Part shown: one piece after another, positions 1 through 64,000 of the stretch
Numbering within the stretch: the first letter of the stretch is position 1
Layout of the letters: each line of letters opens with the position of its first letter
Assembly: GCA_051530055.1 (NCBI GenBank)
Contig: CM121341.1
Span: 5,310,784 to 5,374,783 of the forward strand
Direction of reading: 5' to 3'
DNA: 64,000 nt
Origin: Neoechinorhynchus agilis
Taxonomy: Eukaryota; Animalia; Acanthocephala
The notes under the pieces: model-generated
What the model saw: the letters and a program-made list of their open reading frames with translations, nothing else
Databases searched by the model: none
Told to the model about the DNA's origin: nothing
Position numbers and translations under genes: made by a program

Positions 1-3000
1 CGGACGTAGATTTGAGCCTTGATACATGAGAAAAAAGAAGAATATTCCGGTGGCATAAAGACGTGATACGCATGGATTATCTCGGATTATCAAGCTTAGT
101 AGGACAGCTACTTTCTCGACAATAATGGGATCAAACGTTAGTGCAAGTTGTGATAGTGTTGTAAGCGGGATTGGTTCACTTAAGATGGTCATTACACGTG
201 GAAGAGGGCGAACGACTGCTCCATTTTTACGACTTGGAAAGTATTTGCAGATACGGATTAAGGCCGATAGGATTGTGATCGCTAAATCGGTTTCAGTCTT
301 AAAATGAACCGACTCATCAACAAGAGCCATCCAGTAAAATTGAGATACTCGTTCGATTGGTCGCCAAGCTTCCATTCCTGGTGCCCATACTTGAGAATCG
401 GGACTTAGAGAACAATTTTCCTTTAACATTTCAACTATTTTCTGACCACTAAAAGGACCGGATCGTATACCTTTATCTTGAACATACCATTCAGCATAAT
501 CGGAAATACCTTCCGTACATGGAGCAGCTTCAATCATTGCACTTTGAAGAATTGGTGCTGCAAATGTTGCCCGATTCGTATGAAGATGGCACAATGGCAT
601 AAGATTGATCAAAACGTTTAATCCACGATTACAAATAAAATCGGAAGCACTTTGTTTGTGAAGTGTTAATGCAAAGCAAAAATCTATTAGGTGATCACGT
701 TCAATCCGATCAGCATTAGCACCCTTATCAATCAAATTGACAATGAAAGCAACGTCCGAAAACCAACCGATATGTTCAAAACAACTCGTGTACACGATTC
801 CTAAAGCACGAGCACACATTCGTCTCATTGAACTTTTTGGTTCACTCAAAAGAAACTTGTGATACAATTGATGGAAAAATTGAAACGGCTCAATAAAATC
901 ATTAGTAAGCAAATCAGATGATTTATCGATTAGCAATCGTAGGTAATAACTACCAATTTTTACTTCATCTTGTAAGCAAACGTAAGTAATAAAGAACTCA
1001 TCACAATTCCAAGCGATTTCAATACCCGGTGGACATAATGAACGAGCTTGAACGAATCCATTATATTCCGCGGCTAGTCGGTCTCTTAACTCACGACGTG
1101 TCTTAAAGTCCCAAATTAAGTCAGGTTTTATTGCATGAGTTCTTATGACGAGGAACGGCCGAATTCTCAAAAAAAGAGACGAAAAAATAAGAATCTCATT
1201 AATAAAGTTCGTCTGTAATTATGGGCATGTGAATGAATTTCTAAGTCCAAATGGTAGAAAAGAGGATTTTGTTAGCCCCGATTGGTTCATATCGCAATGA
1301 AGAACTCATGATTTATGTGATCCTGATAGAATGAGTGAAAGAACATTTGCCAATTGAGTGTACAAGCATCTGCTGGTCTAGGTCGTTTCCTCCTCAACAC
1401 GATTAGACCGCTTCCAGAAGACCACGAAGCATTATCCGATTTAAGATTAATTCGAAGTTTCCAGTGATTAAGAGCTCGATTCACGTGTTTTTCGATGAAC
1501 AAAAGGCTCTTAAGTGCGGCCGATTCATTCTGTCGTCCTAGGACACTGACATTATCACGTTTCATTTGTTGAGCCGTTGCATCAGTACTTGACGAATTTT
1601 CAAGACAGCAACAATCTTCAACGAAATCCTTTGGATTATTCACTCGCTCATTCGAAGTTAAAGCTCTAAGAAGTCCTGCAGGAAATATTCTTTTAAGCAG
1701 GACATAGGTTTCGCCGATAACTCCATCAGTAGTCCACAGATCAAGCAATGATCGACTTAACTTTCTAACAAAGGTTCGATCGCCGCCAGCAGTTGAAGTC
1801 ACAGCCGCAGGGCCATAAAGAGCAGTTGATAGATGTGAGAGGATGGATCCTTCAGTAAGTGCAAGACCAATAAGTCGACTACGTGCCTCTCCTTTGCTTT
1901 CCTCGATTAATGCTCGTAATATAAGGGCAGCACCTTTCCTTACTGTAAGAGATGGATGATCGACGAGTTGATAGAAAAGATTAGATGCGCTATTCCTAGG
2001 AGATGCTGTGAGTGCGAGGATTTGCTCAAATTGTGCTCCATCCGTCGTTTCCGAGAATGGAGCACATAATGCAAAAGTGAAGAAATCCAATAGTGAACAA
2101 ACGACAAGACTGCTTGTACCGCTCTTCACACATTCCCATAAACGATTCAATAAAGAAGCCAGAAATCGAGTCGAGTGAAGGATATATTTTTTATTACTTT
2201 GTTCTCTGAGTAGATCGTTTGCAGTAGCATTATTGGACTCCATGTTCGTATCAATCGATGATTCTTCATACGATGTGATCGGTTGTTGCATTAGGACGTT
2301 CAATGCTTCTACGGCTGCATAAGCTGCAGCAGAATCATTGCATTTTATGGCACGACTGACCGACCGTCCCATACTTTCCCGGAATTGCTGCATGGCTGAA
2401 AAGCATTCAAATCCAGCTTGGCAGCATAGAAGTCGTCGCATCGCTAAAAATTTAAGTTCAAGTTGAACGGGTGTTTCCTCGCGTTCGTCGTTATTGACCA
2501 GAGCTACCAAAGCACTCGTAATGAGTCTATTTCGGTTTTCGGAGAAATAATTCAAAGAAGATCCATTAGAATGGCCAATAAGTGGTCCGCCGTGATTTAT
2601 GTTACACACAAACCTCAGTTGATCTTCGGCAAAATCGTCCGCTGAAACGAAGTTATGTGAAGCCAAAAGTAAACGGACGTGGATTTCCTCAACGTCCGGA
2701 CCGTTCGAACGATCCAGTGGTGCCCAATGCATCGATCGTTCATACACATGACTATGAACGTAAGCATTTATGTTTCCGGACGCTCGGATTGAGTCTAGAA
2801 GAGCAACTAAAAGATTATCTCGATCGGAACTCGCGTAGGAACGTTTTTTGTGGATTTCGTCGTCATTGGTAGAAGAAGTAACGATTTCAAATCGTCGCAT
2901 ATCAGTCGGACATCGATGAAGAGAATGTATATGACTATAAGGAATGAGAGATGAGATGGAATAGGTCCTGGGGTCACGTTCGACCATACAAGTCGTCGAT

Positions 3001-3752
3001 AGACACAATAATCGTTGTTTTGTTTGTTGTTTGTAAACACTGAATTCACTTAAAGATGCCTGGGCTTCTGATCGGCCATAAAGTGGACCGAATCGAAGGT
3101 CAAAGTGACCAAGATCGCTGGTACGAATAATGTTCAATTGAATGGCAAGTTCTCTATTCATCACTTGACTTAGTGCGTTCGCAAATGCGTTTGTATTATC
3201 GTTAAAAGATAGCCGGAAAGTGTGTGAGCGCTCGAATGGACGGAGAACCAATCGAACAAGATTATCTTGCGAAGATAAATCCAATCGATCGATATTAGAG
3301 AACAAATACGAAGATAATAGAAGTCGATTAATGTCGCAGCTGTATACCTCGACGGCCCACGTCGTTATCTTCAATTGAACTTTTCTCTCAGTGCCATTCC
3401 ATGTCATTTTGTAAGCCTCAAACGAGATGGGATTATCTCCAACGAGTTTTCCTATAAGCCGATTGGCATCAGTGATTAAATCTGATCGGAAATCACATGA
3501 AAATCGCATCGTGTCACTGTTGGCCGCATTGCTTCGTTGTTTCCGAAACACAAATGTGAATTCGGTCGGTACACGAGGATTCGGAACGAGTTCCAGGACC
3601 GAGTCCAGTTGCCATTGATTGGTTATTTCGAGATTAGACGGATTTAGAGTACGAATTTCCAATCGATTTAGAACAAATACTCGTTTGTACTTACCCTTCC
3701 ATGAGTGCTTCACCACAAAATACGATGAAATGTCGCCTTTAGAAGTTTGCAT
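1..3752 (-). CDS. DNAJC13: RME-8 / DNAJC13 endosomal J-domain protein, 5' part (runs off the window); exons 3752-1312 and 1126-<1
   Basis: N-terminus SYFVVKHSWKGKYKRVF matches RME-8 (TKHSWRGKYKRVF). After a 185-nt interruption the frame resumes as KPDLIWDFKTRRELRD...DEVKIGSYYLRLL...SRLYATGIFFFFLMYQGSNLRP, all RME-8 blocks by manual comparison; no stop to base 1. Confidence 0.92.
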
Positions 3753-3971
3753 TTCAATTGGATTTGAAGACGAGAATATAAGAGATTCATTGCGTAAGGA
3801 ATCGGTGTTCTCCCGTGTTTTTGACTTGAAGCGTCAATCGAACCATTTAAAGAAAATCGATTTGATCGAGTCGAAACGTTTCTTCTAGTCGTTCGTCCAT
3901 CAAAATTTGAGATGGGAGCATTCTTTAATGACGAATGAGCCTTTTTAGACGCATAGTTTCTACAAATCAGC

Positions 3972-4550
3972 CCAGAGATCATCTCAAAATCGAATCATCC
4001 CCAAGGATCTTCTCTTTTTGATGATCATTTAGAGACGTGTGATGCTATTTATCCGAGATCATCTCAAAATCGAATCATCCCCAAGGATTTTCTCTTATTG
4101 ATGATCATTTAGAGACGTGTGATGCTATTTATCCGAGATCATCTCAAAATCGAATCATCCCCAAGGATTTTCTCTTTTTGATGATCATTTAGAGACGTGT
4201 GATGCTATTTATCCGAGATCATTCAAATCGAATCATCCCCAAGGATTTTCTTGTATGATCATTTAGAGACGTGTGATGCTATTTATCCGAGATCATCTCA
4301 AAATCGAATCATCCCCAAGGATTTTCTCTTATTGATGATCATTTAGAGACGTGTGATGCTATTTATCCGAGATCATCTCAAAATCGAATCATCCCCAAGG
4401 ATTTTCTCTTTTTGATGATCATTTAGAGACGTGTGGCGACCAAATAATCCTCGGAGAAATCAGCCCAGAGATCATCTCCAAATAGAATCTTTCCATAGGA
4501 TTTTCTCTTATTGATGATCATTTAGAGACGTGTTGTGACCAATTAATCCC
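3972..4550. repeat. Tandem array, ~80-bp unit, ~7 copies (CCGAGATCATCTCAAAATCGAATCATCCCCAAGG...)
   Basis: Unit starts at 4053, 4133, 4213, 4286, 4366; homologous to the array at 50926-52110. Confidence 0.95.
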
Positions 4551-4809
4551 TTGATCAAACGCACATTTTATTGTTACATTTCGTGAAAACGCTTAATCAG
4601 TCATCTAAAAAGATTTTTGATGATTTACACAAATAGATTCATGCGGTGAAGCGATTTCAAATGCACAGATCGAATCTTTGGGAGGGAAGTTGTAAAATTG
4701 AACCGTAATGTATAAAGAATGGCCGTAAATAAGCTGGAAAGGTACGCGGACTCCGCAATGACAAAATGAGTGTACCGGTTTCTTTGCCTTTTTGATCTAT
4801 TTTTAAGCT

Positions 4810-4997
4810 TAAGCTCTTTGATCAGGTAGATCCTTTTCTCTCCCACTATCTGGATCAAACTTATACTTTTTATGAAATTCGGCGATAACAAGTCTCCTTA
4901 TTTCCAAGCTCTTTGATCAGGTAGATCCTTTTCTCTCCCACTATCTGGATCAAACTTATATTTTTTATGAAATTCGGCGATAACAAGTCTCCTTATT
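4810..4997. repeat. Direct duplication of ~95 bp abutting the 5' end of the RT fragment
   Basis: AAGCTCTTTGATCAGGTAGATCC...CAAGTCTCCTTATTTCC occurs twice in tandem. Confidence 0.9.
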
Positions 4998-6050
4998 TCC
5001 GCAAAACCCGCCGCTCTTTCAAAAATCATCGAAAAATGTTTTAAATCTTGCCTTCTTTCACTTCTCAACGAGAAGTTATCGCCCCTGCAATTTGGCTTCC
5101 GGTCCAAATTTACTGCAACCGATGCCCTACTTTGCATTAATGAGACGCTCGTAAGCAACAGCGACAATAACTCCTCCCACTTCACCCGTCTCATTCAACT
5201 TGATTTATCGAAAGCATTCGATTCCGTGGACCATTCACTCTTTCCCCGGGCCTGCTCCGGATTTGGTCTCAATTTGTGGCAGATCCGCTGGCTCCAATCT
5301 TATCTTCACAATCGCAAACAATACATTCACAGCCGTTCTACCTCTTCTATCAGCCTATCTCTCACCAAAGGCGTACCTCAAGGTGCTTTCATCACTTCTC
5401 TTTAATATTTTCCTTAACGACCTCAAACCTCTCTTCTCTCACTGTAAACTCTTCTTATACGTCGACGATATCACCTTCATCACCCTTTAACCCTCACCTC
5501 TCGCTCCTTAACCTCTAAGGAAATCACACAGAAAAGATTTCTGCACCAATCACAAACTCTACTTGAATTTCTCTAAATGCTTCGAAATTATCCTCTCTCT
5601 CCCGCAACCCCACATCATCCCCTGAGTTTCCAAATGACATCTTACGAGTCAGCTCCCTAAGAATTCTGGGTACTAATTTCAATCAAATTTGAAATGGGAC
5701 TCGCACATCACTCTCCCCTCAAGCAAAACGCCTTTAAAAATTATCTCCTCAAACGCCTTGCCCCCATTTCACGCGAGCACAACACTCGTAATCCTAACTC
5801 GTTTCATCCTCCCCCTACTCTGCCCAATCTTCTCTCGGATATCAGAACTTGAAATGAACCTGAGGAAAGACCAACTTTGCAAGCACTTCTGCATAACCGG
5901 ATATTTTCACCCGAACGAACCGTCCACGACTGGATAGTTCCTACCCAAATAGACATCCCTCCGACCAGATATTCCCACCCGAACGAACATCCCTCGACTG
6001 CATATTCCCATATTAACGAATGAGGACCCAAAGGTCATGGGTCCTCTTAA
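4985..6050 (+). mobile_element. Decayed, 5'-truncated non-LTR retrotransposon reverse transcriptase (CR1/L2/Jockey-type)
   Basis: Motifs QFGFR (~5088), LDLSKAFDSVDH (~5199), KGVPQG (5367), LFNIFLNDL and LYVDD (~5455) in shifting frames; 9-bp hairpin GAGGACCCA/TGGGTCCTC at ~6023-6047. Confidence 0.85.
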
Positions 6051-6356
6051 ACATTTCTTTCTATTCAATAACATTTCAGCATTCTGCTGCAGGAAAATTC
6101 ATTTGCTCCCTATAAGCTATAAAAACAAGCTATGAGTTTCTTCGCTTTAACCTGAGTGCTCTAAAGTTTCTTAGAACCTTAATGGTTGGCACATGAATTT
6201 TTGGCGGACACTTTTTTGAACCCAAGATTGTTTTGAAACTTTGTGATGACCGAATACTTTTTCTCTTCGGGAACCAAGAAAGTCATTGGTCTCAAAGGAA
6301 TCAAAATATCAGAACCATGATTTGGCTATGAGGAAAGACCAACCTTACAAACCTTC

Positions 6357-6880
6357 CAACCCGCGCCCGGACTCGTAATCCACTCCAAAGTCAATAGCCA
6401 GATTCATTTATCAAATCAGAACTCGAGTGTCCCCATCCCGAAAAAAATATTGATTAGACAAGTCTTCACCCGCGGTTTTGTGAACCTCGTCGTGTTCATC
6501 ATCCATTTACAAAACCTCGAGATTCGCAAACCGTTTTTTAAATGAAGAAAAAAGGTATTTATAGTGGTTGAAGACTTTTGAACATTAATTTGATCATATT
6601 CGCCTTGACCTCCTTACATCACCGGATCGAAAAGGTACGTTTTTTTGGATATTGCCAACCCGCGCCCGGACTCGTAATCCACTCCAAAGTCAATAGCCAG
6701 ATTCAATTATCAAATCAGAGCTCGAGTATCCCCATCCCGAAAAAAATATTGATTAGACAAGTCTTCACCCGCGGTTTTGTGAACCTCGTCGTGTTCATCA
6801 TCCATTTACCGAACCTCGAGATTCGCAAACCGTTTTTTAAATGAAGAAAAAAGGTATTTACCGTGGTTGAAGACTTTTGA
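6357..6880. repeat. Direct duplication, ~300-bp period, just downstream of POLR3B
   Basis: CAACCCGCGCCCGGACTCGTAATCC...GGTTGAAGACTTTTGAAC present at ~6357-6581 and ~6656-6881. Confidence 0.92.
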
Positions 6881-6933
6881 ACGTTTTTTTTGGGTTGATG
6901 TACTAGATTCCCCCACTCTCTTTAAATTGGGCA

Positions 6934-9900
6934 TTATTTCTTAACAAATTCAATTCCGCGTGCGACACTTTTAAGCTGAATTTTGGGCGCGATTCCCATA
7001 CAATGTAGTTCTTGAAATAAAAGCTTACATGCATACGGCAATGATATTGGATGCACTTTTTGTGAGCTCTGACAATACGTACACCATTGCCTGTATCCGA
7101 AGAATCCGCATTTCTCACAAACGTCTACTTCTGTTTGATCGCATGAAACATTTAATCGTTCATGGATTAAAAGACTTGTGCCGTGACTCAATAAACAATC
7201 TCTCTCCATTTCACCCAACCTAAGACCTCCATCACGACATCTACCTTCGGTTGGTTGACGGGTCAAACTAGTCATTGGTCCGGTTGAACGGGCATGCATT
7301 TTATCCATGACCATATGTTTGAGCCGTTGATAGTATATAGGACCGAAGAATACATAGGCTTCATGCGGACAACCGGTCATCCCATTTATCATGATCTCCT
7401 TTCCACCATAATCATAACCATTGGCAAGTAGACATTCAGTGATGTGCTTTACTGGATCGTCTTGGAATGCTGAAGCATCTTGGAATCGACCTGATATCAG
7501 ACCAGCTTTCCCTGAAACTAACTCTATCAGTTTAGCGACCGTCATCCGGGATGGAAAGCCGTGTGGATTCATGATGATGTCCGGTCGCATTCCAGTCATC
7601 TCACTGAATGGCATATCTTCTTCTGGAACAATAAGACCAATAACTCCTTTTTGCCCATGACGACTGCTGAACTTATCACCAACTTCTGGCCGACGCGTTT
7701 GCCGAAGGAGCACTTTCACAACCATGTCCCGATCGTTCTCGGATACCATAACTCTATCCACGTAAGATGGATAGTCGTTTCGATATTTTAACGGAGTGGA
7801 ATGGTAGTAATCGGGGAGGCTATCAAGTACTCATGGGAAAATGCAATCTTAAAATTGTGAATGTGTGCCGAAAGGCCACACTTAAAAAAAACATAGAATA
7901 AAAGTTAATGGCTTCAAAAATAGGAAAAAATTCAATTGGCCCAGGATTAAAAACTGGCCGAAGTTTGTACATTCCGTAACTAAAGCTTCTGATCCCGGTT
8001 TGTTGGGTCAACTAGTTCGAATCCGTTACCACAAATGACTCACAACCAAAAAAGGGGCCGAAATACCTCGATGAAGCCAGGAGGAAACTCACTGATGAGT
8101 CCTACGTCCTCCTGGGGAGGTATCTGAGGATCCGAAGTGTTGAGTACAACAAACCCATACAGAGCAGGGTATAAAGTGTGGCTTTGTGGCCAAACAATAA
8201 AATTATAAAACAAAATATTCAAAAGGTTAGCGGCGAATAAGGTGTAGGAAAAGTGAAATTTCTCATTACCACCGAAAGCAATTTCCCATTTACATCACTA
8301 GGATCAGGCGGCGGTGCCATCGATCCACCAGGTCTGGTGCCTCTATCCTCACTGGTCACCTTACATGAACAATCTCTGGCTCTCTATGAAACTAAGAAGA
8401 GATTGTTCATTTCTTAGGAGTGACTTTATTCACGAGGACATCATCGCGCTTTACTTTCGATCCGACCCTAACCAGACCATCAATATCCAACTTTTCATGT
8501 CCAGGGGCTGGACGAGTCACCAATCTTCCGTCTATTTCCATTTCTCTCATCAATGGTCCTACAATTCTATCCTTGATTGCGTGAGTATACTCACGGAGCG
8601 TCGTTGTTTCCTTTCGATACGTAAAACTTCTCGCAAATCCTCTATCAAGCGAAGCTTTGTTCATAATTAAAGCATCCTCAATGTCATATCCGCTATAGGA
8701 CATGATTGCGACTATCGCGTTCGTACCAGAAGGAAGTAAGTTATAGTTTGTGAGTTCCATGGATCGACTGGCGACCAATGGACGTTGAGGACTAACGAGT
8801 AGATGAAGGAGAGTGTCGATTCTACACTGTTGATTGTAACCCATGGCTCCCATCGCCTGTTTCCCCATGGCACATTGATACGTATTTCTCGGAGCTTGGT
8901 TGTGATTGGGATAAGGAACGATATTTGCACAAACACTCATGAGAGTGAACGGATCAAGCTCTAAGTGAGTTATGCCAGGTTTGCATTGGTCGATCGAAAT
9001 GGCAGTTTGGACGTTTCGCATTTCATATGCGTCCAGGAATTCGATCTTTCCCATTGAAAGAAAATGATCGAAAACAAAGTAGCCTATGGAGCATCTTCGG
9101 ACGTCTTCGTCGGTGAGTCTCGGTTGTCCCGTGTCCGGATCGCAGATAATGTACGGACGACACATTCTACCAGCATCACAACTGATCTGAACACAGCGAT
9201 AGTATTCGTCCACAGCGACTGATACGAATGGATCAAGATCTCCTCGACGTCTACATTCCCTCATTCGTTGCGCCAAGTCTCTTGGATTATCGGTTATACC
9301 GATTATTTCGCCATTTAACAGTACCGGATAATGAGTGTGGAGCTCCACTACAAGTTGGCCTTCGAGTGTACCACAAAGAAGAGCTCTTTGTCTAACCGGT
9401 TCAATGGGTAAGTCGGATGTGACTTCAGTAACCAACGCTAAGTTCTTAATAAGTCCACAAGCCTCACCTTCAGGAGTATCAACAGGACACACAAAACCCC
9501 ATTGGGATACCTGGAGTGCTCTGGGTCCGGACGTTTTCATTGACCTTGCAACATGTCCATTGATTCGAGTGAGCATTCCAAGACACGCAATATAGGAAAG
9601 TCTTGAAACGATTTCTGTCACGCCTGATCGATCCATCTTAAACCGTTGAATTCTCCAATTCCCAGTTGAAAACGCCATCACGAATCCCTCTTTCATTAAG
9701 CCCGTCCGAAGAGAAACAAGAGCGTCATAATCAGCTCCTGGATTCCTTTTCCGTGACTCGTGTGACATTGACTGATGCAAATCAAAATTCATTCTTTTGA
9801 AAAGATCTTCAAATAAATAGGCAACCATTTCTCCTCCTAACTCCAGTTTTTTATTTATATAATGATCTCGGTCGTCAGGTTGCCTCTTTCCCCGTTCGAC

Positions 9901-11760
9901 CATAATTGCTCGATTGATCATATGGGCTAATAAAAGTGCTTTTGGTCTTAAACAGAAATTCCGAACTTCAATATGATTGAGAAATGCGTGTAGAAGAAAA
10001 GCCATTCCCGTCATTCTAAAACGTTCAAGATTAGCACGATCGGTGTTATGGTAGACCAAGTTAAAATCCGGCATATCGGGTACTTTAAACGTATTCCTAA
10101 CTCGTTTACCAACATAAGCAAGAGCTTGTTTGTGAGTGAATACTTTAAGGGCATGGCATCGTAGAAGAGAGAAACTCATTTTCAATTCCATTCGTCTCCT
10201 TTCATCACCGTTACAACCAATACCGCCCACCAATAGCATTATGTCTCGATCAGCAATTATCCCTAGAGCTCTCATCATCACACATACCGGGATATCTTCT
10301 CGAAGACTACTGTGCCGAACTAAATATCCTTCTTCAATCTGGTCAGTGCTAACAAAAAGCCGCATTTTTGTTATAGCCTTCGAAGCTGAACTGATTATAG
10401 AACACGTTATTGTATTTTTATCATCGTCTTTCTCAACCAAAAGACGATTGCTTATTTGCTGCTCTTGGATCAATACGACTCGTTCGGTTCCACGAACTAT
10501 AAAGTATCCACCGGGGTCCAGAGGACATTCTTGTACTGAGAGAATTTTGGTTGATTCGAGAATAGGGAAAAGTTAGTCTATCTTCGACTGATTTCTCAAA
10601 CTCTTGTTTTCTTTTTCGATTGCCTTTATTTGCAAAAACACTTTTTCAGCTCAAGTGTTTTAGTCGCCGACGAGTGTGAAAGAGAATCGCTATTTTATCA
10701 AATAAAGACAATCAGAAAAAAACAACAATAACGCCGGGGTCCAGAGGACATTTCCTGATACTGAGAGAATTTTGGTTGATTCGAGAATCGGGAAAAGTTA
10801 GTCTATCTTCGACTGATTTCTCAAACTCTTGTTTTCTTTTTCGATTGCCTTTATTTGCAAAAAGGCTTTTTCAGGTTAATTGTTTTAGTCGCCGACGAGT
10901 GTGAAAGAGAATCGCTATTTTATCAAATAAAGACAATCAGAAAACAATGAGAATCCGCTTTTAAGAAAACTAAATTCTACTCTGTAAATTCATCAAAAGA
11001 AAGTTTATAGATATTTGAGGTCGTCCAGTCGATGCAACCTTTAGATTAAATGTCACATATCATTGTCCTCGGGGTGAATTTGATTGTACGTTGGCGAATC
11101 CTGTCCCCGGTGTTATCGTTACTTATTTATTTTCGAGATATTTCACAAGGTTTTCCTTGCCTCTTCAGTCGCCATTGTTTGTAAGTTTTTAAATAGACAC
11201 GAACTCGAATATTTAAAAACTTACAAGCCATAGCGACTGAAGAGGCAAGGAAAACCTTTTGGAGATATTTCTCAACGCCAATGTACAACTAAGATTCAAC
11301 CGAAACTCGATCATAAGGCAATAATCTCTTCCTCACTCCTTCCCCTTAAAGTACATCTACAGCTTCGTAACATGATCGGGATTTCTCCAATACAATAGTC
11401 TTTTCGGAACAATCGCTCCTTTTTTCTCACATACTCAATATCCGCTAGGACTTTTGCAGAATATGTCATATCGCGAAGTCTACACTCATGAGGGCCAATC
11501 GGTCGAGTCGATCCATCCGGATTGATAACACTTGGAAACGACACTCGGACGTCCCGATAACGAAGGTATATCTTTGGTAGAGCTTCGGATCGTACTGTAC
11601 TATTCGCCATGACAATCCGTTTTAGTCCATGTTCAATAAAATGGTCAAATGATCGAATGTGTTGACGAAGAAGACCTCGGCATTTGACTAACTGTTCGAA
11701 CAGATCGCCGCGATCCGTCAGTGTCTTCAATGCGCCTTCTCCGGATCTTTCCGGCGTCAT
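6934..11760 (-). CDS. POLR3B: RNA polymerase III second-largest subunit RPC2; exons approx 11760-11314, 10533-8413, 8359-8291, 7827-6934
   Basis: Hallmarks [92 protein letters not shown]. Exon boundaries are inferred from alignment and are non-canonical (see findings). Confidence 0.93.
8054..8128 (+). ncRNA. Putative non-circularly permuted hammerhead ribozyme, copy 1 (inside a POLR3B intron, antisense)
   Basis: GGGGCC-GAAA-TACCTC...CTCA-CTGATGA-GTCCT...GAGGTA-TC-TGAG: complete core, stems I and III perfect, one mismatch in stem II. Confidence 0.7.
10510..10945. repeat. Tandem duplication (~224-bp period) of the 3' end of POLR3B intron 1 plus the first ~25 nt of exon 2
   Basis: CCGGGGTCCAGAGGACATT...GACAATCAGAAAA at ~10510 and ~10734; the second copy has indels in the exon part. 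Confidence 0.9.
11147..11258. repeat. Near-perfect ~50-bp-arm palindrome inside POLR3B intron 1
   Basis: AAGGTTTTCCTTGCCTCTTCAGTCGC..TTGTAAGTTTTTAAATA pairs with TATTTAAAAACTTACAA..GCGACTGAAGAGGCAAGGAAAACCTT. Confidence 0.9.
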
Positions 11761-11984
11761 CTGAACTCTAACTTTAAAAGAGTGGAAAAATGTTGACGTT
11801 CCATTCAAATACGAAATTTAATAGACGAAAAAACAAATAGGATATTCTTACACAAAAACAATTGAAATTTAAAGACCTAAGATCAAGAAAAGACTTTTTA
11901 AAATGTTCCCCAAAGCTAACACAATTCAACGACCAGTAACTTTCGAGTAAAATATCGAGTGGTAGATAATTCGTTCAAGAAAAA

Positions 11985-13800
11985 GAGCGTGAGAATAAAG
12001 TAAAAGGATAAATAACCGGGAAAATATTTGGTTTGAATTGAAACCTCAAATAAAAGAGCGTGAGAATAAATATAAATAACCCACAAAAATAGAGTTGAAT
12101 TAAAAACTCAAATAAGAGAGGCCGAGGATAAAAAGGATAAATAACCCATAAAAAATAGAGTTTCAATTAAAACCTCAAATAAAAGAGGCCGAGAGTAAAT
12201 TAAAAGGATAAATAACCCACAAAAAATAGAGTTCGAATCGAAACCTCAAATAAAAGAGGCCGAGAATAAAGCAAAAGGATAATAACCCCAAAAAAATAGA
12301 GTTTTAATTAAAAACTCAAATAAAAGAGGCCGAGAATAAAGTAAAAGGATAAATAACCCACAAAAAATAGAGTTTTAATTGAAACCTCAAATAAAAGAGG
12401 CCGAGAATAAAGCAAAAGGATAAATAACCCACAAAAAAAAGAGTTTTAATTGAAACCTCAAATAAAAGAGGCCGAGAATAAAGCAAAAGGATAAATAACC
12501 CACAAAAAATAGAGTTTTAATTGAAACCTCAAATAAAAGAGGCCGAGAATAAAGCAAAAGGATAAATAACCCACAAAAAATAGAGTTTTGATTATAAAAA
12601 CTCAAATAAAAGAGGCCGAGAATAAAGCAAAAGGATAAATAACCCACAAAAAATAGAGTTTTAATTAAAAACTCAAATAAAAGAGGCCGAGAATAAAGTA
12701 AAAGGATAAATAACCCACAAAAAAGAGTTTAATTGAAACCTCAAATAAAAGAGCCGAGAATAAAGCAAAAGGATAAATAACCCACAAAAATAGAGTTTTA
12801 ATTGAAACTCAAATAAAAGAGCCCGAGAATAAAGCAAAAGGATAAATAACCCACTGGAAAAAGAGTTTTAATTGAAACCTCAAATAAAAGAGCCCGAGAA
12901 TAAAGCAAAAGGATAAATAAGCCACAAAAAATAGAGTTTGAATTAAAAACTCGAATGAAAGAGGCCGAGAATAAAGTCAAAGGATAAACAACACACAAAA
13001 AATAGAGTTTGAATTAAAAACTCAAATAAAAGAGGCCGAGAATAAAGTCAAAGGATAAATAACCCACAAAAAATAGAGTTTTAATTAAAACCTCAAATAA
13101 AAGAGGCCGAGAGTAAATTTAAAGGATAAATAACCAACAAAAATAGAGTTGAATTAAAAACTCGAATGAAAGAGGCCGAGAATAAAGCAAAAGGATAAAT
13201 AACCCACAAAAAATAGAGTTTTAATTGAAACCTCAAATAAAAGAGGCCGAGAATAAAGCAAAAGGATAAATAGCCCACTGGAAAAAGAGTTTTAATTGAA
13301 ACCTCAAATAAAAGAGCCCGAGAATAAAGCAAAAGGATAAATAACCCACAAAAAATAGAGTTTTAATTAAAAACTCAAATAAAAGAGGCCGAGAATAAAG
13401 CAAAAGGATAAATAACCCACAAAAAATAGAGTTTGAATTAAAAACTCAAATAAAAGAGGCCGAGAATAAAGCAAAAGGATAAATAAGCCACAAAAAATAG
13501 AGTTTGAATTAAAAACTCGAATGAAAGAGGCCGAGAATAAAGTCAAAGGATAAATAACCCACAAAAAATAGAGTTTTAATTGAAACCTCAAATAAAAGAG
13601 ACCGAGAATAAAGTAAAAGGATAAATAGCCCACTGGAAAAAGAGTTTTAATTGAAACCTCAAATAAAAGAGCGTGAGAATAAATTAAAAGGATAAATAAC
13701 CCACAAAAAATAGAGTTTGGATTATAAAAACTCAAATAAAAGAGGCCGAGAATAAAGTAGAAAGATAAATAGCCCACTGGAAAAAGAGTTTTAATCGAAA
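11985..13800. repeat. Tandem array, ~71-bp unit, ~25 copies, between POLR3B and BRF1 starts
   Basis: Unit AATAAAGCAAAAGGATAAATAACCCACAAAAAATAGAGTTTTAATTGAAACCTCAAATAAAAGAGGCCGAG. Confidence 0.97.
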
Positions 13801-13940
13801 ACTATAAGAACGATGCTGGTACAACGTTTCTCCGATCGATATTTTTGATGCTTTGTTTTCCTTCGCTGCCGAGGCGTGAACGATGCGTGAATATTCGACG
13901 AAAGAACGAAAACGCACTCTTTGCCGCCGTTTTCTCCGCG

Positions 13941-14012
13941 TGCATTCGCGGGTGTCGAACCCGCTTATTTGGTGCGCAGCCGCGGCGCTCATTCCGTCTG
14001 CGCAGCGAATCC
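13941..14012 (-). pseudogene. tRNA-like sequence (tRNA pseudogene or SINE head) with A- and B-box
   Basis: 72 nt; D-arm GCGC-AGACGGAATGA-GCGC, T-arm GCGGG-TTCGACA-CCCGC, 6/7 acceptor pairs, but the anticodon stem pairs only 2/5. Confidence 0.45.
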
Positions 14013-14299
14013 TGTAAGTGCGCATTATCGTGTATTTTAATTGGACGACGGAATCAAAATTTTGCGGATTGTTTATGCTGATTATGGAATTTCACTTCCC
14101 CCGAAATCCCATACGATTCTCGTTCCTTAGAAAAGTAGTCTTCAAAATGGTGACTGTTTTCGTCCACAAAAAGGTTCATCATAGGCACACAATCATTTCA
14201 ATTTCTCTACACTCCATAAAAACAACCAATAATTTTATTATTTCGTCCTCATTTCTGAAGAAATCCCACGCCAGGGACGAAATATTAAATAAAATTACT

Positions 14300-14915
14300 A
14301 ATTGTTTTATATGGCGCTTAAAGAAATTAAAATGATGATTTTGGTTTTAAAATCGCCAATTGGTTTCGGATGCACACAATCTTCTAAGTCCTTCGTTTGA
14401 TCAAGGCTTCATCGCAAGTTTATCAACTTGACGCGCAAAAAACACAAATGAACATGATTGGCTGAATTTTAAAAACGAAGATAGCCTTGTAGCCAATAAC
14501 GTTTTTTATGACCAATATTTGAATCGTTTTTGTGATTAGAAATTAAACGATGATTTTGTTTGTTTTAAAACTGCCGATTGATTTCGAAGGCACAGAATCT
14601 CTATTAAATGAAGGCCTTAGAAGATTGTGTGCCTTCGAAATCAATCGGCAATTTTAAAACCAAAATCATCATTTAATTTCTTCGAACAATAATTGACGAG
14701 GCGAGGTTTCCAATTTCGAATACAATAAAATGATTTCTGGTTGTTTTATATGGCGCTTAGAGAAATTAAACGATGATTTTGTTTTAAAACTGCCGATTGA
14801 TTTCGAAGGCACAGAATCTCTATTAAATGAATGCCTTAGAAGATTGTGGTTTTTCAAAATCAATCGGCAGTTTTAATTTCTTCACGCCAAAAACAACCAA
14901 AATATGAACAATTCG
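14300..14915. mobile_element. Cluster of fold-back (MITE-like) repeats upstream of BRF1
   Basis: Hairpin AAACTGCCGATTGATTTCGAAGGCAC...GTGCCTTCGAAATCAATCGGCAATTT (~14568-14655), second copy ~14785-14878, diverged copy at ~14325; homologous to 32143-32240 and 56761-56835. Confidence 0.65.
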
Positions 14916-14973
14916 CTCATTCGACGTGCTGAAGACCGTCTTCTTTTTTCAGAACCTCGATAAATCCTTAGTG

Positions 14974-17301
14974 ATGAACACAATCGTCTGCCCGAAATGC
15001 GGACTCTCGAACACTCAAGTTGACGACAAACGCGGAACACTTTCATGTTTATCTTGTGGAGGTCTTAGTGCCCTTGGGAATTTACGAGCGGATGTAGAAT
15101 TCGAGGAACTGAACACCGGTCGTCATGTTGCCGTTGGTAGTCGTCTTAGAGAAAACCAGCGAGGAATTTCCAGTGGACTTAGAGATCATTTCGCATCCAA
15201 TCAGCCAAGTTCTGAAGTAACTTTATACAACGCCAAGAAAGTGATTGAGAAAGTAGCTCGTCAATTAGACCTTGACCGTGAGATCGAAGTGGCCTACAAT
15301 TTCTACAAACTTGCTCTTCAACACAGCATTACTCGAGGTCATAAAGTCAAATACATGGCAGCCTCCTGCCTTTACATTGCAACTCGTCTTCGAGGCACTC
15401 ATCAAATGCTTCTCGATTTTTGCGATGTGGTCGACGCAAATGTAACCATTTTAGCGAAATGCTACATGAAGATCCTTATGGCTCTTTGTATGACCTTACC
15501 ACCCGTAGATCCTAGCATTTACATTCCACGATTTGTTCATAAGCTAAAACTTGATAATCTCGATAAAATGAATGTTACTCAAACTGCACTTAGGATATGC
15601 CAACGAATGAAAAGGGACTATATGTCAACTGGAAGGCGTCCATCGGGATTATGTGGAGCGGCTATTCTACTTGCTGCTCGGGTTCATGGACTTAATATTG
15701 CTTTTAATTCAATCGCACGCGTAGTCAAGATTAGCGAAACGGTTGTTAGGACACGACTAAGGGAGTTCGAGGAAACTCATGCTGCTGCGATGAGTATTAA
15801 TGAACTTCTGAACGTTGAGGATGGATCGGAAGGTGATAAAGCCATAAAGGAATGCGACCCACCTGCGTTCACTCGATCCCGAGAAATTGATTGTTTGCTA
15901 AAAGTGAGTCCCAAATCATTGTGGCTCCGTCATTCCGAGGAATTTCGCTATCTTCTAAAAAAAAGTTCGTCCCTCTTAGTTCTGAAGCTTTGCAATACAC
16001 TTTTCGACGAACGGTAAAAGCCTAACAAACGATTACAGAAAATGCAGAATAAAAGATCTTTTTTGCAAAATCATGGAAACATCATGGACAAAACAGAATT
16101 CAGAACTCTCAAGGCGAGTTTAGTTTTTGGCCAAGGATCCAGGGGAAATTCTCAACATCAGGGACGAACTTTCTCCTATTTACGCTTCTTTGTAGATTCT
16201 TAAGGGAGTCGTAAGACATCGAAACCTCTCGGAAGTAAAGATTTTCTTTTAATCACAAAAACAACGAGTATTTCACAATACTTGTAGATATTTTAAATTG
16301 GTTTTACTAAATAACGATTTTAGCGTCTTGCTTAAAATTTGGAATTTAAAGACTTTGCCACCTCTTTTTGACCACGAATGCAGAAAATGTCCACAATGAT
16401 TCGAAATTATGTTTAGGAGAAGTTGTCCGATATAAATCAGCCGGAATATTTTGAGAAGCATTTAGCCAAGATTGAAAGAGAAATTGAAGATGCTGTGAAG
16501 ACTTTAGAGATAAAGGCAAGAACACGAGTTCTGAAGGAAGAAGTGATTCAAAAATTTAAAGATGGTGAGTGAGTTTTTCAACAGGGAATAGCTTCAAATG
16601 TCTAAAAGATTTTAAGGGATACGATTCAGATGATCCAGAAATGGACGAGATAAAGGAAATACTTGATCCATCGGAGCTCAATTTAGTCGAAGGCCGCGAT
16701 GAAAAAGTGAAATTCGAAGAAGACGATGAGTTGTCAGGACTCGACGACGATGATATCGATAAATATATTTTGAAAAAAAATGAGGCTAAGCAAAAAGCCA
16801 AAGTGTGGCTTAAGACGAATGCATCGTGGCTAAAACAACAGCGTTTGAAGAGGTTAGCGGAAGAGGAAGATGAAGCAGCACAGGTTCTTGATCCTTTATA
16901 TAAGCCAAAACGAAAAAATGTAAGTTCATATCTTCTATAGAGTTTCAATATTTTTTAAGGCGAGGAAAAATAAATCAGATCAAAGACGTCGTTCAATAGT
17001 CAAAGCCAAACTTGCGTTTCTTGAAGAGCTAGACATAAATCTGAATGAGTTTAAGGAAGAGGAAACAAAGGTAAACGAGAGCACACCTTCTCTTTGAATA
17101 TCGCTGCATTTATAGCAAACAGCTGAAACTATTGAAGTGGCTGAGCCATCGAAGAATGAACCTACCAACGAAGATTCAGTTGAAATTGGGTCAATACACG
17201 AAGAGTCCGGAGAATTGGGGACCATTGAGGAAGTCAATGTAAATCCAGCGGATGATGTCGACGAAGAAGATGAGGAATACAATCCATTTCATTTCTTATA
17301 A
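14974..17301 (+). CDS. BRF1: TFIIIB subunit BRF1; exons 14974-15903, 16417-16564, 16609-16919, 16960-17070, 17116-17301
   Basis: Zn ribbon CPKCG...CLSCG, TFIIB cyclin folds (TGRRPSGLCGAAILLAAR), ECDPPAF, and the Brf1 homology block ELSGLDDDDIDKYIL...KAKVW; four GT-AG introns join in frame. Confidence 0.93.
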
Positions 17302-17589
17302 GATTAAGTTTTGTCTAAATAAAAAAAGGAATTTGAGGATACTGTGAAAAATATTCAAGTTTAGGTGTTCTGCTTGGATTTCTCAAAGTCTTGTGTTTAT
17401 TAGTGATTCGAAGTTTTTTTATGGTTATCTGAAAAAAAAATCGTCAATGAAATTTCTCGGCCTTTCTATGCGATAAGCCAAATTAAAATGGTCATTTAAA
17501 TCTTTAACACGTCGGATAAGAAGCATGAAAATTCGTAAATCTTTCACGGATCAAATGTGATGAATTTCCGATGATTAACAGCGGTCACA

Positions 17590-18130
17590 TAACTTTCGAT
17601 TTCAGATCACTTGATACTTTTTTCGATTGTCCTTATTTTGAAAAAATGTATTAATTTTTGAACCAATATTTCGGAGATCTTTTTTTTCAGAGTAGATTCT
17701 TGATCGTATCGGCAAAAATCGATTTGTTCAAAAGCATGTTGATCTGTTGGTGGATTATCGACTGATTTCTCCGAACAAATCCCTTTTCAAAGAAATTCGC
17801 TCAGATTTTGCTTAATTGTCTCAAGCACAACGAACTGAACTTGACGATTAGTGCAGAATAAAAATTGCTAAAATAAGAACAATCAAAAAGATAACATGCA
17901 ATTGAGAAATCAGTCGATAATCCACCAACAGATCAACATGCTTTTGAACAAACCGATTTTTGCCGATACGATCAAGAGGCTAAAATCGTTGGAACAACCT
18001 TTGTAGATCGCGTACTTTCAGAACCCTGAAAAAAAGGATTAAAACTCCGAAATATTGGATCAAAATAAATAAAAAAATTCACACAAAGATAACATGCGTT
18101 TGAGAAATCAGTCGATAATCCATCAATTTG
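17590..18130. mobile_element. Inverted-repeat (MITE-like) element, ~75-bp arms 17698-17770 / 17904-17977, extra partial arm at ~18085-18125
   Basis: Near-perfect reverse complement arms; shares AAAGA(T/A)AACA..(G)TTTGAGAAATCAGTCGA with POLR3B intron 1. Confidence 0.7.
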
Positions 18131-18733
18131 AGCCTTTAAGAAAAGCTCTGAGTGAAATTCTTGCTTCAATTATAGGCCGTGTTAACGTGATTCATCTTCA
18201 GCATTTACAACCTTTCATTTTCTAAGAAAATCATGTAAAATCGACGCATAAATTCTATCGAAAGTTTTTAAAAACATTTACATTTTCTGTAACAATTTAA
18301 ATGATATACATTTTTATCCATATTTGTGTTTTTCGCCACAATTCCATTTTGTTTTTAATACTCTTTTCAAGTTGAACAAGTTTGAACGTCCTCTAAACAA
18401 TGACTCAGAAGGTCGTTCTTAAAAATAATATTGAAAAATGCTCATGATTGTTGCGACAAAAATTATGTAAATTCATTTAATCGATATTTCGGCTCAATCC
18501 AAAGCCTTTATTAAGATTGATTGTAAGTGTTTAAATATTCGAACAGAGAAATATCGATTCAATAAATTTACATAATTTCAAAGGACCACAAAAACTTTAT
18601 ATGAACCAAACGGAAATATATTTAACCATCGGATTAAAGTATCGACAAGCAACTGTTTGAAGATTAGTTGGGAAAAAGCGAATGAACATCCTCAGAGAAA
18701 GATAATGAAAAATGTAAGAATTTTTAAGTGACT

Positions 18734-19244
18734 TTATGGGACAATTTCAGCTTTGATTTGATAGCATATGATAATGTTTCCATATTCATCCTTGACGGTA
18801 TAATCGACTACGTTTTTTCCGAATGGATATATCGGTTCAACAACGATATGGTGAACAACAGTGCATTGGCCATTTCTGCAACTAGAATGAACGTATCCCG
18901 GATCGGCTGGAATTTCAATTTCGTCGCCATCCACTACGCCATTTGTAGAAACTTGATATTCTTGGCGTTCTCCCTCTAAATAAAATAAAGCAACAATCAA
19001 TCTTTACTTCTTACCAAATGTTGTTCTTAGCTCTACTACATCGCCATGTCTCAAAGTGCATGTGCCATCTTCACTTAAATTCGGACAACCTCGGATATTT
19101 ACTGCTTTTAAAACGGATCTTGGACCTAAAAAAATTTGGAGGGCGAAAAAGTCAAATGTGAAAACCTCCGCAGTATCCAACTTTGTCCCACACATCAGCG
19201 GAGGCGAAACTAAGAATTGTAAAAGTAACGAACGACAGGAGCAT
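18734..19244 (-). CDS. Secreted ML-domain (NPC2/MD-2-like) lipid-binding protein, 3 exons
   Basis: Signal peptide MLLSFVTFTILSFASA, then YCGG..VLKAVNIRGC...C...C..C...VKDEYGNIIICYQI; two short GT-AG introns; upstream TATATAAG. Family call from Cys spacing and C-terminal motif only. Confidence 0.65.
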
Positions 19245-19296
19245 CGGAGGTGGGAGAATAAGAGTGATAGTTTCTGAGCTTATATAGAACAGGCTA

Positions 19297-21577
19297 AATC
19301 TATAAAATAGTTTCCTCGGTAGGACAAACGTAATCCATAATCAGGTGTCCTACTAGTAATCATCTCTTGCAAAAATGACGGGAGATTTTGTCGTTTTGAC
19401 AGATCCTTTGAGCCTATTACGCACCTCAAGGGATCCACGCAAACAGATTTTGTACCTTTCGGATGTATTTTGTTTTTTTTGAATAAATTTTTAAGAAATT
19501 ACATTGAAAATTCTATCCTAATATGTAGAAAATAAGCGCAGACTTTTATCACATATTAAGGAAAATTTAAGGAAAATGATGGAATATTTGCGCTGAAAAA
19601 CACACGCAATTCATTTGAAGGCTTTAAAAATCTATAAAATAGTTTCCTCGGTAGGACAAACGTAATCCATAATCAGGTGTCCTACTAGTAATCATCTCTT
19701 GCAAAAATGAAATTTTGTCTTTTGACAATCCTTTGAGCCATTACCACCTCAAGGGATCCACGCAAACGATTGATTCAGTATTTTGTTTTGAATGAATTAA
19801 GAAATTACATTGAAAATTATCCTAATATGGAAATAAGCGCAGACTTTTATACATATTAAGAAAATTAAGAAATGATGGAATATTTGCGCTGAAAAACACA
19901 CGCAATTCATTTGAAGGCTTTAAAAATCTATAAAATAGTTTCCTCGGTAGGACAAACGTAATCCATAATCAGGTGTCCTACTAGTAATCATCTCTTGCAA
20001 AAATGACGGGAGATTTTGTCGTTTTGACAGATCCTTTGAGCCTATTACGCACCTCAAGGGATCCACGCAAACAGATTTTGTACCTTTCGGATGTATTTTG
20101 TTTTTTTTGAATGAATTTTTAAGAAATTACATTGAAAATTCTATCCTAATATGTAGAAAATAAGCGCAGACTTTTATCACATATTAAGGAAAATTTAAGG
20201 AAAATGATGGAATATTTGCGCTGAAAAACACACGCAATTCATTTGAAGGCTTTAAAAATCTATAAAATAGTTTCCTCGGTAGGACAAACGTAATCCATAA
20301 TCAGGTGTCCTACTAGTAATCTCTCTTGCAAAATGACGGGAGATTTTGTCGTTTTGACAGATCCTTTGAGCCTATTACGCACCTCAAGGGATCCACGCAA
20401 ACAGATTTTGTACCTTTCGGATGTATTTTGTTTTTTTGAATGAATTTTTAAGAAATTACATTGAAAATTCTATCCTAATATGTAGAAAATAAGCGCAGAC
20501 TTTTATCACATATTAAGGAAAATTTAAGGAAAATGATGGAATATTTGCGCTGAAAAACACACGCAATTCATTTGAAGGCTTTAAAAATCTATAAAATAGT
20601 TTCCTCGGTAGGACAAACGTAATCCATAATCATCTACTAGTAATCATCTCTTGCAAAATGAGGAGATTCAACCGAGCCATTACACCTCAAGGATCAACAG
20701 ATTTTGTACCTTTCAGTATTTTGAATTTAAACATTGAAAACTATCCTAATATGTAGAAAATAGCGCAGACTTTTATCACATATTAAGGAAAATTTAAGGA
20801 AAATGATGGAATATTTGCGCTGAAAAACACACGCAATTCATTTGAAGGCTTTAAAATCTATATAGTTTCTCGGTAGGACAAACGTAATCCATAATCAGGT
20901 GTCCTACTAGTAATCATCTCTTGCAAAAATGACGGGAGATTTTGTCGTTTTGACAGATCCTTTGAGCCTATTACGCACCTCAAGGGATCCACGCAAACAG
21001 ATTTTGTACCTTTCGGATGTATTTTGTTTTTTTTGAATGAATTTTTAAGAAATTACATTGAAAATTCTATCCTAATATGTAGAAAATAAGCGCAGACTTT
21101 TATCACATATTAAGGAAAATTTAAGGAAAATGATGGAATATTTGCGCTGAAAAACACACGCAATTCATTTGAAGGCTTTAAAAATCTATAAAATAGTTTC
21201 CTCGGTAGGACAAACGTAATCCATAATCAGGTGTCCTACTAGTAATCATCTCTTGCAAAAATGACAAGGGAGATTTTGTCGTTTTGACAGATCCTTTGAG
21301 CCTATTACGCACCTCAAGGGATCCACGCAAACAGATTTTGTACCTTTCGGATGTATTTTGTTTTTTTTGAATGAATTTTTAAGAAATTACATTGAAAATT
21401 CTATCCTAATATGTAGAAAATAAGCGCAGACTTTTATCACATATTAAGGAAAATTTAAGGAAAATGATGGAATATTTGCGCTGAAAAACACACGCAATTC
21501 ATTTGAAGGCTTTAAAAATCTATAAAATAGTTTCCTCGGTAGGACAAACGTAATCCATAATCAGGTGTCCTACTAGT
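19297..21577. repeat. Tandem array, ~330-bp unit, ~7 copies, covering the upstream region of the ML gene
   Basis: Unit starts ~19297, 19628, 19924, 20255, 20584, 20853, 21181, 21518; internal IRs GATCCTTTGAG/CTCAAGGGATC and GTAGGACA/TGTCCTAC. Confidence 0.97.
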
Positions 21578-22493
21578 CTATTTTTTTTGCAATGGCAAAT
21601 AATTTCGACATCTTTATTTAACGTTCCAATTCTGGGCAACAACGCAATAAAATTTTACGCGTTTGGTCATCTTTGATTTGCGGTCGTTATTAACATGGAG
21701 CGAATCATGAGTGAGAAAATGATGCGTGTAGATCGCATGCTGAACGTAATTAATTTTTAGAGTTCAAATATTTAATGTTTCTTCATAAACGTTCAACAAA
21801 ATTAAAGTCGATCGTCCAACTTCATGGAGCGACTTATAATTTCTATGATAAAATCGATACGTTTACATATGAGGATGTTCTTTAAAAGTTTTTATCCTAT
21901 AAATAATTTTTTAAGGCGTTTCAAACTTCACCGGATTCATCGTGAACAGAATAACCATTTCATTTCTCTCTTTCTGGTTCTTTTTTTTGGAAGTGATGAT
22001 AATAAAAAAATTATTAATACTTCGTTTAAATCGAGGATTGCATTCGGGTTTGGTAGGATATGTTTTTATTTAGGACTCAAGGGAGATAGACTTAAAGACG
22101 AATATATCAGTCATTGTCAATTTAATGTATTGGAATTATTATTTATCAAAAAGAAGTTCTGCGAACGACGTCGGGTTCATCATCAGTTCTAAAATACAAT
22201 TAAGTAGTTATTTAATCGAAATAATCATTTACCCATTCCAAATTACAGAGGAATTTGTCACAACACTCACGACATGATTCTGGTCGCTTTGACTCGTGGG
22301 AACCCGAGATCGTAGATCAATGGAAATAATCTCCGGTCGACACAACTTCACTTAAATTTAAAAAATTCAAAAATCTGTAACGTTTATTCTTCGATACTAA
22401 ATGAACAGATGACGTGAGTTAGCTCAGTAAAACACTTGAGATACAAACATAGCACCTAAACACGCTCCTCAAAGAATGAGCCAACTTCATAAA

Positions 22494-22823
22494 CTATTCA
22501 TAGACGACAAACTTCCTAGAGCGCATTTGAAGCTTATCGTATTTAATCTGATGTAAAGGGTTCCTCGGACAATAAAGATATTGATTCCCTTGATTCGTAG
22601 ATCTTCCGGACTGCTGTTTTGGTCCTCTGAAACCCCTGAGATTGTGCCCTCCATCGTATTTTTCGTCGAAGCAATCATCATAGCTACACCATCCACTACG
22701 AATCAAGGACGCAAAAATGCGATCACGTAACCAAACGATTTTTGAAGTTGGATTAATGCTTGATTTACCCAGCGAAATATCGCAATAAATCAATATCTTT
22801 ATTGTCCGGAGAGTAGGAATCAC
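22494..22823 (-). CDS. Possible small unknown gene divergent from the lipase (may continue to ~22000 through introns)
   Basis: 109-aa ATG ORF with coding-like composition; no recognised domain. Confidence 0.25.
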   Translation of the reverse strand: MIPTLRTIKILIYCDISLGKSSINPTSKIVWLRDRIFASLIRSGWCSYDDCFDEKYDGGHNLRGFRGPKQQSGRSTNQGNQYLYCPRNPLHQIKYDKLQMRSRKFVVYE

Positions 22824-22869
22824 CTCAACAACACTTATCGTATTTGTTATCGAAAAAAGGGCATTCTAG

Positions 22870-24222
22870 ATGACACGGGCCGTTATCTTGATTTATATTC
22901 TGTCAATTTGTAACATCTCGTTTGCTCTATATCCAGTTGTGCTCATTCCGGGTTACATTGGATCTCAAATAGAAGCTAGCCTAAACGACACTTTTTGTCA
23001 TTACAATTTCTGCAGCAAAAACTCTGATTGGTTTACCATTTTCTTTGATCTTCGATATTTAATGCGACCACTAATTGATTGGTTTGTGGATAAAATGCGT
23101 TTGGTGTATGATCGAGAGACTGGTTTGACGAGGAATAGAGACGGCGTCAATATTCGCATTCCAGGATTCGGAGACACAAAAACAGTTGAGCATCTCGATC
23201 CTGACAAAACTATCTTTTCGTCCTATTATGCAGCAATAGTTAATCGACTTGTTAGAAAACTAACGCTCGAGCATGGGCTTCACATCAGTGTTCTAGCAAA
23301 CACAAAAAATTATCAAAATTCTTTGTTTTTTTAAAAAGTGTACAGCCCATATTCGAGCCAAAGGTTATGAACGCGGTAAGAGTATTCATGGTGCTCCGTA
23401 TGACTTTCGAAAGAGTCCATTTGAACTTGAGGAGTATTTTGAGTCACTAAAGAACTTGATTGAGTCTACCTATCAGAGAAATGAGCACAAACCTGTTGTT
23501 TTAATCGGTCACAGTATGGGTGGCAATAACGGTCTATTTTTCCTACAAAATCAAAGTTCATCATGGAAATCAAAGTATATAAAGTCGTTCATAACACTCG
23601 GTACTCCGTGGATTGGAGTAGTACAAATGATCCGCTCAATTGTATCAGGAGATAACAACAACATAAATGTTATTGATCCACAAAAGCTTACATTTGAGTA
23701 AATTTTTTTGGGGAGGGGGAGACATAAATTCGCTCATAAGATCGCCCTTTTCTAAGATCTCCAAGCACTGTATTCTTATTACCTTCGCCTGAACACTGGG
23801 ACAATAAAGAAGTGTTAATCTACGGCGCAAAACGAAACTACACGGTCAATGATTTAAAGCAAATCTTCGAGGATATAGGCTATGAAGACGGTCTGAATAT
23901 GTGGACCAGGATGAAAGGCAAATATGATCCAACTATTGCTCCCGATGTGGAATCCCACATCATTTATAGCACGGAAATGCTAACCCCGATAGCATATATC
24001 TATAAAACTGGTCCCAACGATTGGTATAATCGTACTCCCGTTGTTCTTTTCGGAGATGGAGATGGCTCTTGTACTACCAATACTTTGAAGTTTCCAATCG
24101 ATCACTGGAAACAAACATCTCCCGTTTTCTCATTGGAAGTGAAGCGATGTGAACATGTAATGCTGTTATCGGATACTCGGGCAATTGACGAAATTGAACG
24201 TCTAATACGCTCATATGGATAA
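22870..24222 (+). CDS. LCAT / lysosomal phospholipase A2 (PLA2G15)-like lipase; exons approx 22870-23253, 23357-23697, 23757-24222
   Basis: Signal peptide, PVVLIPGYIGSQIEA, GAPYDFRK, lipase elbow IGHSMGG, GDGDG and H of the triad (CEHVMLL). First intron boundary non-canonical. Confidence 0.88.
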
Positions 24223-24520
24223 CATTACTTTTCGGTAAATAAAAAATGGAACTGAGAAATGGGTGAATCGTTTAGAAATTGCGAAGAACGTGCCCTTCAA
24301 GAGCGAAGAGAGGGCACACAGAAATAAATATTGTTTAAATTCATTAATCGATTCATAAGAATCAATATTTAAATGACCCGTTTACCCTGAATTAGCATTA
24401 GTCCACTTGACCACCTCAGCACACTAAGGAATGTTCAAACTTCGCCATACATTGGCCTGGTTTAGCTTTCCGATTTTTTAGAGTTTTTATATGTGGCTCA
24501 GCCTACCACCGATGACCAAA

Positions 24521-24589
24521 GGGGACGAAATACCTCGTTGAATGGAGGAAACTCACTGATGAGTCCCAACTCCCCGGGAGGTATCTGAG
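24521..24589 (+). ncRNA. Putative non-circularly permuted hammerhead ribozyme, copy 2 (intergenic)
   Basis: GGGAC-GAAA-TACCTC...CTCA-CTGATGA-GTCCC...GAGGTA-TC-TGAG: all three stems perfect, predicted cleavage after AUC at 24585. Confidence 0.75.
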
Positions 24590-25009
24590 AAACCGGAGGG
24601 CAGTTTATTGCGGGTGTTCTCCGGTTATTAAGGAAAGATTGGGCTTGGGGGATGCATAACTGATTTTGAGATCCAAAAGTGAGAGTTAAGTTTTACACTG
24701 AAGACGACTCATAAGAAACACCTTGGGTTCCAGTGCTGTCGATCTTTCACGAATAAACGTTGTTCGGAAGCGAGACCAATCGACGGAATTGGCTAAGAAA
24801 ATCAGTGGATCATTTGGCTGCGGCAACGAGTAGGGGAGTGCTTCCGTTTTAAATCAATCATCTGACCAACGTTTTTTGATACATCCGTTTGGAAAGGAAG
24901 CTTGAATTCGCTATTCAAGGAAGGAATGATGACGGAGAGAATGGGAACATGAGTGCTTATAACATTTATTGCCAAGTTCACAAAAACAAAAATGGACTCA
25001 TTTTCGAAC

Positions 25010-25655
25010 GATGGACGGATTTTAAATTTTGACTTTTTCTTTATTAAAAGTCTTCAAAATAGGAGAAATTTCGAGGGAAACAATAGAACGGTGGACGGAT
25101 TTTAAATTTTGACTTTTTCTTTATTAAAAGCCTTCGAAATAGGAGAAATTTCGTGGGAAACAAAAGAACGGTGGACGGATTTTAAATTTGACTTTTTATT
25201 AAAAGCCTTCAAAATAAGAGAAATTTCGTGGGAAACAATAGAACGTTGGACTGATTTTAAATTTTGACTTTTTCTTTATTAAAAGCCTTCGAAAAGGGAG
25301 AAATTTCGTGGGAAACAATAGAACGGTGGACGGATTTTAATTTTGACTTTTTCTTTATTAAAAGCCTTCCAAAAGGGAGAAATTTCGTGGGAAACAATAG
25401 AACGTTGGACGGATTTTAAATTTGACTTTTTCTTAATTAGAAGCCTTCAAAATCGGAGAAATTTCGAGGGAAACAATAGAACGATGGACGGATTTTAAAT
25501 TCGACTTTTTCTTTATTAAAAGCCTTCAAAATAAGAGAAATTTCGTGGGAAACAACAGAACGTTGGACGGATTTTAAATATGACTTTTTCTTTATTAAAA
25601 GCCTTCAAAATAGGAGAAATTTCGAGGGAAACAATAGAACGGTGGACGGATTTAA
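25010..25655. repeat. Tandem array, ~80-bp unit, ~8 copies, upstream of the forkhead gene
   Basis: Unit GAACGGTGGACGGATTTTAAATTTTGACTTTTTCTTTATTAAAAGCCTTCAAAATAGGAGAAATTTCGTGGGAAACAATA. Confidence 0.95.
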
Positions 25656-25859
25656 AAATCTGAACTCTAATAACCTGAGTATTGTTGTTCACACAACACA
25701 AAAACATCCATGTACTCAGAATTAATCAATATGAAATGAACCAAAAGTGAAAACATAACGTATAAACGGTAAGTAATACGTCTATTTGAACATTTCACGC
25801 TGTAGTCACCCACACACAAACTGACGAATTCGGAGATACATCTTGAAACAGTTCGAAAG

Positions 25860-26347
25860 ATGGAAGTGAGTAACGATCGTCAAAACAGCGAAAATAATAA
25901 ATCAAACGGGAATGATAATGAAACATTTGTCGACTCAGATATCTTAAGAACGCCTTCACAGACTGAAGATTCTCCACTAAATCGTTATAACAATCTTACT
26001 TATGTCGAACTGATAACGCTGGCAATCGAAAAGAGTCCGTACCAGCGGCTTAAAGTTCGGCAGATTTACCGATGGCTTCAAACCAATGTTAGTTTCTTTA
26101 ACGAACGTAGCGAAAGCCCAGAACGAGAAAAATGGCAAGTGAGTACTTTAGGGAGGGGCTCGTTGCTCAAATCATATTTTAGAATACGATTCGGCATACT
26201 CTTTCGGTACATAATCGCTTCGTGAGAATAGAACTGGACGAAGGAACAGTAAACGGCTATTGGATTGTAGACCAAAGTCGACCTGGTAGACTTCACAGTC
26301 ATCGAAGGAAAAGACGGAGAAAGTCCGCACTTAACAATAGCTCTTAA
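25860..26347 (+). CDS. Forkhead-domain transcription factor (148 aa); exons 25860-26138, 26183-26347
   Basis: TYVELITLAIEKSPYQRLKVRQIYRWL...KWQ|NTIRHTLSVHNRFVRIE...YW; 44-nt GTGAGT...TTTTAG intron in frame. Subfamily not assignable. Confidence 0.88.
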
Positions 26348-26465
26348 GTATAATGAAATAAGATTTTAGTCATTTAAACTTTGATTTGGTGGCAATGGGA
26401 AAAAGTGTAGACAAAAACTAAATATTGAAAAGTTCACAACAAAACTAACAGCAGCAAAAGAACCA

Positions 26466-29340
26466 GTGAAGAAAATTGCTCAGAAAAACAGATCCAAATC
26501 AGATAAATCATTGGTAGTGACGAAGATCATCGTTCATCATCATCGCAAATTTTACTTTCCACAAGTAAAGAATATTAAAAAGAAGCTTCCAGTATTGAAC
26601 ATTAAAGAATCCAGGATAAAAGTTGCTCAGAAAACCGATCCAAATCAGATAAATCATTGGTAGTGACGAAGATCATCGTTCATCATCATCGCAAATTTAA
26701 TTTTCCAGAAAAAAAGAATATTAAAAAGAAGCTTCCAGTATTGAACATTAAAGAATCCAGGATAAAAGTTGCTCAGAAAAACCGATCCAAATCAGATAAA
26801 TCATTGGTAGTGACGAAGATCATCGTTCATCATCATCGCAAATTTAATTTTCCAGAAAAAGAATAAGAAGCTTCCAGTATTGAACATTAAAGAATCCAGG
26901 ATAAAAGTTGCTCAGAAAAACCGATCCAAATCAGATAAATCATTGGTAGTGACGAAGATCATCGTTCATCATCGCAAATTTAATTTTCCAGAAAAAAGAA
27001 TATTAAAAAGAAGCTTCCAGTATTGAACATTAAAGAATCCAGGATAAAAGTTGCTCAGAAAAACCGATCCAAATCAGATAAATCATTGGTAGTGACGAAG
27101 ATCATCGTTCATCATCATCGCAAATTTAATTTTCCAGAAAAAAGAATATTAAAAAGAAGCTTCCAGTATTGAACATTAAAGAATCCAGGATAAAAGTTGC
27201 TCAGAAAAACCGATCCAAATCAGATAAATCATTGGTAGTGACGAAGATCATCGTTCATCATCATCGCAAATTTAATTTTCCAGAAAAAAGAATATTAAAA
27301 AGAAGCTTCCAGTATTGAACATTAAAGAATCCAGGATAAAAGTTGCTCAGAAAAACCGATCCAAATCAGATAAATCATTGGTAGTGACGAAGATCATCGT
27401 TCATCATCATCGCAAATTTAATTTTCCAGAAAAGAATATTAAAAAGAAGCTTCCAGTATTGAACATTAAAGAATCCAGGATAAAAGTTGCTCAGAAAAAC
27501 CGATCCAAATCAGATAAATCATTGGTAGTGACGAAGATCATCGTTCATCATCATCGCAAATTTAATTTTCCAGAAAAAAGAATATTAAAAAGAAGCTTCC
27601 AGTATTGAACATTAAAAATCCAGGATAAAAGTTGCTCAGAAAAACCGATCCAAATCAGATAAATCATTGGTAGTGACGAAGATCATCGTTCATCATCATC
27701 GCAAATTTAATTTTCCAGAAAAAAGAATATTAAAAAGAAGCTTCCAGTATTGAACATTAAAGAATCCAGGATAAAAGTTGCTCAGAAAAACCGATCCAAA
27801 TCAGATAAATCATTGGTAGTGACGAAGATCATCGTTCATCATCATCGCAAATTTAATTTTCCAGAAAAAAGAATATTAAAAAGAAGCTTCCAGTATTGAA
27901 CATTAAAGAATCCAGGATAAAAGTTGCTCAGAAAAACCGATCCAAATCAGATAAATCATTGGTAGTGACGAAGATCATCGTTCATCATCATCGCAAATTT
28001 AATTTTCCAGAAAAAAGAATATTAAAAAGAAGCTTCCAGTATTGAACATTAAAGAATCCAGGATAAAAGTTGCTCAGAAAAACCGATCCAAATCAGATAA
28101 ATCATTGGTAGTGACGAAGATCATCGTTCATCATCATCGCAAATTTAATTTTCTTAAAAAAGAATATTAAAAAGAAGCTTCCAGTATTGAATATTAAAGA
28201 ATCCAGGATAAAAGTTGCTCAGAAAAACAGATCCAAATCAGATAAATCATTGGTAGTGACGAAGATCATCGTTCATCATCATCGCAAATTTAATTTTCCA
28301 GAAAAAAGAATATTAAAAAGAAGCTTCCAGTATTGAACATTAAAGAATCCAGGATAAAAGTTGCTCAGAAAAACCGATCCAAATCAGATAAATCATTGGT
28401 AGTGACGAAGATCATCGTTCATCATCATCGCAAATTTAATTTTCCAGAAAAAAGAATATTAAAAAGAAGCTTCCAGTATTGAACATTAAAGAATCCAGGA
28501 TAAAAGTTGCTCAGAAAAACCGATCCAAATCAGATAAATCATTGGTAGTGACGAAGATCATCGTTCATCATCATCGCAAATTTAATTTTCCAGAAAAAAG
28601 AATATTAAAAAGAAGCTTCCAGTATTGAACATTAAAGAATCCAGGATAAAAGTTGCTCAGAAAAACCGATCCAAATCAGATAAATCATTGGTAGTGACGA
28701 AGATCATCGTTCATCATCATCCCAAATTTAATTTTCTTAAAAAAGAATATTAAAAAGAAGCTTCCAGTATTGAACATTAAAGAATCCAGGATTAAAATTG
28801 CTCAGAAAAACAGATCCAAATCAGATAAATCATTGGTAGTGACGAAGATCATCGTTCATCATCATCGCCAATTTAATTTTCTTAAAAAAAGAATATTAAA
28901 AAGAAGCTTCCAGTATTGAACATTAAAGAATCAAGGATGAAAATTGCTCAGAAAAACAGATCCAAATCAGATAAATCATTGGTAGTGACGAAGATCATCG
29001 TTCATCATCATCGCAAATTTAATTTTCCAGAAAAAAAGAATATTAAAAAGAAGCTTCCAGTATTGAACATTAAAGAATCCAGGACGAAAATTGCTCAGAA
29101 AAACCGATCCAAATCAGATAAATCATTGGTAGTGACGAAGATCATCGTTCATCATCATCGCAAATTTAATTTTCCAGAAAAAAGAATATTAAAAAGAAGC
29201 TTCCAGTATTTAACATTAAAGAATCCAGGATAAAAGTTGCTCAGAAAAACCGATCCAAATCAGATAAATCATTGGTAGTGACGAAGATCATCGTTCATAA
29301 TCATCGCAAATTTAATTTTCCAGAAAAAAAGGACAATGAA
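26466..29340. repeat. Tandem array, ~146-bp unit, ~20 copies, between the convergent 3' ends of forkhead and DDX1
   Basis: TATTAAAAAG recurs at 27001, 27147, 27293; copies nearly identical. Confidence 0.97.
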
Positions 29341-29583
29341 AAGAAACTACTAGTATTGAACATTAAAGATTGCTCAAGCCGTGTTCGGGCGCTCGCAAAC
29401 CTATTTTGAAATATTACGTTTTAGAGTAACTTTGAGCTACGAGAATAATCTTTTGCATAGGACCGAAATGCTCATATTTGTTTCCACAAATAGTCCATAT
29501 TATAACGTTGTTGATGTTCAAATGAATTCATTAGGTGTTTTCTTTTCGAAAACATTATAATTTCTATCGGTTCAGTGTTCTAA

Positions 29584-31827
29584 TTATACGTTTGTCGCTA
29601 ATTTAAGTTGTAAGAACAACTTTTGTGATTTTCTTTCCAATTGTTCAAGACTTTTGACAATGGGCGCTATTAGTCCCATGTGATCATGATAAATTCGTTG
29701 TTTTCCTTGGTCGATTTTTCTGCCATATATTACCTTTCCGTGAAATTCGTCAACTGGGACATTGAATTCTCCATCAACGGACTGAATGGTTTCCCCGAGA
29801 TGTTCTTCAATATCAGACAAATACGTTTTTTCAGTGTACCAAATAGCACATCCGCCATGTGAAGTTAGAGTAGTTCGATGGCATCCTTTGCCTCGAGATG
29901 GACAAGTGTGGTACCATACCTTTTCGGGAATAGTGGCACATAAAGAAACTGCAAGACCCATTCGCTCCGCTCGTCCAACGCGACCAATCCTATGGATATA
30001 GTTACTTTTATCGTCCGGAAGTGTAACATTTATGACAAATGGGAGACCTTTTATGTCGAGTCCACGAGCAGCGACATCCGTACAAATCATGATTCTCACT
30101 TTGTTATCTTTAAATGCTTGGAGATTCGCTTTTCGTTCAGCTGGATTTCGATCTGAGTGAAGACAAACGCATGAGAATTGATGCGAGGTTCCATCTTTTG
30201 ATATGGATCGAGGACCTCCTCCAAGAGCACTAAAGAACCGTTCAAGATTGTCACAGTCTAATTTTGTTCGACAAAAAATCAAACATCGATCCATTTTAAA
30301 CTTTGCTATCACCTTCGCGGCGTACATAAACTTAAGAATCTTAATTCCTTCAGACAATGCTTCTTCGTTGGTGTCACTTTTGAAATTTATTCGATCGTTA
30401 GAATGTAGACCATCAGTAGAAATTAAAGCAATCTCAGCTGTTTGTCTATTCCTCCATCGTGTGTCAATGTTTGGATCGATCATACAAACACAATGATGAA
30501 CGGTTTCCGGGACGGTATCTTGACCTTTTAAATCGATCCACGTAGGAAAATGCATAAGTTTCTCGGCCATCTTCTTCACATCGAAATTATGGAGAGTTGC
30601 TGAACATACGATCATTTGAAGGCGACTAGAACGTCCATCGGTTGTCGTTGAATACTGAGGAATCGATTTGTGAATATTCTGAATCATTTCCAAGTATCCC
30701 GCGCTTAAAAGACCATCAGCTTCATCGAGAACAAAGAACTTTACCATATCCAACCGAATAGCTTGTTGACCTATAAAGTCTTCCAATTTTCCAGGAGTTG
30801 CTACTATAATATGGACACCCAGATTATAAATCTCATCCATCTGAGCACGCGTGTTCATCCCTCCAATGAGTAGCGTACATCTTATGTCAATTTCATTTAA
30901 ATTTCGCTTAAATGAATTAAACTGCTGAAATGTTTGTTCAGCAAGCTCACGACTCGGCTCAATCACAATACATATAGGTGCGTTTTTTACGTTTTCTTGA
31001 GATTGTACTGGCGCTGATGCCGAGTTAACTAGTAAAGAACTCGGAAGCTTAGAAATACCTAAGAATCCATCAGGAGGGCTGAATTTGAAATCACTGTCGC
31101 CAAAATTCATGTCAACTCTACAACATTTTAAACTCATTGCCGGAAATAAAGACCGTATAGGACCATTTGCAAGGATTTTATAAGCATCACCAAGAAGGCG
31201 GCCGTTTTTGGTCCATCCAATAGTTAATTGATTAAAATTAAAGTAGACTCCAATACAATCACCTTCACCGAATGGCTCACCGTAATCTGCGAATTGTCCA
31301 GCGCTTGCTTTTTTGCCAGTTCCACCATAGCCAAATCCGAACGGATCAGTGCCAAGATCCAACGACGCGTTCAATGCCGACCAACCAATTCTACAAATAC
31401 CACTCGATTTCATCGAACATTCGAAGTATGCGCCAATAACATTCTCGGTCATATTGGAAACGGATATTCCAACGGTTGACCTGGCTCCGTTCCAAGCTCT
31501 TGCGTCCGCGGATTGGCACAATAAGCCACCGACATCCACGTCGAAACCGTCTGCTTTGTCAAAAGTGCTGATTTTTGGAGAACCGATTTGTTTGACTTGA
31601 GCCGGATGTTCAAGGTTGTACAAATGCTCATAGACGATCTGAAGAACGGGTAAACAAAAGGCTCCCGTTTTCCCACTTCCAGTCTCTGCGGCCATCAGGA
31701 CATCGCCACCGCCAAGAATCTGAGGAATCGCTTCACTTTGGATGTCAGTAGGCAGCAGCCAACCCATTTCATCGACCGCTCGGGCCAAATCACCAATCAA
31801 TCCCAATTCAGTTTCAAATGCGTTCAT
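29584..31827 (-). CDS. DDX1: DEAD-box helicase DDX1, intronless
   Basis: WLLPTDIQSEAIPQILGGGDVLMAAETGSGKTGAF, SPRY insertion after motif I, DEAD variant DEAD(G), SAT, HRIGRVGRAERMGLA, KVWYH.C. Confidence 0.95.
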   Translation of the reverse strand: MNAFETELGLIGDLARAVDEMGWLLPTDIQSEAIPQILGGGDVLMAAETGSGKTGAFCLPVLQIVYEHLYNLEHPAQVKQIGSPKISTFDKADGFDVDVGGLLCQSADARAWNGARSTVGISVSNMTENVIGAYFECSMKSSGICRIGWSALNASLDLGTDPFGFGYGGTGKKASAGQFADYGEPFGEGDCIGVYFNFNQLTIGWTKNGRLLGDAYKILANGPIRSLFPAMSLKCCRVDMNFGDSDFKFSPPDGFLGISKLPSSLLVNSASAPVQSQENVKNAPICIVIEPSRELAEQTFQQFNSFKRNLNEIDIRCTLLIGGMNTRAQMDEIYNLGVHIIVATPGKLEDFIGQQAIRLDMVKFFVLDEADGLLSAGYLEMIQNIHKSIPQYSTTTDGRSSRLQMIVCSATLHNFDVKKMAEKLMHFPTWIDLKGQDTVPETVHHCVCMIDPNIDTRWRNRQTAEIALISTDGLHSNDRINFKSDTNEEALSEGIKILKFMYAAKVIAKFKMDRCLIFCRTKLDCDNLERFFSALGGGPRSISKDGTSHQFSCVCLHSDRNPAERKANLQAFKDNKVRIMICTDVAARGLDIKGLPFVINVTLPDDKSNYIHRIGRVGRAERMGLAVSLCATIPEKVWYHTCPSRGKGCHRTTLTSHGGCAIWYTEKTYLSDIEEHLGETIQSVDGEFNVPVDEFHGKVIYGRKIDQGKQRIYHDHMGLIAPIVKSLEQLERKSQKLFLQLKLATNV

Positions 31828-32142
31828 CTCTGAAAATATACATAATTCCTTTTTTAGATTTAAATGACACTCATGATAAAACATTCGAGTTCACTATAAA
31901 AGTCGATCCATCATTGGCTTAAAAGATTTAATTGTTTTAAAACGCATTTAGAACCAAACCTTAAAACGTCCATTCATCAGGCCGAAAACTCCAGCTTAAA
32001 TTGTAGAAAACTTACAAACAATCGCTGAAGAAGATCCGAGATAGTGGATCGAAATATCAAATAAAATCTTAATTTCATTTATCTCTCTCCTATCAACAAA
32101 TAACAATGAATTATCTTTTCAACATGAGAATAAAACGTGGCG

Positions 32143-32240
32143 AATCCGAAACCAATCGGAGATTTTAAAATAAAAAATCATTATTTGATTTCTGTACGCC
32201 ATATAAAACGACCAAAATATGAACAATTCAATGTTCAAAC
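32143..32240. repeat. Dispersed repeat upstream of DDX1, same family as 14300-14375
   Basis: ATCCGAAACCAATCGGAGATTTTAAAA...CGCCATATAAAAC is the reverse complement of 14300-14372 with few changes. Confidence 0.75.
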
Positions 32241-33462
32241 AATTATGAAACTCAAATTACCTAAACGAAAAATCTTTTACTGAAAAACTTTGTCAACGGG
32301 TAAAGGAACGCTTCGTCCATCCTTACGACCAATCAAGAAAAGCGGTGGTGTGAATGTTTTTGACATTCTTTTTTGACACTTTGAGTTAAGATTACTTTTG
32401 TTAAAAGAATTTTATATTTTGGACGCTTATAAAATCAGCCAATCAATTTTGTGCCAATTTTCGGTAATTCCCCATGATCAAAGATTTGTAGAGCCGCAGC
32501 TGAGCACTCATTTTGGATTGCTTTCTTCCACGGCTACAAGCAATGACTGAGGAGGCGAAGTTTGGTTCCTTCGAAATATTTCCCTATAAATCAAATATTC
32601 TATTCAATTGTTCCTTGAAATGAAGGGGGCTGAAGCCTTGAAAATTCGCAATGAAGATTTCAATAATAAAGTTCGAGTGTGTAACAATTCGCCATTGAGA
32701 ATAAATCAAATATGTGGTGACCGGGGAATTATTTTCACCGAAAGTATAAACTTTGATTAACTCGAAGAATTTTCTCTGTTGATGATGTAATTTTAATGTG
32801 ACGTAAGGAAACCTGTTTTACGTAAAGGGATTGCTTTTAATCGGAACCTTTTGCGAACAAAATTTTTTACGGAACTTTCGTCAGCATTCATTACGATATC
32901 AGCGGCGATTCTTAGCTCATATTCGCATTTTGTGGGTCGAAATAAAGTAATTGTACGCGAATTAGGCTTCTAAAATAGGATGTTTGTCTCAATTTTAAAC
33001 GGAGAATAATGCGAAAATCGTCAAAGATATGGCAAATCTCAAAAAAAAGTTTTAAAATGAGCGCATTAAGATGTACTTAATTAACTTCTTTGGTTAGATC
33101 GAGTGTGTCTTTGTCCATTTTACCCAAACGTAAATAATCCAATAAGTTGCAATAATCAACAAAATTAAATAACAGAAAAGGAATTCAGTTGGTCAAAAAT
33201 ATCCATAATGATTTATAACAAAGTCCCATATTAATTGTCTCGTTCATTAAATTCGGGCGTTTTTTAGCTAAAAGCAGCTTCGGAAGTTGTTCAAAAAAAG
33301 ATAATTTTAATCAATAAACAAGGATGTTTGTCTCAAAATTGAAATACGTAAAGCCTAAGAAGCTGTCGCAAATCTGGATACTAAATGAACGGTATTAATT
33401 CCAGCAAATTTTTTTATTTAAATTGTAAATTGCGTGTCCCAAATTCGTCCAATTTCGTGAAC

Positions 33463-35784
33463 TTTGATACCTTTTTCGAATAAAAATAATTTTGGACGTG
33501 TAGTTCAATTTCATCGCTAAATTATCGAGGAGAAAATAATTGGAAGACAACGTTTTTTTACAATCATTTTGAGTATTTTAATTGTTTCTGTTTAAAATCA
33601 TTTTTCGTCTACACTTCTATTATTTTGCTGGAAATTAATTTTTCTTTTAATTTTGTCGATTATCATACCAAATCCAGAATTAAATCAAGAAAATCAGTAA
33701 AATCCGCCGCACTACAGATTCATTGTTACCAAATGTCGCGATTCGTCCTACATTTCAGTAATGAACGCCTCATTGGCTCTGATCATTGGAATGATAAAAA
33801 TTATTTAGTGAACTTGATTAAGAATTCGATTTGTGCTGTTCATCGCTGCTTACGTAATCGAAGCATTGCCTTTAATTGAGGTCTCTTCCCAATACAAACC
33901 GATTTGGGCCGCTTTAATTAAATTCAAATTGTTTGAATTGGCTAAATGGACGCTGTGGACTTTCACCGACTTTCATCTACTTGACTAACAATTGCATGCC
34001 GATTTTTGTAGTGACGGAATTCTGGGCGGATCCTTCGCCTGACGATCATTAATGCGAACGATTACTCAAAGTTCTTGAAAAAAATGCGTTCCGGCCAATT
34101 GGTTGCAGGATTTTTAATTGAAGAAAATATTAAGTGTTTTTTCGTGCTAAAACATTAAATCTTTATTATTTAATCACAAAAAAAACTACTTTTATCTGAT
34201 CTATGAATTTAATTGGACATTAAGATTGGAATTTTTCTCATTCGCTAAGCATTCAGCGTCGCGCATCCGAATAATGGACGAAATATTTTTAAACATTGTG
34301 AAAAATGCAAATTTAGTTGTAGTGATTAAATTGGAAACGATTTAATTTTTGGGGGGAAATTGTGTTTAGCAGAAAAAACCGGAAATGCAAATTAACGTAG
34401 CCAATCAAATTGCAACATTTACATATACCATTGCCGTGCGACCAGAAAAACGTTTCTCAAGAACGAAAACTTTCATTCTACCGTTTTAAACTCAAAACAA
34501 AGTCCATTTCGATGATTACTTTGCGTTCTATATTATGGAATCACAAAGAAAGACGTAGAATTTCGAACAACTCCATCTCATTTCGTGATAATCCACAAGC
34601 TTCCACAACAAAGCATACCAATCAAATATTCCGTCGAAAAGTAAATATCAAACGGTTCAATCTTTTATTTAAGCACTATGCTTCTCCGATTTTAAATATT
34701 CTATCCTCCAATTATTCCGACAAAGACAAAGCTGCAAAGCTTTTATTCCGTATTCAAGCTCTTAACAATTTATCACCAAATGATCGTGCCTGCCAACTCG
34801 AAGCTTTGAGCTGTTTGAACTTGGAATCCGAGGAATCAGCACTTCATTTAACATTGAAGCAAGGACAAATTGAATGTTCGAAAGTTTTGATCGGAACATT
34901 TCCTGAGCTCGTTTTGACAAGAGACAAACAATGGCGAACTCCTCTTCACTTAGCAGCTGCGATGGATTCGGAGTACCTGATCAAATTGCTGGTTGCTCAA
35001 TACGGAAACCGCTCATTTCTAGATTTGAGCGATATTCACGGATTTACTGCGCTCCAAATGGCCGTAAGCCACGTTTGCAATAAGTCCGCCGAAGCCCTTC
35101 TTAAGGTGGGGGCATCTCTGGACATTATAACAAAACCGCCGTTCAATGAATCGTCCGGCGGCTTCAGCGCCCTTCATTTATGCGCTGAAATGAACAACTC
35201 ACTCAGTTCAAATTTACTGATCAGTAAAGGCGCAAATATCGATATCAATAACCATTGGAACGAGACTCCACTTCACTGGGCTCTAGAAAATCATTCTTAT
35301 AAAGTAGCAAACGATTTACTTCGTTATAACGCGACCGTCGACTCAAGAATAATCAAAGACGGTAGCTTGCTGAATTCAATTCAATTCCATAATCCTTCAA
35401 TGAATCGTTTCGTTAGACAAATTCATAGCGAACAAATATCGCTGATCAGGAAACGGAAATCTGGACAGTCGTTTAAAGTGTCAAAACGGAGTCGACAATG
35501 CAATGATGGATATTTGCGAATCACTACGGCACCACAAGTCTGCAATTTCGGATAAGATAATTCATGAGAAAAGTTCGTAATAAAATTCTTTGAGCTCTTT
35601 CACTGTTGGTTTTTTCTGGTTACTATTCAATCTTTCTGCTTTGCTCGTTGATGAGTTCTGATTTTATGCTCGAAACTTGACAGGATTCCGCATAACTCAA
35701 TTTTTTTAAAGTTAAAATTTTACATATGAAACAAATTCATTGATATAAGTAAATATTCAATTAATAAAATCTCTAAAAGAGACA
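33463..35784. repeat. Segmental duplication copy 1 (inverted relative to 45592-47918; first ~880 bp also direct to 43290-44177)
   Basis: Identical 84-aa and 381-aa ORF translations at the paired positions; ends located by eye. Confidence 0.95.
34512..35555 (+). CDS. Ankyrin-repeat protein (5-6 repeats), copy 1
   Basis: SALHLTL, TPLHLAA, TALQMAV, SALHLCA, TPLHWAL repeats; first ATG at 34512. Confidence 0.85.
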   Translation: MITLRSILWNHKERRRISNNSISFRDNPQASTTKHTNQIFRRKVNIKRFNLLFKHYASPILNILSSNYSDKDKAAKLLFRIQALNNLSPNDRACQLEALSCLNLESEESALHLTLKQGQIECSKVLIGTFPELVLTRDKQWRTPLHLAAAMDSEYLIKLLVAQYGNRSFLDLSDIHGFTALQMAVSHVCNKSAEALLKVGASLDIITKPPFNESSGGFSALHLCAEMNNSLSSNLLISKGANIDINNHWNETPLHWALENHSYKVANDLLRYNATVDSRIIKDGSLLNSIQFHNPSMNRFVRQIHSEQISLIRKRKSGQSFKVSKRSRQCNDGYLRITTAPQVCNFG

Positions 35785-35998
35785 TTCGAAGAGTTAATTT
35801 AAATACTCATTTGACCCAATATTTTGCTTGCTTTTTCTCCTAATAAACAGGTTGAAATGCGAGTCTAAAGCTTTACGAAACGCTTTTTCGTCTAAAAATG
35901 AGTAACCACTTACTGTTGTGAGCCATATTTAGAAACTTCTCAGCTTCGCAAAGAATCCGCCTTAAAAATTACAAGAACAAGTTGTCTTTACTCGAGAA

Positions 35999-36615
35999 AT
36001 GGGTAATAAGAAGAGCAGACCGATTGAACCAACACCAAAATTGATAAAGATGCTTAGTACCAGCGCACAATGCAACGAACAAATTGTTATGGATAGTTAT
36101 AAAAGATTCATATCTTACACTCCGAGTGGCTTAATGGACAAAAAGACATTTGTTGGTCGATTTCAAACAAAATATCCTGGTGCCAACGTAAAACTTATCG
36201 CTGATATTGTATTTAAATATTTTGATACGGATCATTCGGGAAAAATTAGTTTTTCCGAATATTTTCTTCCAAGTGTTTTTATGGCATTGATCGTATTGGG
36301 AATTTAAGAAATACTGATCATTGCATTATATCAAAGGCAAATCCTAGTCAAAGATCCGAAATTCTTTTTAACATTTTTGATTCAGATGATAACAATGTCA
36401 TTACTGAGAAGGAACTAAAACTAATGGTGCAGGCTTTGTATGAACTCCGTGGTGAAGCTGTCGATAAGTCAAAGATCAATGAAGTGGCAACTACGATCGC
36501 GACAGATATGGATTGTGATGGTAACCGAAAAATTACACAGGAAGAGTTTGTTTATGCCTTAGGCCAAAGTGATACGATGAGACGATTTTTGGACTTTAAT
36601 TTTGGAGATTTATGA
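35999..36615 (+). CDS. Neuronal calcium sensor (recoverin/NCS-1 family) paralogue 1; exons 35999-36271, 36319-36615
   Basis: Myristoylation motif MGNKKS, PSGLM, EF loops DTDHSGKISFSE, DSDDNNVITEKE, DCDGNRKITQEE; 189 aa after removing 47 nt. Confidence 0.85.
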
Positions 36616-37125
36616 TTTTATTGATTGCGCGATAAAGCTTCTTTTTTTGTGTCTCGGCGTTATAAACTTTTTTGAGCCAAAGTGATACGATGAGGCGATT
36701 TTTGGACTTTAATTTTGGAGATTTATGATTTTATTGATTGCGCGATAAAGCTTCTTTTTTTGTGTCTCGGCGTTATAAACTTTTTTGAGCCAAAGTGATA
36801 CGATGAGGCGATTTTTGGACTTTAATTTTGGAGATTTATGATTTTATTGATTGCGCGATAAAGCTTCTTTTTTTGTGTCTCGGCGTTATAAACTTTTTTG
36901 AGCCAAAGTGATACGATGAGGCGATTTTTGGACTTTAATTTTGGAGATTTATGATTTTATTGATTGCGCGATAAAGCTTCTTTTTTTGTGTCTCGGCGTT
37001 ATAAACTTTTTTGAGCCAAAGTGATACGATGAGGCGATTTTTGGACTTTAATTTTGGAGATTTATGATTTTATTGATTGCGCGATAAAGCTTCTTTTTTT
37101 GTGTCTCGACGTTATAAACTTTTTT
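36562..37125. repeat. Tandem array, ~113-bp unit, 5 copies, made of the last codons, stop and 3' UTR of NCS paralogue 1
   Basis: CCAAAGTGATACGATGAG(A/G)CGATTTTTGGACTTTAATTTTGGAGATTTATGA repeated; first copy is coding. Confidence 0.95.
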
Positions 37126-37458
37126 GAATCTTTAAAGTAATGACAGTCATAACCAAATATCAGAAATAAATTAGCCAATAAAAATCCAAAGGAGGGGTCT
37201 TATAAGTACTATAATAAAGTATATTTTTCCCTGTCGAAGACAATAGTCCAAAAAAATTTAAAAAGTTCCATTATTTTATTCTAAAGGAAATAAAGTGATT
37301 CATTATACAACACTAAAGCCGCGAATACTCTGCAACATTTTATGTGAGACAATACTCATTGGTGGGATGACTCAGGAGGATTTGAGCTCATGTTTTTTTA
37401 TTCATTTAACACTTCGCTCACGCACAAAAAAAATTAAACGAGTTTTACAAGAAGAAAA

Positions 37459-38078
37459 ATGGGAAATCATCATTGCTCAGCCAGCGAACCAAATCCAAAA
37501 TTGATCAAAATGTTAAGCAACGCAGCAGGTATTCCCGAAAATTTAGTATGGGAGAGTTACAAGAGATTTAAAACTTACGCACCGTCAGGCTTAATGGATA
37601 AATCAACATTTATCGAGCGGTTTCAAGCAAAGCATCCCAATGCAAACTCTAATAAAGTTGCTCGTATTGTATTTAAATATTTTGATGCGGATAAATCAAA
37701 CAAGATTGGATTTGTCGAATATTTTTTGCCAAACGCCTTTCAAGTAGTGGTGCATTTTTTTGGCTCAAACAAAAAAATGACCACTGTGCTATATCTCAAT
37801 CAAATCCACAAAAAAGAGCGGAAATTCTGTTCAATATATTTGATTCGGATGACAATAATATCGTCTCCGAAAAGGAGCTACGCCGTATGATTAAAGGACT
37901 CTTTGAACTGAAAGGAGGACATCTCAGCAGTGAAGAAGCTAGCAAGATTTCAGCAGTCGTAGCTCAGGCTATGGATTGTGATGGCAACAAGAAAATTGAG
38001 AAAAACGAGTTCATTTATGCCTTAATGCAAGATTCAAGACTCTACGAGCTCCTAAATTTCGATTTTAGCAATAACTGA
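37459..38078 (+). CDS. Neuronal calcium sensor paralogue 2; exons 37459-37731, 37782-38078
   Basis: MGNHHCS, PSGLM, EF loops DADKSNKIGFVE, DSDDNNIVSEKE, DCDGNKKIEKNE; 189 aa after removing 50 nt. Confidence 0.85.
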
Positions 38079-38658
38079 GTGCTCAAATTTTCTTTCATTA
38101 AATTTTAATATTTGTTGGAACGGACATGAGTTTTCTATTAAATGAAATAGTTAGAGTGCAAAGAAAAATCATCTTTATTTATGAAATCAGCGAGTATTTT
38201 TTTTCAATTGTCATCAAAGCGAATACGTTGATTTATCATTAAAATGAATGGTTGCTTTTTGTTACCTCTAACTCGTTCAAAAAAGTATTTTTTATGAAAA
38301 ATACCGATAAATTTGATTTTAACAATCAAAAAATAATAAGCACCAAAACAACACTCTAGAATTCGTCCTAAATCGATTCATAAATTATCTTCAGTTGTTG
38401 ATGATCGAACGTTGCGATAAGAACGTTTATCTACACTGCAGTTTTTATTCGCGATTTAAGGGATCTGAAATCTTTTTCGATAGTCAGCGCAGAAAATAAA
38501 TCGACTACATCATCAGCAATGCAATCCAAGTTGATAAAAGGAGGATAATGCGACTATTTTGTGGAGCATCGTTCGAAGAACAAGTTTCCAAATAAAATGA
38601 ACCTTTGGAAATTAATTTAGATATTCTCTTTCTTCCAAAAAATGATCTTTTAATTAAA

Positions 38659-39190
38659 GATCAATAATAAGAAATTCCGAATAATTTATCAGACTTAAAG
38701 GTAATGTTGCGATTTCTATTCTTCAAACTATCTTCAAACAACGACAAGATCAATATAAGAAATTCCGAATAATTTATCAGACTTAAAGGTAATGTTGCGA
38801 TTTCTATTCTTCAAACTATCTTCAAACAACGACAAGATCAATAGTAAGAAATTCCGAATAATTTATCAGACTTAAAGGTAATGTTGCGATTTCTATTCTT
38901 CAAACTATCTTCAAACAACGACAAGATCAATAATAAGAAATTCCGAATAATTTATCAGACTTAAAGGTAATGTTGCGATTTCTATTCTTCAAACTATCTT
39001 CAAACAACGACAAGATCAATAATAAGAAATTCCGAATAATTTATCAAACTTAAAAGTAATGTTGCGATTTCTATTCTTCAAGCTATCTTCAAACAAAGAC
39101 AAGATCAATAATAAGAAATTCCGAATAATTTATCAGACTTAAAAGTAATGTTGCGATTTCTATTCTTCAAACTATCTTCAAACAAAGACA
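38659..39190. repeat. Tandem array, ~89-bp unit, 6 copies
   Basis: GATCAATAATAAGAAATTCCGAATAATTTATCAGACTTAAAGGTAATGTTGCGATTTC... repeated. Confidence 0.95.
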
Positions 39191-39353
39191 AATATAGATG
39201 AAAAGCGATAGATTTAAAAAGAAATGCAAAGGACAAAATATCACCAAAGCTTCCATTATCTACGAGTACTTTGAGATTATTTATTGCAAAGCGAAATGCT
39301 AAAGATTTAGAGATTGAAAAAGAAAAGGGAAAGGACTTAAATTTATTATGCCC

Positions 39354-42108
39354 TTATCTATAATAAAGCAAATACACTGGAGCAGCAACAGCAATGACGA
39401 TTACAATTAAAGCAGCAATGATTACAAGGACAATTCCCAATATATTATTCGTACCGCCATTTGCGATTTTGTTCGAGAATTTAGCATTTAAACTACCATT
39501 TACAAATCTTCGTTTTAGTGATTGATTATTTTCAATTTCTTCATCCGATTGTTGGACGTCAGTAGGTGATGATTTTTGGCCCAAGACAGTTGACGTTCTG
39601 TTCAAGCCTTCATTCGAACTTTGAACTGATCCTAATTTTTCAGGTATGGATTGTATAGTCGTCTTGCTCCTTAAAGATTTTAAAGCCAGATCCGGATTTA
39701 AATCGGTTGAGTTGAGCTCTGCTTTATAATGCACAGCATTTAATGAATCCTCATTCGAAATTTTCTTAATGTTTGTACCGTCGTCCTCTGGAAATTTCTC
39801 ATCGTTTTGACCTTTCTCTTCAACTTCCATTTGCAATGTAAATTCATTTTTATGTGATTGTTTGCTATGTTCAAGATCTGAATCATTTGCTTCCAAACTA
39901 AAATTTCTGTGATCCTGCGAATTAGTCGTCGATTTTTCGTCAATTTTCGGGGTTTCCGATCTCTCTGCGGATATTCCTTGAGCATTTAATGATTCCTCAT
40001 TCGAAATTTTCTTAATGTTTGTACCGTCGTCCTCTGGAAATTTCTCTTCATTTTGACCTTTCTCTTCTACTTCCATTTGCAATGTAAATTCATTTTTATG
40101 TGATTGTTTGCTACGTTCAAGATCTGAATCATTTGCTTCCAAACTAAAATTTCCGTGATCTTGCGAATTAGTCGTCGATTTTTCGTCAATTTTCGGGGTT
40201 TCCGATCTCTCTACGGATATTCCTTGAGCATTTAATGATTCCTCATTCGAAATTTTCTTAATGTTTGTACCGTCGTCCTCTGAAAATTTCTCTTCATTTT
40301 GACCTTTCTCTTCTACTTCCATTTGCAATGTAAATTCATTTTTATGTGATTGTTTGCTATGTTCAAGATCTGAATCATTTGCTCCCAAACTAAAATTTCC
40401 GTGATCTTGCGAATTAGTCGTCGATTTTTCGTCAATTTTCGGGGTTTCCGATCTCTCTGCGGATATTCCTTGAGCATTTAATGATTCCTCATTCGAAATT
40501 TTCTTAATGTTTGTACCGTCGTCCTCTGAAAATTTCTCTTCATTTTGACCTTTCTCTTCTACTTCCATTTGCAATGTAAATTCATTTTTATGTGATTGTT
40601 TGCTACGTTCAAGATCTGAATCATTTGCTTCCAAACTAAAATTTCCGTGATCCTGCGAATTAGTCGTCGATTTTTCGTCAATTTTCGGGGTTTCCGATCG
40701 TTCGACGGATATTCCTTGAGCATTCAATGAATCCTCATTCGAAATTTTCTTAATGTTTGTACCGTCGTCCTCTGGAAATTTCTCTTCATTTTGACCTTTC
40801 TCTTCTACTTCCATTTGCAATGTAAATTCATTTTTATGTGATTGTTTGCTATGTTCAAGATCTGAATCATTTGCTCCCAAACTAAAATTTCCGTGATCTT
40901 GCGAATTAGTCGTCGATTTTTCGTCAATTTTCGGGGTTTCCGATCTCTCTGCGGATATTCCTTGAGCATTTAATGATTCCTCATTCGAAATTTTCTTAAT
41001 GTTTGTACCGTCGTCCTCTGGAAATTTCTCTTCATTTTGACCTTTCTCTTCTACTTCCATTTGCAATGTAAATTCATTTTTATGTGATTGTTTGCTACGT
41101 TGAAGATCTGAATCATTTGCTTCCAAACTAAAATTTCCGTGATCCTGCGAATTAGTCGTCGATTTTTCGTCAATTTTTGGAGTTTCCGATCTCGACGGAT
41201 ATTCCTTGAGCATTTAATGATTCCTCATTCGAAATTTTCTTAATGTTTGTACCGTCGTCCTCTGGAAATTTCTCTTCATTTTGACCTTTCTCTTCTACTT
41301 CCATTTGCAATGTAAATTCATTTTTATGTGATTGTTTGCTACGTTGAAGATCTGAATCATTTGCTTCCAAACTAAAATTTCCGTGATCTTGCGAATTAGT
41401 CGTCGATTTTTCGTCAATTTTTGGAGTTTCCGATCGTTCGACGGATATTCCTTGAGCATTTAATGATTCCCCACTCGAAATTTTCTTAATGTTTGTACCG
41501 TCGTCCTCTTTAAATTTCTCATCGTTTTGACCTTTCTCTTCTACTTCCATTTGCAATGTAAATTCATTTTTATGTGATTGTTTGCTATGTTCAAGATCTG
41601 AGCCTTCTGAGATTAAAGTGGATTGCTCATTATCGTGTTCTGAAGTATTGCTCATGGCCCTCGAATCATCGCAAGCAATATCGTTACCTTCGTTCACAAT
41701 TGTGTCCGTATTTATTGATTCTTGATTTGAACTTGAGTTTGCTGAGTTCAATTTCGCATGCATTGATTCGATCTCGTGGCCTCCAGGTGAATGCTCTCCT
41801 TCTGCTGAATACAACGAGTCACGGTTTTCGCTGACAATTCCTTCCTTGTCGTCTTGCGACTCAGAGTGCAATACGTCTGCTATAGGAGTTGAATTTATCA
41901 AAGTTGACTCAACCTTTGAAATGGCAGCATATTTGAAACCAGTAGACGACTCATTGTCAGTATAAAGTTTCTCTTCCTCCTGGGCATTTATTGCGTCCAC
42001 ATTTGTGTCTGTCTTAGTGGGATCAACTCCGGATTCGATTAAATACTCTTCGTTTTCCATCGTATTCGGTTGATTTATGCCACTGGTGCTCATCGGCGAA
42101 TCCGTCAT
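39354..42108 (-). CDS. Acidic low-complexity protein with ~7.5 x 82-aa repeats and a C-terminal transmembrane helix; 2-nt frameshift near 41190
   Basis: 246-bp in-frame repeat; hydrophobic tail GIVLVIIAALIVVIAVAAPVYLL; ORFs 41170-42108 and 39354-41213 join if 2 nt are restored in one repeat unit. Confidence 0.7.
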
Positions 42109-43169
42109 TGATAAAATTGGGATTGGATCTGTTGGTTTCTGAGCTTTGAACGTGCTTCTTCTCTTTTACTGTGTGGCCGTATTCTCCGTATTACTGCTTG
42201 ACTCATTACGGGCGTCGAAACGTTTATTCATCTGTCGCTCTTCTCCAAACAAAAATGAAAGGATTGTTTAGTCTCGACTCTGAGAACCCTCCGCCAATCT
42301 CTTTTTACGGTTGTCTGCTATTTAATTGTTTTTTTGCGTTTTTAGCGTATTTTCTTCATTGCTCTCGTCCTCCTCTATAATTGACTCGTTGAGTACAAAA
42401 AGAGTCGTCCGTACGGACGCTTAAACCAAAAAGGTAATCTTCAGTCCAATGTAAAAAATCCAAACTTTAATATAACGTCTATCGTTTCCTCTAAGCCAAA
42501 CTTTACCCACAAATCTTGAATTGTTTGTTAGTTTTTACGAACAAAACAATTCCGAAGAAGTGAGACGTTGAGGCGAAGTATTAAATGGAATTACTTTTAT
42601 TCATCTCGACTTCATAAAAATAAATTATGGACAACATTTCTAGAATATTCTTATAATAAAATCATCTGTTTCAATCAAATCTTCCACAATCTCTTAAATG
42701 GAGATCCTTGACTCTAGAAAGGGTAATGAATGTAGTCATCCCTCGAACCTAAAATTTTTAATCGAACAAATCTTCGTAATACTTCAAGATCTAATCGAAC
42801 GAGATGACGATTACCTTTAGGATGTATGATAGCATCAAATTTTGTTTCATTTTCAAGCGCTAATCGATGCCAAGTAATACTTTTCCTAGCCGATCAAAAT
42901 ATGGTTTAGTGTACAAATGGTAATGATGCAGAGTTCTAAGAAACTAAGGAGTACCTGAGACTCAAGCAGTTTTTAATTGTTAACAAATTCAATCATTATA
43001 AAGTTGGCTACCAATGTTGACATTCTTAGCAGCGATGAGCACCATTTTTTCGCTTTTTAAATTTACAATTTCTTGAAGACTGCGAATAACACCAGTCGTA
43101 CACAAATTTATTTGAAAGCCGTGCGAAATTGATTTCATAGTGAAAACTAAAATTTCTTTTTTAAAAATT

Positions 43170-44180
43170 AATGCGCAAAATTAGTTGGTCAATCAAAAGC
43201 CACTCTTCTCAATTAAAAATAAAGAAAACATATCGACATGAACGGATCCGAACTATATCTAATGCAATATTTGATAAGACTTACAGAAACTTGATACCTT
43301 TTTCGAATAAAAATAATTTTGGACGTGTAGTTCAATTTCATCGCTAAATTATCGAGGAGAAAATAATTGGAAGACAACGTTTTTTTTACAGTCATTTTGA
43401 GTATTTTAATTGTTCCTGTTTAAAATCATTTTTCGTCTACACTTCTATTATTTTGCTGGAAATTAATTTTTCTTTTAATTTTGTCGATTATCATACCAAA
43501 TCCAGAATTAAATCAAGAAAATCAGTAAAATCCGCCGCACTACAGATTCATTGTTACCAAATGTCGCGATTCGTCCTACATTTCAGTAATGAACGCCTCA
43601 TTGGCTCTGATCATTGGAATGATAAAAATTATTTAGTGAACTTGATTAAGAATTCGATTTGTGCTGTTCATCGCTGCTTACGTAATCGAAGCATTGCCTT
43701 TAATTGAGGTCTCTTCCCAATACAAACCGATTTGGGCCGCTTTAATTAAATTCAAATTGTTTGAATTGGCTAAATGGACGCTGTGGACTTTCACCGACTT
43801 TCATCTACTTGACTAACAATTGCATGCCGATTTTTGTAGTGACGGAATTCTGGGCGGATCCTTCGCCTGACGATCATTAATGCGAACGATTACTCAAAGT
43901 TCTTGAAAAAAATGCGTTCCGGCCAATTGGTTGCAGGATTTTTAATTGAAGAAAATATTAAGTGTTTTTTCGTGCTAAAACATTAAATCTTTATTATTTA
44001 ATACTTAAAAAAACTACTTTTATCTGATCTATGAATTTAATTGGACATTAAGATTGGAATTTTTCTCATTCGCTAAGCATTCAGCGTCGCGCATCCGAAT
44101 AATGGACGAAATATTTTTAAACATTGTGAAAAATGCGAATTCAGTTGTAGTTGTTAAATTGGAAACGATTTAATTTTTCG
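43170..44180. repeat. Segmental duplication copy 2 (non-coding arm only)
   Basis: Direct copy of 33463-34347 and inverted copy of ~47030-47980. Confidence 0.93.
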
Positions 44181-44308
44181 TGATTTTACAATTTTGAATT
44201 TTATTTCCTATTGCTGTTTAAGTTCTAAGAAAAACGATGCGTAAATAAGGTACTAAATTTTGTTTAGACATAAGTTGAAACTCTAACTTACTAGAATTTT
44301 TTTTTATT

Positions 44309-44831
44309 TCAATCGACAACAAAAGTATGGATAGTGAAACACGTAAAAAGCATTCCTTCTTCATCTTTGATAATATATTCAAACATGTTCGTTCCGGAGC
44401 GATACAAATGATGGAAGTGGAAAACGTGATTGATTGTGCATTTGCCTTTTGTGCACTTTATATCGTATGTTTTGACATTCGCTTTCATTTCCGATATTTC
44501 GTCTCCAATTATAGAAACGATAAACACTTCGTAGTTGGAATCTTTTCCATCTTAAGAAAAGTTGAACATAAATTCGTTGAGTTTAAAATTGAAGTCATAC
44601 CGAAAATTGTTACAATGTCGATGTCATCTTTAAAGTGAACAATACAAACATCTTCGTGATCCAGAAACCTGCATCCTTTTAGTTCAACCGATTTCAAGCA
44701 GAATTCGCAGCCTTAGAAAAATATTGAATTGTTAAGATAAAATACGACTGACCTCCACAATATTGAGGATGTTTAAGTCTTTTACTGCAGCCGAAAATAA
44801 CTAATGTAAGGATGATATATAAAAAGATCAT
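44309..44831 (-). CDS. Secreted ML-domain (NPC2-like) protein, paralogue of 18734-19244, 3 exons
   Basis: Signal peptide, YCGG, KSVELKGC, C..GKC, IKDEEGMLFTCF; both GT-AG introns at the same positions as in the other ML gene. Confidence 0.65.
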
Positions 44832-45591
44832 CTATTCGGTTACAAGAATGTTTGATTTGTGTGGCTTAAATAGTTCCCATAGATTCGCAATAACTTGTGG
44901 TTGTCTACTTTCTTTTGATGGTTATAAATCCTGCGATAATAAGACAAGGATAAATGCGTAGATAGAAAAATTAACATTGTTCCCTGGAGAATCTTATTAT
45001 GCTGGATTAAGACTTTTTGAGACATAAATAAACCAAAACAATATTAAATTGTTGTTATTTCTCTCTTATTTTTAAAGGTTTCACGAGAATCTTTAAAAGA
45101 AATATTTGCATTTTATATTCAGCAAAAATGGATTATAATTGAAAATGGAACTTCTTAGAGAGAACGCTTCTCAAGTCCAAAATATTCGGACGCTGATTGA
45201 TAACCATTTTTGAGAACTTATTTAAGAGATAAACGCTTTTTGATCGCAATTATTCTGGATATAAAATTTTAAATTCAATTGAATGTAGTACTTTTTAACA
45301 TTTATAATTCAAAGTTATGAAAAGAAATATTTTCTAAAAAATGAAACCTTTTGTAAGAAATTTGAAAATTTACAAGTGGTGAGTTAATGAACTTTTTTGC
45401 ACCAAAACGGTCGGAAATTCTCCACTAAATTCTAAAATATGAAGTATTCGCGGGTACTCTTTACAGCAACAATTCCACAAATAATGCAAGAGTTTTAACA
45501 CCGACTTATTTTGAGATTTTAAGGGTGCAGTAAATAATGAGAAAATCGATTGATACATTCAACTAAATAGTACAAATATTTTTTTACGAAC

Positions 45592-47980
45592 TGTCTCTTT
45601 TAGAGATTTTATTAATTGAATATTTACTTATATCAATGAATTTGTTTCATATGTAAAATTTTAACTTTAAAAAAATTGAGTTATGCGGAATCCTGTGAAG
45701 TTTCGAGCATAAAATCAGAACTCATCAACGAGCAAAGCAGAAAGATTGAATAGTAACCAGAAAAAACCAACAGTGAAAGAGCTCAAAGAATTTTATTACG
45801 AACTTTTCTCATGAATTATCTTATCCGAAATTGCAGACTTGTGGTGCCGTAGTGATTCGCAAATATCCATCATTGCATTGTCGACTCCGTTTTGACACTT
45901 TAAACGACTGTCCAGATTTCCGTTTCCTGATCAGCGATATTTGTTCGCTATGAATTTGTCTAACGAAACGATTCATTGAAGGATTATGGAATTGAATTGA
46001 ATTCAGCAAGCTACCGTCTTTGATTATTCTTGAGTCGACGGTCGCGTTATAACGAAGTAAATCGTTTGCTACTTTATAAGAATGATTTTCTAGAGCCCAG
46101 TGAAGTGGAGTCTCGTTCCAATGGTTATTGATATCGATATTTGCGCCTTTACTGATCAGTAAATTTGAACTGAGTGAGTTGTTCATTTCAGCGCATAAAT
46201 GAAGGGCGCTGAAGCCGCCGGACGATTCATTGAACGGCGGTTTTGTTATAATGTCCAGAGATGCCCCCACCTTAAGAAGGGCTTCGGCGGACTTATTGCA
46301 AACGTGGCTTACGGCCATTTGGAGCGCAGTAAATCCGTGAATATCGCTCAAATCTAGAAATGAGCGGTTTCCGTATTGAGCAACCAGCAATTTGATCAGG
46401 TACTCCGAATCCATCGCAGCTGCTAAGTGAAGAGGAGTTCGCCATTGTTTGTCTCTTGTCAAAACGAGCTCAGGAAATGTTCCGATCAAAACTTTCGAAC
46501 ATTCAATTTGTCCTTGCTTCAATGTTAAATGAAGTGCTGATTCCTCGGATTCCAAGTTCAAACAGCTCAAAGCTTCGAGTTGGCAGGCACGATCATTTGG
46601 TGATAAATTGTTAAGAGCTTGAATACGGAATAAAAGCTTTGCAGCTTTGTCTTTGTCGGAATAATTGGAGGATAGAATATTTAAAATCGGAGAAGCATAG
46701 TGCTTAAATAAAAGATTGAACCGTTTGATATTTACTTTTCGACGGAATATTTGATTGGTATGCTTTGTTGTGGAAGCTTGTGGATTATCACGAAATGAGA
46801 TGGAGTTGTTCGAAATTCTACGTCTTTCTTTGTGATTCCATAATATAGAACGCAAAGTAATCATCGAAATGGACTTTGTTTTGAGTTTAAAACGGTAGAA
46901 TGAAAGTTTTCGTTCTTGAGAAACGTTTTTCTGGTCGCACGGCAATGGTATATGTAAATGTTGCAATTTGATTGGCTACGTTAATTTGCATTTCCGGTTT
47001 TTTCTGCTAAACACAATTTCCCCCCAAAAATTAAATCGTTTCCAATTTAATCACTACAACTGAATTTGCATTTTTCACAATGTTTAAAAATATTTCGTCC
47101 ATTATTCGGATGCGCGACGCTGAATGCTTAGCGAATGAGAAAAATTCCAATCTTAATGTCCAATTAAATTCATAGATCAGATAAAAGTAGTTTTTTTTGT
47201 GATTAAATAATAAAGATTTAATGTTTTAGCACGAAAAAACACTTAATATTTTCTTCAATTAAAAATCCTGCAACCAATTGGCCGGAACGCATTTTTTTCA
47301 AGAACTTTGAGTAATCGTTCGCATTAATGATCGTCAGGCGAAGGATCCGCCCAGAATTCCGTCACTACAAAAATCGGCATGCAATTGTTAGTCAAGTAGA
47401 TGAAAGTCGGTGAAAGTCCACAGCGTCCATTTAGCCAATTCAAACAATTTGAATTTAATTAAAGCGGCCCAAATCGGTTTGTATTGGGAAGAGACCTCAA
47501 TTAAAGGCAATGCTTCGATTACGTAAGCAGCGATGAACAGCACAAATCGAATTCTTAATCAAGTTCACTAAATAATTTTTATCATTCCAATGATCAGAGC
47601 CAATGAGGCGTTCATTACTGAAATGTAGGACGAATCGCGACATTTGGTAACAATGAATCTGTAGTGCGGCGGATTTTACTGATTTTCTTGATTTAATTCT
47701 GGATTTGGTATGATAATCGACAAAATTAAAAGAAAAATTAATTTCCAGCAAAATAATAGAAGTGTAGACGAAAAATGATTTTAAACAGGAACAATTAAAA
47801 TACTCAAAATGACTGTAAAAAAAACGTTGTCTTCCAATTATTTTCTCCTCGATAATTTAGCCATGAAATTGAACTACACGTCAAAATTTATTTTTATTCG
47901 AAAAAGGTATCAAGTTTCTGTAAGTCTTATCAAATATCTTAAGAACAATGCTTTCGATTGACCAATTCATTTTGCGCATT
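45592..47980. repeat. Segmental duplication copy 3 (inverted)
   Basis: Reverse complement of 33463-35784. Confidence 0.95.
45821..46864 (-). CDS. Ankyrin-repeat protein, copy 2 (identical translation to copy 1)
   Basis: ORF track shows the same 381-aa translation. Confidence 0.85.
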   Translation of the reverse strand: MITLRSILWNHKERRRISNNSISFRDNPQASTTKHTNQIFRRKVNIKRFNLLFKHYASPILNILSSNYSDKDKAAKLLFRIQALNNLSPNDRACQLEALSCLNLESEESALHLTLKQGQIECSKVLIGTFPELVLTRDKQWRTPLHLAAAMDSEYLIKLLVAQYGNRSFLDLSDIHGFTALQMAVSHVCNKSAEALLKVGASLDIITKPPFNESSGGFSALHLCAEMNNSLSSNLLISKGANIDINNHWNETPLHWALENHSYKVANDLLRYNATVDSRIIKDGSLLNSIQFHNPSMNRFVRQIHSEQISLIRKRKSGQSFKVSKRSRQCNDGYLRITTAPQVCNFG

Positions 47981-48060
47981 TGTATACAAATCGACATCGC
48001 ATAGCTTTCGACTGAAGTTTTAAATCACAAGACTTAAGATTCTACTTAAACGGCTCATCT

Positions 48061-48885
48061 TTATTTACGAATACAAAGAAACTGTACTAATGAGATTCCA
48101 TTGATTCCAGAAGGCGGATCTGACGGAATAAATATGGAATCATCAACAATCACATAAGAGAGCAGATTGTTATGGATAATTTCTGCAAAGATTGAATTAT
48201 TGTAGTCTATATAATCGACATATCGATCGTTTGTAACAATGATTGCCGATTTCTGGAGAGCTAAGTGAAGAATGAAGAGATCGTCATCGTGCCGTCCCAC
48301 ATTGCTTCTCGTAGGAGAAAAGACTATAAATCCATTCTCAGCGAGAACGTTAAGCGAGCACTCTTCATCGATTCGGTATTGATAGATCCAACCTGGGCAA
48401 ACGGCTTTTATATCATTTAATCCTAGAAACAGAAAATACCGAATCACACAACAAAGTCGTTTAAGATTATGCCGTTGTTGATGGCTTTGATCGTACATTA
48501 CATTGAGTGCATCAATCACTATGGGCATCGATGGTTTTCCTACTAATGAATTACGAAGTTGTAATATGGCTGTGTTTGAGTTGAGAAGAGAAAGTTGCTT
48601 GCCTTCATCGAGTTCAAAAAGGATATCAATACCAGACAAACGAGAAGGTGGAGGAGAAGGTTGTATTGTCATTAAAGATAAGGAGTCGGCGAGTTCAACT
48701 GTATTGGGTTTATGAATGTTCTTTGAATCGTTTCTTTTATTCGGCTGTGGGCGATCGTTCGTTTCCATTGCTTGAATGATGGCATCGAGGGCTTTGGTCG
48801 TCCGGAGGTCAAAAGAAGTCCAACTTAGATCAAAGCCACATTTCATTTGTATGAGTGAAATTGAAGGATTACCTCGGTGTAACAA
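48061..48885 (-). CDS. Zc3h12a/Regnase/N4BP1-type NYN (PIN) ribonuclease without CCCH finger; true start unresolved
   Basis: IVIDALNV...FSPTR...HDDDLFI...IVTNDRYVD...FIPSDPPSG.NG.SL..FL aligns with the Regnase PIN domain; catalytic Asp residues present. Confidence 0.85.
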   Translation of the reverse strand: MLHRGNPSISLIQMKCGFDLSWTSFDLRTTKALDAIIQAMETNDRPQPNKRNDSKNIHKPNTVELADSLSLMTIQPSPPPSRLSGIDILFELDEGKQLSLLNSNTAILQLRNSLVGKPSMPIVIDALNVMYDQSHQQRHNLKRLCCVIRYFLFLGLNDIKAVCPGWIYQYRIDEECSLNVLAENGFIVFSPTRSNVGRHDDDLFILHLALQKSAIIVTNDRYVDYIDYNNSIFAEIIHNNLLSYVIVDDSIFIPSDPPSGINGISLVQFLCIRK

Positions 48886-49104
48886 AGTGGCAAGCTCCTT
48901 TAATGCTGCAAGGCATTTGGATTTTTGACCGAAAAAGACGATCCTTCTGGGTTTAACCAGTACGCAGTACTTTTGTCATCAGAAACGACAAGAGATAATG
49001 ATTTTTCTATTGTTTTGGTCAAAGAAGTCCCATTGAGAGGCAAAATATTAGATTATTTCGCTCAGCTAATTAAGGAATGCTAACGAAACTTAGAAGAAAA
49101 CTTT

Positions 49105-49510
49105 GGCGAAAGGAAAACCACTAATTTGACTCTACTACTCGATATTATAAGCCTTATCGTTTTGTATTAAGATTACTATAAATAAAACCAGGATGAAGTT
49201 TTAATCAAAATTGATTTTAACTAAGAATCGAAGAAACTTTATTAGAATTTAAGGTTTTTGAATCTAGTCGGCTACGAAGAAGGAAAACCACTAATTTGAC
49301 TCTTTTACTGGATAATGTAAACCTTCCATCGTTTTGTGTAAAGATTACTATAAATAAAACCCGGATGAAGTTTTAATCAATTGATCTTAGACACTAAGAA
49401 TCGAAGAAACTTTATTAGAATTTAAGGTTTTTCAATCTAGTCGGCTACGAAGAAGGAAAACCACTAATGTGACTCTTTTACTGGATAATGTAAGCCTTCC
49501 ATCGTTTTTC
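49105..49510. repeat. Short tandem array, ~172-bp unit, ~2.4 copies
   Basis: GAAGGAAAACCACTAAT recurs at ~49109, 49280, 49452. Confidence 0.85.
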
Positions 49511-49974
49511 TAGAAATTGGACGAATTCATGAATTTTTCAACGTAAAATTCCGTAATTTCTTTTTTTTTAAAGTTAATTCGCTTAAAGTTCACCACTTTC
49601 CACCGGGGCTTGGATTCCATTGACAAAATTACTTTTAAATAAACTCTAAAATTCCTTTGTATTCGCAATCCATAGTGTCCTTTGATCGAACTCATATCAT
49701 CCATGTACACCATAGCCACCAGACCGTACGTCGGTCGAATGGCAGCTTCGATGAATTCAGCGCATTCTTCTAATTCCGAGCAATGCGAAGTGGTTTTCAT
49801 TGTCAATGCTGCTTCGCCAGAGTCGCCCACATTCTTGGTATTGACACTATAGGAGATATCAATCGATAGATCGAACAGCTTCGTTATTGTGGAATCAACG
49901 TCCAAGAAACGAGACAAATATTTAATGGGAATCTTCTTGACGATTGTGCATGGAGAATCGCTTGTTGAATTCAT
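49510..49974 (-). CDS. Unknown protein (~154 aa)
   Basis: Open frame with normal residue composition; no recognised motif. Confidence 0.45.
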   Translation of the reverse strand: MNSTSDSPCTIVKKIPIKYLSRFLDVDSTITKLFDLSIDISYSVNTKNVGDSGEAALTMKTTSHCSELEECAEFIEAAIRPTYGLVAMVYMDDMSSIKGHYGLRIQRNFRVYLKVILSMESKPRWKVVNFKRINFKKKEITEFYVEKFMNSSNF

Positions 49975-50378
49975 ATTACGGGATTCTCTAAAAACGACGT
50001 TAAAAAACAACAGTGATTGTTTCCTAAAATCTCACTCTCGGTACAAAAGTGTGAGACTATTAGAAAATGATCGAAGATGGCGCATAACATTGGATAATAA
50101 GCAAAGATCCAGAATAAACGATATATAGAACTAACCCTGATTCGTGAAGCCAGACTCTTTGGAACCCTCCAATAAATTGCCGTTCGATTTTCCGTTTTCT
50201 AAAACAATTTTCTCCAAAACTCTGAAAGGAAGGGGATATTTCGGACTTTAAGTGCTGTTTTGAGCAACTAAATCATCTCCAACAAACATCCATTGTCACG
50301 CTTTACATTTGAAAAACAAACTCTCAAGGTAAAACTTTGACAAGTGAGCACATAAAATCATTGCTCTTACAACACAAA

Positions 50379-50762
50379 ATGGGATCTGAATTCTCTCAAT
50401 CGCAAGCTAACGATGGACACAAAAAGCAACCGATGAAGCAAAGTCAAGCTGAGAAACCGAAATTACCAATATCAAACCAAACTTTACAGCCCGGTGATTT
50501 CCCTCGAGTTATTGGATACACATACAACAACAGTGATCTTCTATTGGCAGTTCCGATAAAATCATTAAGAAGTGATGACCCAATGATCGGTGTACCTCTT
50601 AGTCTTTTTAAACAATGGGTTTGTTCATTGCCTGTAGAAACAAGTCCAGGCAATGATCTAACGAACCATCCGATGCTTAATACAATCACATTTCAACAAC
50701 CACAGCAAATGAACACACGGAATAACTTTGAACCGAGTTGTTTCCAATCACCATACAGATAA
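50379..50762 (+). CDS. Unknown protein (~127 aa), Gln/Pro-rich ends
   Basis: ATG ORF followed by AATAAA-like tail; central part only faintly recalls a chromo-shadow fold. Confidence 0.4.
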   Translation: MGSEFSQSQANDGHKKQPMKQSQAEKPKLPISNQTLQPGDFPRVIGYTYNNSDLLLAVPIKSLRSDDPMIGVPLSLFKQWVCSLPVETSPGNDLTNHPMLNTITFQQPQQMNTRNNFEPSCFQSPYR

Positions 50763-50925
50763 TAATCAAAGAAACGTCGTTTTTTGATGCTCAATCTTTT
50801 TATTTTTAAGCCGGAGAAATAAAAAGAAGCGAAAGGTGCTTATTTGTTGGGGGTTATTGAAGCAAACACGATAAAATTTCTAATGATATCTCGAAAGAGA
50901 AAACCTCGTTAATAACTGTTTTACC

Positions 50926-52110
50926 CGAGATCATCTCAAAATCGAATCAGCCCGAAGGATTTTCTCTTATTGGTGACTATTTAGAGACGTGTGATGACCA
51001 AATAATCCCTGGATAAAACGGATATTTTCTAGAAATCAGCCCAGAGATCATCTCAAAATCGAATCAGCCCGAAGGATTTTCTCTTATTGGTGACTATTTA
51101 GAGGCGCGTGGCGACCAAATAATCCCTGGATAAAACGGATATTTTCTAAAATCAGCCCAGAGATCATCTCAAAATCGAATCAGCCCGAAGGATTTTCTCT
51201 TATTGGTGACTATTTAGAGCGGTGGACCAAATAATCCCTGGATAAAACGGATATTTTCTAGAAACACCCGAGATCATCCAAATCACACCCGAAGATTTTC
51301 TTTGGTGAATTTAGAGCGGTGTGACCAATAATCCCCGGATAAAACGGATATTTTCTAGAAATCAGCCCAGAGATCATCTCCAAATAGAATCTTCCAAGGA
51401 TTTTCTCTTATTGGTGACTATTTAGAGGCGCGTGGCGACCAAATAATCCTCGGATAAAACGGATATTTTCTAGAAATCAGCCCAGAGATCATCTCAAAAT
51501 CGAATCAGCCCGAAGGATTTTCTCTTATTGGTGACTATTTAGAGGCGCGTGGCGACCAAATAATCCCTGGATAAAACGGATATTTTCTAGAAAGATCAAG
51601 TCTTATCAGCCGTTTTATCCGAGATCTTCTCGAAATTGGATCTTTCCGAACTCCAAATCACAACAACCCGAACGATTTTCTCTTGGTGATCATTAAGTGA
51701 TTCGGAGACGTGTGTTGATCATAATCCCCTGCGGGATAAAAATATTTTCTAGAGATATTTCGCGGAAATGCCTCGTCGGTAGTTCTATTATCCGAGATCA
51801 TCCCCAAATCACAACATCCCGAAGGATTTTCTATTGGTGACTATTTAGAGACGCGTGATGACCGAATAATCCCCAGCCGGATAAAACGGATATTTTCTAG
51901 AGATATTTCGCGGAAAAGCCTCATCAGCTGTTTATTTTATCTACAAATCACAACATCCCGAAGGATTTTCTATTGGTGACTATTTATAGACGTGTGTTGA
52001 CCAAATAATCCCAGGATAAAACGCATATTCTCCAGAGATATTTCGCGGAAATGCCTCGTCGGTAGTTCTATTATCCGAGATCATCTCCAACTCGCATCAT
52101 CCCGGACCAA
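50926..52110. repeat. Tandem array, ~110-bp unit decaying rightwards; same family as 3972-4550
   Basis: CCCAGAGATCATCTCAAAATCGAATCAGCCCGAAGGATTTTCTCTTATTGGTGACTATTTAGAG repeated. Confidence 0.92.
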
Positions 52111-52298
52111 ATAATGGCGAGCCGGGACTGAAAAGGCTTCCTCTTTCGAAATATCTCAGAACATCTTCGATCTCCAAAGTTCGACCTCTCCCAAAGGATT
52201 TTCTCTCTTAAATTGTTTACCTTATTGGCGAATAATGGCAACCACTAAGAAACATGTAAACATTGAAGTTTAAGTTACCAAAACAATGGTCATATATC

Positions 52299-53390
52299 TC
52301 ACTTAGACTCAGCAAAGACGTCCACTCCACTTTCACATGAGTCTTTCTCCGTACAATCCACTTCTTCGTCCACATTTAAAGGTAAATCTTTTCTCTTAAA
52401 GTCAGATAATTCCCGTTTCATGGCGAAAGCGTCTTCACCGTCGGCATAATATTTTGTTTCCGTCGATACTATCCTATGAAGACGTTAAAGTGAACAAAAA
52501 AGAGAAAGGTATTAATGTGAACCGAAAGTTTAAGATATCCTGATATAGTTTGATGGCAGCTCTATTGCTTACTCGGACATGAAGAGAAGCAAACTGAGCA
52601 TCGTAGTTGTTGGTCATTGCCATGATCGTCTGGATCACAAGGCGTTTAGCGATCCCAAGTCGACGATGTGATCGGAGAACAGCCTAAAAAAGAGTTCCAG
52701 GCGAAAAAGGGGGAGCTTTAATGACAAATATAAAAGCAAAACCAATCAGATTGGCGAAGAGTGCGATAAAATCAACGTGTTCCAGTTCAATAAAAAAATG
52801 GCGATCAACTTTCGATCACGAACAATAAAACTTTTTGAAGCAGTGGACGCGGATGATCACCCTGCAATTCCGATCGCGGGGTTGCGATTCCCGTGGATCG
52901 GGGCGTTTCATGATAACATTCGGGTGAAAATCCAATTTCTTTAAAAGAATGATCAGACTTGGTCACAACGATAATGGAAACCAAATATTTTATCACGTTG
53001 AAGGAAAGAGATGCCCTGGATGTGCAATGGTCATCAACAAAACCGAAGGATGCAATTACGCGTCCGTACCAGTGAAGTTATGTGTCCAATGAGGTTATCC
53101 GGTCGGTCGCTTTCGTCGTCCCTTTGGAATCTCTAATGTCTTTTATAAAAGAAAATAAACTCTTACATTTTCGAAAGTATGTAGGCTACACATCGACCTT
53201 TTCCGTCTACAGCCACAAATGAGAGCTACAAGGAAATGGGATGGAACAAACTCGAGCAGATAATAAAAACCTGAGGCCAAGACATTGCATGGTAAAGGTA
53301 GTATTTGAATTGATAGTTTTCTGGAAGGCACATTAGGTTCGTCGTTTGCATTGCTAATAAATCCGAGATCTCAGCTTGTCTTATTATCAT
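52299..53390 (-). CDS. NAA10: N-alpha-acetyltransferase 10 (ARD1), 5 exons, all GT-AG
   Basis: [23 protein letters not shown]|LSFVA...SKM|...GHITSL|[15 protein letters not shown]...[13 protein letters not shown]...|...[14 protein letters not shown]. Confidence 0.95.
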
Positions 53391-53434
53391 TTTGAATTCT
53401 CCAGAAAATGTTTTATTTGATGCACGGTGTTATA

Positions 53435-56400
53435 TTTCTAAAAATTGATCCGAGTTTTTGAACGATTAATTCTCTTGGCTTTTAAGTCAATCGGGGAACG
53501 AGGAGTCATTCAATTTACTAATAAGGCAAAGAGAAAGTCTAAGAATTTTGTATTTCTAAAAATTGATCCGAGTTTTTTGAGCGATTAATTCTATTTTTAA
53601 AATTAAATATTGGCTTTTAAGTCAATCGGGGAACGTATTTCTAAAAATTGATCCGAGTTTTTGAACGAAACTTGGCTTTAACAATCGGGGAACGGGGAGT
53701 CATTCAATTTACTAATAAGCAAAGAAAACAAAACAAAAAACCATTGGCTTTAACAATCGGGAACGGGGAATTCAATTTATAATAAGCAAAGAAAAGTCTA
53801 AGATTTTTCTATTTCTAAAAATTGATCCGAGTTTTTTGAACGATTAATTCTATTTTTAAAATTAAATATTGGCTTTTAAGTCAATCGGGGAACGGGGAGT
53901 CATTCAATTTACTAATAAGCAAAGAAAAGTCTAAGAATTTTGTATTTCTAAAAATTGATCCGAGTTTTTTGAGCGATTAATTCTATTTTTAAAATTAAAT
54001 ATTGGCTTTTAAGTCAATCGGGGAACGGGGAGTCATTCAATTTATTAATAAGACAAAGATAAAGTCTAAGATTTTTCTATTTCTAAAAATTGATCCGAGT
54101 TTTTTGAACGATTAATTCTATTTTTAAAATTAAATATTGGCTTTTAAGTCAATCGGGGAACGGGGAGTCATTCAATTTACTAATAAGACAAAGAGAAAGT
54201 CTAAGAATTTTGTATTTCTAAAAATTGATCCGAGTTTTTTGAACGATTAATTCTAATTAAATATGGCTTTAACAATCGGGGAACGGGGATATTAATTTAT
54301 AATAAGCAAAGAGAAAGTCTAAGAATTTTGTATTTCTAAAAATTGATCCGAGTTTTTTGACGATTAATTCTATTTTTAAAATTAAATTTGGCTTTTAAGT
54401 CAATCGGGGAACGGGGAGTCATTCAATTTATAATAAGCAAAGAAAATCTAAGATTTTAATTCAATAAAAAAGAAAGTCTAAGATTTTTATTTCTAAAAAT
54501 TGATCCGAGTTTTTTGAACGATTAATTCTATTTTTAAAATTAAATATTGGCTTTTAAGTCAATCGGGGAACGGGGAGTCATTCAATTTACTAATAAGGCA
54601 AAGATAAAGTCTAAGAATTTTGTATTTCTAAAAATTGATCCGAGTTTTTTGAACGATTAATTCTATTTTTAAAATTAAATATTGGCTTTTAAGTCAATCG
54701 GGGAACGGGGAGTCATTCAATTTACTAATAAGGCAAAGATAAAGTCTAAGATTTTTCTATTTCTAAAAATTGATCCGAGTTTTTTGAACGATTAATTCTA
54801 TTTTTAAAATTAAATATTGGCTTTTAAGTCAATCGGGGAACGGGGAGTCATTCAATTTACTAATAAGACAAAGAGAAAGTCTAAGAATTTTGTATTTCTA
54901 AAAATTGATCCGAGTTTTTTGAACGATTAATTCTATTTTTAAAATTAAATACTGGCTTTCAACCCAATCGGGGAACGGGGAATTATTCAATTTATTAATA
55001 AGGCAAAGAGAAAGTCTAAGATTTTTGTATTTCTAAAAATTGATCCGAGTTTTTTGAACGATTAATTCTATTTTTAAAATTAAATATTGGCTTTTAAGTC
55101 AATCGGGGAACGGGGAGTCATTCAATTTACTAATAAGGCAAAGATAAAGTCTAAGATTTTTGTATTTCTAAAAATTGATCCGAGTTTTTTGAGCGATTAA
55201 TTCTATTTTTAAAATTAAATATTGGCTTTTAAGTCAATCGGGGAACGGGGAGTCATTCAATTTACTAATAAGGCAAAGATAAAGTCTAAGAATTTTGTAT
55301 TTCTAAAAATTGATCGAGTTTTTTGACGATTAATTCTATTTTAAATTAAATCTGCTTTTAAGTCAATCGGGGAACGGGGAGTCATTCAATTTACTAATAA
55401 GGCAAAGATAAAGTCTAAGATTTTTCTATTTCTAAAAATTGATCCGAGTTTTTTGAGCGATTAATTCTATTTTTAAAATTAAATATTGGCTTTTAAGTCA
55501 ATCGGGGAACGGGGAGTCATTCAATTTACTAATAAGGCAAAGATAAAGTCTAAGAATTTTGTATTTCTAAAAATTGATCCGAGTTTTTTGAGCGATTAAT
55601 TCTATTTTTAAAATTAAATATTGGCTTTTAAGTCAATCGGGGAACGGGGAATTATTCAATTTATTAATAAGACAAAGAGAAAGTCTAAGATTTTTCTATT
55701 TCTAAAAATTGATCCGAGTTTTTTGAACGATTAATTCTATTTTTAAAATTAAATCTTGGCTTTTAAGTCAGTCGGGGAACGGGGAGTCATTCAATTTACT
55801 AATAAGGCAAAGATAAAGTCTAAGATTTTTGTATTTCTAAAAATTGATCCGAGTTTTTTGAACGATTAATTCTATTTTTAAAATTAAATATTGGCTTTTA
55901 AGTCAATCGGGGAACGGGGAGTCATTCAATTTACTAATAAGGCAAAGAGAAAGTCTAAGATTTTTCTATTTCTAAAAATTGATCCGAGTTTTTTGAACGA
56001 TTAATTCTATTTTTAAAATTAAATATTGGCTTTTAAGTCAATCGGGGAACGGGGAGTCATTCAATTTACTAATAAGGCAAAGAGAAAGTCTAAGATTTTT
56101 GTATTTCTAAAAATTGATCCGAGTTTTTTTGAACGATTAATTCTATTTTTAAAATTAAATACTGGCTTTTAAGTCAATCGGGGAACGGGGAGTCATTCAA
56201 TTTATTAATAAGACAAAGATAAAGTCTAAGATTTTTCTATTTCTAAAAATTGATCCGAGTTTTTTTGAACGACTAATTCTATTTTTAAAATTAAATATTG
56301 GCTTTCAACCCAATCGGAGAATGGGGAGACATTCAATTTATTAATAAGACAAAGATAAAGTCTAAGATTTTTCTATTTCTAAAAATTGATCCGAGTTTTT

Positions 56401-56590
56401 TGAACGATTAATTCTATTTTTAAAATTAAATACTGGCTTTCAACCCAATCGGGGAACGGGGAATTATTCAATTTATTAATAAGACAAAGATAAAGTCTAA
56501 GATTTTTCTATTTCTAAAAATTGATCCGAGTTTTTTGAACGATTAATTCTATTTTTAAAATTAAATATTGGCTTTTAAGTCAATTGAAGA
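53435..56590. repeat. Tandem array, ~135-bp unit, ~23 copies, upstream of NAA10
   Basis: TTCTAAAAATTGATCCGAGTTTTTTGAACGATTAATTC...CAATCGGGGAACGGGGAGTCATTC repeated. Confidence 0.97.
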
Positions 56591-57176
56591 ATGTAAAGTA
56601 ATTCAATTTACTGCTTTTTAAAATACTCTTTTTGAACCACGGTCGTAAGGTAAGAAAATAGCTAATTTCCGGGGGAAACAATAAACGCAATTTTTTTCCG
56701 GCGTAGAAATTAAAATAATTTTAAAATCCGATATTTCGGCACAATCTTGTACGTGTTTTGATCGGATTTCAAAAATAAAATCATTTTAATTTCTCTAAAC
56801 CAGAAAACAATCTATTTATGATCAATTCAATGTTCAAACAATAAAAGGAAAAAAATGCGCTCTCATCCGATCGAATCGATAATGTGAGTTCTGCTGATGA
56901 TAATCAGGTATTTTATTGCTGGGAAATATTTCACGAGGAAACTTCACCTCATCAGTCATTGCAAATTTAAATAATTGATTAGTTCTGTTCAAAATTAACC
57001 ATCCCGAAAGATTTTCTCCATATGTTCTTCCGTGTCGATTTTGCTCTGTCAATGATATAAAAACTTTACCTTCCCTATTGGATTTAAATTCGCTAATTTT
57101 TTTCCGACATTTCCTCAATGCCTGTTATTGTTTAGTTCGCTTGTCGACACCCGAGGGAGATTTCTTAAAGATAAAA

Positions 57177-60100
57177 TCCTACGCTAAGGCCGAAAATTCA
57201 CAATAAAATCGAATTTCTTAGTTCTTATTTTCTTCACCGTTCCAAAAAGACATAGGATTTGTGACTGATACATTTTAGATAGTCTGAAGAAGGCCTACGC
57301 TAAGGCCGAAAATTCACAATAAAATCGAATTTCTCAGTTCTTATTTTCTTCACCGTTCCAAAAAAAGATTTGGACTATCATTTAGATAGTCTATTTTCTT
57401 CACCGTTCCAAAACAAAACGAAGAGGCCTCCGAAAATTCACAATAAAATCGAATTTCTAGTTCTTATTTTCTTCACCGTTCCAAAAGGACATAGGATTTG
57501 TGACTGATACATTTTAGATAGTCTGAAGAAGGCCTACGCTAAGGCCGAAAATTCACAATAAAATCGAATTTCTCAGTTCTTATTTTCTTCACCGTTCCAA
57601 AAGGACATAGGATTTGTGACTGATACATTTTAGATAGTCTGAAGAAGGCCTACGCTAGCCGAAAATTCACAATAAAATCGAATTTCTCAGTTCTTATTTT
57701 CTTCACCGTTCCAAAAAACATGGATTTGCGACTGATACATTTTAGATAGTCTGAAGAAGGCCTACGCTAAGGCCGAAAATTCACAATAAAATCGAATTTC
57801 TCAGTTCTTATTTTCTCACCGTTCCAAAAACATTGGATTTGCGACTGATACACTTTAGATAGTCTGAAGAAGGCCTACGCTAAGGCCGAAAATTCACAAT
57901 AAAATCGAATTTCTCAGTTCTTATTTTCTTCACCGTTCCAAAAGGACATAGGATTTGCGACTGATACATTTTAGATAGTCTGAAGAAGGCCTACGCTAAG
58001 GCCGAAAATTCACAATAAAATCGAATTTCTCAGTTCTTATTTTCTTCACCGTTCCAAAAAAACATTGGATTTGCGACTGATACACTTTAGATAGTCTGAA
58101 GAAGGCCTACGCTAAGGCCGAAAATTCACAATAAAATCGAATTTCTCAGTTCTTATTTTCTTCACCGTTCCAAAAGGACATAGGATTTGCGACTGATACA
58201 TTTTAGATAGTCTGAAGAAGGCCTACGCTAAGGCCGAAAATTCACAATAAAATCGAATTTCTCAGTTCTTATTTTCTTCACCGTTCCAAAAGGACATAGG
58301 ATTTGCGACTGATACATTTTAGATAGTCTGAAGAAGGCCTACGCTAAGGCCGAAAATTCACAATAAAATCGAATTTCTCAGTTCTTATTTTCTTCACCGT
58401 TCCAAAAAAACATTGGATTTGCGACTGATACACTTTAGATAGTCTGAAGAAGGCCTACGCTAAGGCCGAAAATTCACAATAAAATCGAATTTCTCAGTTC
58501 TTATTTTCTTCACCGTTCCAAAAAAACATTGGATTTGCGACTGATACACTTTAGATAGTCTGAAGAAGGCCTACGCTAAGGCCGAAAATTCACAATAAAA
58601 TCGAATTTCTCAGTTCTTATTTTCTTCACCGTTCCAAAAGGACATTGGATTTGCGACTGATACATTTTAGATAGTCGAAGAAGGCCTACGCTAAGGCCGA
58701 AAATTCACAATAAAATCGAATTTCTCAGTTCTTATTTTCTTCACCGTTCCAAAAAGACATTGGATTTGCGACTGATACATTTTAGATAGTCTGAAGAAGG
58801 CCTACGCTAAGGCCGAAAATTCACAATAAAATCGAATTTCTCAGTTCTTATTTTCTTCACCGTTCCAAAAGGACATAGGATTTGTGACTGATACATTTTA
58901 GATAGTCTGAAGAAGGCCTACGCTAAGGCCGAAAATTCACAATAAAATCGAATTTCTCAGTTCTTATTTTCACCGTTCCAAAAAGACATGGGATTTGCGA
59001 CTGATACATTTTAGATAGTCTGAAGAAGGCCTACGCTAAGGCCGAAAATTCACAATAAAATCGAATTTCTAGTTCTTATTTTCTTCACCGTTCCAAAAAA
59101 CATAGGATTTGCGACTGATACATTTTAGATAGTCTGAAGAAGGCCTACGCTAAGGCCGAAAATTCACAATAAAATCGAATTTCTCAGTTCTTATTTTCTT
59201 CACCGTTCCAAAAAGACATGGGATTTGTGACTGATACATTTTAGATAGTCTGAAGAAGGCCTACGCTAAGGCCGAAAATTCACAATAAAATCGAATTTCT
59301 CAGTTCTTATTTTCTTCACCGTTCCAAAAGGACATAGGATTTGCGACTGATACATTTTAGATAGTCTGAAGAAGGCCTACGCTAAGGCCGAAAATTCACA
59401 ATAAAATCGAATTTCTCAGTTCTTATTTTCTTCACCGTTCCAAAAAGACATAGGATTTGCGACTGATACATTTTAGATAGTCTGAAGAAGGCCTACGCTA
59501 AGGCCGAAAATTCACAATAAAATCGAATTTCTCAGTTCTTATTTTCTTCACCGTTCCAAAAAGACATTGGATTTGCGACTGATACACTTTAGATAGTCTG
59601 AAGAAGGCCTACGCTAAGGCCGAAAATTCACAATAAAATCGAATTTCTCAGTTCTTATTTTCTTCACCGTTCCAAAAAGACATAGGATTTGTGACTGATA
59701 CATTTTAGATAGTCTGAAGAAGGCCTACGCTAAGGCCGAAAATTCACAATAAAATCGAATTTCTCAGTTCTTATTTTCTTCACCGTTCCAAAAAACATTG
59801 GATTTGCGACTGATACATTTTAGATAGTCTGAAGAAGGCCTACGCTAAGGCCGAAAATTCACAATAAAATCGAATTTCTCAGTTCTTATTTTCTTCACCG
59901 TTCCAAAAAACATTGGATTTGCGACTGATACATTTTAGATAGTCTGAAGAAGGCCTACGCTAAGGCCGAAAATTCACAATAAAATCGAATTTCTCAGTTC
60001 TTATTTTCTTCACCGTTCCAAAAACATGGATTTGACTGATACATTTTAGATAGTCTGAAGAAGGCCTACGCAGCCGAAAATTCACAATAAAATCGAATTT

Positions 60101-61397
60101 CTCAGTTCTTATTTTCTTCACCGTTCCAAAAAAACATTGGATTTGCGACTGATACATTTTAGATAGTCTGAAGAAGGCCTACGCTAAGGCCGAAAATTCA
60201 CAATAAAATCGAATTTCTCAGTTCTTATTTTCTTCACCGTTCCAAAAAAACATTGGATTTGCGACTGATACACTTTAGATAGTCTGAAGAAGGCCTACGC
60301 TAAGGCCGAAAATTCACAATAAAATCGAATTTCTCAGTTCTTATTTTCTTCACCGTTCCAAAAGGACATAGGATTTGTGACTGATACATTTTAGATAGTC
60401 TGAAGAAGGCCTACGCTAAGGCCGAAAATTCACAATAAAATCGAATTTCTCAGTTCTTATTTTCTTCACCGTTCCAAAAAAACATTGGATTTGCGACTGA
60501 TACACTTTAGATAGTCTGAAGAAGGCCTACGCTAAGGCCGAAAATTCACAATAAAATCGAATTTCTCAGTTCTTATTTTCTTCACCGTTCCAAAAGGACA
60601 TAGGATTTGCGACTGATACATTTTAGATAGTCTGAAGAAGGCCTACGCTAAGGCCGAAAATTCACAATAAAATCGAATTTCTCAGTTCTTATTTTCTTCA
60701 CCGTTCCAAAAAGACATTGGATTTGCGACTGATACATTTTAGATAGTCTGAAGAAGGCCTACGCTAAGGCCGAAAATTCACAATAAAATCGAATTTCTCA
60801 GTTCTTATTTTCTTCACCGTTCCAAAAAGACATGGGATTTGCGACTGATACATTTTAGATAGTCTGAAGAAGGCCTACGCTAAGGCCGAAAATTCACAAT
60901 AAAATCGAATTTCTCAGTTCTTATTTTCTTCACCGTTCCAAAAAGACATAGGATTTGTGACTGATACACTTTAGATAGTCTGAAGAAGGCCTACGCTAAG
61001 GCCGAAAATTCACAATAAAATCGAATTTCTCAGTTCTTATTTTCTTCACCGTTCCAAAAAAACATTGGATTTGCGACTGATACATTTTAGATAGTCTGAA
61101 GAAGGCCTACGCTAAGGCCGAAAATTCACAATAAAATCGAATTTCTCAGTTCTTATTTTCTTCACCGTTCCAAAAAAACATTGGATTTGTGACTGATACA
61201 TTTTAGATAGTCTGAAGAAGGCCTACGCTAAGGCCGAAAATTCACAATAAAATCGAATTTCTCAGTTCTTATTTTCTTCACCGTTCCAAAAAGAAATGCG
61301 ATTTATGACTGATACACTTTAGATAGTCTGAAGAAGGCCTACGCTAAGGCCGAAAATTCACAATAAAATCGAATTTCTCAGTTCTTATTTTCTTCAC
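57177..61397 (+). repeat. 116-bp satellite, ~36 copies, each with a minimal hammerhead-like core
   Basis: CTGAAGA recurs at 57864, 57980, 58096; unit contains GT-CTGAAGA-A-GGCCT-ACGCTA-AGGCC-GAA-AATT-C-AC. Confidence 0.95.
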
Positions 61398-61459
61398 CAT
61401 ATTTTATCAGCAATGTTAAATATATATTCGATTTCTTAAAGCGAAGAATGTGTATTTCG

Positions 61460-61760
61460 ATTGATGTCGGAAAAAAATTATATATCAAAGAATCACTTTA
61501 ATTGAAATATTCGGTCCAATCACAATGTGGCAGGCCACCAGAGTAAACGTACGTTCGTCTATTCCAAACGAAGAAATAATCTTCATGATCTGATCTGTCC
61601 GAGCATTCGTGAAAGTCCAAGTGACTTTGGGAGGAGGATGAGGGAACATCGCTTTTCACTGAAGAAACAGGACACGAAGTCTGCTGTTGTTTCCCACTCT
61701 CGAGGCCATGTTCATTCAGCGAAACAAGACGGATTATTCCTTAGAGTTTAGAATAAGGCT
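61460..61760 (+). mobile_element. Degenerate GIY-YIG endonuclease fragments resembling a Penelope-like element
   Basis: RRMREHRFSLKKQDTKSAVVSHSRGH resembles the R..EH...D..SAVA.H...H block, and KLYIKESL resembles the C-terminal block; broken frames. Confidence 0.45.
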
Positions 61761-62599
61761 GCCAAATCAATTTTTAGATAATTGACTGAAGAAATCCAGT
61801 GCGCTTGAATAATTTTGTCCCCTGGATTTTATATTTTACCATAAAAAAAGACGGTGACAATCACTGGGAAAATGTCGGAATTATCCGAGAGGTGAAATAT
61901 CGGGGACTACAAAAAAACAAAAAAATTATGTTAACCTTTTTAATTTGTACGCCCGTTTTGACCGTTGAACATTCTTCGCTTTTCCAGCATTTTCGGTCAT
62001 CTTTTAAGGAAATTTAAGTCTTCTTTAAAGTGTCATAAACCACTTTTACTCTTTTATTATACACTCAAACATTTGAGTTTTCCTTTAACACTCACTTTTC
62101 GCTCTATACGTTTTCCATCGCTTCCTATACAATTTTCTTGCACATAAATCCTATTTTTAATTCGTTTGAGTACATTTTCTCTGAATTAAAGAATATTTAT
62201 TGCGCTTTTTAGAAACAGAGCCGCGGTACGCTGGCAGCATTCCTTCGTTGTACTGTCGCCATCGATTATCTTCACTCGAGGCTCTTTTCCTGATCAAAAA
62301 CACCCTCTTCATTGCAAAACTGCTGTATAAGCTGCGTACAGCACCTTTTTTAGACATAAGGAAAAGCTGGCAAAATTAGACGAGACGGTGAAAGCCTCTC
62401 TCTCGGGAAAATTTTAAATACTCAGCTGTAGGACGAGACCTGGCGTCAAGCGTCCTTACCTGTATCGTCCGGCACTTTGGGTATCCGAAAAGCAGTTGAT
62501 ATTTCTATGCCAGCCTCTTATGTGTAATCGTATGAAGCAAGCCGCAAAAAATAGTAAAATCCGTTCTTCGCGAGAATTACACTTTGGATGAAGATTTCG

Positions 62600-63460
62600 T
62601 GAAAGCTCTTAATCTTTGGTGTGGAGATTCAGGCAGCGAGCAGGTACCCCTCAATGGTTGCAAACAATCTCTTTTTGGGACTCACCCCTGGTAGCGAGAA
62701 TTCAATACTCTTTAATTTCAGATTCTCGTGGCCTGGTGAACCGAACTCGATTGGGGCATTCTCTACAAGAGAATCCGGTGCTTGGCTCAACGTTATCCCA
62801 ATCGTTTCTGTGAGTACCCTCCGACGACACATTAAGGATTGCAGTGTCCCTGAGACTTGGGGTACCGATGTGTACATCCCGTCGCTACCATTGCGGAGCG
62901 ACCGTGGAACCGTCGGGACGCCACGGTCCCGTCTGTCGGTAATCAGGCGGAAGGTACTCACGACACGCCGAAGTGAACGCAATTCTCTTAGTCGTGCCCC
63001 GAATACTGTGAATGCGTCCAACATCCTGGAACCGAGCAATCTTTGCTGACTCGATAGCCGCCGTGTGGCGAGGGGAAGAAAATGCGTTCTCCGGGACGCA
63101 ATTCGCAGCCATCAACATAAAATTCGCCACTATTTAACTGGAGGGGAGCAGCAACCGCCGCCGAGGAACGTAAAAGGGCAAAATACTTCGACTTGAGTCG
63201 AAATCATTATTTTGTTCCCTTTGGTGTCGAGACATTTGGGTCGTTTGGTACCGCGGCTTAGGACCTGGTCAATCGATTGTTCAAGAGACTGAGACGAATC
63301 ACTGGTGATCCGAGATCATGAGCATTCCTCCTACAAAACATAAGTCTGCCCTTACAACGGGGAGGGAACACTTCATCGGTCCTTTCGACCATTACACCCG
63401 GACCCATTAACGAAATATGTATCTGGGTTTTGCGTATTTCTGAAATAAACTATTAATTTA
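62600..63460 (+). mobile_element. Decayed 3' end of a CRE-type (restriction-like endonuclease) non-LTR retrotransposon
   Basis: SGAWLNVIP, ILEPSNL, AATAAEERKRAKYFDL..HYFVPFGVETFG, RITGDPR, FLLQNISLPLQRG with stops and shifts; ends at AATAAA. Confidence 0.8.
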
Positions 63461-63658
63461 ATCGAAATCAATCGATATTTTTGTACAAAAACCGAATTTT
63501 TATTAACTTAAGCGGCGGTATTGAAAGGAAATAACGACGCTTGGGCACACAAGTGTTTAATAAAAATGTCAAAGTCAATAGGTCGATTATTGAAACACCC
63601 AAGGAATCTCTGGGCACTTTTTCGCCCTCAGAGTTACTTTTTCAAAAAAAGCATCACT

Positions 63659-64000
63659 TTAATCGGTGTTCTTTGACTTTTCACTTGAAAGGTCGTTCTG
63701 ATTGGAACTAAGAAGTGTATTGTCCTCAGCGGCGTTTGAATCTTCGTTTACTTTTGTAACATCGACATTGCACAATGCAGTTTCGTGGTCAAGTTCACCA
63801 AAAGGTTTTAGTAGCGAATCCTCATTAATCATTTTGAAGTGCTTAACAAAGACCGTAAATCGTCTACATAGACTGGTTTTAGCTTCGAATTCATCGAATT
63901 GTTGTCGATGGCAATGAAAAGCATGAGCAAAGAACCTGTATAGTCTTCTACACGTTGAACAGAGTCGATTGATTGATTTTTCGCTCACATTCGTTCGATT
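63659..64000 (-). CDS. MOB4: MOB4 / phocein, C-terminal part (starts beyond the window)
   Basis: CRRLYRFFAHAFHCHRQQFDEFEAKTSLCRRFTVFV matches MOB4 [36 protein letters not shown]. Confidence 0.85.
   Translation of the reverse strand, partial: NRTNVSEKSINRLCSTCRRLYRFFAHAFHCHRQQFDEFEAKTSLCRRFTVFVKHFKMINEDSLLKPFGELDHETALCNVDVTKVNEDSNAAEDNTLLSSNQNDLSSEKSKNTD

Follow-up and report, generated by a model that had tools for sequence, protein, structure and literature searches.

Results

Extent and flanks of the array

In the window, a 64,000-nt stretch of the Neoechinorhynchus agilis genome (contig CM121341.1), Tandem Repeats Finder detected a single array of head-to-tail 116-bp units on the plus strand at positions 57178 to 61398, with 36.5 copies and 93% matches, which bears out the original prediction of a tandem 116-bp satellite of about 36 copies. 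The same array was delimited by the alignment of its units and by 32 full-score matches to the covariance model R1, and cutting the array at GAAAATTC gave 36 whole units. Its left edge lies inside a stem II loop, as a 5' truncation, and its right edge is formed by ...TTCTTCACC. After the last unit a stretch of approximately 31 nt, ATATTTTATCAG...ATATATTC, is present in a single copy (61399 to 61429, plus strand) and corresponds to the 'tail' of a Penelope-like element (PLE). Direct reading identified a 7-nt filler, ATAAAAT, before the truncated first unit (57171 to 57177, plus strand), and this filler matches a piece of the unit (ACAATAAAATCG). The whole 4.26-kb block is bounded by 12-bp target-site duplications, GATTTCTTAAAG at 57159 to 57170 and its identical partner at 61430 to 61441; in this repeat-rich window, random pairs of flanks shared a 12-nt match in 15 of 2000 trials.

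A higher-order repeat was looked for among the array units and none was found, the mean differences between units being equal at lags 1 to 6. The few polymorphic sites of the array occurred in many shuffled combinations across the units. The only flanking ORF was a Mob1/phocein exon on the minus strand (63659 to 63988). A scan for bacterial-type promoters and terminators was set aside as irrelevant to an animal genome.

Structure of the unit and its hammerhead motif

Each unit is made up of the final 30 nt (with the stop codon) of an ORF encoding a reverse transcriptase (RT) and a GIY-YIG domain, followed by 14 nt, a minimal type-I hammerhead and 39 nt of 3' UTR. We took as representative the unit at 58128 to 58243, running from one predicted cleavage site to the next, as it has the haplotype of the parent PLE copy (L051). 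In this unit and just beyond it, all features being on the plus strand, the ORF relic GTTCC...GACTGA (58167 to 58196, with the stop TGA) aligns to the end of the RVT_1 and GIY-YIG ORF at L051:1941-3263. It is followed by the 5' strand of stem I (positions 2.14 to 2.1, with a T/C site; 58198 to 58211), and then by the core box C3-A9 (CUGAAGA) with one unpaired extra A before G10.1 (58212 to 58219). Stem II (58220 to 58235) has 5 bp, GGCCU/AGGCC, and a 6-nt loop, ACGCUA; it was present in all predicted folds and paired in 94.5% of cells. The GAAA box, the loop-less palindromic helix III strand AAUU (58239 to 58242) and C17 together occupy 58236 to 58243. Cleavage is predicted between 58243 and 58244, and the 3' strand of stem I, ACAAUAAAAU (58244 to 58253), was assigned from covariation and the predicted fold.

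The boxes CUGANGA and GAAA are in type-I order, with an H17 cleavage site predicted. The arrangement GAAA-AUU-C leaves no helix III loop, and since positions 15.1-16.1 are palindromic, helix III can form only between two copies. Stem I consists of 2 bp, an A.A mismatch, another 2 bp, a 2-nt bulge and five A-U pairs. The T/C variant that had been noticed in its 5' strand is real and does not covary, as C at position 2.11 breaks one pair and is not compensated.

The motif CUGAAGA-A-GGCCU/AGGCC-GAAA-AUU-C, as it had originally been parsed, was exact and intact in 32 of the 36 whole units. The exceptions were one rearranged unit (57316 to 57439), two units with deletions in stem II (57555 to 57668 and 59976 to 60083) and one whose CUGAAGA box lacks its U (58592 to 58706).

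The share of cells with a minority letter was 0.8% for the hammerhead and 0.7% for the 29-nt UTR outside the ribozyme (Fisher p = 0.83), compared to 6.5% over the 31 nt that lead from the beginning of the ORF relic to stem I, and the most variable sites of the array were within the relic. The core is therefore nearly invariant, as first described, but this is not specific to the core, since the UTR is equally conserved. Conservation within the array is for that reason uninformative about selection on the ribozyme, and we rejected it as a sign of selection on the core.

Occurrence of the motif and covariation between families

A strict motif pattern matched 259 sites in the 46.2-Mb genome, compared to none in the reversed control. 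A structural descriptor matched 101 sites in 192 kb of sequence; neither the same sequence reversed nor 50 shuffled versions of the window gave any. One extra base after A9 was present in all 101 descriptor matches and could be A, C, U or G, the descriptor having tried the register with one extra base first.

Covariation was computed on the retrieved loci, with 15 family representatives. The G10.1-C11.1 pair was GC in 14 of the 15 and GU in the remaining one, and the 15.2-16.2 pair was AU in ten, UA in five and unpaired in none, pairing being required here by the descriptor. The helix III strand is AAUU in the array and AUAU in sister families. Stem I lies outside the descriptor, and its 1.1-2.1 pair was AU, UA, CG or GC, with no mispair in the 15 representatives. 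The original description of stem I as weak and bulged was confirmed by its make-up, but needs the addition that its two innermost pairs covary between families. In the family alignment 86.5% of cells were pairing, compared to 60.9% in shuffles. Both sides had changed in 10 of the 12 pairs of the whole structure and in nine of the ten pairs of helices I and II. The covariation score was 0.652, as against 0.162 in shuffles (0 of 500 reached 0.652) and at most 0.156 in slid registers. Compensating changes across families were seen in four of the five pairs of stem II, the covariation of stem II and helix III being partly ascertained because the descriptor demanded pairing there.

When covariance model R1 was applied genome-wide, the best 150 of approximately 38,700 candidates were scored, and all were near-identical to the seeds. 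The Rfam hammerhead models gave no match, whether run on the whole window at the gathering threshold or on the array with E values of up to 10. Given that the motif has no helix III hairpin, such a result was to be expected, but it leaves the motif with no independent model-based support.

Minimal hammerheads of PLEs are known by an extra base after A9, the G10.1-C11.1 pair and a palindromic 15.2-16.2 (Cervera and de la Peña 2014, PMC4209133). All of the sequence-level hallmarks, namely type-I order, the extra base, G10.1-C11.1 and a loop-less palindromic helix III, were found here, and the Penelope-type identity proposed for the motif holds at this level.

A Penelope-like parent and related loci

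The ORF at L051:1941-3263 has Pfam matches to RVT_1 (E 1.6e-8; residues 19-146) and to a C-terminal GIY-YIG domain (E 1.2e-5; residues 331-413). It runs into the unit and ends 17 nt before the CUGA box, in a copy that is truncated at its 5' end. Among loci selected solely through a GIY-YIG match, 10 of 12 had a hammerhead downstream on the same strand, at 83 nt in six of them. In three PLE copies (L047, L051 and L052) the sequence after ...CACC/T is the tail of the array, and the junction between units, at which ...CACC is followed by GTTCC..., is the exact boundary of body and tail of the PLE, with the tail occurring only once, at the right end.

The same junction, with CACC or CGCC before GTTCC, was found at two other array loci. 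The array at C1:4.363 Mb has 6.3 units that are 100% identical, a separate target-site duplication and, in inverted orientation, a copy truncated at its 5' end. At C2:6.617 Mb the array consists of 109-bp units in which half of stem II is missing; these units are ribozyme-dead, and tandem growth thus needs no intact ribozyme. A further, 419-bp array, comprising the EN domain, the hammerhead and the tail, forms a graded series with the 116-bp array. Adjacent inverted truncated copies were seen in L016 and L051. The features of EN+ PLEs were accordingly all present: a single ORF for RT and C-terminal GIY-YIG, 5' truncation, partial tandems, an inverted copy, a tail and a target-site duplication. 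As the junction is shared by three loci and the duplications differ at the two loci whose flanks were examined, at least a short tandem must itself have been retrotransposed. Judged by sequence, the 116-bp unit is very probably the extreme 3' end of a PLE, and the array a PLE-derived one with genuine minimal hammerhead motifs.

Predicted folding

Nearest-neighbour folding of the dimer gave -21.2 kcal/mol for the double hammerhead, compared to -44.9 kcal/mol for the minimum free energy structure. In the predicted fold, the CUGA box and the cleavage site are both hidden in two competing hairpins, UUUAGA/UCUGAA and AAAUUC/GAAUUU, and the active double hammerhead is predicted to be strongly disfavoured. 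We also considered a monomeric form in which the AAAUUC...GAAUUU hairpin would serve as a 5-bp helix III with a cut after the next U; it was rejected, as reasoned from the fold, since no stem I is possible beside the core.

Discussion

The block at 57171 to 61429 is best explained as one PLE insertion that retains only the extreme 3' end of the element, in about 36 head-to-tail copies, a reading that we consider likely. PLEs initiate reverse transcription internally, have a protein-assisted hammerhead and bear a 30-40-bp tail on one side of the insertion (Frangieh et al. 2024, PMC11167929), and partial tandems, inverted truncated copies and tails of 30-40 bp have been described as their habits (Craig et al. 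2021, PMC8557442). The array resembles such insertions (PMC8557442, PMC11167929) in its 5' truncation, head-to-tail copies, inverted copy, tail of approximately 31 nt and target-site duplications. It differs from the usual pseudo-LTR arrangement of PLEs in that the repeated piece is only 116 nt long and present about 36 times, and is far shorter and more iterated. The head-to-tail copies may have been made by the PLE reverse transcriptase, through its internal start and its tendency to partial tandems; we hold this to be somewhat better than an even bet, and later enlargement of the array by unequal crossing-over is conceivable.

If transcription read through the array, adjacent units could form double hammerheads by pairing their AAUU strands and exchanging strands of stem I, and cutting after ...GAAAAUUC would then release 116-nt monomers. 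Any such cutting would probably be slow and protein-assisted, as in other PLE hammerheads. We give real hammerhead cleavage in vivo slightly less than an even chance.

The strongest competing explanation is an inert satellite, in which a single duplication of a PLE 3' end was followed by expansion through DNA-level processes alone (unequal crossing-over or replication slippage), with the hammerhead as dead cargo that has no cutting activity and no part in the amplification. The core is conserved no better than the non-ribozyme UTR, a sister array of dead 109-bp units was amplified nonetheless, and the polymorphic sites are combined in the shuffled way expected from exchange between units. Folding also predicts a strong bias against the active structure, and poor cleavage in vitro is on record for PLE minimal hammerheads (PMC4209133). 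However, the 3' boundary of the unit coincides with the boundary of PLE body and tail, with the tail present once, and random DNA duplication would rarely give this. The same junction recurs at three loci, with different duplications at this block and at C1:4.363 Mb, and the variation avoids the hammerhead and the UTR and falls in the useless ORF relic. On balance we regard a purely DNA-level origin as unlikely.

A second alternative is a true mini-retrozyme, in which 116-nt monomers were cut by the double hammerhead, circularised by a host RNA ligase and copied by the PLE reverse transcriptase in rolling-circle fashion, which would give the 36-mer. The tandem with one hammerhead per unit fits this, as do the duplication-flanked insertions of multimers at independent loci and a conserved part of the unit that comprises the hammerhead and the UTR with the presumed start of reverse transcription. 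Furthermore, it has been suggested that non-LTR retrozymes descend, as non-autonomous elements, from the terminal repeats of PLEs (bioRxiv 10.64898/2026.07.22.740005; PMC7229834); they would be mobilised by PLE enzymes, and their multimers range from dimers to 62-mers (PMC7229834; Li, Clavereau and Pollet 2026, preprint). Like the array, these retrozymes are tandemly repeated, short and rich in AT, have a single type-I hammerhead in each unit and lack LTR, PBS and PPT. Described non-LTR retrozymes, however, have repeats of 150-450 bp, canonical and efficient type-I hammerheads with contacts between loop 1 and loop 2, and RNAs of 170-400 nt (Cervera and de la Peña 2020, PMC7229834), whereas the unit here is 116 bp and its hammerhead is of the minimal, poorly cutting kind. 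Retrozymes also have a helix III hairpin and demonstrated circular RNAs, whereas the unit here has a minimal motif and still includes an ORF end. In addition, the junction between units is not at the cleavage site, the array of dead units speaks against a need for ribozyme action, and the fold prediction goes against the active structure. Rolling-circle copying is in our view improbable, even more so than expansion at the DNA level. If it did take place, the 116-nt unit would be the smallest retrozyme-like element yet seen, a self-cutting, circularising RNA made of a minimal hammerhead and a PLE reverse-transcription start with 30 nt of the parent ORF, and we put this equally low. Under that reading, the 116-bp array, the 419-bp array and the full ORF copies of this genome would jointly give a stepwise record of the birth of a non-LTR retrozyme from Penelope 3' ends.

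A chance motif in an AT-rich satellite, which the missing Rfam match and the weak stem I could suggest, is refuted almost beyond doubt by the genome-wide pattern count (259 sites to none in the control), the descriptor control, the compensating changes in several sequence families and the tight linkage to GIY-YIG ORFs.

Taking the array as PLE-derived, its motif shares with PLE minimal hammerheads the type-I box order, the absence of a helix III loop, the extra base, G10.1-C11.1, the many covarying families per genome, and single, inverted-pair and tandem copies beside RT and GIY-YIG ORFs. Stem II has 4-5 bp here, compared to 7-8 bp in the Schistosoma families, and the motif recurs at 116-nt intervals in a 36-mer, whereas the known PLE motif occurs once in an element of approximately 3 kb. 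PLE minimal hammerheads have been the subject of the dimer work of Lünse, Weinberg and Breaker (2016, as cited in PMC6765202). The comparison originally made with newt satellite 2, Schistosoma Sm-alpha and cave cricket pDo500 (Rfam RF00163) is valid insofar as all are tandem genomic repeats with a type-I hammerhead, but it is an analogy only, as those satellites have a real, canonical helix III hairpin and an Rfam match and the array motif has neither. Also common to both is a short helix III, which makes a dimer necessary or advantageous (Forster et al. 1988, as cited in PMC4209133).

The array is a sound but fairly ordinary instance of a motif already known from PLEs. The N. agilis genome paper makes no mention of 'transposable', and PLE minimal hammerheads are undescribed in Acanthocephala, a group that is now added to the animals with Penelope-type minimal hammerheads in the genome. 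The array is an unusually clear case of a hammerhead 'satellite' whose origin from a retrotransposon ORF end can be followed at the level of single bases, and it lends support to the recent suggestion that the hammerhead repeats of animals (retrozymes) derive from PLEs. For genome annotation, arrays of this kind should be labelled as PLE-derived and not as anonymous satellites.

The array and its hammerhead motif

Based on analysis with Tandem Repeats Finder, we found a single array at window:57178-61398 with a period of 116, 36.5 copies and 93% matches. Splitting the array after each GAAAATTC gave 36 whole units, 32 of which carried a letter-perfect hammerhead motif, with the 14-nt 5' strand of stem I, CUGAAGA, an extra A, GGCCU-ACGCUA-AGGCC, GAAA, AUU, C and ACAAUAAAAU following each other in every intact unit. 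The damaged units were located at 57316-57439 (rearranged), 57555-57668 and 59976-60083 (both missing part of stem II) and 58592-58706 (CUGA without its U). The array is a real feature that was correctly read in the original prediction, including the exact motif and the lack of covariation at a T/C site in stem I.

Rfam gave no hammerhead match for the motif at the gathering score, nor at E up to 10. As the Rfam hammerhead models need a helix III hairpin, which is absent here, the minimal hammerhead (min-HHR) of Penelope-like elements (PLEs) is the relevant standard. For this class, four features have been described that emerge beyond the search descriptor, namely covariation-rich families inside one genome, an unpaired base between A9 and G10.1, a conserved G10.1-C11.1 pair and palindromic positions 15.2-16.2 (Cervera and de la Peña, PMC4209133); the N. 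agilis motif showed all four. Genome-wide, a strict search pattern made up of the core, an extra base of any kind, a GGCC stem and GAAAAUUH had 259 matches, versus 0 in the backward reading of the genome. Similarly, a structural descriptor built after the published min-HHR descriptor found 101 sites in 192 kb of sequence versus 0 in the same sequence reversed, and had zero matches in 50 shuffles of the window.

Further hammerhead families were distinguished by stem II: GGCC/GGCC (with three loops and three stem I sequences), GUCU/AGAC, GAUCC/GGAUC, GAUCCG/UGGAUC, GUCCA/UGGAC, GCAAGG/CCUUGU and GACGC/GCGUC. Across these, all four bases (A, C, U, G) occurred at the extra position, and helix III was either AAUU or AUAU. 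Among 15 representatives, 86.5% of the cells were paired compared to 60.9% in shuffles, both-sided change was seen at 10 of 12 pairs, and the covariation score was 0.652 compared to 0.162 in shuffles and at most 0.156 in slid registers; this covariation is partly ascertained for stem II and helix III, the pairing of which was demanded by the descriptor. Stem I was not demanded, and its innermost pair was AU, UA, CG or GC with zero mispairs, while the second-innermost was paired in 14 of the 15 representatives. Because the min-HHR features are present and covariation extends to stem I pairs outside the descriptor, the sequences indicate that the motif class is genuine. As every feature that could be tested was found, the array motif is assigned by its sequence to the PLE min-HHR class, and the features of PMC4209133 together with the covariation between families uphold the minimal Penelope-type identity proposed originally.

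Origin of the unit

The parentage of the unit could be read from a locus at C1:16.20 Mb (L051), which holds a 5'-truncated ORF of 440 codons encoding RVT_1 (E 1.6e-8) and, C-terminal to it, GIY-YIG (E 1.2e-5), the domain order of PLEs with an endonuclease domain (EN+). The unit segment GTTCC...GACTGA is the last 30 nt of this ORF, stop codon included, and the hammerhead begins 14 nt past the ORF end. The hammerhead is followed by 39 nt that end with TTCTTCAC(C/T) and then by a tail segment of ~31 nt, ATATTTTATCAG...ATATATTC. In the window array the units are joined as ...CACC|GTTCC..., and the tail is present in a single copy past the last unit (61399-61429). Of 12 loci picked by their GIY-YIG match alone, 10 had a same-strand hammerhead match, at six of them exactly 83 nt after the domain. 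Genome-wide (Pfam, 46 Mb), GIY-YIG gave at least 150 scored matches and 327 candidates, and the N. agilis genome is very rich in PLEs. The paper on the published draft (102 contigs, 46.2 Mbp, N50 16.4 Mbp, 94% in three contigs) does not contain the word 'transposable' and does not discuss PLE richness (PMC12690905).

The core had also been called nearly invariant in the original prediction. The invariance is true, with minority letters in 0.8% of the hammerhead cells, and is not core-specific, since the 29-nt non-ribozyme UTR had 0.7% (p = 0.83). In the ORF-end relic, minority letters made up 6.5% of the cells; variation spares the hammerhead and the UTR and concentrates in this formerly coding stretch. 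Five polymorphic sites occurred in many combinations among the units, and no higher-order period was found among them.

Identical 12-bp sequences in direct orientation, GATTTCTTAAAG, bound the whole block on the left (57159-57170) and on the right (61430-61441); the window is rich in repeats, and 15 of 2000 random flank pairs from it also had a match of this kind. The block is truncated at its 5' end, its first unit starting only within the stem II loop. PLE insertions are known to be 5'-truncated, to form partial tandems, to carry a tail of 30-40 bp on one side and to be flanked by target-site duplications (PMC8557442), and the tail stems from internal initiation of reverse transcription (PMC11167929). 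The truncation, tandem, single tail and flanking repeat of the block are these published signatures.

Sister arrays and spread

Sister arrays were found at C1:4.363 Mb (6.3 units, 100% identical, extra base C), C2:6.617 Mb (3.5 units of 109 bp, half of stem II deleted) and C1:9.24 Mb (9.4 units of 419 bp). The first lies in an insertion that also holds an inverted 5'-truncated copy, an ORF piece and its own 10-13 bp duplication, and the 419-bp unit consists of the EN-domain coding region, ORF end, hammerhead, UTR and tail. The N. agilis genome thus holds copies with an ORF, tandems of 419 bp and tandems of 116 bp, which in this order form a graded series. The CACC|GTTCC junction was identical at three loci and the flanks differed between the two examined, which implies that a tandem of 116-nt units was copied as such to other sites. 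The array at C2:6.617 Mb is ribozyme-dead, so tandem growth is independent of an intact hammerhead.

Unit identity, motif hallmarks, insertion signatures and tandem spread to other loci are shown by the sequences. For the origin of the tandem, we propose that the PLE reverse transcriptase began at the body/tail boundary and, on running off a very short template at its 5' end, would have jumped to another start site; such jumps could account for the head-to-tail copies, with further ones perhaps added by unequal exchange. The retrozyme route (PMC7229834; 2026 preprint) would instead involve rolling-circle copying of a circular 116-nt monomer; it is unsupported, and we consider it improbable. 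The array departs from non-LTR retrozymes as published in both unit size and ribozyme type. A canonical type-I hammerhead is ruled out by the failure of the Rfam model and the missing helix III hairpin. PLEs bearing tandem minimal hammerheads are already known from axolotl (PMC7229834), and it has been proposed that hammerhead repeats derive from the ends of PLEs (2026 preprint); the novel aspects of the present array are its host phylum, the shortness of its unit and the base-by-base traceability of the unit to the ORF end.

Folding and predicted cleavage

A read-through transcript of the array would carry one hammerhead per 116 nt, and adjacent units could form double hammerheads with a predicted cut after ...GAAAAUUC. 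Stem II was present in all fold predictions. When a transcript of two units was folded as the nested double hammerhead (with the copies exchanging stem I strands, a 4-bp AAUU/AAUU helix III and the remainder free to fold), it had -21.2 kcal/mol compared to -44.9 kcal/mol for the MFE structure, in nearest-neighbour energies that leave out core and tertiary contacts. The double hammerhead is energetically disfavoured because of two competing hairpins present in every unit: UUUAGA/UCUGAA (loop UAG; 58198-58217 region), which masks the CUGA box, and AAAUUC/GAAUUU (11 nt between; 58238-58260 region), which masks helix III and the cleavage site. Both are conserved in the array, and two sister families could also form pairing of the UUUAGA/UCUGAA type, which could reflect a conformational switch or shared ancestry. 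PLE minimal hammerheads have been reported to cut poorly in vitro, dimers included (PMC4209133; PMC6765202), with which the disfavoured active fold, as modelled, agrees. The only PLE hammerhead assayed with its own protein cut solely when the protein was present, and this cut was dispensable for insertion in vitro (PMC11167929).

Other hammerhead copies and surroundings

Additionally, arrays of ~415 bp were observed at G000:C1:1453404-1458525 (L027-L035) and G000:C2:5204799-5213238 (L062/L063), in which the N-terminal half of the GIY-YIG domain starts 38 nt after the hammerhead and the unit junction lies 5-6 nt past the predicted cleavage site (UUU^UCAAA|UACUCC), compared to 39 nt in the window array. 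Head-to-head hammerhead pairs on opposite strands, 60-360 nt apart, occurred at the loci L023, L041, L042 and L052 (e.g. G000:C1:1143113-1143218) and resemble the inverted 5'-truncated PLE copies of the literature; at L052 each copy has a different single core mutation (CUGACAA and CUGGCGA).

Within the window, another family is represented by a solitary minimal hammerhead at 32015-32069 (+), with CUGAAGA-A, stem II GAUCCG/UGGAUC, helix III AUAU, C17 and a disrupted stem I; this family is also found in L037 and L048. One of a further family, shared with L039, lies at 11123-11178 (-), with an extra G, stem II GCAAGG/CCUUGU, loop AAAA, helix III AUAU and a G.U at 10.1-11.1. On the strand opposite to the array and ~220 nt upstream of it, a weak hammerhead-like site at 56910-56965 (-) reads CUGAUGA-G and has two wobble pairs in its stem II, GUGA/UCGU; it may have decayed from a former copy or have arisen by chance.

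The window is an exceptionally repeat-dense stretch, with at least 12 other unrelated tandem arrays at 3975-56612 (units of 71, 79, 80, 89, 113, 117, 135, 146, 246, 329 bp and others). An exon-like ORF at 63659-63988 (-), 2.2 kb right of the 116-bp array, matched the Mob1/phocein domain (E 1.4e-9).
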